From Candidatus Poribacteria bacterium (lineage in GTDB: Bacteria; Poribacteria; WGA-4E; PCPOR2b): a stretch of DNA of 64,000 nucleotides. Each line of letters begins with the position of its first letter. Positions within the stretch are counted from its first letter, which is position 1. The notes below the pieces were generated by a model. The model did not search any database. It was given only the letters and a program-made list of their open reading frames with translations, and was not told the origin of the DNA. Positions 1-64,000 of the stretch are shown piece after piece. The stretch is from the NCBI GenBank assembly GCA_965208325.1, contig OZ242326.1:2240001-2304000 (forward strand), read 5' to 3'. A program made the translations under genes and the position numbers.

Positions 1-1
1 G

Positions 2-1495
2 CGTTTCGCGCTCTCCGCGCGCATAAGTCACTTCAATGAATCTATTGTCTTCCGTTGTGGCGTACATCTCATCGACCGCTTGATTAATCATGTGCTGAAT
101 TGCATTTTCCGGCTTTTGCTCAAACTTCTCTAATTCAGAAGGCGCAATGGGTAAATCCGGGGTCAAGTATTTTGAGAAAATATCCTTCGCACCTTCTGCC
201 GTGGGCCGGTCGATTTTGATTTTGATGTCCAGCCTACCGGGGCGCAAAACGGCGGGATCAAGAAGATCTTGTCGATTACTAGCCCCAATCACAATCACGT
301 CATGCAACCCCTCAACACCGTCAATCTCAGCGAGAAATGTTGGGACAACCGTGGACTCCATGTCGGATGAGATACCCATTCCTCTTGATCTGAATAAAGA
401 ATCCATTTCATCGAAGAAAATGATGACAGGCACACCTTCTTTCGATTTTTCTTTGGCTTTCGAAAACACTTCCCGAATCTTACGTTCAGTCTCTCCTACA
501 TACTTATTTAGAAGTTCTGGACCCTTGACATTTATAAAAAACCCTTTGACATCATCTCGACCTGTATGTTGGCGCACCCGTTCTGCCAGATTGTTAGCAA
601 CAGCTTTGGCAATCAAGGTTTTTCCGCAGCCGGGCGGCCCGTAAAGAAGGATGCCAACCGGTGAAGTTAAACAAAACTCCTTATATTCATCCGGATACAA
701 GTATGGTGTTTCAATTGCATCACGTATGGCTTCAATCTGTGGATTCAAACCGCCAATGTTTGCATACTTGATGTCCGGCACCTCTTCAAGCAATAAATCT
801 TGCACCTCGGCGTTTGGAAGTTTCTCCATGACCATTCCGGTTGTATGATTGAGCAATACAAGATCGCCCGATCGAATCGGCTCTGATTTCAGCAGATCGG
901 AAATCTGAACAACCCGTTCTTCATCAGCACGGAGATTAACGATTATGCGGGTTTCATCAAGCCGCTCCTTTACTTTAACTACCTCGCCATGCTGGTCAAA
1001 ATCTCTAACGGCGACGATGTTCATCACACCGTTGACAATAACTTCTTGGCCCTTTTGAAGTTGCTCAACGTTGATGTCCGGATCGACATTGACTTTCCAT
1101 CTTTTTCCAGAGAGATCGATGTCAACTGTTCCGTCATCGTTGGACTGGAGAAATGCGCCGTAGTTATTTGGGGGAGCGCTTAATTGCTCCACTTTTTCTT
1201 TAAGGTGCTCCAGTTTCTCTTTGGCTTCCTGAAGTGTGCTGGTCAGTTTCCGATTTCGACGATGCGCCTGCATTAATTCGCGCGTCATTTCGTAAAGCCG
1301 GATTTCAACATCGTCAGACGGGACGGCATTTAACCGCCTTCTTAGATTATCGACTTCGCTTTCCAGAGATTCGACAGTGAACTGCAATTCACGAATGCGT
1401 GTTTCATACGAAACCCGTTCCGATGAAGAAGGTGTCAGATCCAATGTTTCCTGAATGTCTTCACGTTTTGTGGAACCTCTTTTTTTGGTAGCCAT
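2..1495 (-). CDS. arc: Proteasome-associated AAA+ ATPase (Arc/Mpa), 3' end runs off the window
   Basis: Manual minus-strand translation from ATG 1495 (absent from the ORF track because no stop lies in the window): coiled coil, then LSAPPNNYG, LLLEEVPDIKYANIGGL, Walker A GILLYGPPGCGKT, NVKGPELLNKYVGETER, Walker B IIFFDEMDSLFRSRG, ASNRQDLLDPAVLRPGRLDIKIKIDRP, FIEVTYARGERET. Confidence 0.93.
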   Translation of the reverse strand, partial: MATKKRGSTKREDIQETLDLTPSSSERVSYETRIRELQFTVESLESEVDNLRRRLNAVPSDDVEIRLYEMTRELMQAHRRNRKLTSTLQEAKEKLEHLKEKVEQLSAPPNNYGAFLQSNDDGTVDIDLSGKRWKVNVDPDINVEQLQKGQEVIVNGVMNIVAVRDFDQHGEVVKVKERLDETRIIVNLRADEERVVQISDLLKSEPIRSGDLVLLNHTTGMVMEKLPNAEVQDLLLEEVPDIKYANIGGLNPQIEAIRDAIETPYLYPDEYKEFCLTSPVGILLYGPPGCGKTLIAKAVANNLAERVRQHTGRDDVKGFFINVKGPELLNKYVGETERKIREVFSKAKEKSKEGVPVIIFFDEMDSLFRSRGMGISSDMESTVVPTFLAEIDGVEGLHDVIVIGASNRQDLLDPAVLRPGRLDIKIKIDRPTAEGAKDIFSKYLTPDLPIAPSELEKFEQKPENAIQHMINQAVDEMYATTEDNRFIEVTYARGERET

Positions 1496-2176
1496 AGTTT
1501 TACCCAACCTAATTTTTTAAATTGCGATTTGACTCATTATCAAAAATCAACTGATAGTACGTAGGAATGCAGCGATCGATTACAACTCTAGCAAGTAAAA
1601 TTGATACTCGTTATCTGAAATCGTGCATTTGACTGTCGAGCTGGAAGGAGGGAAATTAGATTGGAAGGGGTTACATTCCGTCGGCTGGGTGCACCTGTGC
1701 GGGATTGCCCGCTCAATGCAAATTTGTTTTTCAGGTAAGGATATATATCGGCAATGCCTCGTAAAAATTCGACTTGCACCGGATAGCCGCTTTGGCTGCC
1801 GCAACCGTAACCAACGTAAGACTGAGCATTGCCAGTATTAGCGCATTGAAGACACTGATCACCGAATTGCTGAAGTTCGGGTGTTGTCCCACTGCATTCC
1901 GCATCATTTTGAAAATCCGCTGCTTTTGCATAGAACATATCAGCTATTTCCGACTCATCTGCTTATAGGCGCTTTATCAATGCACGTGACGAGAAACGCG
2001 ACTTAAACTCGAAAATCTTAAGTAGCCAGAAACTACCCAATGGCCTTCACAATTCAAATGCATCGTACTATGCGTAACCGCCCAGTTACGCCAGGTTTAG
2101 TATTGAAACCGTGTAGCATTTCCCGATGGAAAAGCAACTAAAAATAGTCGTCATTTTGGACGCTACAAGCGGTTAG

Positions 2177-2205
2177 ATTATAGCATTCGCCTATAATCGT
2201 GTCAA
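2177..2205 (-). promoter_or_regulatory. sigma70-type promoter facing arc
   Basis: Minus strand TTGACA-N17-TATAAT, perfect consensus with extended -10 TG. Confidence 0.7.
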
Positions 2206-2419
2206 GGAAAATATCCGAAACTGGCAGGGCTCGCGCCGTTCAGTTACAAGCACAGAAACCTTTCGGCGAGCGAGCCATGGCGCTGATTTCAAGATTGCCC
2301 ATTCTCGTTGTTATTGCTAATGCGCATTATATTGATTTTCCGCTGGAAATTGGTGCGCCGCCGCGACTGCGACAAATCCCGGCACTGCAGTTTCACTTTA
2401 CTTAGATGCAACCGGACTC

Positions 2420-3475
2420 CTATTCCTCAACGGATTCTCGGGCATCAACATCGTCCCCAACAGAGGCGGTGCCTGGCGGGCTATGAACTCCTAATTTTTC
2501 TCGAATTTTGGTTTCGATTTCAGCGGAAATTTCGGTGTGTTCTTCTAGGTAAAGCTTGGCGTTGTTCCTACCTTGACCAAGCCTATCGCCTCCATAGGCA
2601 AACCATGCGCCGCTCTTTTCAATGATGCCTTCATCTACACCGACATCAAGAATACCGCCTTCTTTCGAGATGCCGTCTCCAAAAGTCAAATCAAACTCAG
2701 CTTGCCGAAATGGCGGCGCCACCTTGTTTTTGGCAATCTTGACGCGTACTCGGTTGCCAATGGCTTCATTTCCTTCTTTCAGGCTCTCGACCCGCCGCAT
2801 TTCAAGTCGCACAGAGGCATGAAATTTGAGCGCTAATCCGCCAGGCGTAGTTTCCGGGTTGCCAAACATAACGCCTATCTTCTGACGAATCTGGTTTGTA
2901 AAAACAACACAGGTCTTTGACCGATTTGTAATACCGCTGAGTTTACGCAGCGCTTTGGACATTAAACGCGGCAATAAGCCCACATGCGCGTCACCCATAT
3001 CCCCCTCAATTTCCGCTTGAGGTGTCAACGCCGCCACCGAATCAATCACAACGATGTCAATTGCCCCGCTGCGAATAAGGGTTTCCACAATTTCCAACGC
3101 TTGTTCGCCGGTGTCCGGCTGAGAAATGAGCAGCTCATCCATATCTACACCGATGCGTTTTGAATAATTGGGGTCTAGTGCGTGTTCAACATCTACAAAT
3201 GCCGCAACCCCTCGTTGTTTTTGTGCTTCAGCCACAACATGCAGCGCAAGCGTTGTTTTTCCGCTCGATTCGTGGCCGAAAATTTCGACGATGCGCCCGC
3301 GGGGCACGCCACCTACACCGAGCGCAATGTCTAGTGCAAGCGAACCTGTAGGAATAGATTCGACCGGAACAATTTCAGTACTGTTAAAGCGCATTATCGC
3401 GCCTTTACCGTGTTGCCGCTCAATTTGTGTTATTGCAAGATCGATGGTATGGTTCTTTTCATCTCTTGTCATCAT
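2420..3475 (-). CDS. recA: Recombinase A
   Basis: [73 protein letters not shown]. Confidence 0.98.
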
Positions 3476-4062
3476 CAAACCTCCATATTCAATCTACACG
3501 ATTTTAAGCGGGTGTAGACCGCCCCTGTCAATTGCAGTTGGCTCCGCACAAGTGTAATCTCCTCGACCGTCATTGAGGCGCCGTCAATTTTCTCATATTG
3601 CTGAAACGCATCGGTGAACGGTCGCAAATCCATCCGCTTCTTAATTCTGGCGATTGTCAAATGAGGGCTTGCTGCTCTTTCATCGCGCGGAAATCCACAT
3701 CGATCTAGTTCAAGGTTGATTTCTTTGGCTAACTCACTTATGTCGGCACTCCCATCTTTAACACCGCACCAAACCACCCTTGGGCGTTTTAGATTCGGAA
3801 ATGCGCCAATCCCTCCAACCCGCATCGTAAATGGGAAATGCCCCATCGCTACCTTCTGGATGGCAGCTTCAATCGTACCGAGCTGGGTGTGTTCAACCTC
3901 TCCCAAGAATTTTAATGTAAGGTGAAAATCTTTCGGGATAACCCATGACGCATGGCGAATACGTTTTCTGAGTATATCTTGAATTTGTGCCAACTTGTCT
4001 TGAATTGTGGACGGGATTTCGATTGCTACGAAACAACGAATTCGCTGCGATGTGTTTTGCAT
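3475..4062 (-). CDS. thpR: RNA 2',3'-cyclic phosphodiesterase (2H phosphoesterase)
   Basis: RCFVAI start, two HxT motifs ([15 protein letters not shown]), usual position upstream of recA; ATG 4062 has an AGGGG RBS (ORF track starts at 4086). Confidence 0.92.
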
Positions 4063-4135
4063 ACCCCTAATACTGAATAAATACAATCACCAATGTCACG
4101 GTTTGACGTTGACACTTACGCTTGATACGATCGAT

Positions 4136-4762
4136 TTAGAGATCGTCGCCGGTGTATATATCCGCCGACCGCATCAAGTCGTACATCGCCTTGCGGTTAT
4201 TATACAGAAATTCCAAACCAGACACCACTGTTAAAATGAGCGGAATGTACATCATAAAATAGATTGGCCCGAACGGGTGAACGATAATGTTTGCGGGAAG
4301 CACTCGCAATCCTCCAAATTCATAGATAACAAGCAATGCCAAACTTATGGTAAGGACAACCATTTGTGAAGATGTCTTATATTTCCCCCACTTGGCTGAT
4401 GCGACGACAGTCCCCTGCGTTGCAATGAATGCAATCCGTAACCCCGTAACAACAAATTCACGCCCTATAATGGTAATAACCATCCAGCCTGGAATTAGTC
4501 CTTCTCCGAACCGGGTTAGACAAATTAACGCCGCGCCAACAAGGAGTTTATCCGCGAGTGGATCGATGAATTTTCCAAAACTAGTGGTACCTTGCTTCCG
4601 AGCGATTCGTCCATCGAAGAAATCCGTGAGCGAGGATACCGCAAATATGATTAGCGCTGCAAGCAAACGTTGGTAGCGAAAAGAGAGCATCAAAAGCGGT
4701 ACCATGACGATGCGTGAAATCGTTAGGTAATTCGCCAAGCGCATGAGGTTGTGAATATTCAT
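4136..4762 (-). CDS. pgsA: CDP-diacylglycerol--glycerol-3-phosphate 3-phosphatidyltransferase
   Basis: NYLTISR, TDFFDGRIARK, FGKFIDPLADK, GREFVVTGLR CDP-alcohol phosphotransferase motifs. Confidence 0.9.
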   Translation of the reverse strand: MNIHNLMRLANYLTISRIVMVPLLMLSFRYQRLLAALIIFAVSSLTDFFDGRIARKQGTTSFGKFIDPLADKLLVGAALICLTRFGEGLIPGWMVITIIGREFVVTGLRIAFIATQGTVVASAKWGKYKTSSQMVVLTISLALLVIYEFGGLRVLPANIIVHPFGPIYFMMYIPLILTVVSGLEFLYNNRKAMYDLMRSADIYTGDDL

Positions 4763-4795
4763 AGTTATACTGTTGTGCTACGTGAGAGGTGCGAT

Positions 4796-5512
4796 TCACT
4801 CGTCGGATGAAAGGTCAATAATTTCGACATCGTCGGGAATAACAAATCTAAAGGCATCGGCCGCAATTTCCTCATCGCGCCGAACTTTTTTCAACGAAAC
4901 TACGACACTAAGGGTACTCCCATCTTCTCTCTCGGATCTATAACCAAACTGCACCGGCAACCAATCACTCGATTGCACCCAAACCTCCAAGATTTCGCGC
5001 GCATGCTGGATTCCATCCGCCGGTTGAGACAACAAATGCGGCTTAGGCGACAATTCAATCTGGTAGACGCCCTTCTTATTGGCGATGGAATCTGGAACTA
5101 GCCGCATATCATAATTCTCTTGAACGTCATCCAATGATGACCCGATTCCCGGCAATAACTCGTTGCGATTCGAGTTGTTCCACCGCATCTTATTGACCTG
5201 ATTCAGCATCGGCGTATAAGACCAAGAATAATCGCCATCTAGGATGATTAACTGTACGGTTTGGCTAGAATCCTCGCGGCTCAAATACTCCTTGCGCAAC
5301 AAGTTAGGCTTACTAAATGCCAGTTTGCCGCCAGCAATGCTTTTATTGCCATCTTGAAGCGTCGTCTCCTCAAACTCAGCGCTAAAGTTCTTGGATGTGT
5401 CATAAGCTGCTTTAAACTTGTGGAAAATCTCATCGACTGTATAAGCAAATCCCCACTGCCCGCCAGCGATCAAAAAGAATGTCAGTAGTTTCCCATACCA
5501 GAGCAGTTTCAT
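4796..5512 (-). CDS. lolA: Outer-membrane lipoprotein carrier protein LolA family
   Basis: Signal peptide, FSAEFEET, GKLAFSKPNLLR, DGDYSWSYTP, C-terminal FRFVIPDDVEII; ATG 5512 preferred because the longer start lies inside the promoter. Confidence 0.75.
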   Translation of the reverse strand: MKLLWYGKLLTFFLIAGGQWGFAYTVDEIFHKFKAAYDTSKNFSAEFEETTLQDGNKSIAGGKLAFSKPNLLRKEYLSREDSSQTVQLIILDGDYSWSYTPMLNQVNKMRWNNSNRNELLPGIGSSLDDVQENYDMRLVPDSIANKKGVYQIELSPKPHLLSQPADGIQHAREILEVWVQSSDWLPVQFGYRSEREDGSTLSVVVSLKKVRRDEEIAADAFRFVIPDDVEIIDLSSDE

Positions 5513-5553
5513 TGACCTTTTCCCCCGGATTTCAATTCTGGATTCACGATTGC

Positions 5554-5582
5554 AGTATAGCACCCGCGCCCCTAATTGTCAA
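5554..5582 (-). promoter_or_regulatory. sigma70-type promoter of the lolA-pgsA-thpR-recA operon
   Basis: Minus strand TTGACA-N17-TATACT with extended -10 TG. Confidence 0.65.
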
Positions 5583-5603
5583 CGCAGTTTTTGAAGTCTA
5601 TCA

Positions 5604-5836
5604 CTAGGGCGTGTTGACATTTGTGTGAATCCCTCCGTAACCGTAGGGGATCAACCGAGTGAATAGCGAGGGCGATAGTGTTTATCAGGTCACCGCGCCC
5701 ACAGATCGACCGCTGCTAGGAAACTCCCAACCATACAGATATGATTGGGAACAGAGGGTTGGGAAACTACGAATGTTCGTGGGGTTGTGCACTGCCCATG
5801 ATTGTCGAGTTGTGATTGAATGTCAACAGTAACTAG
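5604..5836. mobile_element. MITE-like non-autonomous element
   Basis: Ends CTAGggcgTGTTGACATT and AATGTCAACAgtaaCTAG form an imperfect inverted repeat (14/18) with CTAG at both ends; no convincing ORF inside. Confidence 0.5.
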
Positions 5837-6340
5837 CTTAAAATTAGACCTTGAAGTGTATTCGCAGTTTGATAAACATAACAAGCTACTCGGTTGACTT
5901 TCACTGTTCATAACTGCAATTGTTCTTCAATTTGACTTGACGGAATCAATGTGCCGCCGGATTGAAATAACGCGCTCATTTACACCGGGGCTGCAGTTTT
6001 TGTTCCACATTTACGTGACTATTATGGCTGCCTCACTTCGCAGCCAAGGTTTTTAGCTTCACGGCGTGCGGTTCATTTCGATTGGCAACTTGAAAGCGGG
6101 CGGTAAAATGCGAGGTAAGCGGCATTGCTATCCAAGGAATTAACGCTCCGGATTTGGTATGCTTACTGTTAGACATGCTCGATCAGAACCCAACCTAATG
6201 ACAACGTTTGGCAAAAAATTAATCGTTTTACTTTTTGAAACCGTTTCATAAGAGATGCGTTTGGTAAGGATAGAAATAATCCAAAAAAATCTGGGATTCG
6301 TATTAAATCTCTCTAATCCATCACGAGGAAACCATTTCAA

Positions 6341-7357
6341 ATGCCAAAACATTATACTTATCTAGTCTCTTGCGTCCGGGAAACTTCGATCGAATGGGGA
6401 ATTGAACTTCAATCCCTCGGCGATGCAGTGCCGCCAAAGGTCGTAAGATTGCCGCACCTGACTCGAGCGCTAACGGATACGCCATATTTTCAATCAAAAA
6501 GTAACCCGATAGCTTATCTTAAGCAGCTAATAAAAGGCATGACGGATATGCTGCGTGATTACCACACACGTGTTTTCAGAAAGATTCAGATTAGGCTGGA
6601 AGAGTTACAGGTTGGCGAACGATGCTATGTCCAAGTTGCTTACACAGATAATGGTGCGGAAATTAAACCCCACAATTACGAAATCCAGCTTCTTGAGAAC
6701 TCGCCGCTTGAGTCGCCAGACGCAAATCCCGATGGGCCAACTGCATTCTCTCCTACACTGAATGCGGACAATCTTTCTGGTCATCAGGGCGAAGAGGCCG
6801 TCCTGAATTGGCAAAACTCAACTAAACCAAGTGCGGAGAATCAAAGTAAATCTTCCGTTGGTAATTCAACTGAGGTGGTTAAACAGATTACGCGGTTGCA
6901 TGAGAGAGTTAGGAAGCTTCAATCTGAAATGGACCTGATGAAGGAGAGACTGGACGAAGGGCGGCGCTTGTCAGAAAGAATTTTGAGTGACAGAGATTTT
7001 CTTGCATCTAGAAAGGCAGAGGTCGCTGGCCAACCCAATGCACCGCGAATTGGGAGCAAACGGGTTTATATGCGTCCAAACGGTGGAAAAGATTCGCAGA
7101 AAAAGGATAGCATTATGCTCAATCAGGATGAAAGTACCGCTATCCAATACATCATGGACCAGAAGAAAATCACTGAATCTCAGTTGAGGAAGCAATACCA
7201 CATTGGTAATGCTTCTGAAGTTATGGCGAGCTTGATTGACAAGATGGAACAGTACAATTCACCCTGCATTGATGTCCAGACGGATGAGAATGGTAAGTTG
7301 GTTTATCATTGGAATCAGCCGGATGATGGTGCGATGGCGGCGTCAAATCCTTCTTGA
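6341..7357 (+). CDS. Hypothetical protein with central coiled coil and possible C-terminal winged helix
   Basis: 338-aa ORF with GAGG RBS; heptad segment VVKQITRLHERVRKLQSEMDLMKERL; family not recognised. Confidence 0.6.
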   Translation: MPKHYTYLVSCVRETSIEWGIELQSLGDAVPPKVVRLPHLTRALTDTPYFQSKSNPIAYLKQLIKGMTDMLRDYHTRVFRKIQIRLEELQVGERCYVQVAYTDNGAEIKPHNYEIQLLENSPLESPDANPDGPTAFSPTLNADNLSGHQGEEAVLNWQNSTKPSAENQSKSSVGNSTEVVKQITRLHERVRKLQSEMDLMKERLDEGRRLSERILSDRDFLASRKAEVAGQPNAPRIGSKRVYMRPNGGKDSQKKDSIMLNQDESTAIQYIMDQKKITESQLRKQYHIGNASEVMASLIDKMEQYNSPCIDVQTDENGKLVYHWNQPDDGAMAASNPS

Positions 7358-7448
7358 TGGGCAGGTTCGTACCTTGAATGCATCGCAGTCAAGCCTAACC
7401 ACAGTTCATTGCTGATTTTCAATCCGCTGTGCACGCTTCCGGATTTTA

Positions 7449-7781
7449 TCATTCAGGCGGTGCGTCAATCTCCATGTCGAGCAGAATGGCGCTAAACCCT
7501 TTGCCGTGCCCGTCAATCATCAGAGAACGTGACACCCCACCACCAAGCGCATGACGTACAACGAAGTTTAACGCGCCAATTTTCGGTAGTTCGTAGCGCT
7601 CTATTTGCCCGTGCGGTATGCCGCTGAGATAATCATCTACAGCTTCCGCCGTTACGTGTTCCTTCATCCACTCGTAGTTTGTTTGGTCGTAGACTATCAG
7701 CCCGATATTTACGGTATCCGCCTTGTCGCCCGATCGCGAGTGGCAAATCTGCCTAAGCTTGATTCGATTAGCCATTGTCAT
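7449..7781 (-). CDS. AtuA-related small ferredoxin-fold protein
   Basis: HSRSGDKAD, RYELP, ALGGGVSRSLMIDGHGK; directly downstream of the AtuA-family gene. Confidence 0.85.
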   Translation of the reverse strand: MTMANRIKLRQICHSRSGDKADTVNIGLIVYDQTNYEWMKEHVTAEAVDDYLSGIPHGQIERYELPKIGALNFVVRHALGGGVSRSLMIDGHGKGFSAILLDMEIDAPPE

Positions 7782-7788
7782 TCTCCCT

Positions 7789-9156
7789 TTACTCTACAAC
7801 GTATTCTAGTACGTTAAATTGGACGGTTTCACGGGGTAACAGCGTGGTATAAAGCCCGATGACTTCCTCTGGCCCCGCTTGGTAATCGAGCCGCAGTCCC
7901 TGGCTTACACCCGCCGGCCCATTTAGCGCGAGAGACTCAACATCATGCAACACTTCCCACGCCTGATCTTGAGTGTCGAAATAACCGCTCACTCTCAGTT
8001 CCACTTCTTTCACTGCGGACAAATCTACATCAGACCATGGAAAGAGTGCGTTAACACCAACAAAATCGAACCGCAATGCAGCGCTATCAATGCCGTGGAC
8101 GCGGGTTGCCCGCTTGGCAATCGTATCGGCGGCTAACCGCGCTCTGGCATACGCCCCGGTTCCGCCATAGTACGCCCGGCTAACTGCCACAAAGTTCTCG
8201 CGTACACCGAGCAGCACTTTTACTGTTGATGGTCGAGGATGCCCTTTCGTTCCGGTTACGCTGACTCGATCGGTGCCAACTTGCTTAATCTCCGTGCTGG
8301 TGAAATCGACCACGCCATCGTTATGAATGTAGTTGCTTGGATCATGGAGTTCGTAAAGGAGTTGCTCTTTGACGGTCCGCTCGGATACTACCCCGCCTGT
8401 ATTTGGAACCTTGGTGATAATCGCGTCTCCGTTTGAGTACACCTCAGCGATAGGCATTCCAATGTTGTCCAAACCCGATACATCCTTCATTCCGGGATCT
8501 GCATGATATCCGCCCGAGAGCTGTGCACCGCACTCCATCAGGTGTCCAATGCCTAGCCCGCTCGCCAGCAAATCCCAGTCATCCATCTGCCAGTCCAATT
8601 CAAATATCAAAGGCGCAAGAAATTGAGTGGAATCACCGGCTCTGCTAGTAATCACAATATCCGCGCCGCGCCGCAGCCCTTCAACAATCAGGGGTGCACC
8701 CTGGTAAGCGATAGCGGCTACCAGCCTATCCCCGAAAGTGGAGACCGGCTCGCCCGTCTCGGAGGTTACCGGATCTATTTCATTGATAAGCGCGGCGCTG
8801 CTATCCGGCTGCGTATAGGCGACTTTGATACCTTTAATGTTCAATTCCTCGCAGATTTTGGCTGTTAAATTAACTGCACCTTTTACATCTGCGCTCCCAC
8901 CATTATGGATGATTTTAACACCATTCTTGATGCATGCCGGAAGTACAGTTCGCAAGGTTCTACCAAGCGTGACATCGTATCCGACATCGCCCTTTGCCTT
9001 TCGCAGTGCGGATTCGGAATAGGCTTTTTCCGATTGAGCGTCAAAAATTAGATAATCAATCCCGCCATTCTCCGCGAGATTGAGTGCGGCGTCTATGCGG
9101 TCGCCGCCGGCGCCGGATCCGCTTCCCAGCCGAATTGATGATTTTCGTGTATTTAT
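7789..9156 (-). CDS. Acyclic terpene utilization AtuA family (DUF1446) protein
   Basis: IRLGSGSG, GADIVITSR, GHLMECGAQLSGG, TVKEQLLYE, NGPAG; start uncertain (ATA 9156 after a GAGGAGG RBS, or GTG 9228). Confidence 0.88.
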   Translation of the reverse strand: MNTRKSSIRLGSGSGAGGDRIDAALNLAENGGIDYLIFDAQSEKAYSESALRKAKGDVGYDVTLGRTLRTVLPACIKNGVKIIHNGGSADVKGAVNLTAKICEELNIKGIKVAYTQPDSSAALINEIDPVTSETGEPVSTFGDRLVAAIAYQGAPLIVEGLRRGADIVITSRAGDSTQFLAPLIFELDWQMDDWDLLASGLGIGHLMECGAQLSGGYHADPGMKDVSGLDNIGMPIAEVYSNGDAIITKVPNTGGVVSERTVKEQLLYELHDPSNYIHNDGVVDFTSTEIKQVGTDRVSVTGTKGHPRPSTVKVLLGVRENFVAVSRAYYGGTGAYARARLAADTIAKRATRVHGIDSAALRFDFVGVNALFPWSDVDLSAVKEVELRVSGYFDTQDQAWEVLHDVESLALNGPAGVSQGLRLDYQAGPEEVIGLYTTLLPRETVQFNVLEYVVE

Positions 9157-9215
9157 TGTCTTACCCTCCTCAGCAGCGTTAATTTTGTAGACCGAAACTA
9201 TTCGGCAAGTTATCT

Positions 9216-11159
9216 CTACTCCCACCACCTGACGGGGTGCCAGCCCATATTATAGGTCATGATTTTGAATGCTGCGTTCATGATGCTCCAAATACCGCCC
9301 ATAGCGTAATCTCCCAATATCAGACCGGCAAAGAACGGGATGGCTTTTCGATACGCCCGCAAGCCGCCGTACCGAAGAATTGTGAATTTTAAGCACCAAC
9401 TAATCAACACCGGCACCCAAATATAAATCATCTCTGCCGGACTCACTCCTAATACAAAACCAACCGGGTGGAACGGCCACCATAGAAAGCGCATCTTCAT
9501 GGCTAATAGAAACCCCGTGATTGCCGCACCGAGTCCCATAAAACCGATTGTCGTGTAATCCGTTGTTTTTTGAAAGGTCAGCCACAGTTGGAGACGTTGT
9601 GTAAAGCTTTCTCTGCCCATGCCCCCGATTTCCGACTGATTCTCAACGCCGAAGTGGTATGAAAGCCCAAAATAAATCACAAAGGTTGCCGGAATACCGA
9701 CGGCAAAGGCAAGAATCATCGCCCATGTCAGCCTTCGGCGATTGATATTCGCGTTTTCACCGATTCGAAAAGCTTCCAGTTGGTTCGGCATCGGATGACC
9801 GGGCTGGTCTCGATTCAATCCAAAAAAGAACGAAAGAACCGTCAGGTTTCGGGCGCCAAAGGCGCGTGTTCCCAGGGAGGTTACCATTGTGCGCCCCGGA
9901 TCCAACCAAAGCAGTTCATGCACCGGCAATCCCAGTCCGCTCCGCATCTTGGTTATCCCTAGCGCGGCGCAGCAGTACAGCGTTAAAAACAGAAGGATAA
10001 CCCACAGAGACAGCCCAGCGTTGTAAGCGAAAACGAGCAGAAAAATCACGCCCGCGAGGATGCCCAGCATTGCGGCACGGTACGACATCGGCTCCGCCGC
10101 CTCATCTATTCCTCCCTTTCCGGTGAATATCTGCGTAAAAACGCGCTTGAGATGTCTCCGTCCAACCCACAGCGCTAGAAGCCCCAAGCCAATCCACGCT
10201 CCCTGAGCCTGCTCGTCGAGATAAAGTTCACGCCATCCCATTGTAGCGCCCAGCGACAATTGCGTCATTTTCTTGAAAAAGTAAAAGAACCATGCCGAAA
10301 AGGCGAGATCCAGCGGCATAAAATAGGAGAGCCCAATGACAAACGGCTGGAAAGAGATGCGGGTGCCGTGCATGTAACTCCACGGCTTTTCCTGAAAATG
10401 ATACTGCGTCCACCCGACCGGTATATAAGGGACGAAAGGATAGAAAGCCTTCAATCCGTTAAAAAGGCTAATCCCTGCCGCGATTCCAAATCCGACCCAC
10501 ATCAAACGATTCTTCAGAAATCCAACCGGATCCCGCCCCATCTCCAGCGGCAACCAGGTAATCGGGTACGTAAGCCGTTCATGTTCGGAGAACTGCCGCT
10601 TGATTATCGCGTTGATACAGATGAGAATGAAGCAGAGGACAAACAGAAAGGCAGACCAGTAAAACAGCGGTCCAATCCAAGCCTTGATGTGGTGTAAGGT
10701 GAAAAACGTGTCTTCACCAAGAAAAAAGCCTCGCAGGTCATCCTCGTTTTCGACGGTGAACCAGCCCGGGATATAATGCCAGAAGAGATTACGCCAGTCG
10801 TTTTCCGCTGTGGCGTACCAGTAGGGGTGAGCAATGGGACCGAGCAGTCGAGTCATACGATGTCCTGATATGGTCGACACCATGACGACCATGACATAGA
10901 TGACCAACAAGTCGGTGTTTTTGAATGCGGCTTTACCAACAATCTTTTTGCACAGGAGGTTCAGCAATATCAGCACAAACAGCGTAAATACCGCATTGCT
11001 GAACAGCGACATGTACGTGTGATTTAGACCTTTAAGGTAGTCATTGGCTGAAATCCAGTAGGAATTGACGACCACCAAAATCACGCCGATTGCCAGTGCG
11101 CTCAGGGATATTCCACTCGGCGGTTGACTTCTGGTTCGCGGCAAATTTTCCAAAAACAA
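9216..11159 (-). CDS. DUF6785/DUF6784 multi-pass membrane protein (putative transporter)
   Basis: 647 aa, many TM segments, ERLTYPI, WWPFHPVG, RYGGLRAYRKAIPFFAGLILG; paralog at 55270..57216. Confidence 0.8.
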   Translation of the reverse strand: MFLENLPRTRSQPPSGISLSALAIGVILVVVNSYWISANDYLKGLNHTYMSLFSNAVFTLFVLILLNLLCKKIVGKAAFKNTDLLVIYVMVVMVSTISGHRMTRLLGPIAHPYWYATAENDWRNLFWHYIPGWFTVENEDDLRGFFLGEDTFFTLHHIKAWIGPLFYWSAFLFVLCFILICINAIIKRQFSEHERLTYPITWLPLEMGRDPVGFLKNRLMWVGFGIAAGISLFNGLKAFYPFVPYIPVGWTQYHFQEKPWSYMHGTRISFQPFVIGLSYFMPLDLAFSAWFFYFFKKMTQLSLGATMGWRELYLDEQAQGAWIGLGLLALWVGRRHLKRVFTQIFTGKGGIDEAAEPMSYRAAMLGILAGVIFLLVFAYNAGLSLWVILLFLTLYCCAALGITKMRSGLGLPVHELLWLDPGRTMVTSLGTRAFGARNLTVLSFFFGLNRDQPGHPMPNQLEAFRIGENANINRRRLTWAMILAFAVGIPATFVIYFGLSYHFGVENQSEIGGMGRESFTQRLQLWLTFQKTTDYTTIGFMGLGAAITGFLLAMKMRFLWWPFHPVGFVLGVSPAEMIYIWVPVLISWCLKFTILRYGGLRAYRKAIPFFAGLILGDYAMGGIWSIMNAAFKIMTYNMGWHPVRWWE

Positions 11160-11225
11160 TTCCTCGCTTTAACACGTGCAAACTATCGCTAAATCCGTGT
11201 ATGATTGTTCCGCACTCTAGAATAC

Positions 11226-11255
11226 ATTATAAATCTATCTGATATTGGTTGTCAA
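11226..11255 (-). promoter_or_regulatory. sigma70-type promoter of the DUF6785-AtuA operon
   Basis: Minus strand TTGACA-N18-TATAAT. Confidence 0.55.
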
Positions 11256-11452
11256 CACACTCAACGCACAGCGTTTTCAGTTGAAACCTAGAAATTCTTG
11301 GGACACTTTTTGCGTTGAGACAAGAAACTTACTCCGGTAATCTGAGTTTGTGAATACAGTTTTGAAAACACTAAAGTTCAACTAAACAGCAGGGCAGTAA
11401 TTTGCTAAATTAACGCGTCCCATATCTACGCTTCTATATCTAGTTTTTTCTG

Positions 11453-11481
11453 TTGACATCTCCAATGTTTTTGATTAAGAT
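11453..11481 (+). promoter_or_regulatory. sigma70-type promoter of the molybdoenzyme operon
   Basis: TTGACA-N17-TAAGAT. Confidence 0.55.
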
Positions 11482-11596
11482 AAAGCGAGTGACCAACAAG
11501 TACCGTAAAATGTGCAGCCCCGGTCAATGATCGGGATACAACTGCGCTCACCAAGTTCCATTTGTGAACCATCTATCTTGAAAGGAGATTGATGCC

Positions 11597-12472
11597 TTGC
11601 GAGCGTTTGACTATATACCCGCAAAAACCGTTGATGAGGCAGTGGCTTTGCTCGCGGAAAAGGGAGATCAGGCGAAACCGTTGAGCGGCGGTACCGATCT
11701 CATTGTTATGGTTAGGGAAGGCAGGCGGCAGTTGGATTTGATGGTAGATGTCAAAGACATCCCCGAAACCAATGTGCTTTCGTATTCCCAAGAAACCGGC
11801 TTACATCTCGGCGCGGCTGTGCCCTGCTATCAAATCTACGCGGATGATGAAATTTCCGCTGCTTATCCGGGGCTTGCAGACGCTGCCAAGATTATCGGAG
11901 GCACCGCAATTCAAGGCAGAGCGAGTGTCGGCGGCAATTTGTGCAACGCCTCACCCGCTGCGGATACGATACCACCGCTAATTGTGCTAGAAGCCGTCTG
12001 CGTCATTGCGGGTCCAAACGGGACGCGCGAAGTCCCAGCAGAGCAATTTTGCACAGGACCGGGGCAAACCGTCTTGGAAAATGGAGAATTTCTCGTATCG
12101 TTTAATATTCCCCCACCCAAGCATAATTCAAGCTCTTATTATCTTCGATTTATCCCGCGAAATGAAATGGACATCGCAGTGGTGGGCGCGGGCGCATCAG
12201 TCGTCTTGGACACGGAAAAAACGTCGTTCGTCTCAGCTCGAATCGGACTCGCTGCGGTCGCTCCAACGCCACTGTACGCCGAGGAAGCCAGTGCGTCGCT
12301 TGCCGGCAGGGAAGTGTCCGACGAAGCGGTCAATGCAGCAGCTGAAGCGGCGCGCCACATCGCCCGACCAATCAGCGACATGCGCGGAACGATTGAACAG
12401 CGGGTTCACCTCGTTGAAGTGCTGACACGCCGCGCCTTAAATGGTGCAATTCAAAGAGTGAAGGAGTCGTGA
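11597..12472 (+). CDS. Xanthine dehydrogenase family FAD-binding (medium) subunit
   Basis: SGGTDL, ASVGGNLCNASPAAD, AVAPTP, PISDMRGT; AAGGAG RBS. Confidence 0.93.
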   Translation: MRAFDYIPAKTVDEAVALLAEKGDQAKPLSGGTDLIVMVREGRRQLDLMVDVKDIPETNVLSYSQETGLHLGAAVPCYQIYADDEISAAYPGLADAAKIIGGTAIQGRASVGGNLCNASPAADTIPPLIVLEAVCVIAGPNGTREVPAEQFCTGPGQTVLENGEFLVSFNIPPPKHNSSSYYLRFIPRNEMDIAVVGAGASVVLDTEKTSFVSARIGLAAVAPTPLYAEEASASLAGREVSDEAVNAAAEAARHIARPISDMRGTIEQRVHLVEVLTRRALNGAIQRVKES

Positions 12473-12478
12473 AAATAG

Positions 12479-12967
12479 ATGCCGAAAAAAGTACATGTTC
12501 AAACGACAATTAACGGCGAAACTGTTGAATTTCTGTGTGAGCCTCGCCAGAGCCTGCTTGAAGTCCTTCGAGATGAACTCGGAATGACCGGCGCCAAAGA
12601 AGGTTGCAACAACGGAAACTGCGGCGCATGCAGCGTAATTCTTGACGGACGGCTGGTCAATTCCTGTATTGTGCTTGGCGTTGAAACTGAAGGGAAAACG
12701 GTGGAAACCGTTGAGGGTCTCGCCGAGCCGGGAAAACTCCATCCGATACAGGAGATTTTCTTGGAAGATGCGGCACTTCAGTGCGGTATCTGCACGCCCG
12801 GCTTTATCGTAGCAACAAAGGCACTGCTGGACAAAAATCCCAACCCAACTGAGTACGAAGTCCGTTACTGGCTGGCAGGCAATCTATGCCGTTGTACCGG
12901 CTACGATAAGATTGTCCGCGCCGTGCTCGATTCGGCTCAAATTATGTCTTCGGAGGTAGGTGCATAA
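12479..12967 (+). CDS. Xanthine dehydrogenase family [2Fe-2S] (small) subunit
   Basis: GCNNGNCGACSV, QCGICTPG, GNLCRCTGY. Confidence 0.95.
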   Translation: MPKKVHVQTTINGETVEFLCEPRQSLLEVLRDELGMTGAKEGCNNGNCGACSVILDGRLVNSCIVLGVETEGKTVETVEGLAEPGKLHPIQEIFLEDAALQCGICTPGFIVATKALLDKNPNPTEYEVRYWLAGNLCRCTGYDKIVRAVLDSAQIMSSEVGA

Positions 12968-15222
12968 TGTCAGAGAAGAAAGAATATAAAGTCATCGGCA
13001 CCCGTCCTATCCGGCATGATGGTGTCGACAAGGTGACAGGCCGCGCCCTCTACGGCGCAGATTTCCAAACTACCGGGCTGCTGCACGGCAAGGTTTTGCG
13101 CAGTCCCCACGCCCATGCCCGCATTAAATCCATTGACACTAGCCGCGCTGAAGCCCATCCCGATGTGAAAGCGGTCGTGACCGCGGCGGACCTCCCTACA
13201 GCAGCGGACAAAATCGCCGATCTCGGTGAAAGTGCAGTCAATCTGAAATATCTGTGCGACAATATTCTTGCGAGCGACAAAGCCCTATACACAGGGCATG
13301 CAGTCGCTGCACTCGCGGCGAGCGACCCTCATACGGCTGAAGAAGCGCTTGAACTCATTGATGTCGAGTACGAGGTGTTACCGCCGGTGCTTGAAGTGCG
13401 GGAAGCGATGGAAGACGATGCGCCGCTGCTGCATGAAAATCTGAAAACCGACGCGATGGGAGAAAAGTCTGAAGAGTCGAGTAATGTCGCGAGTCATTTC
13501 CAACACAAAAAGGGCGACATTGACACGGGCTTTGCGGAAGCGGACGTTGTCATCGAACACGATTTTGTTACCGGCACCGTGCATCAAGGCTATATCGAAC
13601 CTCACAACGCAACCGCACTGTACAACCCCGACGGGCAACTCACCATCTGGTGCAGCACGCAAGGCGCATTTGCCGTGCGTCAACAAGTATCGGAAATCCT
13701 CCAGATTCCGGTTTCCAAGGTTAAGGTGGTGCCGATGGAGATTGGCGGCGGGTTCGGCGGGAAGATTAGTGTTTATCTTGAGCCGGTTGCCGCGCTGCTT
13801 TCCAAGAAATCGGGCCGTCCAGTCAAAGTCTTGATGAACCGCGCAGAAGTTTTTGAAGCCACGGGACCGACCCCTGCATCTTACATCCGAGTAAAGATGG
13901 GCGTCACTAATGATGGGCGAATCACCGCAGCAGAGGGCTACTTGGCGTTTGAAGCCGGCGCTTACCCGGGTTCACCCGTTGGCGCGGGAGCCATGTGTAT
14001 CTTCTCCCCTTACAATATCCCAAATGGGCTGATTGATGGGTATGATGTAGTCGTCAATAAACCGAAATCTAACGCGTACCGCGCGCCCGGCGCGACAAAT
14101 GCCGAGTTTGCTGCCGAAACCGTCGTCGATGAAATCTGCGAGAAGCTTGGCATGGATCCGCTCGAATTCCGCATCCTCAACGGAGCAGAAGAGGGAGTCA
14201 GCCGCATTGACGGCCCCGTATTCCCGCGAATCGGTTGCATCGAAGCAACTGAAGCCGCAAAGGAACATCCACACTACGAAGCGCCGCTCGAAGGGGAAAA
14301 TAGAGGGCGCGGTGTGGCGTCCGGGTTCTGGTTCAATGTCGGATTGAAGTCGAGCGTCGCAATTAACGTGAACCCCGATGGTACCATTAGCCTTGTTGAG
14401 GGTTCGACCGATATTGGCGGCACACGGGCGTCGATTGCAATGCAAGCCGCGGAGGTACTGGGAATTCCCGCCGAATCGGTCTATCCCACCGTAGTCGATA
14501 CAAATTCGGTCGGGTATACAGATGTAACCGGCGGCAGCCGAACCGCATTTGCGACGGGATACGCCGCCTATGAAGCTGCGCAGGATGTCAAGCAGCAGAT
14601 GACCGAACGCGCCGCAAAATTGTGGGAGGTCGATGCAGCGGAAGTGCAGTTCGCGGATGGCGATTTTGTATGCGTGAACGGCAAAGATGAGCGCATGAGT
14701 TTCAAGGAGTTGGCTGCGAGGCTGGATGAAGTCGGCGGTCCGGTCACCGGGCGTGCTTCCGTCGATCCGACTGGGGTTGGCGGCGCTTTTGCCACGCACA
14801 TCGTTGACGTTGAGGTCGATCCGGACACCGGCAAGGTCGAAATCCTGCGCTACACAGCGACGCAAGACGCTGGAAAAGCCGTCCATCCCAGTTATGTCGA
14901 AGGGCAGATGCAAGGCGGCGTCACGCAAGGGATTGGCTGGGCGTTGAATGAGGAATATATCTACGACAAAGACGGGCGAATGTCCAACGCGAGTTTCCTC
15001 GATTACCGCATGCCAACCTGCCTAGATTTGCCGATGATTGACACGGTCATCGTTGAAGTTCCCAATCCGGGCCACCCGTACGGTGTGCGAGGCGTAGGGG
15101 AGGTTCCAATCGTTCCGCCCCCCGCTGCGATCGCCAACGCTATCTATCGCGCAATTGGTGTTCGGATGAAGGAGCTCCCAATGTCTCCCGGCCGGATACT
15201 CAAAACGATGGGCAAACTCTAA
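12967..15222 (+). CDS. Xanthine dehydrogenase family molybdopterin-binding (large) subunit
   Basis: LRSPHAHARI, GGGFGGK, AYRAPG, EGQMQGG, RGVGE. Confidence 0.95.
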   Translation: MSEKKEYKVIGTRPIRHDGVDKVTGRALYGADFQTTGLLHGKVLRSPHAHARIKSIDTSRAEAHPDVKAVVTAADLPTAADKIADLGESAVNLKYLCDNILASDKALYTGHAVAALAASDPHTAEEALELIDVEYEVLPPVLEVREAMEDDAPLLHENLKTDAMGEKSEESSNVASHFQHKKGDIDTGFAEADVVIEHDFVTGTVHQGYIEPHNATALYNPDGQLTIWCSTQGAFAVRQQVSEILQIPVSKVKVVPMEIGGGFGGKISVYLEPVAALLSKKSGRPVKVLMNRAEVFEATGPTPASYIRVKMGVTNDGRITAAEGYLAFEAGAYPGSPVGAGAMCIFSPYNIPNGLIDGYDVVVNKPKSNAYRAPGATNAEFAAETVVDEICEKLGMDPLEFRILNGAEEGVSRIDGPVFPRIGCIEATEAAKEHPHYEAPLEGENRGRGVASGFWFNVGLKSSVAINVNPDGTISLVEGSTDIGGTRASIAMQAAEVLGIPAESVYPTVVDTNSVGYTDVTGGSRTAFATGYAAYEAAQDVKQQMTERAAKLWEVDAAEVQFADGDFVCVNGKDERMSFKELAARLDEVGGPVTGRASVDPTGVGGAFATHIVDVEVDPDTGKVEILRYTATQDAGKAVHPSYVEGQMQGGVTQGIGWALNEEYIYDKDGRMSNASFLDYRMPTCLDLPMIDTVIVEVPNPGHPYGVRGVGEVPIVPPPAAIANAIYRAIGVRMKELPMSPGRILKTMGKL

Positions 15223-15245
15223 ATATTGGGTTAGTCGAAAAACCA

Positions 15246-15281
15246 GTGCCTGCCTCTAATTTGAGGCAATGGGGCAGGCAC
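15246..15281 (+). terminator. Hairpin after the molybdoenzyme operon
   Basis: GTGCCTGCC ... GGCAGGCAC perfect 9-bp stem; no clear U-tract. Confidence 0.3.
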
Positions 15282-15301
15282 GCTACCAACATCATTCTCT
15301 T

Positions 15302-15421
15302 AGGACTTACGCAATAAGTTCAATAGTCCCCCTGATAAGGGGGATTTAGGGGGTTAGAAACATGGAAATAACGAGTTTTAAGTCCAATTTTTGCTTTTTC
15401 TGCTCAATTTGCGTAAGTCCT
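15302..15421. mobile_element. 120-bp MITE-like element
   Basis: Perfect 13-bp terminal inverted repeats AGGACTTACGCAA / TTGCGTAAGTCCT; internal CCCCCTGATAAGGGGG hairpin. Confidence 0.65.
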
Positions 15422-15466
15422 TTCTCGGTATTTCCAATCCTCCCCGCATTCATGTAAGGCAATACC

Positions 15467-15772
15467 ATGCCAATCGTATCAGTCCCCTCCCTCATGCAGA
15501 ATCTCACCAACGGCGCAGACAAAGTTACCGTGGACGGCGAAACACTTCGAGAAGTGATTGATAATCTTGAAGAATCCTATCCCGGCTTCAAAGCACGTCT
15601 CTGCGACGGCAACCGGATTCGGAAAAACATCTCGCTGTACATCGACGGCACCATCTCACGGGAAGGCATGCGTCAACCCGTAAAAGCCGACACCGAAATC
15701 CACTTCCTCCCCGCCATAAGTGGTGGTTGTAGCCTAATGCCCGCCAAGGACACTGAAGTTGTTGCTGTCTAG
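15467..15772 (+). CDS. MoaD/ThiS family sulfur-carrier (ubiquitin-like) protein with C-terminal extension
   Basis: VSVPSL, GETLREVIDNLEESYPG, EIHFLPAISGG followed by 14 extra residues. Confidence 0.85.
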   Translation: MPIVSVPSLMQNLTNGADKVTVDGETLREVIDNLEESYPGFKARLCDGNRIRKNISLYIDGTISREGMRQPVKADTEIHFLPAISGGCSLMPAKDTEVVAV

Positions 15773-15840
15773 GCGCAGCGCGTTGGGGATAGTGTGTCTA
15801 TCTCCTTTTTGGCGTTAAGTTATTCAGGGGGCAATTCCTG

Positions 15841-16605
15841 ATGAAGAGGATGGTTTACTGTTCCATTGCGCTTACCGTGTTCGTGTGTGCGGTCACCATT
15901 GAAACTCCGGCTGACCTTGTTGAGGGGTTAATTGCCGCTTGGTTACTCAATGAGGGAAAAGGTTCTGTAATGAAAGATGCTGTGGGTGACCATGATGGCG
16001 AAATCGATGGCGGTGTGTGGACTGAAAACGCCAAGAACGGTAAGTCTGCCTATCGACTTACACACAAAACGCTCATTACTGTTAAGAATTCGGTGGATAT
16101 CGATAGATTAGATGATGGGTTTACAATCGCACACTGGATAAACCCCAAACAGGGCGGCGCGATTATGGATGAATCGGGGCATGACGGTTCGAGGATCCAG
16201 TGGTACATTCTCAATGACAGACGCCACCATTGGGGCATCGGCCCGGTATGGGGGATATCGGATGGCAATCCCGTTGCTGCCTTTCACACGTGGTATCACT
16301 TCGCATGGTCGCATGAACCAGATGACGCGAGCATAATCTATCGCAACGGCAAAGAAGTTGGCAGGAACCGCCTCGGGGCTGTGCCGGTGACCGGAAGGAA
16401 TATGCTCTTTGGTAACCGGTTGCCTTGGGAGGGGCGGCAAGAGTGGTTCAATGGGATATTGGACGATATCGGTTTTTGGAATCGACCGCTATCCGAAGAG
16501 GAAGTCAACGAACTCATAGAGGTGGGGCTACCTAATGTCCTTGGTGTTGCCCCACAGAGCAAATTAGCAACGACGTGGGCAACACTCAAAACTTATCTAA
16601 ATTAG
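15841..16605 (+). CDS. Secreted LamG-like jellyroll domain protein with conserved C-terminal tail
   Basis: Signal peptide, AAWLLNEG, WYHFAW, FNGILDDIGFWNRPLS, tail VAPQSKLATTWATLK. Confidence 0.88.
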   Translation: MKRMVYCSIALTVFVCAVTIETPADLVEGLIAAWLLNEGKGSVMKDAVGDHDGEIDGGVWTENAKNGKSAYRLTHKTLITVKNSVDIDRLDDGFTIAHWINPKQGGAIMDESGHDGSRIQWYILNDRRHHWGIGPVWGISDGNPVAAFHTWYHFAWSHEPDDASIIYRNGKEVGRNRLGAVPVTGRNMLFGNRLPWEGRQEWFNGILDDIGFWNRPLSEEEVNELIEVGLPNVLGVAPQSKLATTWATLKTYLN

Positions 16606-16740
16606 CACATGTACTTCCTTTGCACTTACTCTCATCACCTCACAACTTTGCCGACGCGCGCCGATATATCGTAGCATCTTCTTTCTTCAAATGTGGTTAC
16701 AGTCATCCACCGGCATCAAGCGCAACGATTTGCAGTTCTT

Positions 16741-17003
16741 GTAGGTTGGGTTGAGCGAATAAACCCAAAATCGTAACAATGGCAGATGTTCGGCCGGAAC
16801 ATCCAAACGCCCTTTTACCGAAATTGATGTAGCGTAACCCAACGCTTTTCAATTCACCCAGCTATTTCTGTATGCTCAAATACTTTCGAAATAACCAAAA
16901 GCGTTGGGTTCGCTAAATCCTAACAAACTCTATACAACATCAAATCCCGATATCAATTCGGCATATTGCTTCCGTTTCACTTGCTCCGCTTAACCCAACC
17001 TAC
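16741..17003. repeat. REPIN-like palindromic element, copy 1
   Basis: Ends GTAGGTTGGGTTGAGCG / CGCTTAACCCAACCTAC, inner arms TAGCGTAACCCAACGCTTTT / AAAAGCGTTGGGTTCGCTA. Confidence 0.8.
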
Positions 17004-17009
17004 AAAAAC

Positions 17010-17229
17010 TTTAATTCCTCATTGGCGTCTAGAACAGGTTAAAGCAACGCTAATTTCTATTTGCCAGAAGAAAAACAAAACCAAAAAAGTCATTGAATAC
17101 TTCAACTTAAGAAACCAGTCGAAGCATTTACTGAAATGTGCCAAGCGTGCGGTAGAAATCGCCATTGAGCAGGATGAACAGACCGCTATTGACTATCTGG
17201 AAAATCAAGCACAGGAGGTAATCGGATGA
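17010..17229 (+). pseudogene. C-terminal remnant of a restriction-modification S-subunit-like gene
   Basis: HWRLEQVK ... FNLRNQSKHLLKCAKRAVEIAIEQDEQTAIDYL resembles, from recall, the C-terminal helix of HsdS-like subunits; 5' part missing; LPEEKQ reads in a shifted frame. Confidence 0.55.
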
Positions 17230-18536
17230 ACATCACCCAATTTTCAATAGAGGAGGTTCGTTGTTTTGCGGAACGTCAGGAATTTGAAATTCGGCCGTTG
17301 ACCTTTTTGGTCGGAGAGAACAGTACCGGCAAGACTACTGCATTGGCATGTTTCCAAGCGTTAGCAGATTATTTGACGGAAGGGAAAGTAGATTTCGATT
17401 CAAATCCCTATTCAATGGGAATCTTTAAGGATATTGTGAGAATCAGCAGGAAAACGGAGAAGACGTTTAGGCTTGGGTTTGCCTTTAGAGACAAGCATGA
17501 AGATATTGAATGTGTCGTTGAATTTGTTAAAAAAAAGGGAGGGGATGAACCTGCTATCGGATCGGCAACAATAACTTTTACGGATGGCACTATCGTTTTG
17601 AACTCTGACGGTGAAGAGAAAGGAGGTTTGCCTTACACCTATTTTAATAAGGAACAAGATCGGTATCTCATAGGCGTTAATTCTGCTACTTTGGATAGCA
17701 ATTCTCCTTCTTTTCTTCTAAGTCGTTTTCGCCATAGAGGCAGCCGGGGCACCGAGGTAGAAAATGCCTTAGCTGACTATTTACATGAAAAGAAGGGAGG
17801 TTTGGGAGATTCATGGGAGATGGGAGGAAGTCCTGTATTTAGTATGTCACCGATTCGTTCTCAACCGAAACGAACGTATGACAAAATGAGGGAATTTGAT
17901 GATCCTGAGGGAAGCGATATTCCAATACGGTTAATGCGTATAAAGGCAACGAATAAAGACAAATGGGAATTTTTGAGAGCAAGGTTAGTCGAATTTGGTA
18001 AGAGTGCGGGACTATTTCACAACGTTGACGTAAGGAATTTTGGTAAGGCTATGGGCAACCCATTCAAACTCACAGTCAAGGTAAGGGGACCAAACTCCAA
18101 TGTCATTGATGTAGGCTATGGGGTCAGTCAAATTTTGCCGATTTTAGTGAACGTCTTCGATCAACCTGTCTCTCGGCAACGTATTTATAAAAGCGGCAGA
18201 ATTCCGTTCTTCCTATTACAACAGCCCGAAGTCCATCTGCACCCGAGAGCACAGGCAGAACTATCGTCCCTTCTAGCGGCATCGGCAAGCGAGGGAAATC
18301 GGACATTTATCATTGAAACACACAGTGACTACATGGTTGACCGGGCGCGCGTAGAAATCCGGAAGGGCACCATCCGCCCTGAAGATGTGTCGCTTATATA
18401 TTTGGAACCAAAGGGCAATGTTGTCAAGGTGCATAACATCTGTTTTGATAACATGGGTAATATGGAAAAGGTACCGCCGCACTACAGAGAGTTTTTCCTG
18501 AAAGAAACCAAGCGGCTCATGGGTTTTGAGGATTAA
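17226..18536 (+). CDS. ABC-type ATPase (AAA_15/AAA_21-like, DUF3696-like C-terminus)
   Basis: Walker A GENSTGKT, signature-like DVGYGVSQ, Walker B region LLQQPEVHLHP, H-loop IETHSD; no TM partner. Confidence 0.88.
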   Translation: MNITQFSIEEVRCFAERQEFEIRPLTFLVGENSTGKTTALACFQALADYLTEGKVDFDSNPYSMGIFKDIVRISRKTEKTFRLGFAFRDKHEDIECVVEFVKKKGGDEPAIGSATITFTDGTIVLNSDGEEKGGLPYTYFNKEQDRYLIGVNSATLDSNSPSFLLSRFRHRGSRGTEVENALADYLHEKKGGLGDSWEMGGSPVFSMSPIRSQPKRTYDKMREFDDPEGSDIPIRLMRIKATNKDKWEFLRARLVEFGKSAGLFHNVDVRNFGKAMGNPFKLTVKVRGPNSNVIDVGYGVSQILPILVNVFDQPVSRQRIYKSGRIPFFLLQQPEVHLHPRAQAELSSLLAASASEGNRTFIIETHSDYMVDRARVEIRKGTIRPEDVSLIYLEPKGNVVKVHNICFDNMGNMEKVPPHYREFFLKETKRLMGFED

Positions 18537-18539
18537 GCA

Positions 18540-19085
18540 GTGTGCATAATCTTAGATGTCAATAGTTTCAGTAATTTTAGGAACGCAGATAATGAAGATT
18601 TGGAACCCGTGCGGAATTGGTTGGAGCGCGAAAGCGGAAAAATTGTTTATTCTTCTACTGAGAAATTTCGGTGTGAATGGGAAGCAGGAGGCGGGTACGA
18701 GTTGATGATAAGTCTACTATATCCGGGGTCAAGTCCTTCCTCTTCCATTAGGATGGACTGGGAACAGACAATCATTGAACTGCGAAGGATGGGCAAATTG
18801 AAATTAGTCTCAGCTGACCATGTGCAAGCAAAAGCGGAGGCATTAGAACAATCGGGCGAACTTAGGTCCGACGACCCTCACATCATCGCTGTAGCTATGA
18901 TTGCGAGCGTGAAAGTATTAGTCGTCCAACACCTCCCTAACACGCCAAGAAAAGGAGGACGAAGAGGGGCAAGAGCGGCTGATCCAGCATTGCAGGCAGA
19001 CTTTAAGGACCGCAATCTTGTTGGCGGTAAAGTTTATTCTACAAAAAGCCATTCACACCTGCTTCGTAGAGATACTTGTCCCTAA
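18540..19085 (+). CDS. PIN-domain-like protein
   Basis: N-terminal CIILDVN strand with Asp, later E, DDPHIIAVA and D.ALQADFK acidic residues typical of the PIN fold; starts 3 nt after the ATPase stop. Confidence 0.65.
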   Translation: MCIILDVNSFSNFRNADNEDLEPVRNWLERESGKIVYSSTEKFRCEWEAGGGYELMISLLYPGSSPSSSIRMDWEQTIIELRRMGKLKLVSADHVQAKAEALEQSGELRSDDPHIIAVAMIASVKVLVVQHLPNTPRKGGRRGARAADPALQADFKDRNLVGGKVYSTKSHSHLLRRDTCP

Positions 19086-19314
19086 CCGTATATGACAATC
19101 CTTACCACGAGACTTCCCCTAAACCTATTGAAAACATCATTGACCGCGACTAGATAGCGTTCACGCAGCGATCCAAACAAGTATACTATGGATAGCATTT
19201 CCCAGATATTTTCTATAGTTAGTTACGCTTGTGCATGGGTATTGTGACAGAAGTATTACACAATTTCATAACATCTGTGAATCTTGATCTAATTCAGTTT
19301 CACTACCAAAAAAG

Positions 19315-20574
19315 ATGCCGATAAAGAATATCACAGTTTTCTCAATCATATGCTTGCTGCTTTATGGCAGTGTATCAGTCGCCGCTGCTTCGGATTGGCC
19401 GCAGTGGCGCGGTCCCAATCGCGACGGGATTTCCCAAGAAGTTGGGCTTCTCAAAAAGTGGCCGGACGGAGGTCCCAAAGTCCTTTGGAGAGTTTCACTT
19501 GGCGAGGGATTTTCCGGGATTTCCGTCGCTGACGGTCGTGTCTACACGATGTTCTCGGACGCAGAAGATGAGTTCGTCGTTTGTCTCGATGCCGCAAATG
19601 GCGAAGAGATCTGGCGGTTTCGTACCGACAAAACATTCTATGAGTACGAAGGCGGCAATGGACCTCGTGCAACTCCGACAATCGACGGGGAGTTCCTCTT
19701 CACGGTATCCGCGCAGGGCAAATTCTATGCGTTGCATAGTGTAAATGGAGTAAAGGTCTGGTCTTACGATCTGATTAAAGATTTCAGCGGCTACATGCCC
19801 AGGTGGGGGTTCAGTTCTTCACCGTTGGTGGAAGGCAATCAGCTATTCGTAGAGGTCGGCGGCGTCAATGGAAAATTTATCGTGGCTTTTGATAAGAAGA
19901 ATGGCGACGTCCTCTGGAGTTCCCACACAGACAAACTGGGATACGCCTCGCCGATTGCTGTTACAATTGGCGGGATACGGCAACTCATTGTCTTCGCGGG
20001 GCATCGGTTGCTCTCATTATCAACCGATAACGGAGAGTTGCTTTGGAGTTTCCCGTGGCGGACGGGACGGTATGATGTTCACGCGGCAACTCCCATTTTC
20101 ATTCCACCGGACAAGATCTACATCTCATCGGCGTACGGAAAGGGAGCCGCAGTCGTACAGGTCAAGGTAACGGATTCTACCGAATCTAGTGCTCGGAACA
20201 AAATCGAGGTCGAAGAGGTGTGGAAAAATGAGAGAATGCAGAACCGGTTGGCTACGTCGATTTTGTACGACAATCACCTTTACGGCTTTCACAGGACTAT
20301 TTTGAAATGTATTGATGCCAATACCGGCGTAGAAAAATGGAAAACTCGCGGATTCGGTGAAGGCACGCTCATGCTTGCAGACGGACACTTGATTATTCTC
20401 GGCGACCGCGGCAAGTTGGGTTTGGTAGAGGCGACACCCGCCGTTTATCGTGAGGCAGCGAGCGCAGAGGTGCTGAGCGGACTCTGTTGGACGGTGCCGA
20501 CACTTGCGAACGGCAGGCTCTATGCTCGAAATGAGAAAGAGATGGTCTGTTTAGACATGACAGGCAGAAATTAG
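19315..20574 (+). CDS. PQQ-binding-like beta-propeller repeat protein
   Basis: Signal peptide, DWPQWRGPNRDG, repeated xxGxxxW motifs, WTVPTLANGRLYAR. Confidence 0.9.
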   Translation: MPIKNITVFSIICLLLYGSVSVAAASDWPQWRGPNRDGISQEVGLLKKWPDGGPKVLWRVSLGEGFSGISVADGRVYTMFSDAEDEFVVCLDAANGEEIWRFRTDKTFYEYEGGNGPRATPTIDGEFLFTVSAQGKFYALHSVNGVKVWSYDLIKDFSGYMPRWGFSSSPLVEGNQLFVEVGGVNGKFIVAFDKKNGDVLWSSHTDKLGYASPIAVTIGGIRQLIVFAGHRLLSLSTDNGELLWSFPWRTGRYDVHAATPIFIPPDKIYISSAYGKGAAVVQVKVTDSTESSARNKIEVEEVWKNERMQNRLATSILYDNHLYGFHRTILKCIDANTGVEKWKTRGFGEGTLMLADGHLIILGDRGKLGLVEATPAVYREAASAEVLSGLCWTVPTLANGRLYARNEKEMVCLDMTGRN

Positions 20575-20727
20575 GGAATGACCGATAAAACCAGGCTATT
20601 TTTTTTGGGGGAAAGCAAAAGGGTTATAATGTTCTAAGGAAAAAACTTGGTGATGAAGCCAGTACGCGGGATAAGAACGGCTATAGAAAATTAGGCATAA
20701 TGCGGCAAAAACAGGGGAGAACGACTC

Positions 20728-21945
20728 ATGAAATTAAGAAACAAGCGCCGCTATATCGCGCTTGGCGGTCTATTGATGTTAATCGGAATGGTGGCGGTTA
20801 GCGTTTTTATGCCTAGCGTTGAAGAAGATGTGGTATTCCGAATTCCGGATTGGAAAGTCAAATCGGTTTATGCGAATGATGAAGACACCCGCCTGATAAC
20901 TGGAGATATTCCCATCGGTGTTGTCGTGGCGCTGACCGGGAAACATGCTGAAGCGTACGGTTTCGCTATGCAACGCGGTTTTGAATTGGCTCGCGAGGAG
21001 ATTAACAACGCCGGTGATGTAAATCTCACGTTTATCACTGTGGATGATCGGAGCAGTGTGGACGGGGCAAAGGAGGCTGTACGGCACTTGGCAGACCAAG
21101 GGGTATCTGCCATCGTCGGACTCGCAATCTCGACGCACCTAAAAGAGGCGGCTCCGATCGCGCAGCAGAATAGAATCATCGCCTTTAGCTCGGTCTCCTC
21201 CGCTGCCGGTTTGAGCGCGATCGGGGATTTTATCTTCCGCACTAGTCTCGCCACAAATATCAGCATTCCCAGCGGTTTGGCCGCAACTCAGCAGAAACTC
21301 GGCTATAAAAAAGTAGCATTGATATATGATGAAATCGATGTCTACTCCATAAATAGCAATGAAGTGTTAAGGAGAGCACTTGAAGCAAACGGAGTCGAGA
21401 TTCTAATCACGGAAACCTTCCAAACCGGCGATACCGATTTGACCCGGCAATTGACCAATATAGTAGCGGCAAAACCGGACGCCCTCTTTGTCTCCGCGCT
21501 GTCACAAGAAATAGCACAGACTGTCGCGCAAACTTCCGAGGTAGGTGTTCCCGATAGTATCGACATTATTGTCCCTGATTTAACCATGAATGAAGTGCGA
21601 AAGGCGGGCGATGCCGCTGAAGGCGCCATAGGTTTTATCGGATGGTCTACCATGTCTGACGCCCGAGGAAACCAATCGTTTGTTCAAAATTATCGGGCGA
21701 AATATGGTATCCAGCCCGAACCGTGGGCGGCACAATCGTATGCAACCCTTTATGTGCTCGCTAACGCAATTAAAATTGCGCAATCGTCGGATGCCGCCGC
21801 CATTCGGGACGCACTTGCACAAACGAAGGATTTCCCGACAATTTTGGGCAAATCAGGCGCGTTCTCATTCAATCCTGACGGAGACGCACTGTATGACCAA
21901 ATTATAATGGTCGTCAAGGACGGAGAACTTCAGTTCTTTGAATAA
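20728..21945 (+). CDS. ABC transporter substrate-binding protein, branched-chain amino acid (LivJ/K) family
   Basis: IPIGVVVALTG, GFELAREEIN, DFIFRTS, AAQSY, AIRDAL. Confidence 0.88.
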   Translation: MKLRNKRRYIALGGLLMLIGMVAVSVFMPSVEEDVVFRIPDWKVKSVYANDEDTRLITGDIPIGVVVALTGKHAEAYGFAMQRGFELAREEINNAGDVNLTFITVDDRSSVDGAKEAVRHLADQGVSAIVGLAISTHLKEAAPIAQQNRIIAFSSVSSAAGLSAIGDFIFRTSLATNISIPSGLAATQQKLGYKKVALIYDEIDVYSINSNEVLRRALEANGVEILITETFQTGDTDLTRQLTNIVAAKPDALFVSALSQEIAQTVAQTSEVGVPDSIDIIVPDLTMNEVRKAGDAAEGAIGFIGWSTMSDARGNQSFVQNYRAKYGIQPEPWAAQSYATLYVLANAIKIAQSSDAAAIRDALAQTKDFPTILGKSGAFSFNPDGDALYDQIIMVVKDGELQFFE

Positions 21946-21977
21946 TCGGCAGCAAAGACGTATGTTGAATCCGCATT

Positions 21978-22092
21978 CAGTATCACTTTGCCGCTATTGT
22001 CAAAGCGGAGCCGGTAGACGCCGTGGCAATTCGAGACGCGTCGGCATTACCCCATTGACACTCCTACCTGGCACAATTCGTTTCGTTTTGAA
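21978..22092 (+). pseudogene. Decayed fragment of a paralogous LivJ-family binding protein
   Basis: Translates AAIVKAEPVDAVAIRDASA, aligning with ANAIKIAQSSDAAAIRDALA in the upstream gene, then frameshifts. Confidence 0.4.
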
Positions 22093-22110
22093 CTTAAGCG
22101 TGTGGTTTTT

Positions 22111-22344
22111 GTAGGTTGGGTAGAGCGGGTAATTACAATACCGTTCTTAAGGAAAAACAAGGTACGGGGAACTCTCGTCGCGCTTGCCGAGATTCATGTA
22201 GCGAAACCCAACGCTTTTCTGTCGGCCAGAGGTTTGAAAAGCGTTGGGTTTCGCTTTAGGCATACAAGTCCTGAACTCAATCGGCAAACTATATTTATGC
22301 TGCATAGTTCACATGTTTCATAAAATCCGCTCTACCCAACCTAC
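22111..22344. repeat. REPIN-like palindromic element, copy 2
   Basis: GTAGGTTGGGTAGAGCGG / CCGCTCTACCCAACCTAC ends, inner AGCGAAACCCAACGCTTTTC / GAAAAGCGTTGGGTTTCGCT. Confidence 0.8.
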
Positions 22345-22508
22345 AAGAGTTGCCGATACAATTCTCAGATGTGACGGTACGCCGGTGATGGTCGTAAAAT
22401 GAATTCGCAAGGTAACCAAAAGGTAACCGAAAAAAAGATCTGTTTCGACAACAAAAATTGGCCGCCGCAAAACAATTTTACCAAGCGATTAATTGAGCGA
22501 TGGTTCTT

Positions 22509-22772
22509 GTAGGTTGGGTTGAGCGGATAAATCAAAAAATGTAAAAATGGCAGGTGTTTGACCGGAACATCAAACGACCCCTTTACCAAAATTGATGTAG
22601 CGTAACCCAACGCTTTTCAAATCACCCAGCGGCTACTGAATGCTCAAAAACATTTGAAATAACCAAAAAGCGTTGGGTTCGCTAAATTCAAACATCCTCT
22701 ATACAACATCAAATCCCGAAATCCATTTGACATATTTCGTCCATTTCACTTGCTCCGCTTAACCCAACCTAC
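22509..22772. repeat. REPIN-like palindromic element, copy 3
   Basis: Same ends and inner arms; alignable with copy 1 over its full length. Confidence 0.8.
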
Positions 22773-22998
22773 AAAAACCGGGAATCGGATTAGGTCATCT
22801 ATCGAAAGCGTGAGATTTTTATGAACCGTGTGCAATCAGCCGATTAACTGGCGAGAAACCAGATGGTTAGTTTAGCATTGAACTTAAGCATCTAGCTATG
22901 CTAGAATGCGTAGCAGAGGTTAGGAGAGGAGATAGTCAATCAGGGCATGATGTATCTATCTCGTTTTTGCGCAAGAATTCTAAAGGGGAGGATTCCTA

Positions 22999-23763
22999 AT
23001 GAGGAGGATAGCTTACTGCTTCATTGCGATTACTGTATTTGTCTGCCTGATTTCCGTTAAAGCTCCGGCTGACCTTGTTGACGGACTGGTTGCCGCGTGG
23101 TTGCTCGATGAGGGAAAAGGGGCTGTTATGAAAGATGCTGTCGGTGACCACGACGGCGAAATTGATGGCGGGGAATGGACTGATGACGCCAAGAGCGGAA
23201 AGTCTGCCTATCGGCTTGCGGGTCAAACGCTCATTACGGTTAAAAATTCGAAGGACATTGATATCCTAAAGGACGGGTTTACGATCGCCCACTGGATTAA
23301 CCCCAAACAGGGCGGCGCGATTATGGATAAATCGGGGGATGACGGTTCGAGAATCCAGTGGTACATCCTTGGCGACAAACGCCATCATTGGGGCATCGGC
23401 GGGGCATGGGGGTTCTCGGACGGCAATCCAGTTCCCAATTTTAACGAATGGTATCACTTCGCATGGTCACACGAACCAGATGAAGCGAGCATTGTCTATC
23501 GTGACGGGGAGGAAGTCGGCATGAACCGCCTCGGGGCAGTGCCGGAGACTGGGAGAGACATGCACTTTGGCAACCGGTTGCCTTGGGAGGGCCGGCAAGA
23601 ATGGTTCAATGGGATATTGGACGATATCGGTTTCTGGAATCGACCATTATCCGAGGCTGAGGTCAATGAACTCATAGACAAGGGGCTGCCAAATTTCCTC
23701 GCCGTCTCGCCACAAGGCAAATTAGCAACAACGTGGGCAACACTGAAAACTCGCCTAAATTAG
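22999..23763 (+). CDS. Secreted LamG-like jellyroll protein (close paralog of 15841..16605)
   Basis: Same length (254 aa), long identical blocks, tail VSPQGKLATTWATLK. Confidence 0.88.
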   Translation: MRRIAYCFIAITVFVCLISVKAPADLVDGLVAAWLLDEGKGAVMKDAVGDHDGEIDGGEWTDDAKSGKSAYRLAGQTLITVKNSKDIDILKDGFTIAHWINPKQGGAIMDKSGDDGSRIQWYILGDKRHHWGIGGAWGFSDGNPVPNFNEWYHFAWSHEPDEASIVYRDGEEVGMNRLGAVPETGRDMHFGNRLPWEGRQEWFNGILDDIGFWNRPLSEAEVNELIDKGLPNFLAVSPQGKLATTWATLKTRLN

Positions 23764-23818
23764 CGAATCTGCAGCGTTTTTACATATTTTCGTAACCTGG
23801 CAACTTTGCCGGGATGTT

Positions 23819-24074
23819 TTAGAACCTGTTTGAAAAATAGGTGACATAGCCATTCTTGCGCGTTTGAGTTGCTATAACCGGTGGAACTTCTATTGTGCGG
23901 GATTTGCTATCGCCTTCGCTATTCGCTCAGTTGATTCTATTCGGTCGCTTGATTCCACCAAATACCTTACTCCAGCATTGGGCGGGGCAAGATGCCCCGC
24001 CTACGGAAGGCAGTAGGGTGCTATACACCTGCAGCCCTCGGGGCTGTTTAAAATGAGTTTCAAACAAGTTCTTA
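23819..24074. mobile_element. MITE-like element with IS5-family-like ends and TTA target duplication
   Basis: TIRs GAACCTGTTTGAAA (23822-23835) / TTTCAAACAAGTTC (24058-24071), 13/14 match, flanked by TTA on both sides. Confidence 0.65.
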
Positions 24075-24386
24075 AGGAGGATGTGAAAAAGGACCAAACG
24101 CAACCCAACAGGTGTGTTTCGGAAACTTATACTCCAATCCAAGAAATAGTGTTTGGGGTGCAAACGAGAGAGGGGGTGAGTTGCGCTTTCGCAAAGCGTT
24201 GAGGTGCCGTGGCAGATATAACCTTGCGCTATTCAGATTTGGACATTTGATCACGTATTAACTTATGAATTCCAAACCCGAACATTATTGTGAAGGGATT
24301 TTACAGATTCTAGGTTGTTCGGTGGTTCTGCCGGTTTTTGGTAAGATAATTTGCACGAAAAAATGCTTTGAATAGGGAGGCTTGAC

Positions 24387-25163
24387 ATGTATAGATTTTT
24401 CATTAAACACGCTTTTTATTTGATTGCCCTAATAGCCATGATTGCCAATTCGGCGGCTTTCGCGGCGATAGATGGCAATTTGGTGGCATACTGGGGTTGT
24501 GATGAGGGCTCTGGAAATACCCTCAACGATAGCGCCGGGGGACATACCGGTATGCTGTCTGCGGGCATTGCGTTTGTAGACGACACTGCCTCTAACTCTG
24601 GTACGGCGTTGGATTTTACGGCGGGCGGCGATCCCTTGATTACTGTGGAAGATGCGCCCGACCTCAATAACTGGGATCCTGGGTTCACTGTTGCCATGTG
24701 GATTTGTCCTCGCGGCGGCGGTTCACTGATGGATAAGTCGGAGAGCGATGCTGTTAGAGTCCAATGGTATGTCCTGGGCGACCAACGCATGCATTGGGGT
24801 CATGGCGGCTCGTGGGGTTTCTCTGACGACATGCACTTTCCTGCTTTTGGTGAATGGCATCATGTTGCCTGGACACACGACATGGCGCAGAGCGTTGTGT
24901 ATATCGACGGCAATGTGGCGGGCACCACTGAATTCGAGGGGCCAATACCCGACACCACGGGAGCCGTGTTATACTTCGGCAACCGCCTAGTCCACGAAGG
25001 GCGGTCGGAATGGTACAACGGCAAGATGGATGAAATCGGCTTATGGAACCGCGCACTATCCGCCGATGAAATCGGAGCGCTTGCCGGTGGCGAAATTCCC
25101 ACGGCGGTCTTGCCGCAGGATAAACTCGCGACGACATGGGCGGACCTTAAATCTCACGATTAG
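24387..25163 (+). CDS. Secreted LamG-like jellyroll protein
   Basis: Signal peptide, LVAYW, WHHVAWT, YNGKMDEIGLWNRALS, tail VLPQDKLATTWADLK; GGGAGG RBS. Confidence 0.88.
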   Translation: MYRFFIKHAFYLIALIAMIANSAAFAAIDGNLVAYWGCDEGSGNTLNDSAGGHTGMLSAGIAFVDDTASNSGTALDFTAGGDPLITVEDAPDLNNWDPGFTVAMWICPRGGGSLMDKSESDAVRVQWYVLGDQRMHWGHGGSWGFSDDMHFPAFGEWHHVAWTHDMAQSVVYIDGNVAGTTEFEGPIPDTTGAVLYFGNRLVHEGRSEWYNGKMDEIGLWNRALSADEIGALAGGEIPTAVLPQDKLATTWADLKSHD

Positions 25164-25336
25164 TCCGTGAGGTGTATTTGCGAAGGTTTGCACGCAGTTT
25201 GAAGTTTAAATAAACTACCGGGGCAAATTTCAGATAAAGGAACTCAATTCAAATCCTATATCTGGGATTTGCTTTTTTTTTTAGCGATGCACGAATTTGG
25301 AGGCAAAAAACGCGGGAGAAATGCTAATCGAAAGGT

Positions 25337-26689
25337 CTATAGTTGCTTTGCTGCTTTAAATTTTTGGGTTGCGAACTGACGCCACTCTTTGAGTTTGGTA
25401 TTGCGGTAATCCGGCTTTTGCCATTCGTTTTGGGCAATTCGCATGGCTTCTTCTTCCGAAAGTGGTATTTCGGCGAGTTTTCTGATTGCCGCCTGCCGTT
25501 TTTCCATATCTTTCGTTTTATTAATCGTTTTCCACGCATTGACCAAATCTTTGTGCGGATCAATTACGAGCGCGCCGATAAGATCGCTCACAATGTCCCA
25601 ACGCTTCCCACCCTTCTCTGCATTATATCGAATTGGCGTCAGATTTAGTTCAAACGGATTCGATACGGCGCAGCGTTCACCGAGTTCATCGTAGAGGGTA
25701 GGAATCACGCTGCAGCGGTTTAATTCAAACTCCTTGGGACCGTCGGGATCGGTAATAGGCAACATCCATAGCTTTTGCCCTTCATCCGAAAGCACAAACT
25801 CGATGAACTGTTGAGCCGCTTCCAAATTCGGCGCACCCTTCAGTATCGCTATGGAATCGGGGCCCACAACGGCTGCATCCGACGGCACGATATATCCGAT
25901 TGCATCCGCTCCAATTACAGCAATCTCCGCATAGGCGTAAAAATCTATTGCCATTCCATAGATAACTTGCCCCGACGTAACATCTCTGGGAATCCTGCTT
26001 GAGGCAGCGGGGAACATTCTGACATTTGCGCCCAATTGCGTAATTAATGCAAACCCTTTTTCCCAACCGTAGCCCTGAAGGATGATTTCGTACATCATGT
26101 GCGCGCTTCCGCTTTCGCGCGGGTCTGCCGCGCCCACACGGCCAATCAATTCGGGGCGCGTCAAATCTTTCCATGTTCTGACTTCGGGCAAGCCGAGACG
26201 TTGACGAAGGTTTTCATTGTACATAATCCCGAAACTTGATAGCGCTGTGCCGTACCATCGAAATTCCGTATCATAGACGGGAATCCCATAGAACTCTTTA
26301 GGGATTCTATGCAATTGTTCGGCAGGAAGTTTGTACGGAAGCAGCAGACCTCTATCGGCAAGCTTGAGGTAATTATCCGTCCCTCCCCCAAAAAAAAGAT
26401 CGATGCCGATGCCTTCAGGAAGGCGCTGAAATTCGGATTCGATAAATCGAAAATTGGACGATGTCCCGCCTGAATCTATCCAATCAAGAGTAATCTGCCT
26501 TCCAATTTTGTTTTCGTACCATGTCCTGAAACTCCTGCTAAATTCCGTTTCGATGCCTTCCCAGTGCGGGGAAATAATCACTAGATTGTCCTGGGCAGTC
26601 GCGGCTTCGGTCCAGCAAAGGATAACGGTGAAACTGAAGAATAGAATTACCGCACAGATTGGGGCGCAGTTTTGCGTTCGCATAGGCAA
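25337..26689 (-). CDS. ABC transporter substrate-binding protein (Fe3+/thiamine-type)
   Basis: LVIISPH, IDLFFGGG, ADPRESGS, PDSIAILKGAPNLEAAQQFIEFVLSDEGQ. Confidence 0.85.
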   Translation of the reverse strand: MPMRTQNCAPICAVILFFSFTVILCWTEAATAQDNLVIISPHWEGIETEFSRSFRTWYENKIGRQITLDWIDSGGTSSNFRFIESEFQRLPEGIGIDLFFGGGTDNYLKLADRGLLLPYKLPAEQLHRIPKEFYGIPVYDTEFRWYGTALSSFGIMYNENLRQRLGLPEVRTWKDLTRPELIGRVGAADPRESGSAHMMYEIILQGYGWEKGFALITQLGANVRMFPAASSRIPRDVTSGQVIYGMAIDFYAYAEIAVIGADAIGYIVPSDAAVVGPDSIAILKGAPNLEAAQQFIEFVLSDEGQKLWMLPITDPDGPKEFELNRCSVIPTLYDELGERCAVSNPFELNLTPIRYNAEKGGKRWDIVSDLIGALVIDPHKDLVNAWKTINKTKDMEKRQAAIRKLAEIPLSEEEAMRIAQNEWQKPDYRNTKLKEWRQFATQKFKAAKQL

Positions 26690-26741
26690 ATCCTTATGTT
26701 AAAGACGTTGAAAACAACGGATAGAAAAACCGGTGAGATAA

Positions 26742-26879
26742 TCAGAAGGGTAAATGGCGGGTGATTGTAGGCATTTGCCACATCAACACCAAAATCACGG
26801 AGAGAAGAATCAGATACCATACAACTCGCTTCCATGATCCACGTCTTCTACCTTGGTCAAGGCGGTTTGAAATCTTCAT
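26742..26879 (-). CDS. Small (45 aa) single-pass membrane protein
   Basis: Manual translation MKISNRLDQGRRRGSWKRVVWYLILLSVILVLMWQMPTITRHLPF: basic N-terminus plus one TM helix, co-oriented with neighbours. Confidence 0.5.
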   Translation of the reverse strand: MKISNRLDQGRRRGSWKRVVWYLILLSVILVLMWQMPTITRHLPF

Positions 26880-27134
26880 GGTGTCGTGCCTGCTGTGTTT
26901 CGAAAAGTAAAGTTCTTCATAAGATTATGCGCCGCTAATTTAGGTGCAAAATGTCAATCCTTGGCTTTGAACATTTGGGACGCAACCATGCCAAACTCAA
27001 CTTGCGTCACAATAGAACACCGCCGCAACTTGCCGACTACGTTTTTTACGGCTGCGGATCTGATAAAGAACTAATACGCTATCTCACCGGATTGGATGTG
27101 CAAAACCAAATATTTTGACATTGTGTGATAACTG

Positions 27135-28049
27135 CTAATCCCTGCGCTGTTCCGCGGGAATTACCGACTTTATCTGGCGGGCATGGATTACGGAAATACC
27201 GTAACTGAAAACTTCCTCGACAGAAAATTCAAACCCGCTGTGGTGGATTTTCTCCCCCTGTTCCGGCAATCGACCGAATAGACTCAATATAAGCCCACCG
27301 ATTGTATCACATCGATCGGTCTGAATGTTTGTGCCGAATGATGAATTAATCATATCTATTGATGTCCGCGCATCAACAATCCATGAACCGTTGTCGAGGA
27401 GTTCAACCGGCGGGGTATGCCGTTTGTGATTGTAACGTATCTCACCTACGATTTGCTCAATCATGTCCTCCAAAGTGACAAATCCAACGCACCCTGCATG
27501 CTCATCAATGACAACGGCAATGGGGTCTTCCGCGATGCGCAGTTCGTCAAGCAGATCGCTCGTGAGTTTTGTTTCTGGGACATAGTAGGCTGGTCGAATT
27601 AGAGAATTCAGTTCGTTCAATTTCTGGGGTGCATACAGAACATCGGAGATGCTGACAATTCCAGTCAGTCGATCGATTCGTTCTTCATAGACTGGGATGT
27701 ATTGATAGTTAGAGTGGCGCACTATTGCCTTCACTTGCTCGACGGGTGTTGCGACATGAACGGCAATGATTTCTGACAACGGAATCATGACTTCTCGCGC
27801 GGTAGTCGTCGAAAGGGAAAAAATTCCGCGCAACATACGTGATTCGTTAGCTGAAAATGTGTCAATCCATTCAAGGAGAAATTCTAAAACTTGTTCCCTG
27901 GTCGGTCCGACCTTACTTTTGCGCTTCCGTTTGGCAAACACGTTTTTTCTATCGTCAGTATTTGTTATCCTAGACGGAAGGTTCGGTTGTGGATTCGATT
28001 GAGCAACAAGTTGATTTTGTTTATTGATTACTTTGCTTATAAAGCCCAT
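27135..28049 (-). CDS. CBS-pair/CorC-HlyC transporter-associated protein
   Basis: TAREVMIP, YYVPETK, VIDEHAGCVGFVTLEDMIEQIVGEI, DTIGGL. Confidence 0.85.
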   Translation of the reverse strand: MGFISKVINKQNQLVAQSNPQPNLPSRITNTDDRKNVFAKRKRKSKVGPTREQVLEFLLEWIDTFSANESRMLRGIFSLSTTTAREVMIPLSEIIAVHVATPVEQVKAIVRHSNYQYIPVYEERIDRLTGIVSISDVLYAPQKLNELNSLIRPAYYVPETKLTSDLLDELRIAEDPIAVVIDEHAGCVGFVTLEDMIEQIVGEIRYNHKRHTPPVELLDNGSWIVDARTSIDMINSSFGTNIQTDRCDTIGGLILSLFGRLPEQGEKIHHSGFEFSVEEVFSYGISVIHARQIKSVIPAEQRRD

Positions 28050-28308
28050 GGGTACGTGTGATAGATTGATTCTAGCCTAGAGATTTGGCCCAATTTGCGA
28101 TTTCGATTTTTTCCTGAAATTGGAAGAATAGCCTTGTTAAAACTACAGTGCAAAGAGACAAAACATGTGCAAGAATTTTCATCTATGCCGTCAACAAAAT
28201 TACCTCATTGCAGATTCAATATTGGGGAAAAGGTGCTCCATATCCAGCAACTTCGTGTGAGATGCGTTTTACTTATTGCATCATCCGGTTTATAAAGTTT
28301 CTCCTAGT

Positions 28309-29007
28309 TTATCGTGCGGATTTGACCCGACCCCACGCGGCTGCGAGTTTTCCATTTAAACCCACCGACCGAGGACGGCCCGGCCCACCCTCCTTAATTT
28401 CTTCGCCCGTAATCTCGACATGATCAAATCGTGCTTGGGCGCCAGAAACCACAAGCCCCGCTTGGCCGGATTTAAGGGGTTGGAGATCCCGCGCGGCAAA
28501 AACTTCATCATCAATCCGAAATTCGAGCAGGTCGCCGTTGACCGATGCCTTAAGTTCGTACCACTTCTCTATATCTCCAACAAAGGGGAAATTTCGAATG
28601 AACCAGATTTGTGGTGTGGCTTTAATAATCCTTGTGGTTCCAAGCGTAAAATTGATGAAAAACAGGTAACGCTCATCCAACTCGCCGCGGTCGTACAAAG
28701 TAAGTCCTACACTTGCTGGGAGGTGTTTTTCTTGCACAAGCTTTACTCTGCATGAGAGGGAATAGTTGTTCCAATCCATATCCCCCGTTAGCCACAAGCT
28801 CATAAAACCGGGCTCGAAGATTTGTCCTACGGCCTCGCCTTCGTCAACCCACCATTTTTCCACGCGGCGATCCAAATTATAGATAGCCCACTCTGGTTCT
28901 CGTCCATCTTCAAAATCGTCGCGCCAAGTGCCAGCAAACCCGAAATTACTGTACGTCAGCATGCCAATTTGAAAGACGAGAACCCATTGAACAAGGACGG
29001 ATTTCAT
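28309..29007 (-). CDS. Secreted jellyroll (DUF1080-like) protein with conserved C-terminal tail
   Basis: Signal peptide, GTWRDDFEDG, WYELKA, SGQAGL, ARFDHVEI, tail GKLAAAWGRVK. Confidence 0.75.
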   Translation of the reverse strand: MKSVLVQWVLVFQIGMLTYSNFGFAGTWRDDFEDGREPEWAIYNLDRRVEKWWVDEGEAVGQIFEPGFMSLWLTGDMDWNNYSLSCRVKLVQEKHLPASVGLTLYDRGELDERYLFFINFTLGTTRIIKATPQIWFIRNFPFVGDIEKWYELKASVNGDLLEFRIDDEVFAARDLQPLKSGQAGLVVSGAQARFDHVEITGEEIKEGGPGRPRSVGLNGKLAAAWGRVKSAR

Positions 29008-29042
29008 CTTGCAATTTTCCTCTCATTGAAGGGCTTCCGAAA

Positions 29043-29071
29043 ATAGTAGCAAATAGCCATTCATGTGTCAA
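29043..29071 (-). promoter_or_regulatory. sigma70-type promoter
   Basis: Minus strand TTGACA-N17-TACTAT. Confidence 0.5.
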
Positions 29072-29333
29072 GCAAAATTCGGGGATATATTGGTAGTAGT
29101 TAAGGGAAGGTTGGTTTTGTATGGATTTGAGTTACGTATATGATATAGAAGCAGGTTTGAATGTGAATCCTATTCTATAGTATAATATCTGCGCCAGACA
29201 GTGCGGATTCGACAAATCATGGAGTATCTCTTCCGAGCTTCCGCATTTTCCGTTGAAGTTAAAATCCAAGATTGGGATTGCATGGATTGCTACCACACAA
29301 ATTTCGAAGAAATTTCGTAAATTATAACGAACG

Positions 29334-30983
29334 ATGATTCGCCCTCATTTGAATTTTCAACGCAAGCTAATGGCCGTTTTTGTGGGGCTTACCTTGCTCC
29401 CCACACTTGTGCTTGTCCTCGTTTCTTACCATCTGATTGGTCGAAGCATTGAACGGTGGGCAGGTCATCAGATTGCCAATACTTTAGAAAATTCGGCTTT
29501 GATATTGCGTGATGCAAAGGAACTCGCACATAACCTTGAGCTTCACGAAACCGACCTATTGACGCACACTGCCGAGATTTTAGCGGTCGATTTTGATTTG
29601 GTTGCAGGATTAGATTCGCTTAATCTCGAAAATGTTGGCATACGTTCGGCTGAACTTGCCGATGATAACGCAGAATACCTCATCGCTGTGTATGATCGAT
29701 TGGGGAACAGAATATTCACCAGCGTTAGCTCGGACCTGCCGCCGCTCAATCTCGCTGAATTTTTGAATCCCTTGGATGAATTGCCTGATGCCCCTACAGT
29801 TTCCGAGGAATTGGAAAATCAAGGATATTTGATATGTGGGATGCCAATCTTTTCTGAAGACGGCGTCCTACGATTGGGTGCCATTGTCGTCGGAAAATCA
29901 ATGCCGCTGACGCCCGCTCAGACACGTTCTCAGATGGTCTCCATCAAAAACAGCCTTGGGAGCATCAAAAGCCAACTCGGCACTTTGGAGTCCAATATGG
30001 ATGCGGGAGGGACGGTAAACCGTCGAACAGAAAAGCGAACAACTTCTATCGCGCTGGTAATCACGGCAGTTTTGGTAATTGCTCTGTCCTTTTGGGTGAG
30101 TCGTAGCCTCGCTAGGGGAATTAACACGCCAATCCAATCACTCGTTGCCGGCACAAAACAGATTGCCGATGGAAATCTTGACTACAAGGTCGAGGTGCTA
30201 ACTGATGATGAATTTGCCGATTTAGCGAGGGCGTTCAATCGAATGGGGAACGACCTCAAGAAACGCACTGAAGAACTCAGGCGCGCCGAACAAATTGCGG
30301 CATGGCAGGACGTCGCACAAAAACTGGCGCATGAGATAAAGAATCCGCTGACCCCAATCCAGTTGTCGGCGCAACGCCTACAACGCCGTTACCAGAACGG
30401 TGGCGAAGACTTTGGGGAGCTTCTAGATCGCTGTACACAAACCATCATCACTGAAGTTGAGGGGTTAAGGCATCTGCTCGACGAGTTTTCCCTGCTTGCC
30501 CGGATGCCATCCCCCCAGATCGCTTCCGTGAACTTACGCGAGACAATTGACGAAACTTTGGAACTATTCGACAACGTACCGTCGAATATTGTTTGCCAAA
30601 TTGATGCTTCACCTGACCTGCCTCTAGTTACCGCAGACGCGGAATATCTGAAACGCGCCTTTTTCAATTTGATTAAAAACGCGCTGGAAGCCATGTCGGA
30701 AACTAACGAGCCATCGCTGACGATTCGCGCATTCACGTCAGCCGACGCATCAAAAGTGTGTGTGCAGTTTTCCGATACAGGGCCGGGAATACCTGCTGAA
30801 ATGAGACCAAAGTTGTTCATGCCGCACGTGTCTACCAAGAAAGAGGGAATGGGACTAGGTCTGGCGATTGTAAAAAAAATTCTCACGGATCTTGGCGGCG
30901 ACATCCGCGTTGAGGAATCTAAATTCGATTCGGCCGGTGCGACTTTTACACTATGGTTGAAGGCAGTTGAAGCTGAAACGTGA
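29334..30983 (+). CDS. NtrY-like HAMP sensor histidine kinase
   Basis: Two TMs, HAMP, H-box LAHEIKNPLTPIQL, N-box NLIKNA, DTGPG, GMGLGL. Confidence 0.92.
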   Translation: MIRPHLNFQRKLMAVFVGLTLLPTLVLVLVSYHLIGRSIERWAGHQIANTLENSALILRDAKELAHNLELHETDLLTHTAEILAVDFDLVAGLDSLNLENVGIRSAELADDNAEYLIAVYDRLGNRIFTSVSSDLPPLNLAEFLNPLDELPDAPTVSEELENQGYLICGMPIFSEDGVLRLGAIVVGKSMPLTPAQTRSQMVSIKNSLGSIKSQLGTLESNMDAGGTVNRRTEKRTTSIALVITAVLVIALSFWVSRSLARGINTPIQSLVAGTKQIADGNLDYKVEVLTDDEFADLARAFNRMGNDLKKRTEELRRAEQIAAWQDVAQKLAHEIKNPLTPIQLSAQRLQRRYQNGGEDFGELLDRCTQTIITEVEGLRHLLDEFSLLARMPSPQIASVNLRETIDETLELFDNVPSNIVCQIDASPDLPLVTADAEYLKRAFFNLIKNALEAMSETNEPSLTIRAFTSADASKVCVQFSDTGPGIPAEMRPKLFMPHVSTKKEGMGLGLAIVKKILTDLGGDIRVEESKFDSAGATFTLWLKAVEAET

Positions 30984-31008
30984 GTTGAGAGCGATCGCGT
31001 GCCTTTAA

Positions 31009-32337
31009 ATGAATACTAGACGGGTTGTCACTGCATTCTTGGCTCATAGTGGAAAAATCCTGCTGCTGAAACGTAGTAGCAAAGTCAGGACATACCCTAG
31101 GCGCTGGGCGGGCATTAGTGGTTCGATAGAACAAGTCGATGCATCCCCCGATGAAAGAGTTTTGAAGGAGATAGAAGAGGAAACCGGTCTTTTCCCGGAA
31201 GATATTCAATTCGTCAGAAAGGGCAAACCGGTAAGAATTGCGGATGAAAACCGGATTTGGATGGTTTACCCCTTTCTCTACAATGTGCCAAACCCGGGCA
31301 AAATCCGCACAAATTGGGAGCATACCGACAAATTATGGATTGAGCCGGGTGAGATTACAGCGCATAATACCGTCCCAAACCTAGCGCAAACACTCGATAG
31401 CGTCTATCTGAGAAAAGGGCTTTCCAATCGCATTGCTGACATTGAAGCAGATCGTACACTCGGTGCGTCAGAACTTGCGCTCGCGGCGTTGTATGTATTG
31501 AAAAGGGAAACTACTGAAGTACGCGCGAAATCTCCGGACGCCCTGCTTGCCCATTTGTCCAACGTCGCATGGCATCTGCGCAGCACTAGGCCAAGCATGG
31601 CCCCATTAACAAACGCGACTGCTTTCGTGCTCTACCACGCCATGAGGGAACCAATTAAACGCAAGCGGGTATCTTATCTGAGAGCGCTCATCGCTGAAAA
31701 AATTGACGAATATGAGACGAATTGCAGGAACGCCTCGAAAATCATCTCGCATCAAACCGAGAGTTTGCTGGCAGATAATACAACCATCCTGACACATAGT
31801 TACAGTGGAACGGTTGTAAATGCAATTGCGAGTTCGAGCAGGGAACACCTACATATCATCGTCACCGAATCTAGGCCATTATATGAAGGCGTCAAGACCG
31901 CCAATCGCCTATCGGAGAACTACGATGTTACTCTCATCACCGATGCACAAGCGGGACATTTCATTGGACAAGCGGACATCGTGCTCATTGGATCGGATTC
32001 TGTCCTTCCGGATGGAGCAGTGGTGAACAAGGTGGGTACACATCTGATTGCGCTTGCAGCCGAACGGCAAAATGTACCGGTATACGCCCTTTGCCAAACA
32101 GACAAATTTCGGTCTTTAGCCCACAATAACGATTCAACAATCGAGTTAGAAGAAAAGGACGGTTCGGAGGTGATATCGGAGGGGATTCGAAAGGTAAAGG
32201 TTAGAAACATCTACTTTGACGTAACACCAGCCGAGTTGATTCGCGGCATCGTCACAGAGCGCGGCATACTAACGACCAACGACGTATTACCGGTTGCTAA
32301 GGAGATAGCTGAATATGAAAGTGTTTGGCAAATGTGA
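31009..32337 (+). CDS. NUDIX hydrolase fused to eIF-2B alpha/beta/delta-like domain
   Basis: N-terminal WAGISG..KEIEEETGL, NWEH; C-terminal RPSMAP, ESRPLYEG, VVNKVGT, NIYFDVTP, IVTERG. Confidence 0.85.
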   Translation: MNTRRVVTAFLAHSGKILLLKRSSKVRTYPRRWAGISGSIEQVDASPDERVLKEIEEETGLFPEDIQFVRKGKPVRIADENRIWMVYPFLYNVPNPGKIRTNWEHTDKLWIEPGEITAHNTVPNLAQTLDSVYLRKGLSNRIADIEADRTLGASELALAALYVLKRETTEVRAKSPDALLAHLSNVAWHLRSTRPSMAPLTNATAFVLYHAMREPIKRKRVSYLRALIAEKIDEYETNCRNASKIISHQTESLLADNTTILTHSYSGTVVNAIASSSREHLHIIVTESRPLYEGVKTANRLSENYDVTLITDAQAGHFIGQADIVLIGSDSVLPDGAVVNKVGTHLIALAAERQNVPVYALCQTDKFRSLAHNNDSTIELEEKDGSEVISEGIRKVKVRNIYFDVTPAELIRGIVTERGILTTNDVLPVAKEIAEYESVWQM

Positions 32338-32420
32338 GTCGGTATAAGCGATCTGCTTTGTTAATTAGGCAGATTCATAAACAACTCTCTAATCGTAAAT
32401 TATTGTCAATGTTTAATTGG

Positions 32421-35024
32421 TTAGTTTTGTGAAGAGCGCCTAAAATCAATTCTGCGCAGAGCGATATCAAGAAGCAGCAGAAATGCAGCGATAGCAAGTA
32501 GGATGCGCCAAAGATGAATCCGAATCATAACCGGATTTTCAGGTGCGCGAAACACGTCTTCGGGCGAAGGCGCGAATTTTCCGCCTGAAGCCGCGGCAAG
32601 TTGTTTCAGGAGCGATTCATTTGCCGTGTGCACGAGATACTCTTCAGGATATGAGACGACCGTGCCGGTGACTTGGGTGTTGACGGATTCCCCATGCTGC
32701 TTCTGCATGATGTTGACAAAATACGCTCCCATATCATTAACCGGAAAAGAGAGTTTATATTGCCCCGGCGCCGATTGAGTCATGTCCAGCGGTGTCTTCT
32801 TTAGGTTGGGTTGAATGAGGGAAACATCGTTTTCGAGTTCATTGAGAAAATCACCCTCCGCGTTCAGCGCGTCCACAGTCAGATAAGCGGCTCCCCTGTC
32901 CTGTTCAATGTTTGCTTGGAAGTTGCTGGCAGCGGATTTTCGCATGGTATCGCGCACCAATTGAGTCCAGAATTTTCCGTAGCCGGGCCACTCCAGCCAA
33001 TCTGTTGCCCACCGCCTCTTTGCATCAGAGGTAAACGCAACCGACCTACCTAAGCCGTATTGCCAGCTCGCTAGAATCGGATCCCCCCGGTCTGAAACCA
33101 AATAGACTTCGGCAGTCGGACGGGGGTGTGTTGAAACATAACCAAGCAGGAACGGCGCAAAATCTAGGTCAATGCCTTGCAATACTTGTGTGAATTTGAC
33201 AACCTGCGGGACAAACGGATCGTCGATTATCGCGGACTTGGAAGCGGTAACAGTCTCTTTGGCGAATATCTGGGGGATGCTGTAGGCGTCTTGTGTAAAG
33301 TAAGCTCGCCCGTTGCCCCAATCTGCGATGTTTGACATCAAGTTCATATCGGCGCCACTGCCGATGCCCACAGTCGAAACCGTGATCCGCTCGCCGCGCA
33401 TCGAATTCACAATACCGTACCAATCGCCCTGTTGCGAATGTCCGTCGCTGAGGACGATGACGTGTTTAAGTTTGGCTTTGGTCTCGGTCAAAGCGAGATA
33501 CGCCTGTTGAAGTGCGGGATAGAGGTTGGTACCACCACTCGCGCGGATTGAGCCGATTTGGTCGGATAGATAGAGTTTGTCCGCTGCGGTGTGCATCTCG
33601 GCGATCCAGTGCGGCGACCCATCAAATGCGATTACCCCGAGTTTATCTCGCCGCCCAAGCAGTTCGACCGTTGCGCGTGCGGCTTCTTTAGCCAATTCAA
33701 CCTTAATTCCCGACATACTTCCTGACTTGTCAATTACCAGAACCATTCCAATGCTTGGGGTCTCCTTCTTCTTTTCTGTGTCGGTACGCACCGGTAAAAT
33801 CTCCTCAATCGGTGTTTTATAGTAACCCCCAAGCCCGAAGCTGTTTTCACTTCCTAACATCATGAACCCTCCGCCAAGGTCTTGGACATATGTGCGGATG
33901 AGCTCCATCTGCCTCTGATTCAATCGGTTGGCGGGCACGTCACCAAAGAGCAACAGGTCATAATTCTGAAGGTCCGACAGTTGGTTGGGAACGCCCAAAC
34001 CGTTGCGGACATTGACTTGAATGTCCACATCCTCAAGTACACGAACTAGATGCCGCGCCTGTGATTCGTTCTCATCGATTACCAGCACCTTCGGCGTGCC
34101 GGAAACAACAACGATGCCGAGCGCATGATTGTTGTCGTAGCGTGTGTCCTGAATCGAGCGGCAGATCGCGTCGAAGGTCAACATACCGCTCTCAGCCGCG
34201 GTTTGATCGAAACTGAATCGGTTTTCGCCCGCCTTTAACCGTACCTCCCTTTTGGCGACCTCGAACTTATTTTTGTGTAGGCGAATCTCCGCGAAATCCT
34301 CGCGGTTGCTGTGGATGTGCACTTCCAATTGGAAAGGTTCACCCTGTTTGACCTGCGCCGGTGCATCAAGCCGCTTCATCACAACTTCCGGCACATCGCT
34401 CGGGTAAATCGGCACGGCATCAAGTTGCACGCCGAAGGTTTTTCCGCGTAACCCTGCCCGAATTCCATTGCCGTGGGTTTCTGTTCCGTCGCTAATTAGC
34501 ACGATTCGCCTGTTTGTGTCGGCGGGGAAAATTCCCCACGCCATCTCGATACCTTGCGCGATATCGGTAGCATCTCCAGCGCCTTCATCCCCTGCCAGCC
34601 ATTCTTCCCGCGTTTCAGCCAGTTTAAATGCTCCGATCGTTGTCGGTTCGTTGTTGGTATCCCTAAAATTTTCATCGGTAAAGTCCCGAATGACCTGTAC
34701 GTGGTTAGTAAACGCCACAACACTTGCGCTGTCGCTGCCACGGTGTTCTATCGCTGTGTCAATAAATTTTTGCGCTTCTTCCAACCCATCGTCCGATATA
34801 CTGTCCGATATATCTGCGAGGAAAACGACCGCTAGTCTATCGTCAGTTTTTAAGAATTGGAGTCCAGCGAGGCTAAGGATGAGCAGGATAATGATGATAC
34901 AACGCAGAGCAAAGCTGACTCGACGCTGCCAGCGGCCTAGATCGACGAGGCTACGGCGGTGACCGTAGTAAAGCAGAGGCAATAGAAGCAGTAAGAAAAG
35001 TAGGTAGGGGCGTGCAATTTCCAT
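32421..35024 (-). CDS. Membrane-anchored double von Willebrand factor A domain protein with glutamine-amidotransferase-like domain
   Basis: BatA-like N-terminus, MIDAS motifs DISDS and DKSGSM, GGGFMMLG, WQYGLGR, C-terminal TM; ORF track start 35069. Confidence 0.85.
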   Translation of the reverse strand: MEIARPYLLFLLLLLPLLYYGHRRSLVDLGRWQRRVSFALRCIIIILLILSLAGLQFLKTDDRLAVVFLADISDSISDDGLEEAQKFIDTAIEHRGSDSASVVAFTNHVQVIRDFTDENFRDTNNEPTTIGAFKLAETREEWLAGDEGAGDATDIAQGIEMAWGIFPADTNRRIVLISDGTETHGNGIRAGLRGKTFGVQLDAVPIYPSDVPEVVMKRLDAPAQVKQGEPFQLEVHIHSNREDFAEIRLHKNKFEVAKREVRLKAGENRFSFDQTAAESGMLTFDAICRSIQDTRYDNNHALGIVVVSGTPKVLVIDENESQARHLVRVLEDVDIQVNVRNGLGVPNQLSDLQNYDLLLFGDVPANRLNQRQMELIRTYVQDLGGGFMMLGSENSFGLGGYYKTPIEEILPVRTDTEKKKETPSIGMVLVIDKSGSMSGIKVELAKEAARATVELLGRRDKLGVIAFDGSPHWIAEMHTAADKLYLSDQIGSIRASGGTNLYPALQQAYLALTETKAKLKHVIVLSDGHSQQGDWYGIVNSMRGERITVSTVGIGSGADMNLMSNIADWGNGRAYFTQDAYSIPQIFAKETVTASKSAIIDDPFVPQVVKFTQVLQGIDLDFAPFLLGYVSTHPRPTAEVYLVSDRGDPILASWQYGLGRSVAFTSDAKRRWATDWLEWPGYGKFWTQLVRDTMRKSAASNFQANIEQDRGAAYLTVDALNAEGDFLNELENDVSLIQPNLKKTPLDMTQSAPGQYKLSFPVNDMGAYFVNIMQKQHGESVNTQVTGTVVSYPEEYLVHTANESLLKQLAAASGGKFAPSPEDVFRAPENPVMIRIHLWRILLAIAAFLLLLDIALRRIDFRRSSQN

Positions 35025-35259
35025 TGTAGTCTGTTGGTTTCCATTAATATAGAAACCGTTCGACAGCACTTAAGTATACTGCGAAAAATGCAGGGCATAG
35101 CTAAGGTGGGAAATTCAAAAGCGCAGCGCACTTTAATCCACCATCTTATTCGCGCAATAACCTCCCTGCCTCTTCAGCCAACTGATTTGCGACTTAAACA
35201 CGACGGTCAACTTAACTGCCGAGGCGTACTTGCTATTGCGCCCCGAATGCTGGAAAGAA

Positions 35260-35616
35260 TCATTTATGAATGATTTGGTCTTGCAAGGGGATAATCGTAT
35301 AAGGAATGCCGTAGGCCTCTCCCCTTACCGAACCTTTGGGGAGTTCGTGTACGTCCGAAAGTGGATGCGATGGAATTATAATGTGCGGCAAGGTGGGAGA
35401 TAAACTTTGTCCACTTTCAAGTCTACCGACACGTTTTTTAAGAACTTCAAGCTCTTTTTGTAGTCCATTTATCTGCGAAATGAGGTCTTTTGTTTCCGAT
35501 TCAGAGGCTTTCTCATTTCCCAATATTGTGAAATTGGATGTAATCAAGAAGACGAACAATACTATCCCGATCGCAGCCGAAATTGTAAGTAACCGCCCTG
35601 TTTTCATGTTTCCCAT
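35260..35616 (-). CDS. Small hypothetical membrane-anchored coiled-coil protein
   Basis: N-terminal TM then LISQINGLQKELEVLKKRVGRLE. Confidence 0.55.
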   Translation of the reverse strand: MGNMKTGRLLTISAAIGIVLFVFLITSNFTILGNEKASESETKDLISQINGLQKELEVLKKRVGRLESGQSLSPTLPHIIIPSHPLSDVHELPKGSVRGEAYGIPYTIIPLQDQIIHK

Positions 35617-35724
35617 CCTTCGAGTTGTTTTTGAGTCCCGTGAATTCAGAGTCCATACGGTAACTTTCGACTAGTGAAGTGAATAGTGGAATACACATTT
35701 GATATATTCTGAGTCTCGCGGTTC

Positions 35725-37188
35725 CTACTCCTCAATTGGTTTGATGGACTCGAAATACCGCTTTACGTAGAACTTGTAACCCAACGGAATCTGTTCTTGA
35801 GCGAGTGCATCCTCGGAAAACTTTTGGTACTTAGTGTAAGCCTCTTCATAACTTTCCACGGTCTGCGTCCCCGCAGACTCCGGATCTTCATTGACAAGTG
35901 TTTGAGTAATCTCTTCAATTGTTGAATCTCCGTCACCTTGTACGCCGGTGATTCGCTCTAATTGAAGAGAACTATCAAGCTTGGTCAACGCGCCGAGTGG
36001 ATTGGTATCTGTTGCAGTGCCTATTCCATTGGCAGGGCGATTCCCATTCGCAGCGCATACGCCAGCAATGCCTGCTTTACAAGCCTGACATTGAGCCTTA
36101 AGCATCGCCAACAGCGAGTTACACTTTTTCGTGCCTGCGCAATCCGACAGCTTCTGAGCAGCATCCAGTAATTTCTTATTAGCGATTTTCAAATCACTCT
36201 TCCCTACTGCGCGCCCGGCTTGAGCCAGGTCTGTTCCCAATGAATCGCACTGCGTCCCTTGCAAACTTGACCCGCCGCGTTCAAGTGCGTCGGAGACATT
36301 TTGGCGTTGCTCTGCATCAAACGATTTGAGTTTTTGGGATAACTTGAACAATCTCTCGGCGGACTTTTCATATTGACCTGACTTTAACGCCTGTCCGAAG
36401 TCGCTCAAATTGGGGTTTTCGGCAAGCTGTTCGCCGAGTGACTGCAACAAGGCATCCATCTTGGCAACGTCCTCAAGATTCATCTGCGATTGCAGCGCCG
36501 CGTCAATTTCGGTCAACTTGGCGAGCGCTTCTTTCGGCGTGATGTTTTCTTTCTTTAGTTCAAGGATTCTCTCTTTAATCTCTTCTACCAAGTCTTCCAG
36601 ACCGGTTTGTTCCGCTTCTTCCTCAACCCTTTCAATTTGTTCTAGTAGGTGATCGGCTTCCGCGGCTATTTGCGGCGAAAAGTCAAGTGTCGCGGGCGCT
36701 TCAGCTGGGGTAAAAAATTCAATGTAGGAAAATGCCAACGCCATAATTATTACCAACGCGGCAAACTTGGTTTCACGCGGGATAGAATAGCTAACAACCT
36801 CACTCGCCGGCACTTTTTGCAGTCGGTCAGAGGCATCTTTGAGTTGCAACGCGGTCAAGACTTCATCGGTCTGTTGTTGCATGAACTCAAGTCCGCTCGC
36901 CGCACGATCTTTCAAGGAGGCTTTGGCATCAATAGTCTGCGCAGCGGTTTGAAGATTGATTGGACGAAATAGGCTTGCAATTATTCCAATGGCTGAGATG
37001 CCTAGTGCTACCCAAATTAGGACGACGGGGGAAACATCAAACGTCGCGATAAAGCTATCGACGACAAACAACGGCACACATAGTATCATGCCCCAAAAAA
37101 GAAATCTTGCCAGAATTTTGAACGTCCTTTGTACGTTCAGTCGGCGGCGCACTTTGCGAATTTTTTCGATAATCAATTCTTCAGGCAT
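35725..37188 (-). CDS. Membrane-anchored coiled-coil protein of vWA/MoxR-type loci
   Basis: Three N-terminal TMs, LKDR motif, long helical region, C-terminal IPLGYKFYVKRYF; AGGAG RBS. Confidence 0.75.
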   Translation of the reverse strand: MPEELIIEKIRKVRRRLNVQRTFKILARFLFWGMILCVPLFVVDSFIATFDVSPVVLIWVALGISAIGIIASLFRPINLQTAAQTIDAKASLKDRAASGLEFMQQQTDEVLTALQLKDASDRLQKVPASEVVSYSIPRETKFAALVIIMALAFSYIEFFTPAEAPATLDFSPQIAAEADHLLEQIERVEEEAEQTGLEDLVEEIKERILELKKENITPKEALAKLTEIDAALQSQMNLEDVAKMDALLQSLGEQLAENPNLSDFGQALKSGQYEKSAERLFKLSQKLKSFDAEQRQNVSDALERGGSSLQGTQCDSLGTDLAQAGRAVGKSDLKIANKKLLDAAQKLSDCAGTKKCNSLLAMLKAQCQACKAGIAGVCAANGNRPANGIGTATDTNPLGALTKLDSSLQLERITGVQGDGDSTIEEITQTLVNEDPESAGTQTVESYEEAYTKYQKFSEDALAQEQIPLGYKFYVKRYFESIKPIEE

Positions 37189-37357
37189 TTTGCTCTCCTT
37201 TTGGTTTCAATCGCGTGTAAAGCAGGTGCATCCGATAGTTGAGGCGAGGCGACAATCCAAATAAGGGATTTTGATGTTTAAAATACCACTTACAAACGAA
37301 CTTGTCAAATCAAATTTATGACACTCGAATTTAACTAAAACGATGACGGCCGCACGG

Positions 37358-38818
37358 TTATTTCTGTGTATCTTGTTCGCCGAGAGACAGTATAGGTTTC
37401 ATCTCAAAGTTGATGTTAGATGTCGTTTCACCTGACCTGACCAGTGTTTTGGCGCCCGCGCGAGCGTAGGGATATTTTGAAGCAATAACCTCGAATTCGC
37501 CGACGGGAACTCCTTCAACGATATACATCCCAGACTCATCTGAAGACGTTTCGAGTCCAAAAGAATAGCCACCTCGGCGAACCTCAATTTTGGCATTGGC
37601 GATTGGTGTTTGGTTTTCGGCGTCTTTGACCTCTCCAGAAATGCTGCCATGTGCAAAGACGTCTACCCAACCTACTCGTGCTTCTACAGGAATCCCAGTA
37701 TCATCCGGCGTAGATAGGCGAAGGTTTTGTAAACTGACCGCGCTTCCGCCAGCCGTTACAGGCTTAAAGGTCACAACGACAAGCGGTCCTGTGCTTTTCA
37801 CTAAACCTTCTACCCCGGATCGGCGGCATGTGATGCCTGTGATGAGTCCATCATCATTGTTTATCACGGGGGCATTCCAAATTGTTGCCGCGCCGTCCTG
37901 ATTCAAGAACGTCCCTTCCGCGATGTCGATTGCTTGTAGAATTGACGGCTCGAAAGCAATGTCGAAACTGAATTTGTGAATATTCTCACCTGGCAGTCGG
38001 GCGAAGACTGTAATGGGAATGGAGTCAGCATCAGGGCTGACTACTGTCTTCCCAACGCTCACATTCCTGGCGAAGGCACGGTTGATTCCGCCCATCAGCG
38101 TTCTAATATCGTTCTCGCTCAAGGCGACGTTGAAAACCGCGAATTCGTCTATGAGACCGTCAAATGAGGAATCTAATCGACCGCCGATTTGTAAATCCCC
38201 ATTCCGTGGAGTATAGCGACTCGCTTCACTGGTCGACGCGATTTCGGAGCCATTTCTGTAAATCTTCATGAACTTGCTTGGAATGCTGTAAGTAAATGCC
38301 CAGTGTTCCCATTTGCCGACGGAATCCAGCGGGCGATCTACTGTGACTTGATTCCAACCATATTGCCAATGAATGGCGTTATATATGGGACGGTTCCAGG
38401 GAAAGTGGATTGCGCAACGATCAATTAGCCTCGACCCGGCGGGGCTTATGCTGTTAAGCGGCATTAGGCAGATAAGGTCTTGATTCTTAACCCCCTTTAG
38501 TTTTACCCATGCCATAATGGTCACTTCCTCACTCGGGAGTGCTTCTCCAAATCTAGGAATCTCGACAATATCGCCAAATCCGTCTAAATCCAACGCCATT
38601 CCGAACTTTCCCGGAGCCCAATTCGGATCGCCAGTGAACGTCCCATCATGACCATTCCCCGAAGAATCTATGGCGATTTCACTTGAGCTGTCATCAAATA
38701 ACCAGACGCCAACCGCTGAGTCGGGATCGACAGCGCCAGTGCTAACACCAGGTAAAATCAACGTGATGGCCAACAAACATACAAGGATTAGCGTAAATTG
38801 CGCCATTATTGTTTTCAT
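37358..38818 (-). CDS. Secreted LamG + cohesin-like + carboxypeptidase-regulatory-like domain protein
   Basis: Signal peptide; GVWLFD..DSSGNG..FDGLIDE; FDIAFEPSIL..EGTFL..VVTFKP; GSISGEVKD..PIANAKI. Confidence 0.8.
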   Translation of the reverse strand: MKTIMAQFTLILVCLLAITLILPGVSTGAVDPDSAVGVWLFDDSSSEIAIDSSGNGHDGTFTGDPNWAPGKFGMALDLDGFGDIVEIPRFGEALPSEEVTIMAWVKLKGVKNQDLICLMPLNSISPAGSRLIDRCAIHFPWNRPIYNAIHWQYGWNQVTVDRPLDSVGKWEHWAFTYSIPSKFMKIYRNGSEIASTSEASRYTPRNGDLQIGGRLDSSFDGLIDEFAVFNVALSENDIRTLMGGINRAFARNVSVGKTVVSPDADSIPITVFARLPGENIHKFSFDIAFEPSILQAIDIAEGTFLNQDGAATIWNAPVINNDDGLITGITCRRSGVEGLVKSTGPLVVVTFKPVTAGGSAVSLQNLRLSTPDDTGIPVEARVGWVDVFAHGSISGEVKDAENQTPIANAKIEVRRGGYSFGLETSSDESGMYIVEGVPVGEFEVIASKYPYARAGAKTLVRSGETTSNINFEMKPILSLGEQDTQK

Positions 38819-38871
38819 GATTTCCTCCCGAATTGATAAACTATCTGTATGTCTGGAATTCTAACAAGGAT

Positions 38872-41800
38872 TTAATTTCGAGATTCAGCGAGGGCAGTTT
38901 TAATGTCCTCCTGAAAGACCGATTGATCTGTGTAACCTGCGTAGTGCTTCACGATTGTTCCATTCCTATCAATTAGGAACGTCGCGGGGAGGGAATCCAA
39001 GCCATCGAATTGCGCCGCCGCATCTTGGTCCGCGATGAGGTTGGGATAGGTCACTCCAAACTTCGCAACGAATGACTTCATGTCACCCTCCCCCTTTTCG
39101 TCCAATGAAATCCCCAATACTACCAGTCCGTGAGCATTGTATTGTTCATGAAGCGCCTGAAACTGGGGAATCCCCCGCACGGACGGGGGACACCATGCTG
39201 CCCAGAAGTTTAAAAGGACGACCTCACCACTGAAATCCGAAATCGAAATCTCTTCGCCGTTCAATTTGTTCAAGTCAATGGATGGTGCTGGCTTTCCTAC
39301 AACAACACCAACCTGACTTGAGCGAGACGCTGACTCGTAAAGTTCCCATAGTCCCCTAAGTGCCGCTTCTTGATCCGTCGGCGTAGTGGCGTGAAGGGCA
39401 TCTGTGCGGAGCATTGATTCAACATCGGCATCAATCTCTCCTAGCCGCTCGTAATGGTTAGCTAGTAACATGACCAACCCGTGCCGAACTTTCGGAGTCG
39501 CCTCCGATTGAATCAACTCCTTCACCTTTCCCGGTTGTCCATTGAAAAGGTACGCTTGTCCCAATATCGTCCTACTGTTCGGGCTAGGTTCCAGTTGTAA
39601 CGCACGTTCCGCCAATTCAAGCACCTTTTTAGGCAGCACCCGTTTTGTGAGCAGCTCGGATACAAGCTGGAAATACCCCCAACCACCGCGCCCCCGCCGA
39701 TTGAGTTCTTTTTGGCGGAGATCGACCCATTGGGTGTATGCGGCTTCCGCCTTTTCAGGGTCGGCTACCTCTTTGTAAGCGTCGCCGAGTATCTCGTGGA
39801 AGGCAGGACTGTCCGCCAATTGTGCTTTAAGCGCCTCAAGCGTTGCGATTCCTTCCGCCCTGCGCCCATGAGTGCTGTAAAGATTCCACATTGATGGGAG
39901 TAGCGCCCCGCGTTCTACTTCATCCTCGGAGGAGCGCACTGCGCTAAGCATTTCGGTGATGGCGGCGTCATGTTCACCGCTGCGAGTATACAAATCAACT
40001 AGCGACCGTCGTCTCTGAACGCGTTCAAGGGGGCTCTCCTCTAGTTCAATGAGCCGCTTGTAGAGAGGTATCGCCTTCTCGCGGTCGACACCCTCATACA
40101 GTACCGCCAACGGGGCCAAGATAACCGCGCTATCGGGATTCAATCCGCGTGCGAGTTCGTAAGAGGCGATTGCTTCGCCAGGCTTGTCGTTCCATTCGTA
40201 AGTTTGCGCCAAGGCGAAGTGAGTGTCCGGATCATCGGGGTTGTCGACAACTGCTTGTGTCCGCTCTGCAATCAAATCCTCATAAAGATTCCCGTCTCTG
40301 TATGCCCTGCGCATCGCGGCTTCTGCTGTTTTTCGTCCACTGTCATCTTGGGCAACGTTTGCCATCTGCTGATACGCATTGACGGCTTCCTCGTACCGCT
40401 TTGCACCGAGGTAGCTTTGGCCGAGCATGCCATACAAGCGCTCGCTTTCCCACGGACTGTACCAACTAATTGCGGCAATTGCGTCTTCGACGAGTTTGAT
40501 TGCCGGGGTATACATCTCGCCATCAAGACAAATTGACCCTACTGTGGCGAGGAACCACATGTCCTGATTGCGATTGCTGCCCGATAGTGCAACCTCGCCT
40601 TGATTAAGTAGCTCTTTCGCCATGTCTAGCTGGCCATCTTTATTGAAAGCGGCGGCCGCGTAGTAATAGCTGCGGACATTGCCAGGTTGTATTTTGCAGA
40701 GGGTTTGATACAATTCGGCAGCCTGATTGTGGTCTTTGGTGTTCCGGTGGATTTCAGCGAGCATTTCGACGACGGCCGGGTTTTCCGGTTCCGTTTCCAA
40801 CCTCTTTTCAAAGCGTGTATTCAACTGCTCTAGTTTCCCTTGGCTTCTATAGGCGTTAATCAGGGTCTCACGAGCTTCATCTCCGGCGAAGTTGACTTTG
40901 AAACCGGATGAACTGTGGCTGATTGACATACTCGATGAACCAGAACGAGACAGCATTTCGTAGAGTTCTACCGCAAGGTCATGCTCTCCAAGCTGAACGT
41001 AAATTTGCACTAATTCGTTGGAGAGCTGATTTCGCTCCCAGCTTTGGGAGGTCATGTCGAGCGCTTTCTTAAAAGCATCGACAGCTTCTTCTAATTTTCC
41101 ATCCTGCTGATAACGTCGAGCGCGTTCTTGCTGCATCTCTAAGGTGAGAGTCCCCTCCTCCTCAGCCTTTTGAAGCATCTCCTCTAATTTTCCCTGACGC
41201 CGGTAGATGTCCAGCAACTGCCGTTCAATATCACGTCGTTCCCACTCTTGTCCCGTATATTGAATGGCATCATCGAACGCCTTTTCGGCGGAATCCAGGT
41301 CATTCTTCCGGAGATAAAGTTGCGCCAATTCTCGGTACGCCTGCCCATCGCCCGGTCCAAATTCAATCGCTTTATTGAAGGATTCAATGGCATCATCAAT
41401 GTGATTCTCTGCCGCATAGACTCGTGCAAGGCGAATGTAGTGGATACCGCTATCTGCCTCGCCTTCAATGTATTTCTGGGCTAGGTCAAGCGCCTCGGGG
41501 AACCTGCCCGCTTCACGCAAGGAGTTGACAATGCCGTCTTGGTATTTTGTGTTTTCCGGGTCGGCCTCAAGCAAACCTTGCCAAGTGCCAATTGCCTTGT
41601 CGTGATTATTTTGGCGGGTATAGATGTTAGCAAGTTGCGCTCGAGATTCGAAATCTTCCGGCATTACTTGTGCGATTTGCTCGTAAATCTCCACCGCTTT
41701 GCTGAGTTCATTCTGCTGCATGTACTGCTGTGCTAACATCCGCTGCATGCCGAGATTTGCCCCTGCCATCTCTTCCAACTTTTCAGGCAGCCGTGTCGTG

Positions 41801-44800
41801 GTCTGGAGTCCGCCCTTACGGGATTTAACCTCAATCAAACGTTGCTGTGCTTGTTCTCTTGCCCATTTATCTGCCGACAAGTCGTTCACAATTTCCGTGA
41901 ACGTCGCTTCCGCGTCATCCCACATCTCGTGTTGCATATATAGTGTGGCGATTTCCTGTTTCTCCCAGTACCCACCACTGCCGCCATACATCATCAAACG
42001 CATCATTCCCATCTTTCGGAATGCGCCCTTTGCCTGCTCTTTCTCGCCCTTCTGAGCGTAGACTGCACCGAGTTTTCGGTAAATGTCAGATAGCTGCCAG
42101 AATCGCTGCGGATCAAGTTTTTTAGCGGCGGCTTCAAGCATCCGGAGTTCACGGTTGCGGTCGCCCGCACCACGATAAGCGTCTGCTAAACCGCTCAGTC
42201 GTTGAGCGTTCACAGACACAACGTTATCGTCAATAAGTTGATTAACCAGCGGGTCTGACCCTTCAAGGTCATTCGCCGCAATTTTCATCGACGCAACCAG
42301 ATAGAGCAGCGACGAGTCTCCCGGCTCCTCAGCGAGTTTAGCTTCATATTCCGCTAACAGTATCTCTATGTTACCTGATGACTTATAGAGTTCGGTCAGC
42401 TTGGATACAATCCCCACTTGTATTTGGGGATTCTGCGAGATTGTTGCCGACTCCGTATCTAACTTTTCGCGTAAAAACTCGATTGCTTTCTCTCGTTCAC
42501 CCGCAGCCGCATAGGCTGATGCTAGGTTTGCATAGGTGTTATGCCCATCAGGGAGAACCTCATGAATCTTTTCGTAGATTTGGACCGCAGCTTGCGCATT
42601 GTTATTCTCGATACACCGATCTGCCACGTTTTGGGCAAAATGGTTCACGTAAGTTCGCCCAACAGATGGCGCAATCATATCCTTAACGATGGAAACCAAT
42701 TCATCGACTTTACCCGCTTGGAAGAAGGTTTCCATCAACTCCCAATAGTTGTAACCGAGCGCATTCGGATTTTGCTTTAGAAGGGCAACGTATTGAACTA
42801 CTGCATCTGCCGCGTTACCGCTGCGCTGTAACATCTGGGCGTACCGCTGTCGGGTCATGCTGTCTTTTGGACGGAGGGCGAGCGCCGCATCGAATGCCGC
42901 CGAGGCTTTCTTGACCTGGTTTGTGCTTTCGTAATACGATGCCAACCGCACTTGTGCTTGGAACGAATTCGGGTTCTTTTCAGTGGCTTCGACCAACTGA
43001 GGTTCGCGTTCACGTACGGTTCTGGATCGACTCACTAGATGCGCAGCCTGCTGGAAACCCCACGAGTGCAGGGTCTGGCCATAGCGGTCGCGTTGACTTG
43101 CGAACCGCAATGCGCGTTCAGCTATGAGCGTAGCATCCTGTCCCCGGCCGAGGTCCTCCAAGTGCGAACTCAACTCCATCAAGAAATTTGGGTCGCGTTG
43201 CCCCATCGCCAATGTCACCACCTTCTTGGCGACAGCGATGGCGTATTGCGTTAAACCCGCCTGCTGGAGAGTCTGTGAAAACTGATAAAGCTCGCGGACC
43301 CCAACCGGCGAATTCAATACTTTCGTCATCAACTCCCGAACCTTCACAGTGTTGCCGGTGTGAGCGGCAAGCTGAAGGGAAAGGTCATAATACTGTCTCC
43401 GATTTCGTGGGTCAAGCCCGGCAAGCTCGTCGAGTAATTCTAATGCAGTTGCATGCAATCCCGTCTGAATTGAGACAAATACCGTGTTAACCTTGAGCGT
43501 GAGATCACGAGGGAAATCGTTTTGTAATGCGGACAGAATTTCCTGTGCTTCGTCTCGTTTACCGCCCCACCAATAGCAGTAACTTAACGCTAAACCGGGA
43601 AAGATACGGTCCCTGCCTTCAGCGTCTTCCAACTTATCCTGGAGTGTTGTGGTCAGCGCTTCCTGTTGATTTCTCGTCCAAAACTGGCTGAATACCTGTT
43701 GGAGATACTGCAAACGGGATTGATCATAGTAAATTGTGGGCGATGGATAGTTGGATTGAATGGGCGTATGTCCGCCGTAGGAATGTGACGAGTATGCTAG
43801 TGTTGCAACCTTTCGGGGATTTGTGGAATTCGGTTTGGTCCTGTCAAAAAATGTCCAGTAGAGTTCAATACTTTTGTCGGTGTGCCCTTCGCGGACATAT
43901 GCAGCTGCGAGAGACTGGTAGATACTCACATACCGCCACCATTGCTGCTGCGCGAATGAAGTCATCCCCGTTACAGTCGGGGAACCCGCCGGAGTCAACG
44001 GAATCTGTAGTTGGGCGAGAAGACGTTCCGCCGCTTCAATTCTTCCCATTTGGGTGAGCATCGTGACAAGTGCCGAAACCGTGTTTAAATCCGTCACGTT
44101 TGCAGTTTCAAGATTGTCTACTATTTCCGCGGCATCTGCCTGCCGGCCTTGATTGTAGAGCACCCCAACGTAACTTGCAGTGAACCAAAGCCGTGCTTCG
44201 GATGTCAATCCCACCATTTCTTCTAGACGTTGTTTGAACGTGTCAGGATCGAGGTTTTGCTGCATTGATTGAGTCAAACGCATCGCTTGGTACGCCAAAT
44301 CATTGGGGGAGGCAGCAATCAGCCGTTCCGTGACTTCAGCGACTTTATCGGTGTTTTGGAGGATTGTGTAGAGTTGCGCTAATCTTTCGAGGGCATTTAT
44401 GTCCTTAGGATTAGCCGCTGCCTCGGCTTCAAATTGCTGGGTGAGTTCACTCAGTTTACCGCGCTGCTGGGCAATTGTAGTCAGTTGCACGAAAGCGCCT
44501 GCTTGGGCTTCTTCAAAGCTGTTCGGCATCCACGGTGTCCCGCTTCCGCCGCCATACGGCTGTTGCTGTATCTGCCAAACGAGACGTTGAGCGAGGCTGA
44601 ATCGGTTGATGTTGATACCGGGAGGCCCGTAAGTTGGTGCAGGCGGACTTGCTTTAATAGCCTGAGCTACATTTTTCGGTGGTTTCGGCATCTCTAGAAT
44701 CCGCAAGAAATGCGGTCGCGCGAGGTCCAACTCGTTCATTTCAACCAAAGCCGCTCCGACCTGATAAACCGATTTTGCATCTTGCACCTTTTCGCCCGCT

Positions 44801-44952
44801 CGGTTGAGAGCCAATAGCGCTTCATCAAGAAGACCGTGCCGAATTAACAACGCCGCCAGTTTGATTTCTGCTTCAAGCGTTTGATTTCGCGAGTGCAGCA
44901 GCTTGGTCCACGCCTGAATCGCCTCCTGTTCCCGACCCAGATCGAACAACAA
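38872..44952 (-). CDS. Giant TPR repeat protein, C-terminal part with thioredoxin-like (TlpA) domain; frameshifted from the upstream ORF
   Basis: Many TPR-like helical repeats; C-terminal GKPAP..VVLLNFWAAWCPPS..LPATFLIDRNG. Confidence 0.8.
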   Translation of the reverse strand: MLFDLGREQEAIQAWTKLLHSRNQTLEAEIKLAALLIRHGLLDEALLALNRAGEKVQDAKSVYQVGAALVEMNELDLARPHFLRILEMPKPPKNVAQAIKASPPAPTYGPPGININRFSLAQRLVWQIQQQPYGGGSGTPWMPNSFEEAQAGAFVQLTTIAQQRGKLSELTQQFEAEAAANPKDINALERLAQLYTILQNTDKVAEVTERLIAASPNDLAYQAMRLTQSMQQNLDPDTFKQRLEEMVGLTSEARLWFTASYVGVLYNQGRQADAAEIVDNLETANVTDLNTVSALVTMLTQMGRIEAAERLLAQLQIPLTPAGSPTVTGMTSFAQQQWWRYVSIYQSLAAAYVREGHTDKSIELYWTFFDRTKPNSTNPRKVATLAYSSHSYGGHTPIQSNYPSPTIYYDQSRLQYLQQVFSQFWTRNQQEALTTTLQDKLEDAEGRDRIFPGLALSYCYWWGGKRDEAQEILSALQNDFPRDLTLKVNTVFVSIQTGLHATALELLDELAGLDPRNRRQYYDLSLQLAAHTGNTVKVRELMTKVLNSPVGVRELYQFSQTLQQAGLTQYAIAVAKKVVTLAMGQRDPNFLMELSSHLEDLGRGQDATLIAERALRFASQRDRYGQTLHSWGFQQAAHLVSRSRTVREREPQLVEATEKNPNSFQAQVRLASYYESTNQVKKASAAFDAALALRPKDSMTRQRYAQMLQRSGNAADAVVQYVALLKQNPNALGYNYWELMETFFQAGKVDELVSIVKDMIAPSVGRTYVNHFAQNVADRCIENNNAQAAVQIYEKIHEVLPDGHNTYANLASAYAAAGEREKAIEFLREKLDTESATISQNPQIQVGIVSKLTELYKSSGNIEILLAEYEAKLAEEPGDSSLLYLVASMKIAANDLEGSDPLVNQLIDDNVVSVNAQRLSGLADAYRGAGDRNRELRMLEAAAKKLDPQRFWQLSDIYRKLGAVYAQKGEKEQAKGAFRKMGMMRLMMYGGSGGYWEKQEIATLYMQHEMWDDAEATFTEIVNDLSADKWAREQAQQRLIEVKSRKGGLQTTTRLPEKLEEMAGANLGMQRMLAQQYMQQNELSKAVEIYEQIAQVMPEDFESRAQLANIYTRQNNHDKAIGTWQGLLEADPENTKYQDGIVNSLREAGRFPEALDLAQKYIEGEADSGIHYIRLARVYAAENHIDDAIESFNKAIEFGPGDGQAYRELAQLYLRKNDLDSAEKAFDDAIQYTGQEWERRDIERQLLDIYRRQGKLEEMLQKAEEEGTLTLEMQQERARRYQQDGKLEEAVDAFKKALDMTSQSWERNQLSNELVQIYVQLGEHDLAVELYEMLSRSGSSSMSISHSSSGFKVNFAGDEARETLINAYRSQGKLEQLNTRFEKRLETEPENPAVVEMLAEIHRNTKDHNQAAELYQTLCKIQPGNVRSYYYAAAAFNKDGQLDMAKELLNQGEVALSGSNRNQDMWFLATVGSICLDGEMYTPAIKLVEDAIAAISWYSPWESERLYGMLGQSYLGAKRYEEAVNAYQQMANVAQDDSGRKTAEAAMRRAYRDGNLYEDLIAERTQAVVDNPDDPDTHFALAQTYEWNDKPGEAIASYELARGLNPDSAVILAPLAVLYEGVDREKAIPLYKRLIELEESPLERVQRRRSLVDLYTRSGEHDAAITEMLSAVRSSEDEVERGALLPSMWNLYSTHGRRAEGIATLEALKAQLADSPAFHEILGDAYKEVADPEKAEAAYTQWVDLRQKELNRRGRGGWGYFQLVSELLTKRVLPKKVLELAERALQLEPSPNSRTILGQAYLFNGQPGKVKELIQSEATPKVRHGLVMLLANHYERLGEIDADVESMLRTDALHATTPTDQEAALRGLWELYESASRSSQVGVVVGKPAPSIDLNKLNGEEISISDFSGEVVLLNFWAAWCPPSVRGIPQFQALHEQYNAHGLVVLGISLDEKGEGDMKSFVAKFGVTYPNLIADQDAAAQFDGLDSLPATFLIDRNGTIVKHYAGYTDQSVFQEDIKTALAESRN

Positions 44953-47534
44953 GTCCCCAAACGCTGCTGGTGGAATGGATCGGGTTCCACCTTGACCAAC
45001 CGCTGCAGATAGGTCAGCGCATCCTGCGTATCGCCTAGATTGCGGCTGATTTCGACCAGTTGCGCCAGAAGATTCGAATCATCGCGCTCCCGGTCTAAAG
45101 CCTGCGCCAATTGGAATCGCGCACCCAGTAGGTCACCTTCAATCTGATAGAACTCAGCCAACGCCAAGACCGGGCCAATATCGGACGGATTCGCTTTTGA
45201 CATCTGCTTCAACTTGTCTTCAAACTCATCGGCCCGCCCCAAGTCGTAGTATGCGTCGGATAGCGGTTTAACGAAGGTGAGCTTGTCGTCCACACTTTCC
45301 CCCAACTCCCAGCAGCGCCAGTATTGTTCGATTGCCTGACGAACATTCCCCGATAGTTTGTAAATTTCTGCAAGCTCCTCCCTGATGTCGGTGTCTTCTG
45401 GACGAAGGCGGATTGCCTGCTTGAGACTGTCGGAGGAGGTTTCATAGTTCCCAATCTGTTTTGCAATTTCCGCCAACATTTGATGTCCTTCTGGGTTGCG
45501 CGGACTGTGCGCGACCGTTTGCTTCGCCGCCGCTGTCGCCGCATCAAAATCCATCGCGTCCAAATGGGAACGCGCAATTTTCGCATAATGTTCCCGTGAG
45601 TTCGCGCTGTCAATCTGAACGAGGTGTTCAAAAATGGCGACCGCTTCGTGGCGCAGGCCTTGCTGGACATAGATGTCGGCAAGCCAACGGGTGATCTGCA
45701 CATCATCTGGCTTGAGTTCTTTCGCCCGAATAAGAGTTTCAAGCGCATTGGTCAAGTTCCCCAATTTTAAATACATCTTGGCAAGTTGTTTCCGCTGGTC
45801 GAAAGATTCGGGTTCTGCTTCCAGTTCGTCAATTTTCCCCGCAAGCGTTCCCTGCTGCCGAAAGATTTCAATCCGTTGGTCTCCCATCTGCTCCGCAAAG
45901 AATTCGTTTGGTGCAAGTTTCGTCGCTTCAACATATTCAGTTAATGCCTCTTCGTAATCCTTGTTTTCCATCAATCGCCGCGCGAATGCCTCACGATATC
46001 GGTATTCTTCGGGCGCTAACTCCACGGCTTTTCGGCTCGCGCTAATCGCGTCGGTTTGAAAGTCCTTCGCATCAAGCAACTGTGCAAGCCTATCATAATT
46101 CTCAGCCATTGCACGCTCTCCGTCAACCATCCGATTCCACGTTGCCGCAGCCTTCTGGCGGGAACCCTGACGGAAGTAGAATTCGCCAAAATATTCGATG
46201 TAATCGAGATTGTCCGGCGCAAGCGAAATCGCCTTTTCATATGCCGCAATTGCATCGTCCAGCCAATCATGACCCGCGTAAATCTCTGCGAGAATAAGAT
46301 GCGTCCCAGCGTTCTCAGGATCTCGGTCTATCATCCGCTGGTACGCACCCTTCGCCCGTACTTTGTCCTCAAGCTGCAGATACAACTCTCCAAGTTCCCG
46401 GTAAATGCCAAAACCGTCAGGCTGTTCTTCACTGAGGATTTCATACTCCGCCGCCGCATCTTCAAATCTTTCAGCGGTGCGAAATGCGGCGATTAGGTTT
46501 AGGCGTAATCCAGCGTCCGTCGGGGCGAGTTCCAATGCCTTTCGATATGAATCAATTCCGTCGTCAAGTTGTTGATTCTCAATATACGCTGAAGCCAGTA
46601 GGCCGATGAGTTCTGGGGCATTCGGCGTCCCGCTGAGTTTGTCTTGATAGTACGCGATTAATCCTTCCCAATCCCCGTCGGCAGCGTAGATGCCGATGAT
46701 ACGATGCTGAAGGTCTTTCCGCAGCCAATTGCCCTGTCCCGTCAATGCAAGCGCAGCGTCATAACGTTGGATGGCGCCAGCATAGTCCCCCTGCTCTTCC
46801 TGTATCTTCCCAATTTCCCGACGACTCAGACACACGCGGTAAGGGTCATCGGATTTGAGCTGAATTATCGCTTCGTGTTGTTTAATGGCTTGGCCATAGA
46901 ATTCTTGTTCGCGGAACAGGTCGGCGAGTTCGATGCGGGCGAAGATGTTCTCCGGTTCAAGTTCAGAGATTTTCCCCCACGCCAAAATCGCTTCGTCCAC
47001 ACGGTCTCTGCTGAAATAGGCGCGGCCAAGGGTTTTATAGAGTGCAGTCAGGTCATCAAGCGTAGCAGACTTGGTTTCAATTGCGTATTCAGCCGATTGC
47101 GTCAATGCGGCAATTGCCTTCTCGTATTGGCGCAGCGCGGCATACGTTTGTCCAAGCGCAAAGTGGGGATAGTAGTTTTTCGGGGCAAGTTCAACAGCGC
47201 GTTGATACGCTGATACGGCCTCATTGTCCTTACCGAGCCGTTTGTAGATGTGTCCTAGAATCAACTGAAGGTTGGGGTTGTTCGGGTTGGCTAGTGCTGC
47301 TGTTTGATAATCGGCGGCCATGGCGTCCAAGCCGGCGCCTTCGAGGTAGAATTGGTACAAGCGGTCGAAGGTGCTTCCCGCTTTCGGCTTACGCTCAAGC
47401 ATCTGCTTGTAGCGGGCAATGACTTTGTCGCCGTTAGTCTCATCTTGGGCAATGGTGAGTGATGAGGGAAACAAGATGCAGCAGACGAGATACAATATGC
47501 AAGGGACACTACGGCAAAATCTTGGGACAAACAT
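44844..47534 (-). CDS. Giant TPR repeat protein, N-terminal part (signal peptide + TPRs)
   Basis: AGGAGG RBS, signal peptide, TPR repeats; reading degenerates after HQQRLG at about 44955. Confidence 0.8.
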   Translation of the reverse strand: MFVPRFCRSVPCILYLVCCILFPSSLTIAQDETNGDKVIARYKQMLERKPKAGSTFDRLYQFYLEGAGLDAMAADYQTAALANPNNPNLQLILGHIYKRLGKDNEAVSAYQRAVELAPKNYYPHFALGQTYAALRQYEKAIAALTQSAEYAIETKSATLDDLTALYKTLGRAYFSRDRVDEAILAWGKISELEPENIFARIELADLFREQEFYGQAIKQHEAIIQLKSDDPYRVCLSRREIGKIQEEQGDYAGAIQRYDAALALTGQGNWLRKDLQHRIIGIYAADGDWEGLIAYYQDKLSGTPNAPELIGLLASAYIENQQLDDGIDSYRKALELAPTDAGLRLNLIAAFRTAERFEDAAAEYEILSEEQPDGFGIYRELGELYLQLEDKVRAKGAYQRMIDRDPENAGTHLILAEIYAGHDWLDDAIAAYEKAISLAPDNLDYIEYFGEFYFRQGSRQKAAATWNRMVDGERAMAENYDRLAQLLDAKDFQTDAISASRKAVELAPEEYRYREAFARRLMENKDYEEALTEYVEATKLAPNEFFAEQMGDQRIEIFRQQGTLAGKIDELEAEPESFDQRKQLAKMYLKLGNLTNALETLIRAKELKPDDVQITRWLADIYVQQGLRHEAVAIFEHLVQIDSANSREHYAKIARSHLDAMDFDAATAAAKQTVAHSPRNPEGHQMLAEIAKQIGNYETSSDSLKQAIRLRPEDTDIREELAEIYKLSGNVRQAIEQYWRCWELGESVDDKLTFVKPLSDAYYDLGRADEFEDKLKQMSKANPSDIGPVLALAEFYQIEGDLLGARFQLAQALDRERDDSNLLAQLVEISRNLGDTQDALTYLQRLVKVEPDPFHQQRLGTCCSIWVGNRRRFRRGPSCCTREIKRLKQKSNWRRC

Positions 47535-47762
47535 GAAGAATCCTCCTTGAGAGCGTGGACACGATTGGAAGGCGGCACAAAACGCCTTAAAGTGTTAAGA
47601 CGTGAAATTAGAAAGTTGCGTTTAATTGGCTAAGTTGTTTCCCAAACGTCAAACCCTCAAACATAGCCGCCGTGTGTGATGCGCTCGACCGAATAAATGT
47701 GGCTTGTCTCTTTCGCAGAATTCTGCCTGGACTGTTGCCAAATTGATCCGGTGGGTATGGAA

Positions 47763-49625
47763 TCATCGCGTTGCCTGTTCCATAATGTCCGTCATCCGGG
47801 CGACAAAGTCAGTCGGAGTTTCCATATTTCCATCAATTAATAACGCTCCTTCATATAGTTGCAGGGCGCAGCTTTTGAGAATTGCCTCGTCGCTTTTGCT
47901 CCGGTGGAGCTGCGCCAAATTTTTAATCAACGGATGCGTGGGGTTAATCTCCAAGATTTTCTTGGATTCGCCAATCTGCCCGCCCATCATTTTCATCATC
48001 CGTTCCATCTGCCTGTCCATACCGCTCGCGCCAACAACCAGGGTCGCCGCCGAATCAACCAGCCTTTTAGAAGCAACAACATCCTCCACCTTGTCGCCAA
48101 GCTGTTCATTGAAAAAAGAAATCAGCGATTTTATATCTTCTTCAGACAGAGTATCGTTAGGGCTATCCTCGTCAGGTTTAAAATCTATGTCCGCCTTTTC
48201 GATGCTCTTCAGCGGCTTACCGTCATACTCGTGAAGATGCGGGATGTTGAAGACATCGCCTGCATCAACGAAAAACAGTACTTCGATGTCCTTTTTTCTA
48301 AAGTATTCCAAACTAGGGTTTCGTTCAACCGCATCTCTGTTGTCGCCTGAAAGGTAATAAATCTCCGTCTGATCCTCCGGCATACCGTCAACATATTCCT
48401 TTAAAGAAGTGAACTTCCCTTTTTCGGCCTTGGAGGATTCGAACCGTAAGAGATTTATCAATCGGTCTCTATTGGCGAAATCCGAACCTGCTCCTGTTTT
48501 AAAGAGCAGTCCAAAGTTCTTAAAAAACTTCTCATATTTCTCCGATTCATTTTCTGCCCAGTCTTCCAACAGCGAAAGAATCCTACCCGTTATCACGTCC
48601 TTAATTTTCGCCATGACCGGACTGGACTGTGTCACCTCGCGGGACACATTTAAGGGTAAATCTTCCGTATCAACAACACCCGACACAAAATGGAGGTATT
48701 CAGGAAGCAATTCTTTACAATCGTCTTGGATAAAGATTCTACTGGAATACAAATGCAGCGACCTCAAGTCTTCCACTCTAAAATAGTTAAGCGGCGGCGT
48801 GTCAGGAAAAAAAATTAATGCTTTGAAATTTACACGTCCTTCAATTGATAGGTGCAGATAGCCAAGCGGCGGATTATAGTCGTTGGAAATGAACTTATAA
48901 AACTCAGTTCGTTCTTCTTCTGTTATTTCATTCTTGTTCTTATGCCATAACGCACTTATGGTATTCACTTCCTCCCCGCCGACATAGATGGGAAAGTCGG
49001 CAAAGTTGGAGTATTTCTTGATGACGCCTTTAACCCGATCGTCATCGCTAAAATCCTTAGCGTCGTCTTTCAATTTGAAGAATATTTTCGTCCCTCGCTC
49101 TTCGAGCGGGATTTCCTCAATGGTAAATTTGCCTTCGCCAGTAGATTCCCACTGGTACCCAATTGAGTCTGGATCGGCATGGCGAGTTTGAATCGTCACC
49201 TTATCCGTGACCATGAATACCGAATAAAAACCGATGCCAAACTCACCTATCAGATTGCCGTCGAACGGCTTGTTCTCGGTCTTCAATCTCTGAAAAAACT
49301 CTAACGTTCCTGAACTTGCTACTGTGCCGATTCTGTCAATTAAATCAGACTTTGTCATACCGACGCCCGAATCCGTAATGGAAAACGTCTGTTCCTCGGC
49401 GTCAAGCGCAATGTTAATCCGCAGCGGAACGTCAGGGTTCAAAATATTGCGGTCCGTCAACTGTTGGAAACGAACTTTGTTCAAGGCATCGGAAGCGTTG
49501 GAAATTAGCTCGCGAAGAAATACTTCGGGATGCGTGTAAAGTGAGTGTACAATGAGATGAAGGAGCTGTTTCATCTCAGCCTTATATTCAAACTCTTGGG
49601 AATGTTCAGTGTCAATGTTAGACAT
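47763..49625 (-). CDS. htpG: Molecular chaperone HtpG (Hsp90)
   Basis: HSLYTHPEVFLRELISNASDA, IGEFGIGFYS, GVVDTEDLPLNVSRE, ILEINPTHPLI. Confidence 0.97.
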   Translation of the reverse strand: MSNIDTEHSQEFEYKAEMKQLLHLIVHSLYTHPEVFLRELISNASDALNKVRFQQLTDRNILNPDVPLRINIALDAEEQTFSITDSGVGMTKSDLIDRIGTVASSGTLEFFQRLKTENKPFDGNLIGEFGIGFYSVFMVTDKVTIQTRHADPDSIGYQWESTGEGKFTIEEIPLEERGTKIFFKLKDDAKDFSDDDRVKGVIKKYSNFADFPIYVGGEEVNTISALWHKNKNEITEEERTEFYKFISNDYNPPLGYLHLSIEGRVNFKALIFFPDTPPLNYFRVEDLRSLHLYSSRIFIQDDCKELLPEYLHFVSGVVDTEDLPLNVSREVTQSSPVMAKIKDVITGRILSLLEDWAENESEKYEKFFKNFGLLFKTGAGSDFANRDRLINLLRFESSKAEKGKFTSLKEYVDGMPEDQTEIYYLSGDNRDAVERNPSLEYFRKKDIEVLFFVDAGDVFNIPHLHEYDGKPLKSIEKADIDFKPDEDSPNDTLSEEDIKSLISFFNEQLGDKVEDVVASKRLVDSAATLVVGASGMDRQMERMMKMMGGQIGESKKILEINPTHPLIKNLAQLHRSKSDEAILKSCALQLYEGALLIDGNMETPTDFVARMTDIMEQATR

Positions 49626-49802
49626 GATTCTAAATTCTCCTCTTAATTAGGCAAACCTCGCCGAAATCTCCCTTAAATTATTGCTGTGACATGATGTGTT
49701 GAATCTTTAAATCGTGCTGTATGGAACGGGAAACCAAGATTTAACCTACATTTTTATCCTTGTCCTAATAGCTGGAAGTCCGGATTTAATTTTGTTTGGC
49801 CC

Positions 49803-50642
49803 TCAGAACCGCAATTCGCCTGTGATGAAGTCTGACGCGAAATGACTTTCATAAATACGCGCGTAGTCAACCTTTAAAATCTTCCAATCGAACCCAATAC
49901 CGACGGTCCAATCCTGGTCTGACAATCCTGCCCGCACGCGTAGAAATGAAACCACTTTACATTCAACCCCAAGGTAGAATTCCGCTCGGCGAAGAGGCAG
50001 CCCCGGCAGTGCAGTATCCCAAGCGAACAACACAGCCCGCCAGCGATATGCTACTCCGAGCGTTAACCATTGAATGCCGGACCGGTTGGGCAAATTTTGT
50101 GCGAGGAGTCCAAATGTCAGATTGGTGTAGGGTTTAATTAGCAGGGCAACATCGTAGGAGGGGTGGCTGCCGAAGAATTGATAACGTCGACTTGGGTGTT
50201 TGCGTTTGAATTTTATACTAGTGCCAACTGCACCGTAGGCAGTAAATTGACGGGCAAATGCGTAGTAGTTAAAATCGGGCGTTCCCGACTCAACTCCCAA
50301 TGCAATCTTATTCCCCCAGAACAACCCATACCCGCGATAGGTGTAGCCAATTCCTTTTGGATCAAAGGCATAGTCGTTTCGGTCGTTAAATTTGTTGGCA
50401 CCGAAAATTTTTACGCCTTGGCCTTGAATCAATCCCGCGGGATTCCAGAAACCCGCTGTTGCGCCGTCAGCGATTGCCGTGAAGGCGTTACCCATACCCA
50501 ATGCTCTCGCACCGACGTACAACGGACGCGCGGTTTCAAACGGAAAATTCGCCAAGGCTCTAGGTATGCAAATAAATAACACCACGACGGTCGCCGATAC
50601 GTATCGCAACCAATCCGAGGTAAAGTATTTCCTTTTCCTCAA
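49803..50642 (-). CDS. PorV/PorQ/FadL-like outer-membrane beta-barrel protein
   Basis: GARALGMGNAFTAIAD..FWNPAGL signature, amphipathic strands, terminal Phe. Confidence 0.7.
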   Translation of the reverse strand: MRKRKYFTSDWLRYVSATVVVLFICIPRALANFPFETARPLYVGARALGMGNAFTAIADGATAGFWNPAGLIQGQGVKIFGANKFNDRNDYAFDPKGIGYTYRGYGLFWGNKIALGVESGTPDFNYYAFARQFTAYGAVGTSIKFKRKHPSRRYQFFGSHPSYDVALLIKPYTNLTFGLLAQNLPNRSGIQWLTLGVAYRWRAVLFAWDTALPGLPLRRAEFYLGVECKVVSFLRVRAGLSDQDWTVGIGFDWKILKVDYARIYESHFASDFITGELRF

Positions 50643-50659
50643 TTCCCACTTGAGAATAC

Positions 50660-51565
50660 TTAGTCCTCAATTTTGAACCGATACGGAATAATTATACGAA
50701 TTGCGACCGGTTTACCGTCTTTTTGAGCTGGCGTAAATCGTGACCGTTTCAACGCCTCAATTGCTTCTTCATCGCAACCATAGCCTAAAGGTTCGAGAAC
50801 CTCAATATCGCTTGCTTTGCCGTCAGTTCCAATCGTGGCTTTTAACTTCACAACCCCTTCTTTTCCGGCATTCCGGGCACGTTCCGGGTATTTCGGCTTC
50901 GGTTTATGCAGGGCTTTAGGCGGAACGGTGTTTTCCGTTATGTCCACGACTGGCACTTCGACTGGGTCTTCTAGCTCAAGATCGGCACCGGGGATATCTG
51001 CCTCAAACTTGTCAAAAATTTCTGGTCTTTCTGCCCTCTTAGGGGCGATCGTCGGCATCTCAGGTGTAATGCTTGGGCGATTCCCAGCGGCTATTGGCGG
51101 TCTTTCAATCGTCGGTATTTCTGGGGGCGCCCCAGATGAGCCAATATCAACATTGTCTGAAGGAATAGTAATTCCACCACGGCCGGATGGAATATCCACC
51201 GGCCTTACCGGCTGACGGGGTTGGATCGTCTCAACCCGCTGTATATCGGGTTCAGGTTTCTGGGCTACACGTTTGCGTAGACGCCGTTTTTCCGGGGGAT
51301 CTTCCGCTTCATACATTGCAGCTACCACTGCATCATCATCGTTAATCGCCACATTTTTGGCAATGTGAAATGCGACAACCAACAGTATGAGCAAATGAAA
51401 AGCAAGAGATACCATCCACGCAAGAGATTTAGACGCGCGCGCACCCTTTCTCTTTCGCCGCTCTAAAATCGGCTCAACCACAGGAATTGGGCGATTACGT
51501 TCATGTTCTAGCGAATTCGACTTCAATTGAAATTCCTCGGTGTTTTCAACGTTACCGTTGGACAT
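50660..51565 (-). CDS. Energy transducer TonB family protein
   Basis: TM with SxxxH (VSLAFH), Pro-rich linker, PKYPERA..EGVV..FTPA..GKPV; ORF track start 51598. Confidence 0.9.
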   Translation of the reverse strand: MSNGNVENTEEFQLKSNSLEHERNRPIPVVEPILERRKRKGARASKSLAWMVSLAFHLLILLVVAFHIAKNVAINDDDAVVAAMYEAEDPPEKRRLRKRVAQKPEPDIQRVETIQPRQPVRPVDIPSGRGGITIPSDNVDIGSSGAPPEIPTIERPPIAAGNRPSITPEMPTIAPKRAERPEIFDKFEADIPGADLELEDPVEVPVVDITENTVPPKALHKPKPKYPERARNAGKEGVVKLKATIGTDGKASDIEVLEPLGYGCDEEAIEALKRSRFTPAQKDGKPVAIRIIIPYRFKIED

Positions 51566-52242
51566 GGCTCGAAAATCTCCTCTCTGTTGCACGCTCATTA
51601 AAATGTCGACTGAGCTGAATTGCTATTCTACCGAGTATAGTCGGGATGTAGGAAATAGGATAAGTTCAAGAGAAGGGTTGGTAGTCTTTGCCGATTAAGA
51701 TTTCCGATTCTGAATTATTTACAGCCGTTTTCTGTACCTGTTTTAGTAAACGAAATCCGCAGGGGTTGGTTTAGTTGGCTTTAAGCATTCCCATACAACC
51801 GCCTGACCTTTTATCTTGGCAACCATACACTTATGTTTAAACTCAAACGGAGCGGAATTATCGAATGTGCCGTTTTTGAGGCGGCGGTCTACTTCAAACT
51901 ATAGCCGGATATGAACAATACGCCGCCGCACAAGAACCCAAATGATTCTGGACGCCATTAATGCTTTACTAAAGAATGATAGCCGTGGCGGTTGGAACGG
52001 ACTCCCTAATTCTGTAAGATGAGAACGTGACAACTCTTTATTAGACCGCTACCATATTTGGAATCGGATGACCAACATATAATGTACCAGATAATATCGC
52101 CGATTTCAACTAAAAATGTTGGCAGACGCGTGAAGTATTAGCAATTCCACCGGTATTCGGTAGAATGACATCGCTCATGCGCACCGCCGCTCCGAATCAT
52201 CGGCTGGTGCATTAAAGATTGCAGGCGAAAACCTTGTGCCAG

Positions 52243-53325
52243 TTATCGTTCTCTTTGCCCCGCTACAAATTCGTCCAACTGCTGAACCGCGAGTGAATCG
52301 TCGTCTATCGTGACTGGCGGATGCTTGGTCAACCATGCGGATGCGGCATTGAGTACGCCCGATGTCCCGCGATCAAGCGCTAGTTTCATGTATCGGATCA
52401 TATCAACCATTACGCCGCCAAAGTTTGCGCTGTCTTCTACCTCCAATTTGGCTTCAAAGCGCAGCGGCGCATCTCCATAGTTGCTGGCATCAATATAGAA
52501 AAGCGCCGTTTTGCGGTCCCCCATAAAATCAACGTAGGAAAACCCTGTCGAGATTTCTGAGTCCGAAGATACTAGTGTTTCAAGAGCTTCTTGCTTGGTC
52601 TTGTGCTTCGACTGTCCCCGGTTGACGAGGTTGTAAAAATCGGTATTGCCAGCGTAGTTTACCTGATAGGTACGATTGACGTGGATACCTCTCGCGCGCA
52701 GCAGTTGAAGCAATGCACGGTGGATAGCTGTGCCGCCAAGCTGACTCTTCACATCGTCGCCTATTAACGGCACACCGTTTTCGGCAGCCGTCTTCTGGTA
52801 AGCCGGATCGCAGACTATGAGTTCTGGCATCCCATTGATAAATCCAATTTTAGCCTCTTTTATGGCGGCATCGGCGTAAAATCTCGCCGCTTGCGCCGAA
52901 GCGGTCGGCAGGAAGTTCAGCAACATCTCTGCCCCACTGTCCTTCAAGATTTGCGCGACATCCGCGGCCGGTTGGTCGGCAACTTCTACAAAGTCAGACA
53001 GCGCAGCACTGATACCATCCATCGGCGGTCCCATATGGACTTCCACACCACAGTTTGGGACATCTACACCGGGATAGTGATAGGCGATATTCGCGCCGGA
53101 AAAAATTGCTTGAGATAAGTCTTGTCCAACACGCCGGGCGTCAATATCAAAAGCCGCGACAGGCACAATGTCAGTGACCTTGTAGCCTCCAATATCAACA
53201 TTCATGAGTCCCGGCGCATCTGCGCCGAATTTTCGATAATATGCCATGCCCTGGATTAGGGCACTGGTGCAGTTGCCGACACCGACAATCGCTACGCGTA
53301 TCGGACTTTTCGTCTCCCATGCCAT
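52243..53325 (-). CDS. ino1: myo-inositol-1-phosphate (inositol-3-phosphate) synthase
   Basis: AIVGVGNC, VAAFDID, GDDVKSQLG, GNTDF, LEVEDS. Confidence 0.9.
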   Translation of the reverse strand: MAWETKSPIRVAIVGVGNCTSALIQGMAYYRKFGADAPGLMNVDIGGYKVTDIVPVAAFDIDARRVGQDLSQAIFSGANIAYHYPGVDVPNCGVEVHMGPPMDGISAALSDFVEVADQPAADVAQILKDSGAEMLLNFLPTASAQAARFYADAAIKEAKIGFINGMPELIVCDPAYQKTAAENGVPLIGDDVKSQLGGTAIHRALLQLLRARGIHVNRTYQVNYAGNTDFYNLVNRGQSKHKTKQEALETLVSSDSEISTGFSYVDFMGDRKTALFYIDASNYGDAPLRFEAKLEVEDSANFGGVMVDMIRYMKLALDRGTSGVLNAASAWLTKHPPVTIDDDSLAVQQLDEFVAGQRER

Positions 53326-53376
53326 GGTTTTCTCCTTTAGAATCTTAATAAACCCTCAACAAACAGAGTTCAGTTA

Positions 53377-54111
53377 TTATGCTCTACGAATCCATTGCAG
53401 TGCAGTTTCTAAAACTTTTTCATTGCTGTATTTAGAGACTATCCGTTGTAAGGTAAGCGGCGAAGCGTCCGCTAATTCACGAATCTCCCGAATCAGCAAC
53501 GGCAAAGCTCTGACCACGTTGTCCACGATGGTGGCGCTCGATCTGCTTGCCGTTCGAGACATTGGGTTGAGGTCTACTGAAATGACATCTTTACCCATTT
53601 TCCGCAGTGCTTCACAACGATCGCCGTCTTCAAGCGGCACAAATACGACATCCGCCCTAAAAATGCCGTCTGCGTGGACGTACTTTCGGTTTGAATCGAT
53701 AAACGAAAGCCGGATATCGGGAGAAGGTATCAACACCTGAACGGCGCCGCGATTCAACAAATATTCTTGTATCGTCTCTTCCCGCCCTTTTGAAGTGTGA
53801 AAGAGGTTCACTTCCAAAGGCGCCTTTAGCAACTTGCCTAATGCTATCAATTCATCAGGGACAAGCGCCGCAGCATTCCCATTTACGGAAACTACAGGGT
53901 ACTCGGCCAGCAATAGCATGGCAGCGCTTGTATGAATAGCCTGTGCGGCGAATTGCTGTGTTGCTTCTCCGATGAGATAGTCGAACGCCTCCCCGCGGCC
54001 GTGCGCAATCAGACCGTGGACGGAGGTAATGCCCCTCTCCACGCCGGCGGTAATATCATCTCGTAATTTCAGCGATTGATACCGTGGATGGCTTTCAGGA
54101 ACATCGCTCAT
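53377..54111 (-). CDS. Archaeal-type 4-phosphopantoate--beta-alanine ligase (phosphopantothenate synthetase)
   Basis: HPRYQSL, GLIAHGRGEAFDYLIGE, SVNGN, VPLEDGDR, DLNPMSRT. Confidence 0.92.
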   Translation of the reverse strand: MSDVPESHPRYQSLKLRDDITAGVERGITSVHGLIAHGRGEAFDYLIGEATQQFAAQAIHTSAAMLLLAEYPVVSVNGNAAALVPDELIALGKLLKAPLEVNLFHTSKGREETIQEYLLNRGAVQVLIPSPDIRLSFIDSNRKYVHADGIFRADVVFVPLEDGDRCEALRKMGKDVISVDLNPMSRTASRSSATIVDNVVRALPLLIREIRELADASPLTLQRIVSKYSNEKVLETALQWIRRA

Positions 54112-54941
54112 AACAACCTCGCCCGTTCCATAGAGATCGCCGTCTCTTTCGCACCTTCAAATGGTTGTGTGCTGAATACGGCGTTTCCCAGCATAATCAT
54201 CGACGCAAACCCGTTCTCGCTTTCAATCTGATTGATAACACACCGGACATTTTTATCCCTTAACAGTCCGCTTTCGATAGCGAATGCCTTGGAAAATCTG
54301 ATGCAAGTATTGAAGTCTACCGCTTCAGAATTAACGAGCGCTCCTAGATAATTCAACGCTTTATCAGCCGATTTGTTGATGCTGTCCGTTTGCTTGGAAT
54401 CTGTGAGGACGTCTCTGGTCTGAATGGGACCGAAATACTTATAGTAAATGGGTTGTTTTCGAACAGGCAGCCGTTCTGCCGAAAGCGGATGGCCTGCCTT
54501 TAATTTGACGAGGCAGCCGCCGTGATATTGCGCGCAGACATCGCCCAAACCGGTCAGATTTTCCACCTCTGCCACGTGAGCTATCATCGCAAGGCGCCTC
54601 GAAGATTTGCCTAAGCTCAGCAAAGCATTAACTGCATACGCCACGGCTAACGCAGAAGCACCGCTCAATCCAAAACCGCACCCTAACGGCTGCGGCGAGG
54701 TGATATCGATGAGCATTGATTCGGGCGTTAATTTTTGAAGGGTTGACACCACTGTGGGGAAATGTATCTCGACGCCATTAAACAGAATACTCGTCTGGCT
54801 ATGTGGCGATACCGTCACCACGACACCCTCATTAATGGTAAACCCCATCCCCAGCGAGTGCATTTTGGCCGCGTCCTCATGCGGTACAACCCTGAAAACA
54901 CATGAGATGTTGCTGGGTGCGAACGCGCTGACCTGTTCCAT
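54108..54941 (-). CDS. Archaeal-type pantoate kinase (GHMP superfamily)
   Basis: AFAPSNIS, PLGCGFGLSG, AHVAEV..TGLGDV, SMIMLGNAVF; ATGA overlap with the synthetase. Confidence 0.88.
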   Translation of the reverse strand: MEQVSAFAPSNISCVFRVVPHEDAAKMHSLGMGFTINEGVVVTVSPHSQTSILFNGVEIHFPTVVSTLQKLTPESMLIDITSPQPLGCGFGLSGASALAVAYAVNALLSLGKSSRRLAMIAHVAEVENLTGLGDVCAQYHGGCLVKLKAGHPLSAERLPVRKQPIYYKYFGPIQTRDVLTDSKQTDSINKSADKALNYLGALVNSEAVDFNTCIRFSKAFAIESGLLRDKNVRCVINQIESENGFASMIMLGNAVFSTQPFEGAKETAISMERARLL

Positions 54942-55080
54942 TCTCTTTATTGGCGTTTATTTGACTTTGGCGGGATAGCTTGGCGGCGGACGGAATGGGC
55001 ATTAACGTTCCAACCAATAGACCATTCGCTTCATGCCGCAAGTTGCGATGCCTAATGTTTATTGTATGTTCCAGAGACGA

Positions 55081-55109
55081 ATTATACAAGAGGGTACTAA
55101 CTCGGTCAA
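55081..55109 (-). promoter_or_regulatory. sigma70-type promoter of the pantoate kinase operon
   Basis: Minus strand TTGACC-N17-TATAAT. Confidence 0.55.
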
Positions 55110-55269
55110 GCAAAAAACTGTCGCACAAGGAGAGCAACTCCCGGATCAAGTAAGCGCTTCAAAGGGCGTTGACTACCGGTCAAACTCGTAAACTAGAGCG
55201 GATTTCGCTAACGGAGGTTTTGAAACATCTCCAAAATGGCTTTTCCTAAATAAACCATCCATTTGCAAC

Positions 55270-57216
55270 CTAAAACATAAAGCGGTACATCGGGCGTCCT
55301 AGGATGACGCCGGCTAAACTCCAGAGCGCTCCGACAAAGAATTCACCCAGTACCAACCCGGTAAAAAACGGCACGCCTTTACGATAAGCGTGAATTCCGC
55401 CAATACGGACTAAAATCAGCTTCATCAACCAACTCAGAAGGATTGAAACCCAATACCAATTCATGGTTTGGTAGCCAATCCCGATTGCGTAACCGGCGGG
55501 ATGCAAGGGCCACCAGATAAACCACCGGTGCAATCCGGTGAGCAGTCCGGTAAAAGCGAACGCTCCAATAGATGCCGCAATCTCTAGGGGCGCCGCATCT
55601 TGAGGGGTTGTCAACCATACGCGTAACTGACCCAGAAATGCCCCTCGAATCCAATGCTCGCCGTAAATCGCGGCGCCATAACGGTACCCCTGTGCATAGT
55701 ATGCCCAAGCTGATGAGATGGTACCGACCACAGCTACTAGCATGATTGCTGGAACTAACCTGCTCGGAGCGACGCTGCGCAATTCAGCCGCTTTGAATCC
55801 TTCGAGCATGACCGGCATCGGGTGGCAGCGGTATGATCGGTTGAAGCCGCGAAAAAACGTGAATAGTGTCAAGCTTTTTCCGCCGAATCTACGTGTTCCC
55901 AAAACGGAGACTAGCGCACCGCCGGGATGCCAAAGGACATCATGCGTGGGCGGACCAAGTTCAGCGCGGACACGAGTAATCGCAATTGCAAGCGCAAAAA
56001 ATAGACCAAAATATGCAAGGGCATGGATAGGCGAAACCCCAGCACTAAAACAGAATAACAAGACAAACAGTACGCCTAAGGTTAAGCCAATCGCCGCCTG
56101 CCTTACGATACGGACATGCTCAATTTCTTCGCCGCGGCGCCGAAATGCCGCCTTTATTTGCTCATAAAGAAATTTTCGGCTTACCCATACAGCAAAAATG
56201 CCGAGAGCGAACCATGCACCGAACAACTGCTCATGCGCAAAGGGAAAGCCCGGAAGGTGTCCGAGCCCTAGCATGGTTCCCCATACCAAAACTATCTTTC
56301 GAAACAGATAGAAAAACCAGATGGAGAACGACAGATTGAGCGGAATGAAAAAACTCAAGCCAACCACGAAAGGATAGACCGCCAGCGGCGTATAGCCAAT
56401 AGCGTTTAAGGGTTTTTCTGTAAAGAGTTGACCCAAGTCAAATCCTACTTTAGAAGGATTGTGGCCAATCCCCCCGACGCTGGGTACAACCGGAAACAAA
56501 AAATGGAGGCCGTTGATTAGGTTCATACTGCCCGCCAAGGTGAACCCTATCCAGAACAACCTGTTTCTGAACAACGCGGACCCGTTCCGTTCGGTAAGCT
56601 GCATCGGAATCCGGATGATGGGATACGTCAGTTTTTCCCGATAGACCCATTGCCGCTGCACAAGCACCGTCAAACAGAGCATCATCCACGTCAAAACGAC
56701 AATTAAAGCAGACCACCAGAACACGGGTCTAATCCAAAGCCATAGATGGCTCCAAATGTGCAGCGTTGATTCCCCTTGATAAAAAGGGACGAGTGCATCC
56801 CGATTTTTTACCGTCAGCCAATCAGGAATATGATGGTGGAATAACTCCGCCCACTCGTTTTCTGGCGTTGCAAACCAGATTGAATGGGGTATGAGAGGCC
56901 AGAGCAACTGGAGCATATCGTGCCCGGCGATAGAAGATGCTACCGCAAGAAGCAGATAGACAACGGTCAACTCGCCATCACTAAACTGCGCGCGGGGGGC
57001 AGCGAAACGAATTAGATAGTTCCACCCAATCAATAGCAGAAGGATGAAAACGGCGTTAAAATACAACGAAACAACGGTGGGAAAACTTTGGCCGCTGTCA
57101 TAGCCGCCTGTTCCCCAGCTAATCATCAACCAGTAGGAGTTGGGGACGGTAAGTATGAGCGCAATCAGCACCGCGCGGAAGGTAACACTTCTCGTTGATG
57201 AAGGAGATGCCATCAT
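55270..57216 (-). CDS. DUF6785/DUF6784 multi-pass membrane protein
   Basis: 648 aa, EKLTYPI, HPMP, WWPLHPAGY, PFFTGLVLGE; paralog of 9216..11159. Confidence 0.8.
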   Translation of the reverse strand: MMASPSSTRSVTFRAVLIALILTVPNSYWLMISWGTGGYDSGQSFPTVVSLYFNAVFILLLLIGWNYLIRFAAPRAQFSDGELTVVYLLLAVASSIAGHDMLQLLWPLIPHSIWFATPENEWAELFHHHIPDWLTVKNRDALVPFYQGESTLHIWSHLWLWIRPVFWWSALIVVLTWMMLCLTVLVQRQWVYREKLTYPIIRIPMQLTERNGSALFRNRLFWIGFTLAGSMNLINGLHFLFPVVPSVGGIGHNPSKVGFDLGQLFTEKPLNAIGYTPLAVYPFVVGLSFFIPLNLSFSIWFFYLFRKIVLVWGTMLGLGHLPGFPFAHEQLFGAWFALGIFAVWVSRKFLYEQIKAAFRRRGEEIEHVRIVRQAAIGLTLGVLFVLLFCFSAGVSPIHALAYFGLFFALAIAITRVRAELGPPTHDVLWHPGGALVSVLGTRRFGGKSLTLFTFFRGFNRSYRCHPMPVMLEGFKAAELRSVAPSRLVPAIMLVAVVGTISSAWAYYAQGYRYGAAIYGEHWIRGAFLGQLRVWLTTPQDAAPLEIAASIGAFAFTGLLTGLHRWFIWWPLHPAGYAIGIGYQTMNWYWVSILLSWLMKLILVRIGGIHAYRKGVPFFTGLVLGEFFVGALWSLAGVILGRPMYRFMF

Positions 57217-57360
57217 TCGAATATGCTAACAATTCTTAGCGTCGGTGGGGAGTATAAAGCGGTGGATTCAAGTTGGCTGCCGCATGCCGAAGAAGATTGA
57301 AACCGTCGATAAATCCGGATTAGTTGGAGTATATTTTTTTCTACGGTCGCCCGGCTTCAA

Positions 57361-57900
57361 TTATGGCTGTGAATCGGCGCGCCCAAACTCAAGCTTGGCA
57401 TAGCGAAGGAAAATTCCGCCGCCCGGGAAAGCGATTGGACCGTTAACTGCGAGACAAGCAATGATGTGCCGTTCGCCTGGCAAAGCATTCTCGCAGACGC
57501 TCACGCGTTGTGGTGCGTTGTGGCCCGATATCGCGCCGCGCCCCGTATTGCCAATCGCAATGTCGCACTCGCCGTTAATCCAGATTTCGCCGTAATCGTC
57601 TACACAGGTTGTAAACCACACCTGGGTACCGCGAATGTCCGCATTGCCGACCCGTTCAGGCAGTGTTACTCCGATGCGGTACCAACCGAAGCAAAAACCC
57701 TCTGAAACGGATTCTTGTATGTTCTCGCATACCGTCCAGCCGGTATCGTCATAGTCCGCCAGCCGCGCTGGGGATTGTTTGAGTTGGTCCGCTAGACCGC
57801 CGTTAGGCTCTCCCGGAACCAACCCGCCGGCGTATCGCCACTGCCCTTTGACCAATTGCAGGTGGTCGGGGTTTTCCAAATCCAACGTTGCGACAATCAT
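57361..57900 (-). CDS. Stand-alone galactose-binding-like domain protein (GH2 N-terminal-like)
   Basis: YDDTGW, GWYR, VDDYGEIWING; GGAGG RBS. Confidence 0.6.
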   Translation of the reverse strand: MIVATLDLENPDHLQLVKGQWRYAGGLVPGEPNGGLADQLKQSPARLADYDDTGWTVCENIQESVSEGFCFGWYRIGVTLPERVGNADIRGTQVWFTTCVDDYGEIWINGECDIAIGNTGRGAISGHNAPQRVSVCENALPGERHIIACLAVNGPIAFPGGGIFLRYAKLEFGRADSQP

Positions 57901-58414
57901 AGCAGCCTCCTAGATTCTTTTCGTGATCCTTGGGATCGTTCACGTTCCGGTTGTCTTGTATACCAACCTTGGAGTAGAATCAACCTAGAGAAAACGGCTT
58001 GACAAATTCATTTGAATGCGGTAGGAATCGGGAAGAAAAACATCTGGCGCGGATTTCAGGAAGGACGAGGAGAAATGGTCTTCGTATCTACAATCTTCAA
58101 CCTCAACGAGTGCGCGGTTCTGAGCATAACAATGCAAGTGGAGAACTCAACGTACTTTGCGGCTTGACCGTAGATAGGATTGCTTACTGCAACACTAGCA
58201 CGATTAGTAGTATGCGCTTCTTGAGAGGGAAGGAAAAACGCGGCAAATAGATAAACGGATCTGCTCTTGCCTTAAAGGCGGGCATTCACGAAAGGATTGC
58301 CCGCCACACATGAATTACAGTCCGTCACCCAAAACTAGGTTTAATCAGCATCTAGTTGCGGCATCGTTTAAAATTCAGTCGCATCCGCAATTTACATTTT
58401 GCACAGCGCAGGCA

Positions 58415-59170
58415 TTAAGGTACGTGTTTTATCGCACCCCATGTCGTGGTGATTGAATTGCGGGGTTTTACGGATTGTTCTCCCGGCACTAATTCAAACA
58501 ACTCCAATACTTCATCTTCGTCAAATCCGCGGTTGTAAATTCGAAGTTCATCCATTGCGCCGACATACGAATTCAAGCTCATGAACCCAATTTGGATATC
58601 TGATTCAAAGGGGTCAATTTTGAAAATCCCTTGAACCTGACCTTGTCGGACACCATCGGTGTAGTAAGTTCCTGTCTCTTCAATTACAGTGCACACGATG
58701 AGGTGCCACTCGTTCACGCCCATCACATTTCCCACACCAGTGCCTCTCCAGGCGTTCGCGACCCGGATTTCCATCCTGCCGCCGCCATGAAGCAGGTCAA
58801 CGTTGTATTGTTGGTGTTTGTAAATCGCTCGGTTTTCGCCGGCTAGGTCGAATTTTTCCGGATACGCCCAAAAGGCAACGGTAAATTCTTTATCCTTGAC
58901 CATTAAAGAATCCGATCTCGGAATTATGGCGCCCTGCTGATTGGTTTTAAAACGTATTGCCTTGCCAAACTTGCCATCGTCTGTCCGCTCGGCAGTCTGG
59001 AGTCTCCCGTGGTTGTCGTTACCGCTAGAGTCTTTGAGACCATCGTCATTCCCCTCGAACTGATAATAACCTACGAGTCCGTCTTCCAGTGCGGCTGGAA
59101 CAGGCGATACCCAACTTCCTAACAGCAAAACAACCGCCGCCGCAACATAGAACAGGAATTGGAATTTCAT
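58415..59170 (-). CDS. Secreted LamG-like jellyroll protein
   Basis: Signal peptide, LVGYYQFE, DSSGN, MDELRIYNR, tail VKPRNSITTTWGAIK. Confidence 0.88.
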   Translation of the reverse strand: MKFQFLFYVAAAVVLLLGSWVSPVPAALEDGLVGYYQFEGNDDGLKDSSGNDNHGRLQTAERTDDGKFGKAIRFKTNQQGAIIPRSDSLMVKDKEFTVAFWAYPEKFDLAGENRAIYKHQQYNVDLLHGGGRMEIRVANAWRGTGVGNVMGVNEWHLIVCTVIEETGTYYTDGVRQGQVQGIFKIDPFESDIQIGFMSLNSYVGAMDELRIYNRGFDEDEVLELFELVPGEQSVKPRNSITTTWGAIKHVP

Positions 59171-59235
59171 TTTATCTCCTCCACAATCTGAATTATAAAC
59201 TAATCAATAGCATCATCCACACAAATGCGTAAGCG

Positions 59236-59287
59236 TCCAATAGATCGAGAATCAGCAAATAATCCTACCTTCTCTCGATCTATTGGA
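59236..59287. repeat. Perfect 15-bp inverted repeat between tandem LamG genes
   Basis: TCCAATAGATCGAGA ... TCTCGATCTATTGGA with a 22-nt loop. Confidence 0.7.
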
Positions 59288-59306
59288 TGGTGAGGATGGG
59301 AGCCCA

Positions 59307-60059
59307 TTACGGGGCGTGTTTGATTGTTGCCCATGTGGTCACTAGCGACCCTTCGGGCGATACAGCTTCCCCGTCGCTGCCTAAAAACAGCGTCGATACT
59401 TCGTCTGCACTGAGCGCACGATTATAGACACGCAAATTGTCCATGCAACCCACGAACGAATTCAATCCGATATTCCCAAGCCAAAGGTCGGATTCGTTTT
59501 GTTCGATTGGTCCAGGGATTCCGTCGTTGCCGCCGACGACTTCGCCGTCAATGTAGTGAGTCGATACTTGTCCGTCCAACGTCGCCGTAACAAGATGCCA
59601 CTCGTTCAAACTCAACGGCTCTGCGGGAGCTGTACCGTGCCAACTGCCTTCTGCTCGGATTTCAAGGCGGCCGCCTCCCCTAAGCAGATCGAAGTTGTAT
59701 TGTTGGTGTTTGTAAACCAGTCGGTTCTCACCTTCGGGGTCAAAGTCTTCCAGATTGACCCAGACTGCAACCGTGAACGCGTTTGTAACCAGAAGACCGG
59801 CGCCAGAAATTGTCGCCTTTCGGTCGGGGTCGGCAAAGCGCAAGCATTTGCCGCCCTGATAGCCGTCATCTGACCGCTCGGCGGTTTGAAGCGTCCCGTC
59901 ATTTCCATTTCCGGTGATATCCATCAGGACATCCCCATCGCCCTCAAAGTCGAAGTGTGCGAGGAGCCCCGCTTCAAGGTCGGCGGATACCGGCGAAACC
60001 ATCCCCCACGCCAATACAGTAAGGGCAGAAATCAAACTCAACACCATGTGACGTTGCAT
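59307..60059 (-). CDS. Secreted LamG-like jellyroll protein (tandem paralog)
   Basis: Signal peptide, YKHQQYNFDLL shared with the neighbour, tail VSPEGSLVTTWATIK; ATG 60059 follows GGAGG. Confidence 0.88.
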   Translation of the reverse strand: MQRHMVLSLISALTVLAWGMVSPVSADLEAGLLAHFDFEGDGDVLMDITGNGNDGTLQTAERSDDGYQGGKCLRFADPDRKATISGAGLLVTNAFTVAVWVNLEDFDPEGENRLVYKHQQYNFDLLRGGGRLEIRAEGSWHGTAPAEPLSLNEWHLVTATLDGQVSTHYIDGEVVGGNDGIPGPIEQNESDLWLGNIGLNSFVGCMDNLRVYNRALSADEVSTLFLGSDGEAVSPEGSLVTTWATIKHAP

Positions 60060-60169
60060 AAATTTTACCTCCAAATGGGTTATTATTCGCTATGTGCTTC
60101 AAGATACGTGAAATTAAAATTATAGCATGATTTATTGGATACTCGCCACAAAAAAACTCTCGCCATATT

Positions 60170-61114
60170 TCACAGCTTCGTGGCGGCAATACCCACCCAA
60201 CTATCTTGCTCCTGAATCTCAATACATTGAAAACCGTTCGCTGCCAACTGCATTTCAATCTCAACCGCTTCCTTCCCCAAAATTCCTGACAATACAACTT
60301 TCCCTTCACTTTTGAGATATTGCGGACAGCGAGGAATCATGGGTAGAATTTCCTCCGAAAGCGTGTTGGATATGATGAGGTGATATGTACCGCACAGCGC
60401 ATTCAGCCCGTCGCCCTGCTTCAGATGGACGATGGGCTCGACGCCATTTTGTAGAATATTTTCCGACGCAATCGGCATCACTGCCTCATCTATATCTGTG
60501 GCATCGACCCGCGCGGCGCCGAGCTTGGCTGCCGCAATCGATAAGATGCCGGTTCCGGTGCCAACGTCGGCGGCAATGTCACCCTTCCTGATAATCTTTT
60601 CCAACAATTCCATTGATACTTGGGTCGTGGGGTGATGCCCAGTCCCAAACGCCATCCCCGGATCTAATCGGATTAGGATTTCCGAATCATCGGGCATAAA
60701 CTCATGCCATGTTGGGGCGATAACGATGCGTTTTCCGATGCGGTGAGGGTGGAAGCCGGATCGCCATTTCGCAGCCCAATCTTCTTCTTCAACCTCGCTC
60801 AACCAAACTTCCGCCGGATGAGGATTCATCCCGATTTCGGGTAGCTGCGCTAGAAATTTTTGTACCGCCTGAACACGATCACTAACAACATCGTCCGCGC
60901 GAAAGTAGGAAATTAGCTTCACCGCGGGTTGAGGCGAGGTCGAATCTTCTTTAACCTCAATGCCGTTCGCATTCAACTCAAACAAGTAATTCGAGACAGC
61001 GTCAACTGCTTCATGAGAGGTTACCACGGTGAGCTGCGTCCATCTCATAATACTAACTTCATCATAGTTTGAGTCCGGCGAACTTTTTTCTGCGCTGCCG
61101 ATAGACGAACGCAT
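60170..61114 (-). CDS. prmA: Ribosomal protein L11 methyltransferase
   Basis: EEDWAAKW, LDPGMAFGTGHHPTT, DVGTGTGIL, LSGIL; alternative start 61048. Confidence 0.93.
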   Translation of the reverse strand: MRSSIGSAEKSSPDSNYDEVSIMRWTQLTVVTSHEAVDAVSNYLFELNANGIEVKEDSTSPQPAVKLISYFRADDVVSDRVQAVQKFLAQLPEIGMNPHPAEVWLSEVEEEDWAAKWRSGFHPHRIGKRIVIAPTWHEFMPDDSEILIRLDPGMAFGTGHHPTTQVSMELLEKIIRKGDIAADVGTGTGILSIAAAKLGAARVDATDIDEAVMPIASENILQNGVEPIVHLKQGDGLNALCGTYHLIISNTLSEEILPMIPRCPQYLKSEGKVVLSGILGKEAVEIEMQLAANGFQCIEIQEQDSWVGIAATKL

Positions 61115-62004
61115 TAGATGGAGCCGGGTTGTGATTCCCCTTTGTAATATGGACCGTAGTGAGGACCGATTAGGTTTTCGCTAACCCCGGGCCCCGATTG
61201 ACCGCCTGTGATTAGAAAATCGTCGCCTATGCCGCACAACCAATTGTACATGTCAGCGACATACTTGGTTAGGTGTCGAGGAATTCGATCAGAAAGCGCC
61301 GTCCCCAAATTGAAGTCCGGCTCAATAATCCAATCCCTTTCCGGGCTTACTGTGCGCCAGTAGTCGTATTTCAGCATGTGCCGCACACCCGATGCTGTAG
61401 CGTCGCTTTTTCGATGCAGAATGCTTTGGGAATGGACAGCAAGCGTGCCAGCGGGTCCGGCGGAGGAAACCCCTTGAGCCAGTTCCGGCGCATAAGGCGG
61501 ATCAAGATGCGATGTTGGTACAATTTCGGTAGGCCCCATCTCAGGCGGCGTATCCTGCGGAACGTAAAATACCTCAATGAAGTTGATTTTTGGACCGCTG
61601 ACGAATCCACCGTCATGATGCCATCCTTGTGACGGAGACGGACAGTTTGTGGAATGCCGGCTCATGAGGACCGGCAGCCCGACATTTCTGCCCAACAGCG
61701 AACGTAACACACCGGTCACTTGAGGATTGAGAATCACATTGTCAATGAACCACTCCTCTAGATAGAGCGTGCTAGGTTCATGCGAGTTGCGGATTCTCTC
61801 CAAATCCCGGCGGGTGCGTCCCTCAGGAATATAACTCGGGTTCGAAGGCAGCTCCCCATTCAGATAGGCGCACGTGCGTTGATTCGTTTCATCATCAATC
61901 ACACCTTCTAGGATTAGGTACCCGTCTCGGCAGAAATCCAGAATCTGCGTGTCGGTTAGGGTCGGTTCACAGTCAAACGTTCTATTGATTTTGTCGTAAT
62001 TCAT
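61114..62004 (-). CDS. Phytanoyl-CoA dioxygenase (PhyH) family protein
   Basis: FCRDGYL, WHHD, MGPTEIVPTSH, ILHR: Fe/2OG HxD...H triad. Confidence 0.82.
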   Translation of the reverse strand: MNYDKINRTFDCEPTLTDTQILDFCRDGYLILEGVIDDETNQRTCAYLNGELPSNPSYIPEGRTRRDLERIRNSHEPSTLYLEEWFIDNVILNPQVTGVLRSLLGRNVGLPVLMSRHSTNCPSPSQGWHHDGGFVSGPKINFIEVFYVPQDTPPEMGPTEIVPTSHLDPPYAPELAQGVSSAGPAGTLAVHSQSILHRKSDATASGVRHMLKYDYWRTVSPERDWIIEPDFNLGTALSDRIPRHLTKYVADMYNWLCGIGDDFLITGGQSGPGVSENLIGPHYGPYYKGESQPGSI

Positions 62005-62132
62005 CGTGGATCACCCCAATCAAGTTTGAAGTCTCTTCGCTCGTCTGCATGCCAGCCGAAACTCAAACCAGCCGTATTAGTTATTATTACGTATTGACGA
62101 TTCTCCGTCAACCCATAAATACGTGTATGTCA

Positions 62133-63113
62133 TTACCCAATTTCCCAATCGAGCAGTACCCCCATGGCTTGATTCATCCGGTTGTAGAGTAAATCAAACG
62201 CGTCCGCAGCCTGGCTGAATGGAAATCGGTGAGTTGTCATCTGCTCTGTCCGGACGATTCCGGATCCGAGAAGTTCCATCGCGCGGCGAGAAATCCCCGC
62301 TCCAACCGTCTGGCCGTAGTAACCCCCGAGTATCTGCCGCCGCTGAATTTTCCCGCTCCACAGCGGCAGGGGCGCATCTTCGTACAGTCCAATCAAATGC
62401 AATAAACCCCCAACAGCGAGCATATCTAACCCCTGGTCAAACGCGTCGGGTCCCCCAGGACCGCCGACGGCGTACACAACAATATCGGCGCCAATGCCGT
62501 TGGTTAGCCGGCGGACAGCTCGAACTGCATCTTCATCAGACGCGTTGATGACAACGTCGGCGCCCAATGTTTCAGCTAACTGACACCGGTTGTCCAATGT
62601 GTCAATTGCAATTACACGCCCATTGCCGTTGGCTTTTGCGACCTGCATGATTAGGCTGCCGACCAGTCCCTGCCCCACTATTACAACCGTGTCATTCGAT
62701 TGAATGTTTTCGATGTCCACCCATGCTACCGCGCCCGACACCAGGGGATAGTAGGGAGCCTGATCGAAATTCACGGTCGATAGCATGGGAACCACTTGCG
62801 CGTGCTCCTGCGGCGAACTTACACGCGCGGGCCGAACAACATATTGAGCGTGCGGCGCCGAAGCAACCACCCGATCGCCGACCGCGAAGTGCTCAACGCC
62901 CGCACCGACAGCGTCAACAACTCCCGCCAGCGAATATCCCATCCGTTCCGGGTCAATCGCTGATGCTCGTGTATACCGTCCACCCATCTCCGATCCCCGG
63001 CTGATAAGGCTCCGTACCGCTTTGACACGAACCTCGCCGTGGCCCGGTTCAGGTGTGGGAACCTCCTCTATGACGATATTAAACTTGCCTTCCGGTTTGC
63101 AAACCCGTTTCAC
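62133..63113 (-). CDS. Medium-chain dehydrogenase/reductase family oxidoreductase
   Basis: GroES-like domain, GQGLVG Rossmann motif, THRFP; canonical Zn ligands replaced (ISRGSE, GYS). Confidence 0.82.
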   Translation of the reverse strand: MKRVCKPEGKFNIVIEEVPTPEPGHGEVRVKAVRSLISRGSEMGGRYTRASAIDPERMGYSLAGVVDAVGAGVEHFAVGDRVVASAPHAQYVVRPARVSSPQEHAQVVPMLSTVNFDQAPYYPLVSGAVAWVDIENIQSNDTVVIVGQGLVGSLIMQVAKANGNGRVIAIDTLDNRCQLAETLGADVVINASDEDAVRAVRRLTNGIGADIVVYAVGGPGGPDAFDQGLDMLAVGGLLHLIGLYEDAPLPLWSGKIQRRQILGGYYGQTVGAGISRRAMELLGSGIVRTEQMTTHRFPFSQAADAFDLLYNRMNQAMGVLLDWEIG

Positions 63114-63348
63114 AGTCCGTCCTTTCTACGACAAACTTTAGACGAATATTCCTAACAAACGGTTGAATTGATGGGACACGCCGCGCCGTGGTTCTAGGTC
63201 GTTTTTATGGTATGCTCACTCGTCGTGTGCGTTCACGCGGTTCGCAATTTAGCAAAGACAATATATGATGTCAACCCAAAAATCGAAATTTTACCGTTTT
63301 ATCTATGCCGTCCAAAAGACTTTAGCGACAGATTGAGTTTCTTTCAAC

Positions 63349-63377
63349 TTGACAACGCAATCCAGTTATGATATTAT
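63349..63377 (+). promoter_or_regulatory. sigma70-type promoter of rplM
   Basis: TTGACA-N17-TATTAT with extended -10 TG. Confidence 0.6.
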
Positions 63378-63477
63378 TTCGGGCTGTGCTCAACATCAAT
63401 GTTGCTTCATCTATAGAAGTTGGATCGCTAGTAAAGTGCAGGGCACACATTCTTGTGATTACGCGTAGGAGCAGATT

Positions 63478-63915
63478 ATGCTTACAATGAAATCATACGT
63501 TTTTAAAGAATCGGACTGGGAAATCAAGTGGTATGTCGTAGACGCAAATGGAAAAGTGCTCGGGCGTTTGGCGACTCAAATTGCGACCATTCTTCGGGGA
63601 AAGCACCGTCCGACTTTTACGCCGCATGCCGATATGGGGTATCGCGTCGCCGTTGTTAATGCCGAGAAGGTCATCGTCACGGGAAAGAAAGCCGAACAGA
63701 AAACCTACTTTCGTTACAGCGGCTATCCAAGCGGGGACAAATACACCACCTTCAAAGAGCAGATGCAGAAAAAACCGGAAGAAATTATAAGACATGCCGT
63801 GAAGGGAATGCTGCCGAAAAATCGCTTGGGACGAAAATTGATTAAAAAGTTAAAGGTTTACGCCGGTCCGAATCATCCGCACGATGCGCAGCTACCCGAA
63901 ATAGTGGAGATTTAA
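63478..63915 (+). CDS. rplM: 50S ribosomal protein L13
   Basis: [43 protein letters not shown]. Confidence 0.98.
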
Positions 63916-64000
63916 CCTTCAGCAAAGGCGATGTGTTCACTAATGCTCCGATTCGCCTGTCAATTAAACCAGAGACGGGCAGTTTTCGGCTAAAATCTTT

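Follow-up and report, generated by a model that had tools for sequence, protein, structure and literature searches.

A candidate anti-phage gene pair of HEC-03-like architecture, an NsnB-like ABC ATPase and a stand-alone VapC-like PIN protein, in Candidatus Poribacteria and other bacteria

Two described systems stand closest to the locus analysed here. HEC-03 (Hma-embedded candidate 03), as reported by Payne et al. (2024; 10.1101/2024.01.29.577857), is a validated two-gene phage-defence system composed of an ABC ATPase and a VapC-like PIN protein; according to that report defence needs both genes, and the ATPase has no kinship with VapB antitoxins. Menshen (NsnA–NsnB–NsnC; Li et al., NAR 2025, PMC12065111) contains an ATPase, NsnB, in which Walker B reads EN and GxG replaces SGG; it is predicted to contact NsnC through the PIN-like domain of the latter. 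By the same account Menshen is often linked to type I or type III restriction–modification (RM) and to BREX, in 27.9% of operons.

The pair that we describe lies in a window (the whole stretch of DNA that was analysed) of 64,000 nt, and its features are collected in Table 1. As the earlier note on this DNA had proposed, the two genes form a unit on one strand with a 3-nt gap, the junction reading TAA-gca-GTG with GAGGA upstream. The GTG start of the second gene is supported because the N-terminus that it gives, MCIILD, is kept in homologues. The GC content is 0.41–0.47 over 17.0–19.2 kb as against 0.54–0.58 over the Mo-enzyme genes at 12–15 kb, which upholds the claim of a higher AT content, and no membrane permease is found among the neighbouring genes in the window, which encode a LamG protein, a PQQ beta-propeller and a periplasmic binding protein. 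No defence gene was found among these neighbours either, and scans of the locus for promoters and terminators gave results at chance level only. To judge from the sequence, the low GC relative to the flanks and the coupled ribosome-binding sites fit a mobile module.

Table 1. Coordinates of the gene pair, its motifs and the adjoining upstream elements in the window
Feature	Position (nt)	Strand	Remarks
MITE-like repeat	16735..17009	.	~275 nt; inverted termini TTGTAGGTTGGGT ... ACCCAACCTACAA; direct-repeat families D2–D5
HsdS (type I-like specificity subunit) remnant	16966..17229	+	87-codon ORF; last ~74 codons = HsdS C-terminus
ATPase gene	17226..18536	+	436 aa; ATG start
Walker A, GENSTGKT	17313–17336	+	ATPase motif
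Walker B, LLQQPE	18213–18230	+	ATPase motif, non-canonical; residues 330–335
GYG signature and H-loop ETHS	in 17226..18536	+	ATPase motifs
PIN gene	18540..19085	+	181 aa; GTG start
D6	18555–18557	+	Conserved acid of PIN
E46	18675–18677	+	Conserved acid of PIN
D112	18873–18875	+	Conserved acid of PIN
D148	18981–18983	+	Conserved acid of PIN

By its database matches the first protein is a soluble ABC ATPase, as had been noted, and belongs to the defence-associated AAA_15/AAA_21 group as an NsnB-like (probably DUF3696-clade) member. In Pfam it matches AAA_15 (1.6e-18) and AAA_21 (3.8e-15), and also AAA_23, with weak similarities to SMC_N and RecF. Among the PADLOC models the best match is NsnB (1e-38), aligned over its full length (residues 3–432 to model positions 2–343 of 345), followed by PDC-M55A (1.7e-37), AriA (2.4e-21) and HEC-03B (1.1e-19), and MAD3, from the methylation-associated MADS system, is weakly similar. 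An alignment to a plasmid protein annotated in RefSeq as DUF3696 scored 99.7% in hhalign over 398 columns and included the tail (residues 373–432); Pfam DUF3696 is absent among the matches listed for 58 members of the ATPase family (25 of 29 families). Reading the protein as part of an ABC transporter was rejected, Pfam ABC_tran reaching 19.3 bits against a cut-off of 25 and no permease adjoining the gene. A search for close relatives on plasmids and phages returned distant ones only (at most 32% identity).

The Walker B region aligns with IIEEPE of the solved OLD-family ATPase 6p74, with Gln at both acidic positions. The loss of the usual acidic residues, remarked on earlier for this protein, extends to the whole family: Q332, Q333, P334 and E335 are each kept in at least 97% of 199 members, and the GYG signature is conserved too. 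Since both Walker B acids are Gln, the protein is probably a switch worked by ATP binding rather than a fast hydrolase; the Gln–Gln pair could also mean a role without any ATP turnover. Such a natural ‘EQ-type’ variant could show whether ATP binding alone gates an effector.

The 181-residue second protein has no direct match in Pfam (E ≤ 1), PADLOC, NCBIfam or PHROGs, and its assignment as a PIN-domain protein is made at the level of the family, through homologues that match where the window copy does not. Pfam PIN (PF01850) is matched by 75 of 96 diverse family members (best 3.9e-11) and PIN_3 by 18. Throughout these 96 sequences D6, D112 and D148 never vary, while at least 90% of them keep E46 and D154. 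The window copy carries two subclade-specific insertions, at about residues 61–83 and 131–147, and its AF2 model has a pLDDT of 84.7, compared with 93.0 for an insertion-free homologue of 140 aa. When the homologue model was compared with the PDB by Foldseek, the top matches were almost all VapC/PIN proteins (probability 0.96–1.00, TM 0.45–0.64), the best of them at an rmsd of 3.6–4.8, with 14–20% identity to solved VapCs. The structure search on the window protein itself, which the earlier note had suggested, led to the same VapC/PIN families at weaker scores, and neither model gave a PDB match with an E-value of 1e-3 or below. In the ESM Atlas the nearest clusters are named PIN (score 0.95), matches that we take as leads only. 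A search of a viral structure library gave no significant match (the top entry, a ‘PIN like domain’ protein, had an E-value of 0.064), and the family profile found only chance-level matches in PDB sequences (best DnaD, 0.019). Judged by family profiles and predicted structures, the second protein is a stand-alone VapC-like PIN-fold protein, and the earlier assignment as PIN-like stands.

The PIN family comprises 1725 representative clusters at 50% identity and is stand-alone in all top matches, and its best 150 representatives measure 79–185 aa. A search for longer or fused forms found none, itself weak evidence; plasmids yielded no relative of the PIN protein, and phages no close one. No PADLOC model is dedicated to this family, and the PADLOC check proposed for the pair was informative for the ATPase (NsnB and PDC-M55A) and blank for the window PIN protein.

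We further establish that the two genes travel together. In all 80 loci that encode a PIN relative, tblastn finds the ATPase immediately 5' of it in the same orientation, and in 77 of the 80 the two matches are at most 26 nt apart. Because the pair recurs in 80/80 related loci, its association is far beyond chance. The loci belong to Poribacteria (52), Caldilineaceae (12), Latescibacterota (11), unclassified bacteria (2), and one each to Gammaproteobacteria, Alphaproteobacteria and Flavobacteriales. Identity is 42–74% for the ATPase and 36–66% for the PIN protein, the ATPase being the more conserved, and ATPases about 50–75% identical occur among many Poribacteria, Latescibacterota and Caldilineaceae genomes. 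Because the pair is highly similar across distant phyla, horizontal transfer is implied. Flanking genes differ from locus to locus, and two copies of the pair (L056 and L059) are disrupted. The anticipated enrichment near defence genes turned out to be weak: at E ≤ 1e-8 an immediate neighbour of RM or MADS type occurs in only 8 of 67 loci, and an NsnA model is matched at the same threshold by none of the 130 genes next to the pair in those 67 loci. None of 23 representatives of recurrent neighbours has a PADLOC match at E ≤ 1e-5, and those with Pfam matches are metabolic.

We consider it fairly probable that the pair is a self-contained, translationally coupled and horizontally mobile anti-phage module, of abortive-infection or toxin type, of the kind in which an ABC ATPase serves as sensor and a nuclease as effector. 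By analogy, a defence function is suggested by the ATPase group, in which the members so far characterised serve in defence. As a mechanism, we suggest that an ATPase dimer or tetramer would bind the PIN protein and keep it inactive, probably through the ATPase C-terminal tail, on the model of the predicted contact between NsnB and the PIN-like part of NsnC. A phage-derived trigger would then change the state of the ATPase, presumably without hydrolysis, and the changed ATPase would gate the effector by activating or releasing it. The freed PIN protein, acting as an RNase, would cleave RNA and growth would stop, amounting to abortive infection. Sponge-associated Poribacteria, Latescibacterota and Caldilineaceae, in which little is known of phage defence, commonly carry the pair, and through it the ABC-ATPase/nuclease class of bacterial immune systems would gain a large family so far uncatalogued.

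An addiction module, in which the PIN protein would be a VapC-like toxin, the ATPase an unconventional protein antitoxin, and the benefit self-persistence or stabilization of a genome region over phage defence, is in our view unlikely, if the best placed of the rival readings. The VapC-like fold and residues, the compact coupled genes and the varied, mostly housekeeping contexts would agree with it, and so would the persistence of an intact pair after nearby RM genes had decayed (see below), as expected of an addictive element. However, the upstream gene encodes a 436-aa ABC ATPase and not a small DNA-binding antitoxin like VapB, a point made also by Payne et al. (10.1101/2024.01.29.577857) for HEC-03, which is phage-defensive nonetheless, and a partner more conserved than its toxin would be unusual for an antitoxin. 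Identity with a VapBC type II toxin–antitoxin system was rejected for the same large upstream gene. The likeness to VapBC is confined to the PIN side, where the fold and acidic residues are VapC-like and the nearest solved structures are VapC toxins; a VapB-like antitoxin is missing, with the ATPase in its place in 80/80 loci. The toxin–antitoxin and abortive-infection readings share ground, and both could hold.

The history of the locus bears on a further reading. The RM-like remnant that had been noticed upstream is the C-terminus of a type I specificity subunit: the remnant ORF matches PADLOC Specificity_I at 2.7e-5, and by tblastn residues 395–468 of the full-length HsdS of a syntenic locus, L027, align to window positions 17008–17220 with 61% identity. 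The stop of the remnant overlaps the start of the ATPase gene as ATGA. The region is repeat-rich, as had been said: the MITE-like repeat has a second copy at 22503–22778 (86–87%) and a partial one around 22105–22346, and the LamG gene is duplicated in the window. Homology to L027 restarts at 17011, and on this comparison the repeat appears to be the breakpoint at which the methyltransferase (M) and specificity (S) genes were lost. In the lineage of the window, the pair would once have stood at the 3' end of a methyltransferase–HsdS operon, from which M and most of S were deleted with the pair left intact. Operons of the order methyltransferase–HsdS–ATPase–PIN, with overlapping stops and starts, are present in L007, L014 and L027; full M and S genes lie directly 5' of the pair in these 3 of the 80 loci, and HsdS remnants in L018, L002 and the window. 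No helicase or HsdR family match was found among the ORFs scanned in the three operons. Their methyltransferase has an HSDR_N_2 domain of its own, which we take to be a nuclease.

It might be argued from these operons that a four-gene M–S–ATPase–PIN unit makes up a type I-like RM system without HsdR, in which the pair does the restricting and of which stand-alone copies are decaying leftovers or orphans. The overlap of the ATPase start with the HsdS stop in the three operons that yielded no HsdR, the HsdS remnants, which point to an ancestral association, and the weak similarity of the ATPase to MAD3 would all speak for this. We nevertheless regard it as improbable, considering how few loci have M and S genes or their remnants, that the pair stays whole and conserved where they are missing, and that the methyltransferase bears what is presumably its own nuclease domain. 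Moreover, VapC-type PIN proteins are, in the account of Li et al. (PMC12065111), RNases and not DNA restriction enzymes. A housekeeping role, such as RNA processing or DNA repair by an SMC/RecF-like ATPase and a nuclease important in sponge-associated bacteria, seems highly improbable, since the mostly metabolic neighbours, the good conservation of the pair across many genomes and the weak SMC_N and RecF similarities are set against horizontal transfer between distant phyla, a GC content below that of the flanks, flanking genes that vary by locus, the RM association in one sublineage, disrupted copies and the defensive character of the ATPase group.

Returning to the preferred reading, a mobile anti-phage module, we compare the pair with named systems. 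With PARIS (AriA/AriB), Septu (PtuA/PtuB) and Gabija (GajA/GajB) it shares the plan of an ABC ATPase of the AAA_15/AAA_21 group plus a nuclease effector, in which an ATPase oligomer holds or regulates the nuclease, and the window ATPase has partial PADLOC matches to AriA, GajA and PtuA (2.4e-21 to 1e-8). The effectors of these systems, by contrast, are TOPRIM (AriB, the GajA C-terminus) or HNH (PtuB) proteins where the window has PIN, and neither the window PIN protein nor its family matches the PADLOC models of AriB, PtuB or GajB. PDC-M55, a PADLOC phage-defence candidate embedded in BREX, DISARM or type I RM, fits the M–S–ATPase–PIN loci; the match of the window ATPase to PDC-M55A falls in two stretches, the best being residues 291–431, and 0/96 PIN family members match any PDC-M55 model at E ≤ 0.01. 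The proteins encoded 3' of two plasmid DUF3696 ATPases have no kinship to the PIN family detectable by hmmsearch or hhalign. For one of them, from Aeromonas, no PIN match was found in PDB sequences; to the eye its N-terminus gives the impression of a PIN-like motif.

Menshen, as far as it is described by Li et al. (PMC12065111), resembles the pair in its ATPase, to judge by the full-length NsnB match, the altered Walker B and a GYG in the manner of GxG, and in that the gene just 3' of the ATPase starts with a PIN-fold domain, the domain on which NsnB is predicted to dock. The differences are several: the window has no NsnA (ParB-DUF262 plus ParBDB), with an HsdS remnant and a LamG protein upstream; its PIN protein retains the D-E-D-D acids, which all NsnC inPIN domains lack in that description; it has no C-terminal nuclease or toxin effector domain such as NsnC carries; and Walker B is QQ in place of EN. 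Identity with Menshen was rejected for want of NsnA and of the C-terminal effector. A natural contrast presents itself here, namely whether PIN domains in such systems are adaptors or nucleases. It is conceivable, though we think it doubtful, that the pair is a catalytically active two-gene form of the NsnB–NsnC core, with PIN as both docking module and effector, the QQ ATPase as a non-hydrolysing switch, and the whole perhaps supplying, in M–S–ATPase–PIN operons, the effector of a type I-like modification system that lacks HsdR; if true, this would explain the origin of the inactive inPIN adaptors of Menshen, after fusion of extra nuclease domains.

HEC-03, in the account of Payne et al., has the same two-gene architecture as the window pair, its PIN protein too being stand-alone and VapC-like, and both occur embedded in DNA-modification-based systems, HEC-03 in Hma defence systems and the present family, in three loci, in type I-like M–S operons. 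The window ATPase matches HEC-03B in the C-terminal half alone (residues 244–419), below NsnB, PDC-M55A and AriA, and the window PIN protein has no HEC-03 model match, one of 96 family members having one (6e-4). The earlier view that the pair belongs to no named system holds in so far as it is no strict member of HEC-03 or Menshen, but its kind is already named: by sequence comparison the pair has the architecture of HEC-03 built from other protein families. The family bridges HEC-03, through this architecture, and Menshen, through its related ATPase.

The two genes are best read as a self-contained module in which an ATPase would gate a PIN nuclease, belonging to the ABC-ATPase/nuclease class of defence systems; directly observed for the pair are its anatomy, homology, linkage and context. 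Both ORFs reported in the earlier note are present, separated by a 3-nt gap (junction TAA-gca-GTG, with GAGGA upstream), and the ATPase ATG, preceded by AGGAGG, overlaps the stop codon of the upstream small ORF as ATGA. The AT-richness ascribed to the pair is likewise real (GC 0.41–0.47 vs 0.54–0.58 over the molybdoenzyme genes at 12–15 kb), as are the RM-like remnant upstream and the repeat-rich surroundings, in which a ~275-nt element stands at two places and a LamG gene occurs in duplicate.

Coordinates of the ATPase–PIN pair, its surroundings and related loci (L001–L080, loci encoding PIN relatives; L081–L083, distant plasmid or prophage loci)
Feature	Sequence	Coordinates	Strand	Description
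ABC ATPase	window	17226..18536	+	ORF, 436 aa, ATG start
PIN protein	window	18540..19085	+	ORF, 181 aa, GTG start
First PIN insertion	window	18720-18788		residues ~61-83
Second PIN insertion	window	18930-18980		residues 131-147
HsdS remnant	window	16966..17229		type I specificity subunit; PADLOC Specificity_I 2.7e-5
MITE-like repeat	window	16735-17009; 22503-22778; ~22105-22346		~240-275 nt; inverted termini TTGTAGGTTGGGT ... ACCCAACCTACAA
LamG genes	window	15841-16605; 22999-23763		254 aa, Laminin_G_3, signal-peptide-like N-termini
LamG 5' regions	window	15785-16084; 22943-23242		77% identical
Molybdoenzyme cluster	window	11597-15772		FAD-binding, 2Fe-2S and 751-aa MoCoBD subunits, then ThiS-like ORF
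Synteny block	window	12821-15300		L027 1-2477 (87%)
Synteny block	window	15422-15790		L027 2472-2839 (83%)
Synteny block	window	17011-18664		L027 6449-8137 (74%)
M-S-ATPase-PIN unit	L007	2813-8423		methyltransferase (M), HsdS (S), ATPase, PIN
M-S-ATPase-PIN unit	L014	2849-8429		as L007
M-S-ATPase-PIN unit	L027	3046-8435		as L007
ATPase in two pieces	L059	5429-8001		
ATPase in two pieces	L056	6652-7994		
mad3-like ATPase	L007	8497-10209		SMC_N/AAA_23
mad3-like ATPase	L018	8697-10409		SMC_N/AAA_23
mad3-like ATPase	L063	5733-6509		SMC_N/AAA_23
DUF3696-type ATPase, overlapping hypothetical gene	L081	4004-5927		Aeromonas plasmid
DUF3696-type ATPase, overlapping hypothetical gene	L082	3359-5820		Bacillus plasmid
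ORF555 then ORF333	L083	243-2913		P2-EC5 prophage fragment, P2-like

Searches of Pfam, PADLOC, NCBIfam and PHROGs with the 181-aa window protein itself gave no match. A 90%-clustered collection contains 87 homologues of 103–181 aa, and a profile search of 1.84 billion representatives recovered 1725 clusters at E<=1e-3 (1027 at <=1e-10), the best 150 of which are all 79–185 aa long. In an alignment of 96 diverse family members D6, D112 and D148 never vary, and conservation is at least 90% for E46 and D154; scanned singly, 75 of these members match Pfam PF01850 (PIN; best 3.9e-11), 18 match PIN_3, 6 PIN_4 and 6 DUF4411. Modelled with AlphaFold, the window copy (pLDDT 84.7) finds PIN/VapC proteins as its top PDB matches, if weakly (E 0.013–0.05, TM 0.32–0.55). 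The window subclade carries two insertions that are absent from the ~140-aa core family and modelled with low confidence, the second being an Arg/Gly-rich loop directly before D148 and possibly a nucleic-acid contact. For an insertion-free 140-aa member (pLDDT 93) nearly all top PDB matches are PIN/VapC (3zvk, 1w8i, 1y82, 5h4g, 1ye5 and 5x3t included), with probabilities of 0.96–1.00, TM up to 0.64 and rmsd of 3.6–4.8 for the best, none reaching E<=1e-3. According to Li et al. (2025; PMC12065111), a D-E-D-D set marks active PINs. Taken together, the PF01850 matches, the structure matches and the conserved acids bear out the PIN-like fold first proposed and identify a divergent yet genuine PIN-domain protein that, as judged from its sequence, retains the D-E-D-D set.

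The first gene encodes, as suggested earlier, an ABC-type ATPase, with Pfam matches to AAA_15 (1.6e-18), AAA_21 (3.8e-15) and AAA_23 and an ABC_tran score under the cut-off. Its best PADLOC match is NsnB, the Menshen ATPase (1e-38; residues 3–432 on positions 2–343 of a 345-position model); PDC-M55A gives 1.7e-37, and the matches to AriA (2.4e-21), HEC-03B (1.1e-19), Old, GajA and PtuA are partial. The sole solved relative found by sequence is the Thermus OLD-family protein 6p74, and since its 'IIEEPEMYLHPQAQ' aligns with 'LLQQPEVHLHPRAQ' of the window ATPase, both acidic Walker B positions are Gln in the latter, just as the earlier note had read them. The change does not reflect decay: Q332, Q333, P334 and E335 are each kept in at least 97% of 199 family sequences, among which the Walker A GENSTGKT, the GYG signature and the ETHS H-loop are also conserved. 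Over 398 columns, C-terminal tail included, the family aligns (hhalign 99.7%) with a plasmid protein that bears the RefSeq annotation 'DUF3696 domain-containing' and whose Walker B reads 'MEQPE'; Pfam DUF3696 is absent among the matches listed for 58 family members (25 of 29 families).

A scan of one genome per species yielded 380 confirmed PIN relatives, from which the best 80 loci, all from MAGs, were kept. In all 80 the ATPase gene lies directly upstream on the same strand, and in 77 the tblastn matches of the two genes are separated by at most 26 nt. The gap is 219 nt in L064, and in L059, where the ATPase is broken, possibly by an insertion, the best-matching piece lies 1.6 kb from the PIN gene; in L056 a separate ORF holds the first 120 codons and the gap to PIN is 7 nt. 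Going by record titles, the loci come from Poribacteria (52), Caldilineaceae (12), Latescibacterota (11), unclassified sources (2) and Gammaproteobacteria, Alphaproteobacteria and Flavobacteriales (one each), and the high similarity across distant phyla indicates horizontal transfer of the pair. When 1117 flanking ORFs were clustered, the pair's two genes alone were near-universal (78 and 77 members), the next-largest clusters spanning <=23 loci each.

Binding, trigger, target and phenotype we infer as follows. An oligomer of the ATPase would hold the PIN protein; on a phage cue the latter would be switched on or set free, and would then cleave RNA. Changing the catalytic glutamate of ABC ATPases to glutamine blocks hydrolysis and still permits ATP-dependent engagement; the Gln-Gln Walker B suggests that ATP binding, rather than turnover, would set the state of the ATPase. 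A rival explanation would have the same PIN protein and ATPase form an addiction module.

In L007, L014 and L027 the pair follows methyltransferase and HsdS genes, the ATPase start overlapping the HsdS stop. The methyltransferase has an N-terminal HSDR_N_2 domain and an N6_Mtase domain (PADLOC MTase_I, up to 982 bits), no helicase/HsdR family match was found among the scanned ORFs of these loci, and the unit may represent an HsdR-less or type IIB-like RM system with ATPase and PIN as its last two genes. The synteny blocks show that 1.2 kb of the window (LamG gene plus MITE-like repeat) replaces 3.6 kb of L027 (methyltransferase and most of HsdS); the end of the repeat (17009) abuts the point where L027 homology restarts, one copy lying exactly at the breakpoint of this loss. 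L018 and L002, too, retain a remnant of the HsdS C-terminus immediately upstream of the pair. From these operons and remnants we conclude that, in one sublineage, the pair once formed the last part of an M-S operon, and that the RM genes disappeared on more than one occasion with the pair kept intact. A second rival, in which the pair serves an HsdR-less M-S system as its effector arm, would make M, S, ATPase and PIN one four-gene system, and stand-alone pairs would be its leftovers or orphans. As to the surroundings, the two LamG genes are paralogous, and LamG genes recur beside the pair in related loci; the molybdoenzyme subunits are of the xanthine/CO-dehydrogenase family, and their cluster is syntenic with the Poribacteria MAG locus L027 (1–2839, 83–87% nucleotide identity).

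Of the linkage and the enrichment near defence genes that the earlier note proposed to check, linkage of the two genes holds in 80/80 loci; an RM- or MADS-type immediate neighbour occurs in only 8 of 67, a raw count that does not establish enrichment. The count rests on 130 of 146 immediate neighbours searched with PADLOC at E<=1e-8, the other 16 coming from L073–L080, and comprises HsdS directly upstream (L007, L014, L027), a mad3-like ATPase (L007, L018, L063), a type III methyltransferase (L010, L011) and a type IIG enzyme (L070). Generic matches were a protease-like region (L025, L039, L061) and a HIT protein (L041, L070); that at L056 is a fragment of the ATPase itself. Beside the mad3-like genes, two different ABC ATPases stand side by side. 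A housekeeping role is the remaining rival; the recurrent neighbours that match a Pfam family are of metabolic or housekeeping type (TPP enzyme, LamG, PhyH, VWA/BatA, sulfatase), and none of 23 recurrent-neighbour representatives matches PADLOC at E<=1e-5. Systems found by embedding are described as lying less often with further systems of defence than are the ones identified by island enrichment (Payne et al., 2024, preprint).

Distant relatives of the ATPase also occur in two-gene units. The plasmid DUF3696-type ATPases lack a DUF262/NsnA gene and are neighbours of AbiE/AbiG genes of the Abi toxin-antitoxin type and of Hok/Gef modules; their partners have no detectable relation to the window PIN family, and the 177-aa Aeromonas partner has by eye a PIN-like 'VIDTNVL' start. 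The prophage locus holds another ATPase-plus-partner cassette, ORF555 being 27% identical to the ATPase over the C-terminal half.

Finally, Menshen as described by Li et al. (2025; PMC12065111) comprises three proteins: the sensor NsnA (ParB-DUF262); the ABC ATPase NsnB, which bears a DUF3696 tail and has EN for DE in Walker B and GxG for SGG; and NsnC, in which a C-terminal nuclease follows an inactive PIN at the N-terminus. In AlphaFold 3 models of that study the inactive PIN sits between two NsnB tails. By the same account, 27.9% of operons have a link to BREX, type I/III RM or methylases, and since the survey was seeded on NsnA it would not have collected pairs without it. The window pair shares an NsnB-like ATPase, a PIN-fold partner and the gene order; however, NsnA and an effector domain are missing and the PIN retains its catalytic residues, which together rule out membership of Menshen. 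PDC-M55 belongs to a set of 145 untested candidates that lie inside BREX, DISARM or type I RM systems (Payne et al., 2024, preprint). Its A component strongly matches the window ATPase, whereas no M55 model matches the PIN family; a full-text literature search found no paper with the term 'PDC-M55', and one for DUF3696 with PIN gave just the article on Menshen and one on BREX that is unrelated. HEC-03 pairs an ABC ATPase with a VapC-like PIN, sits within Hma systems and requires both genes for defence (Payne et al., 2024, preprint, where the ATPase is HEC-03A; its PADLOC model is HEC-03B). PADLOC models of HEC-03 cover the window ATPase in part and hit 1 of 96 PIN-family members, yet the architecture is the same. 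The earlier view that no named system could be assigned therefore holds for the Menshen and HEC-03 families and fails for the architecture, which HEC-03 already has; the finding is real and coherent, and systems of this kind have already been described, and validated, for another family.
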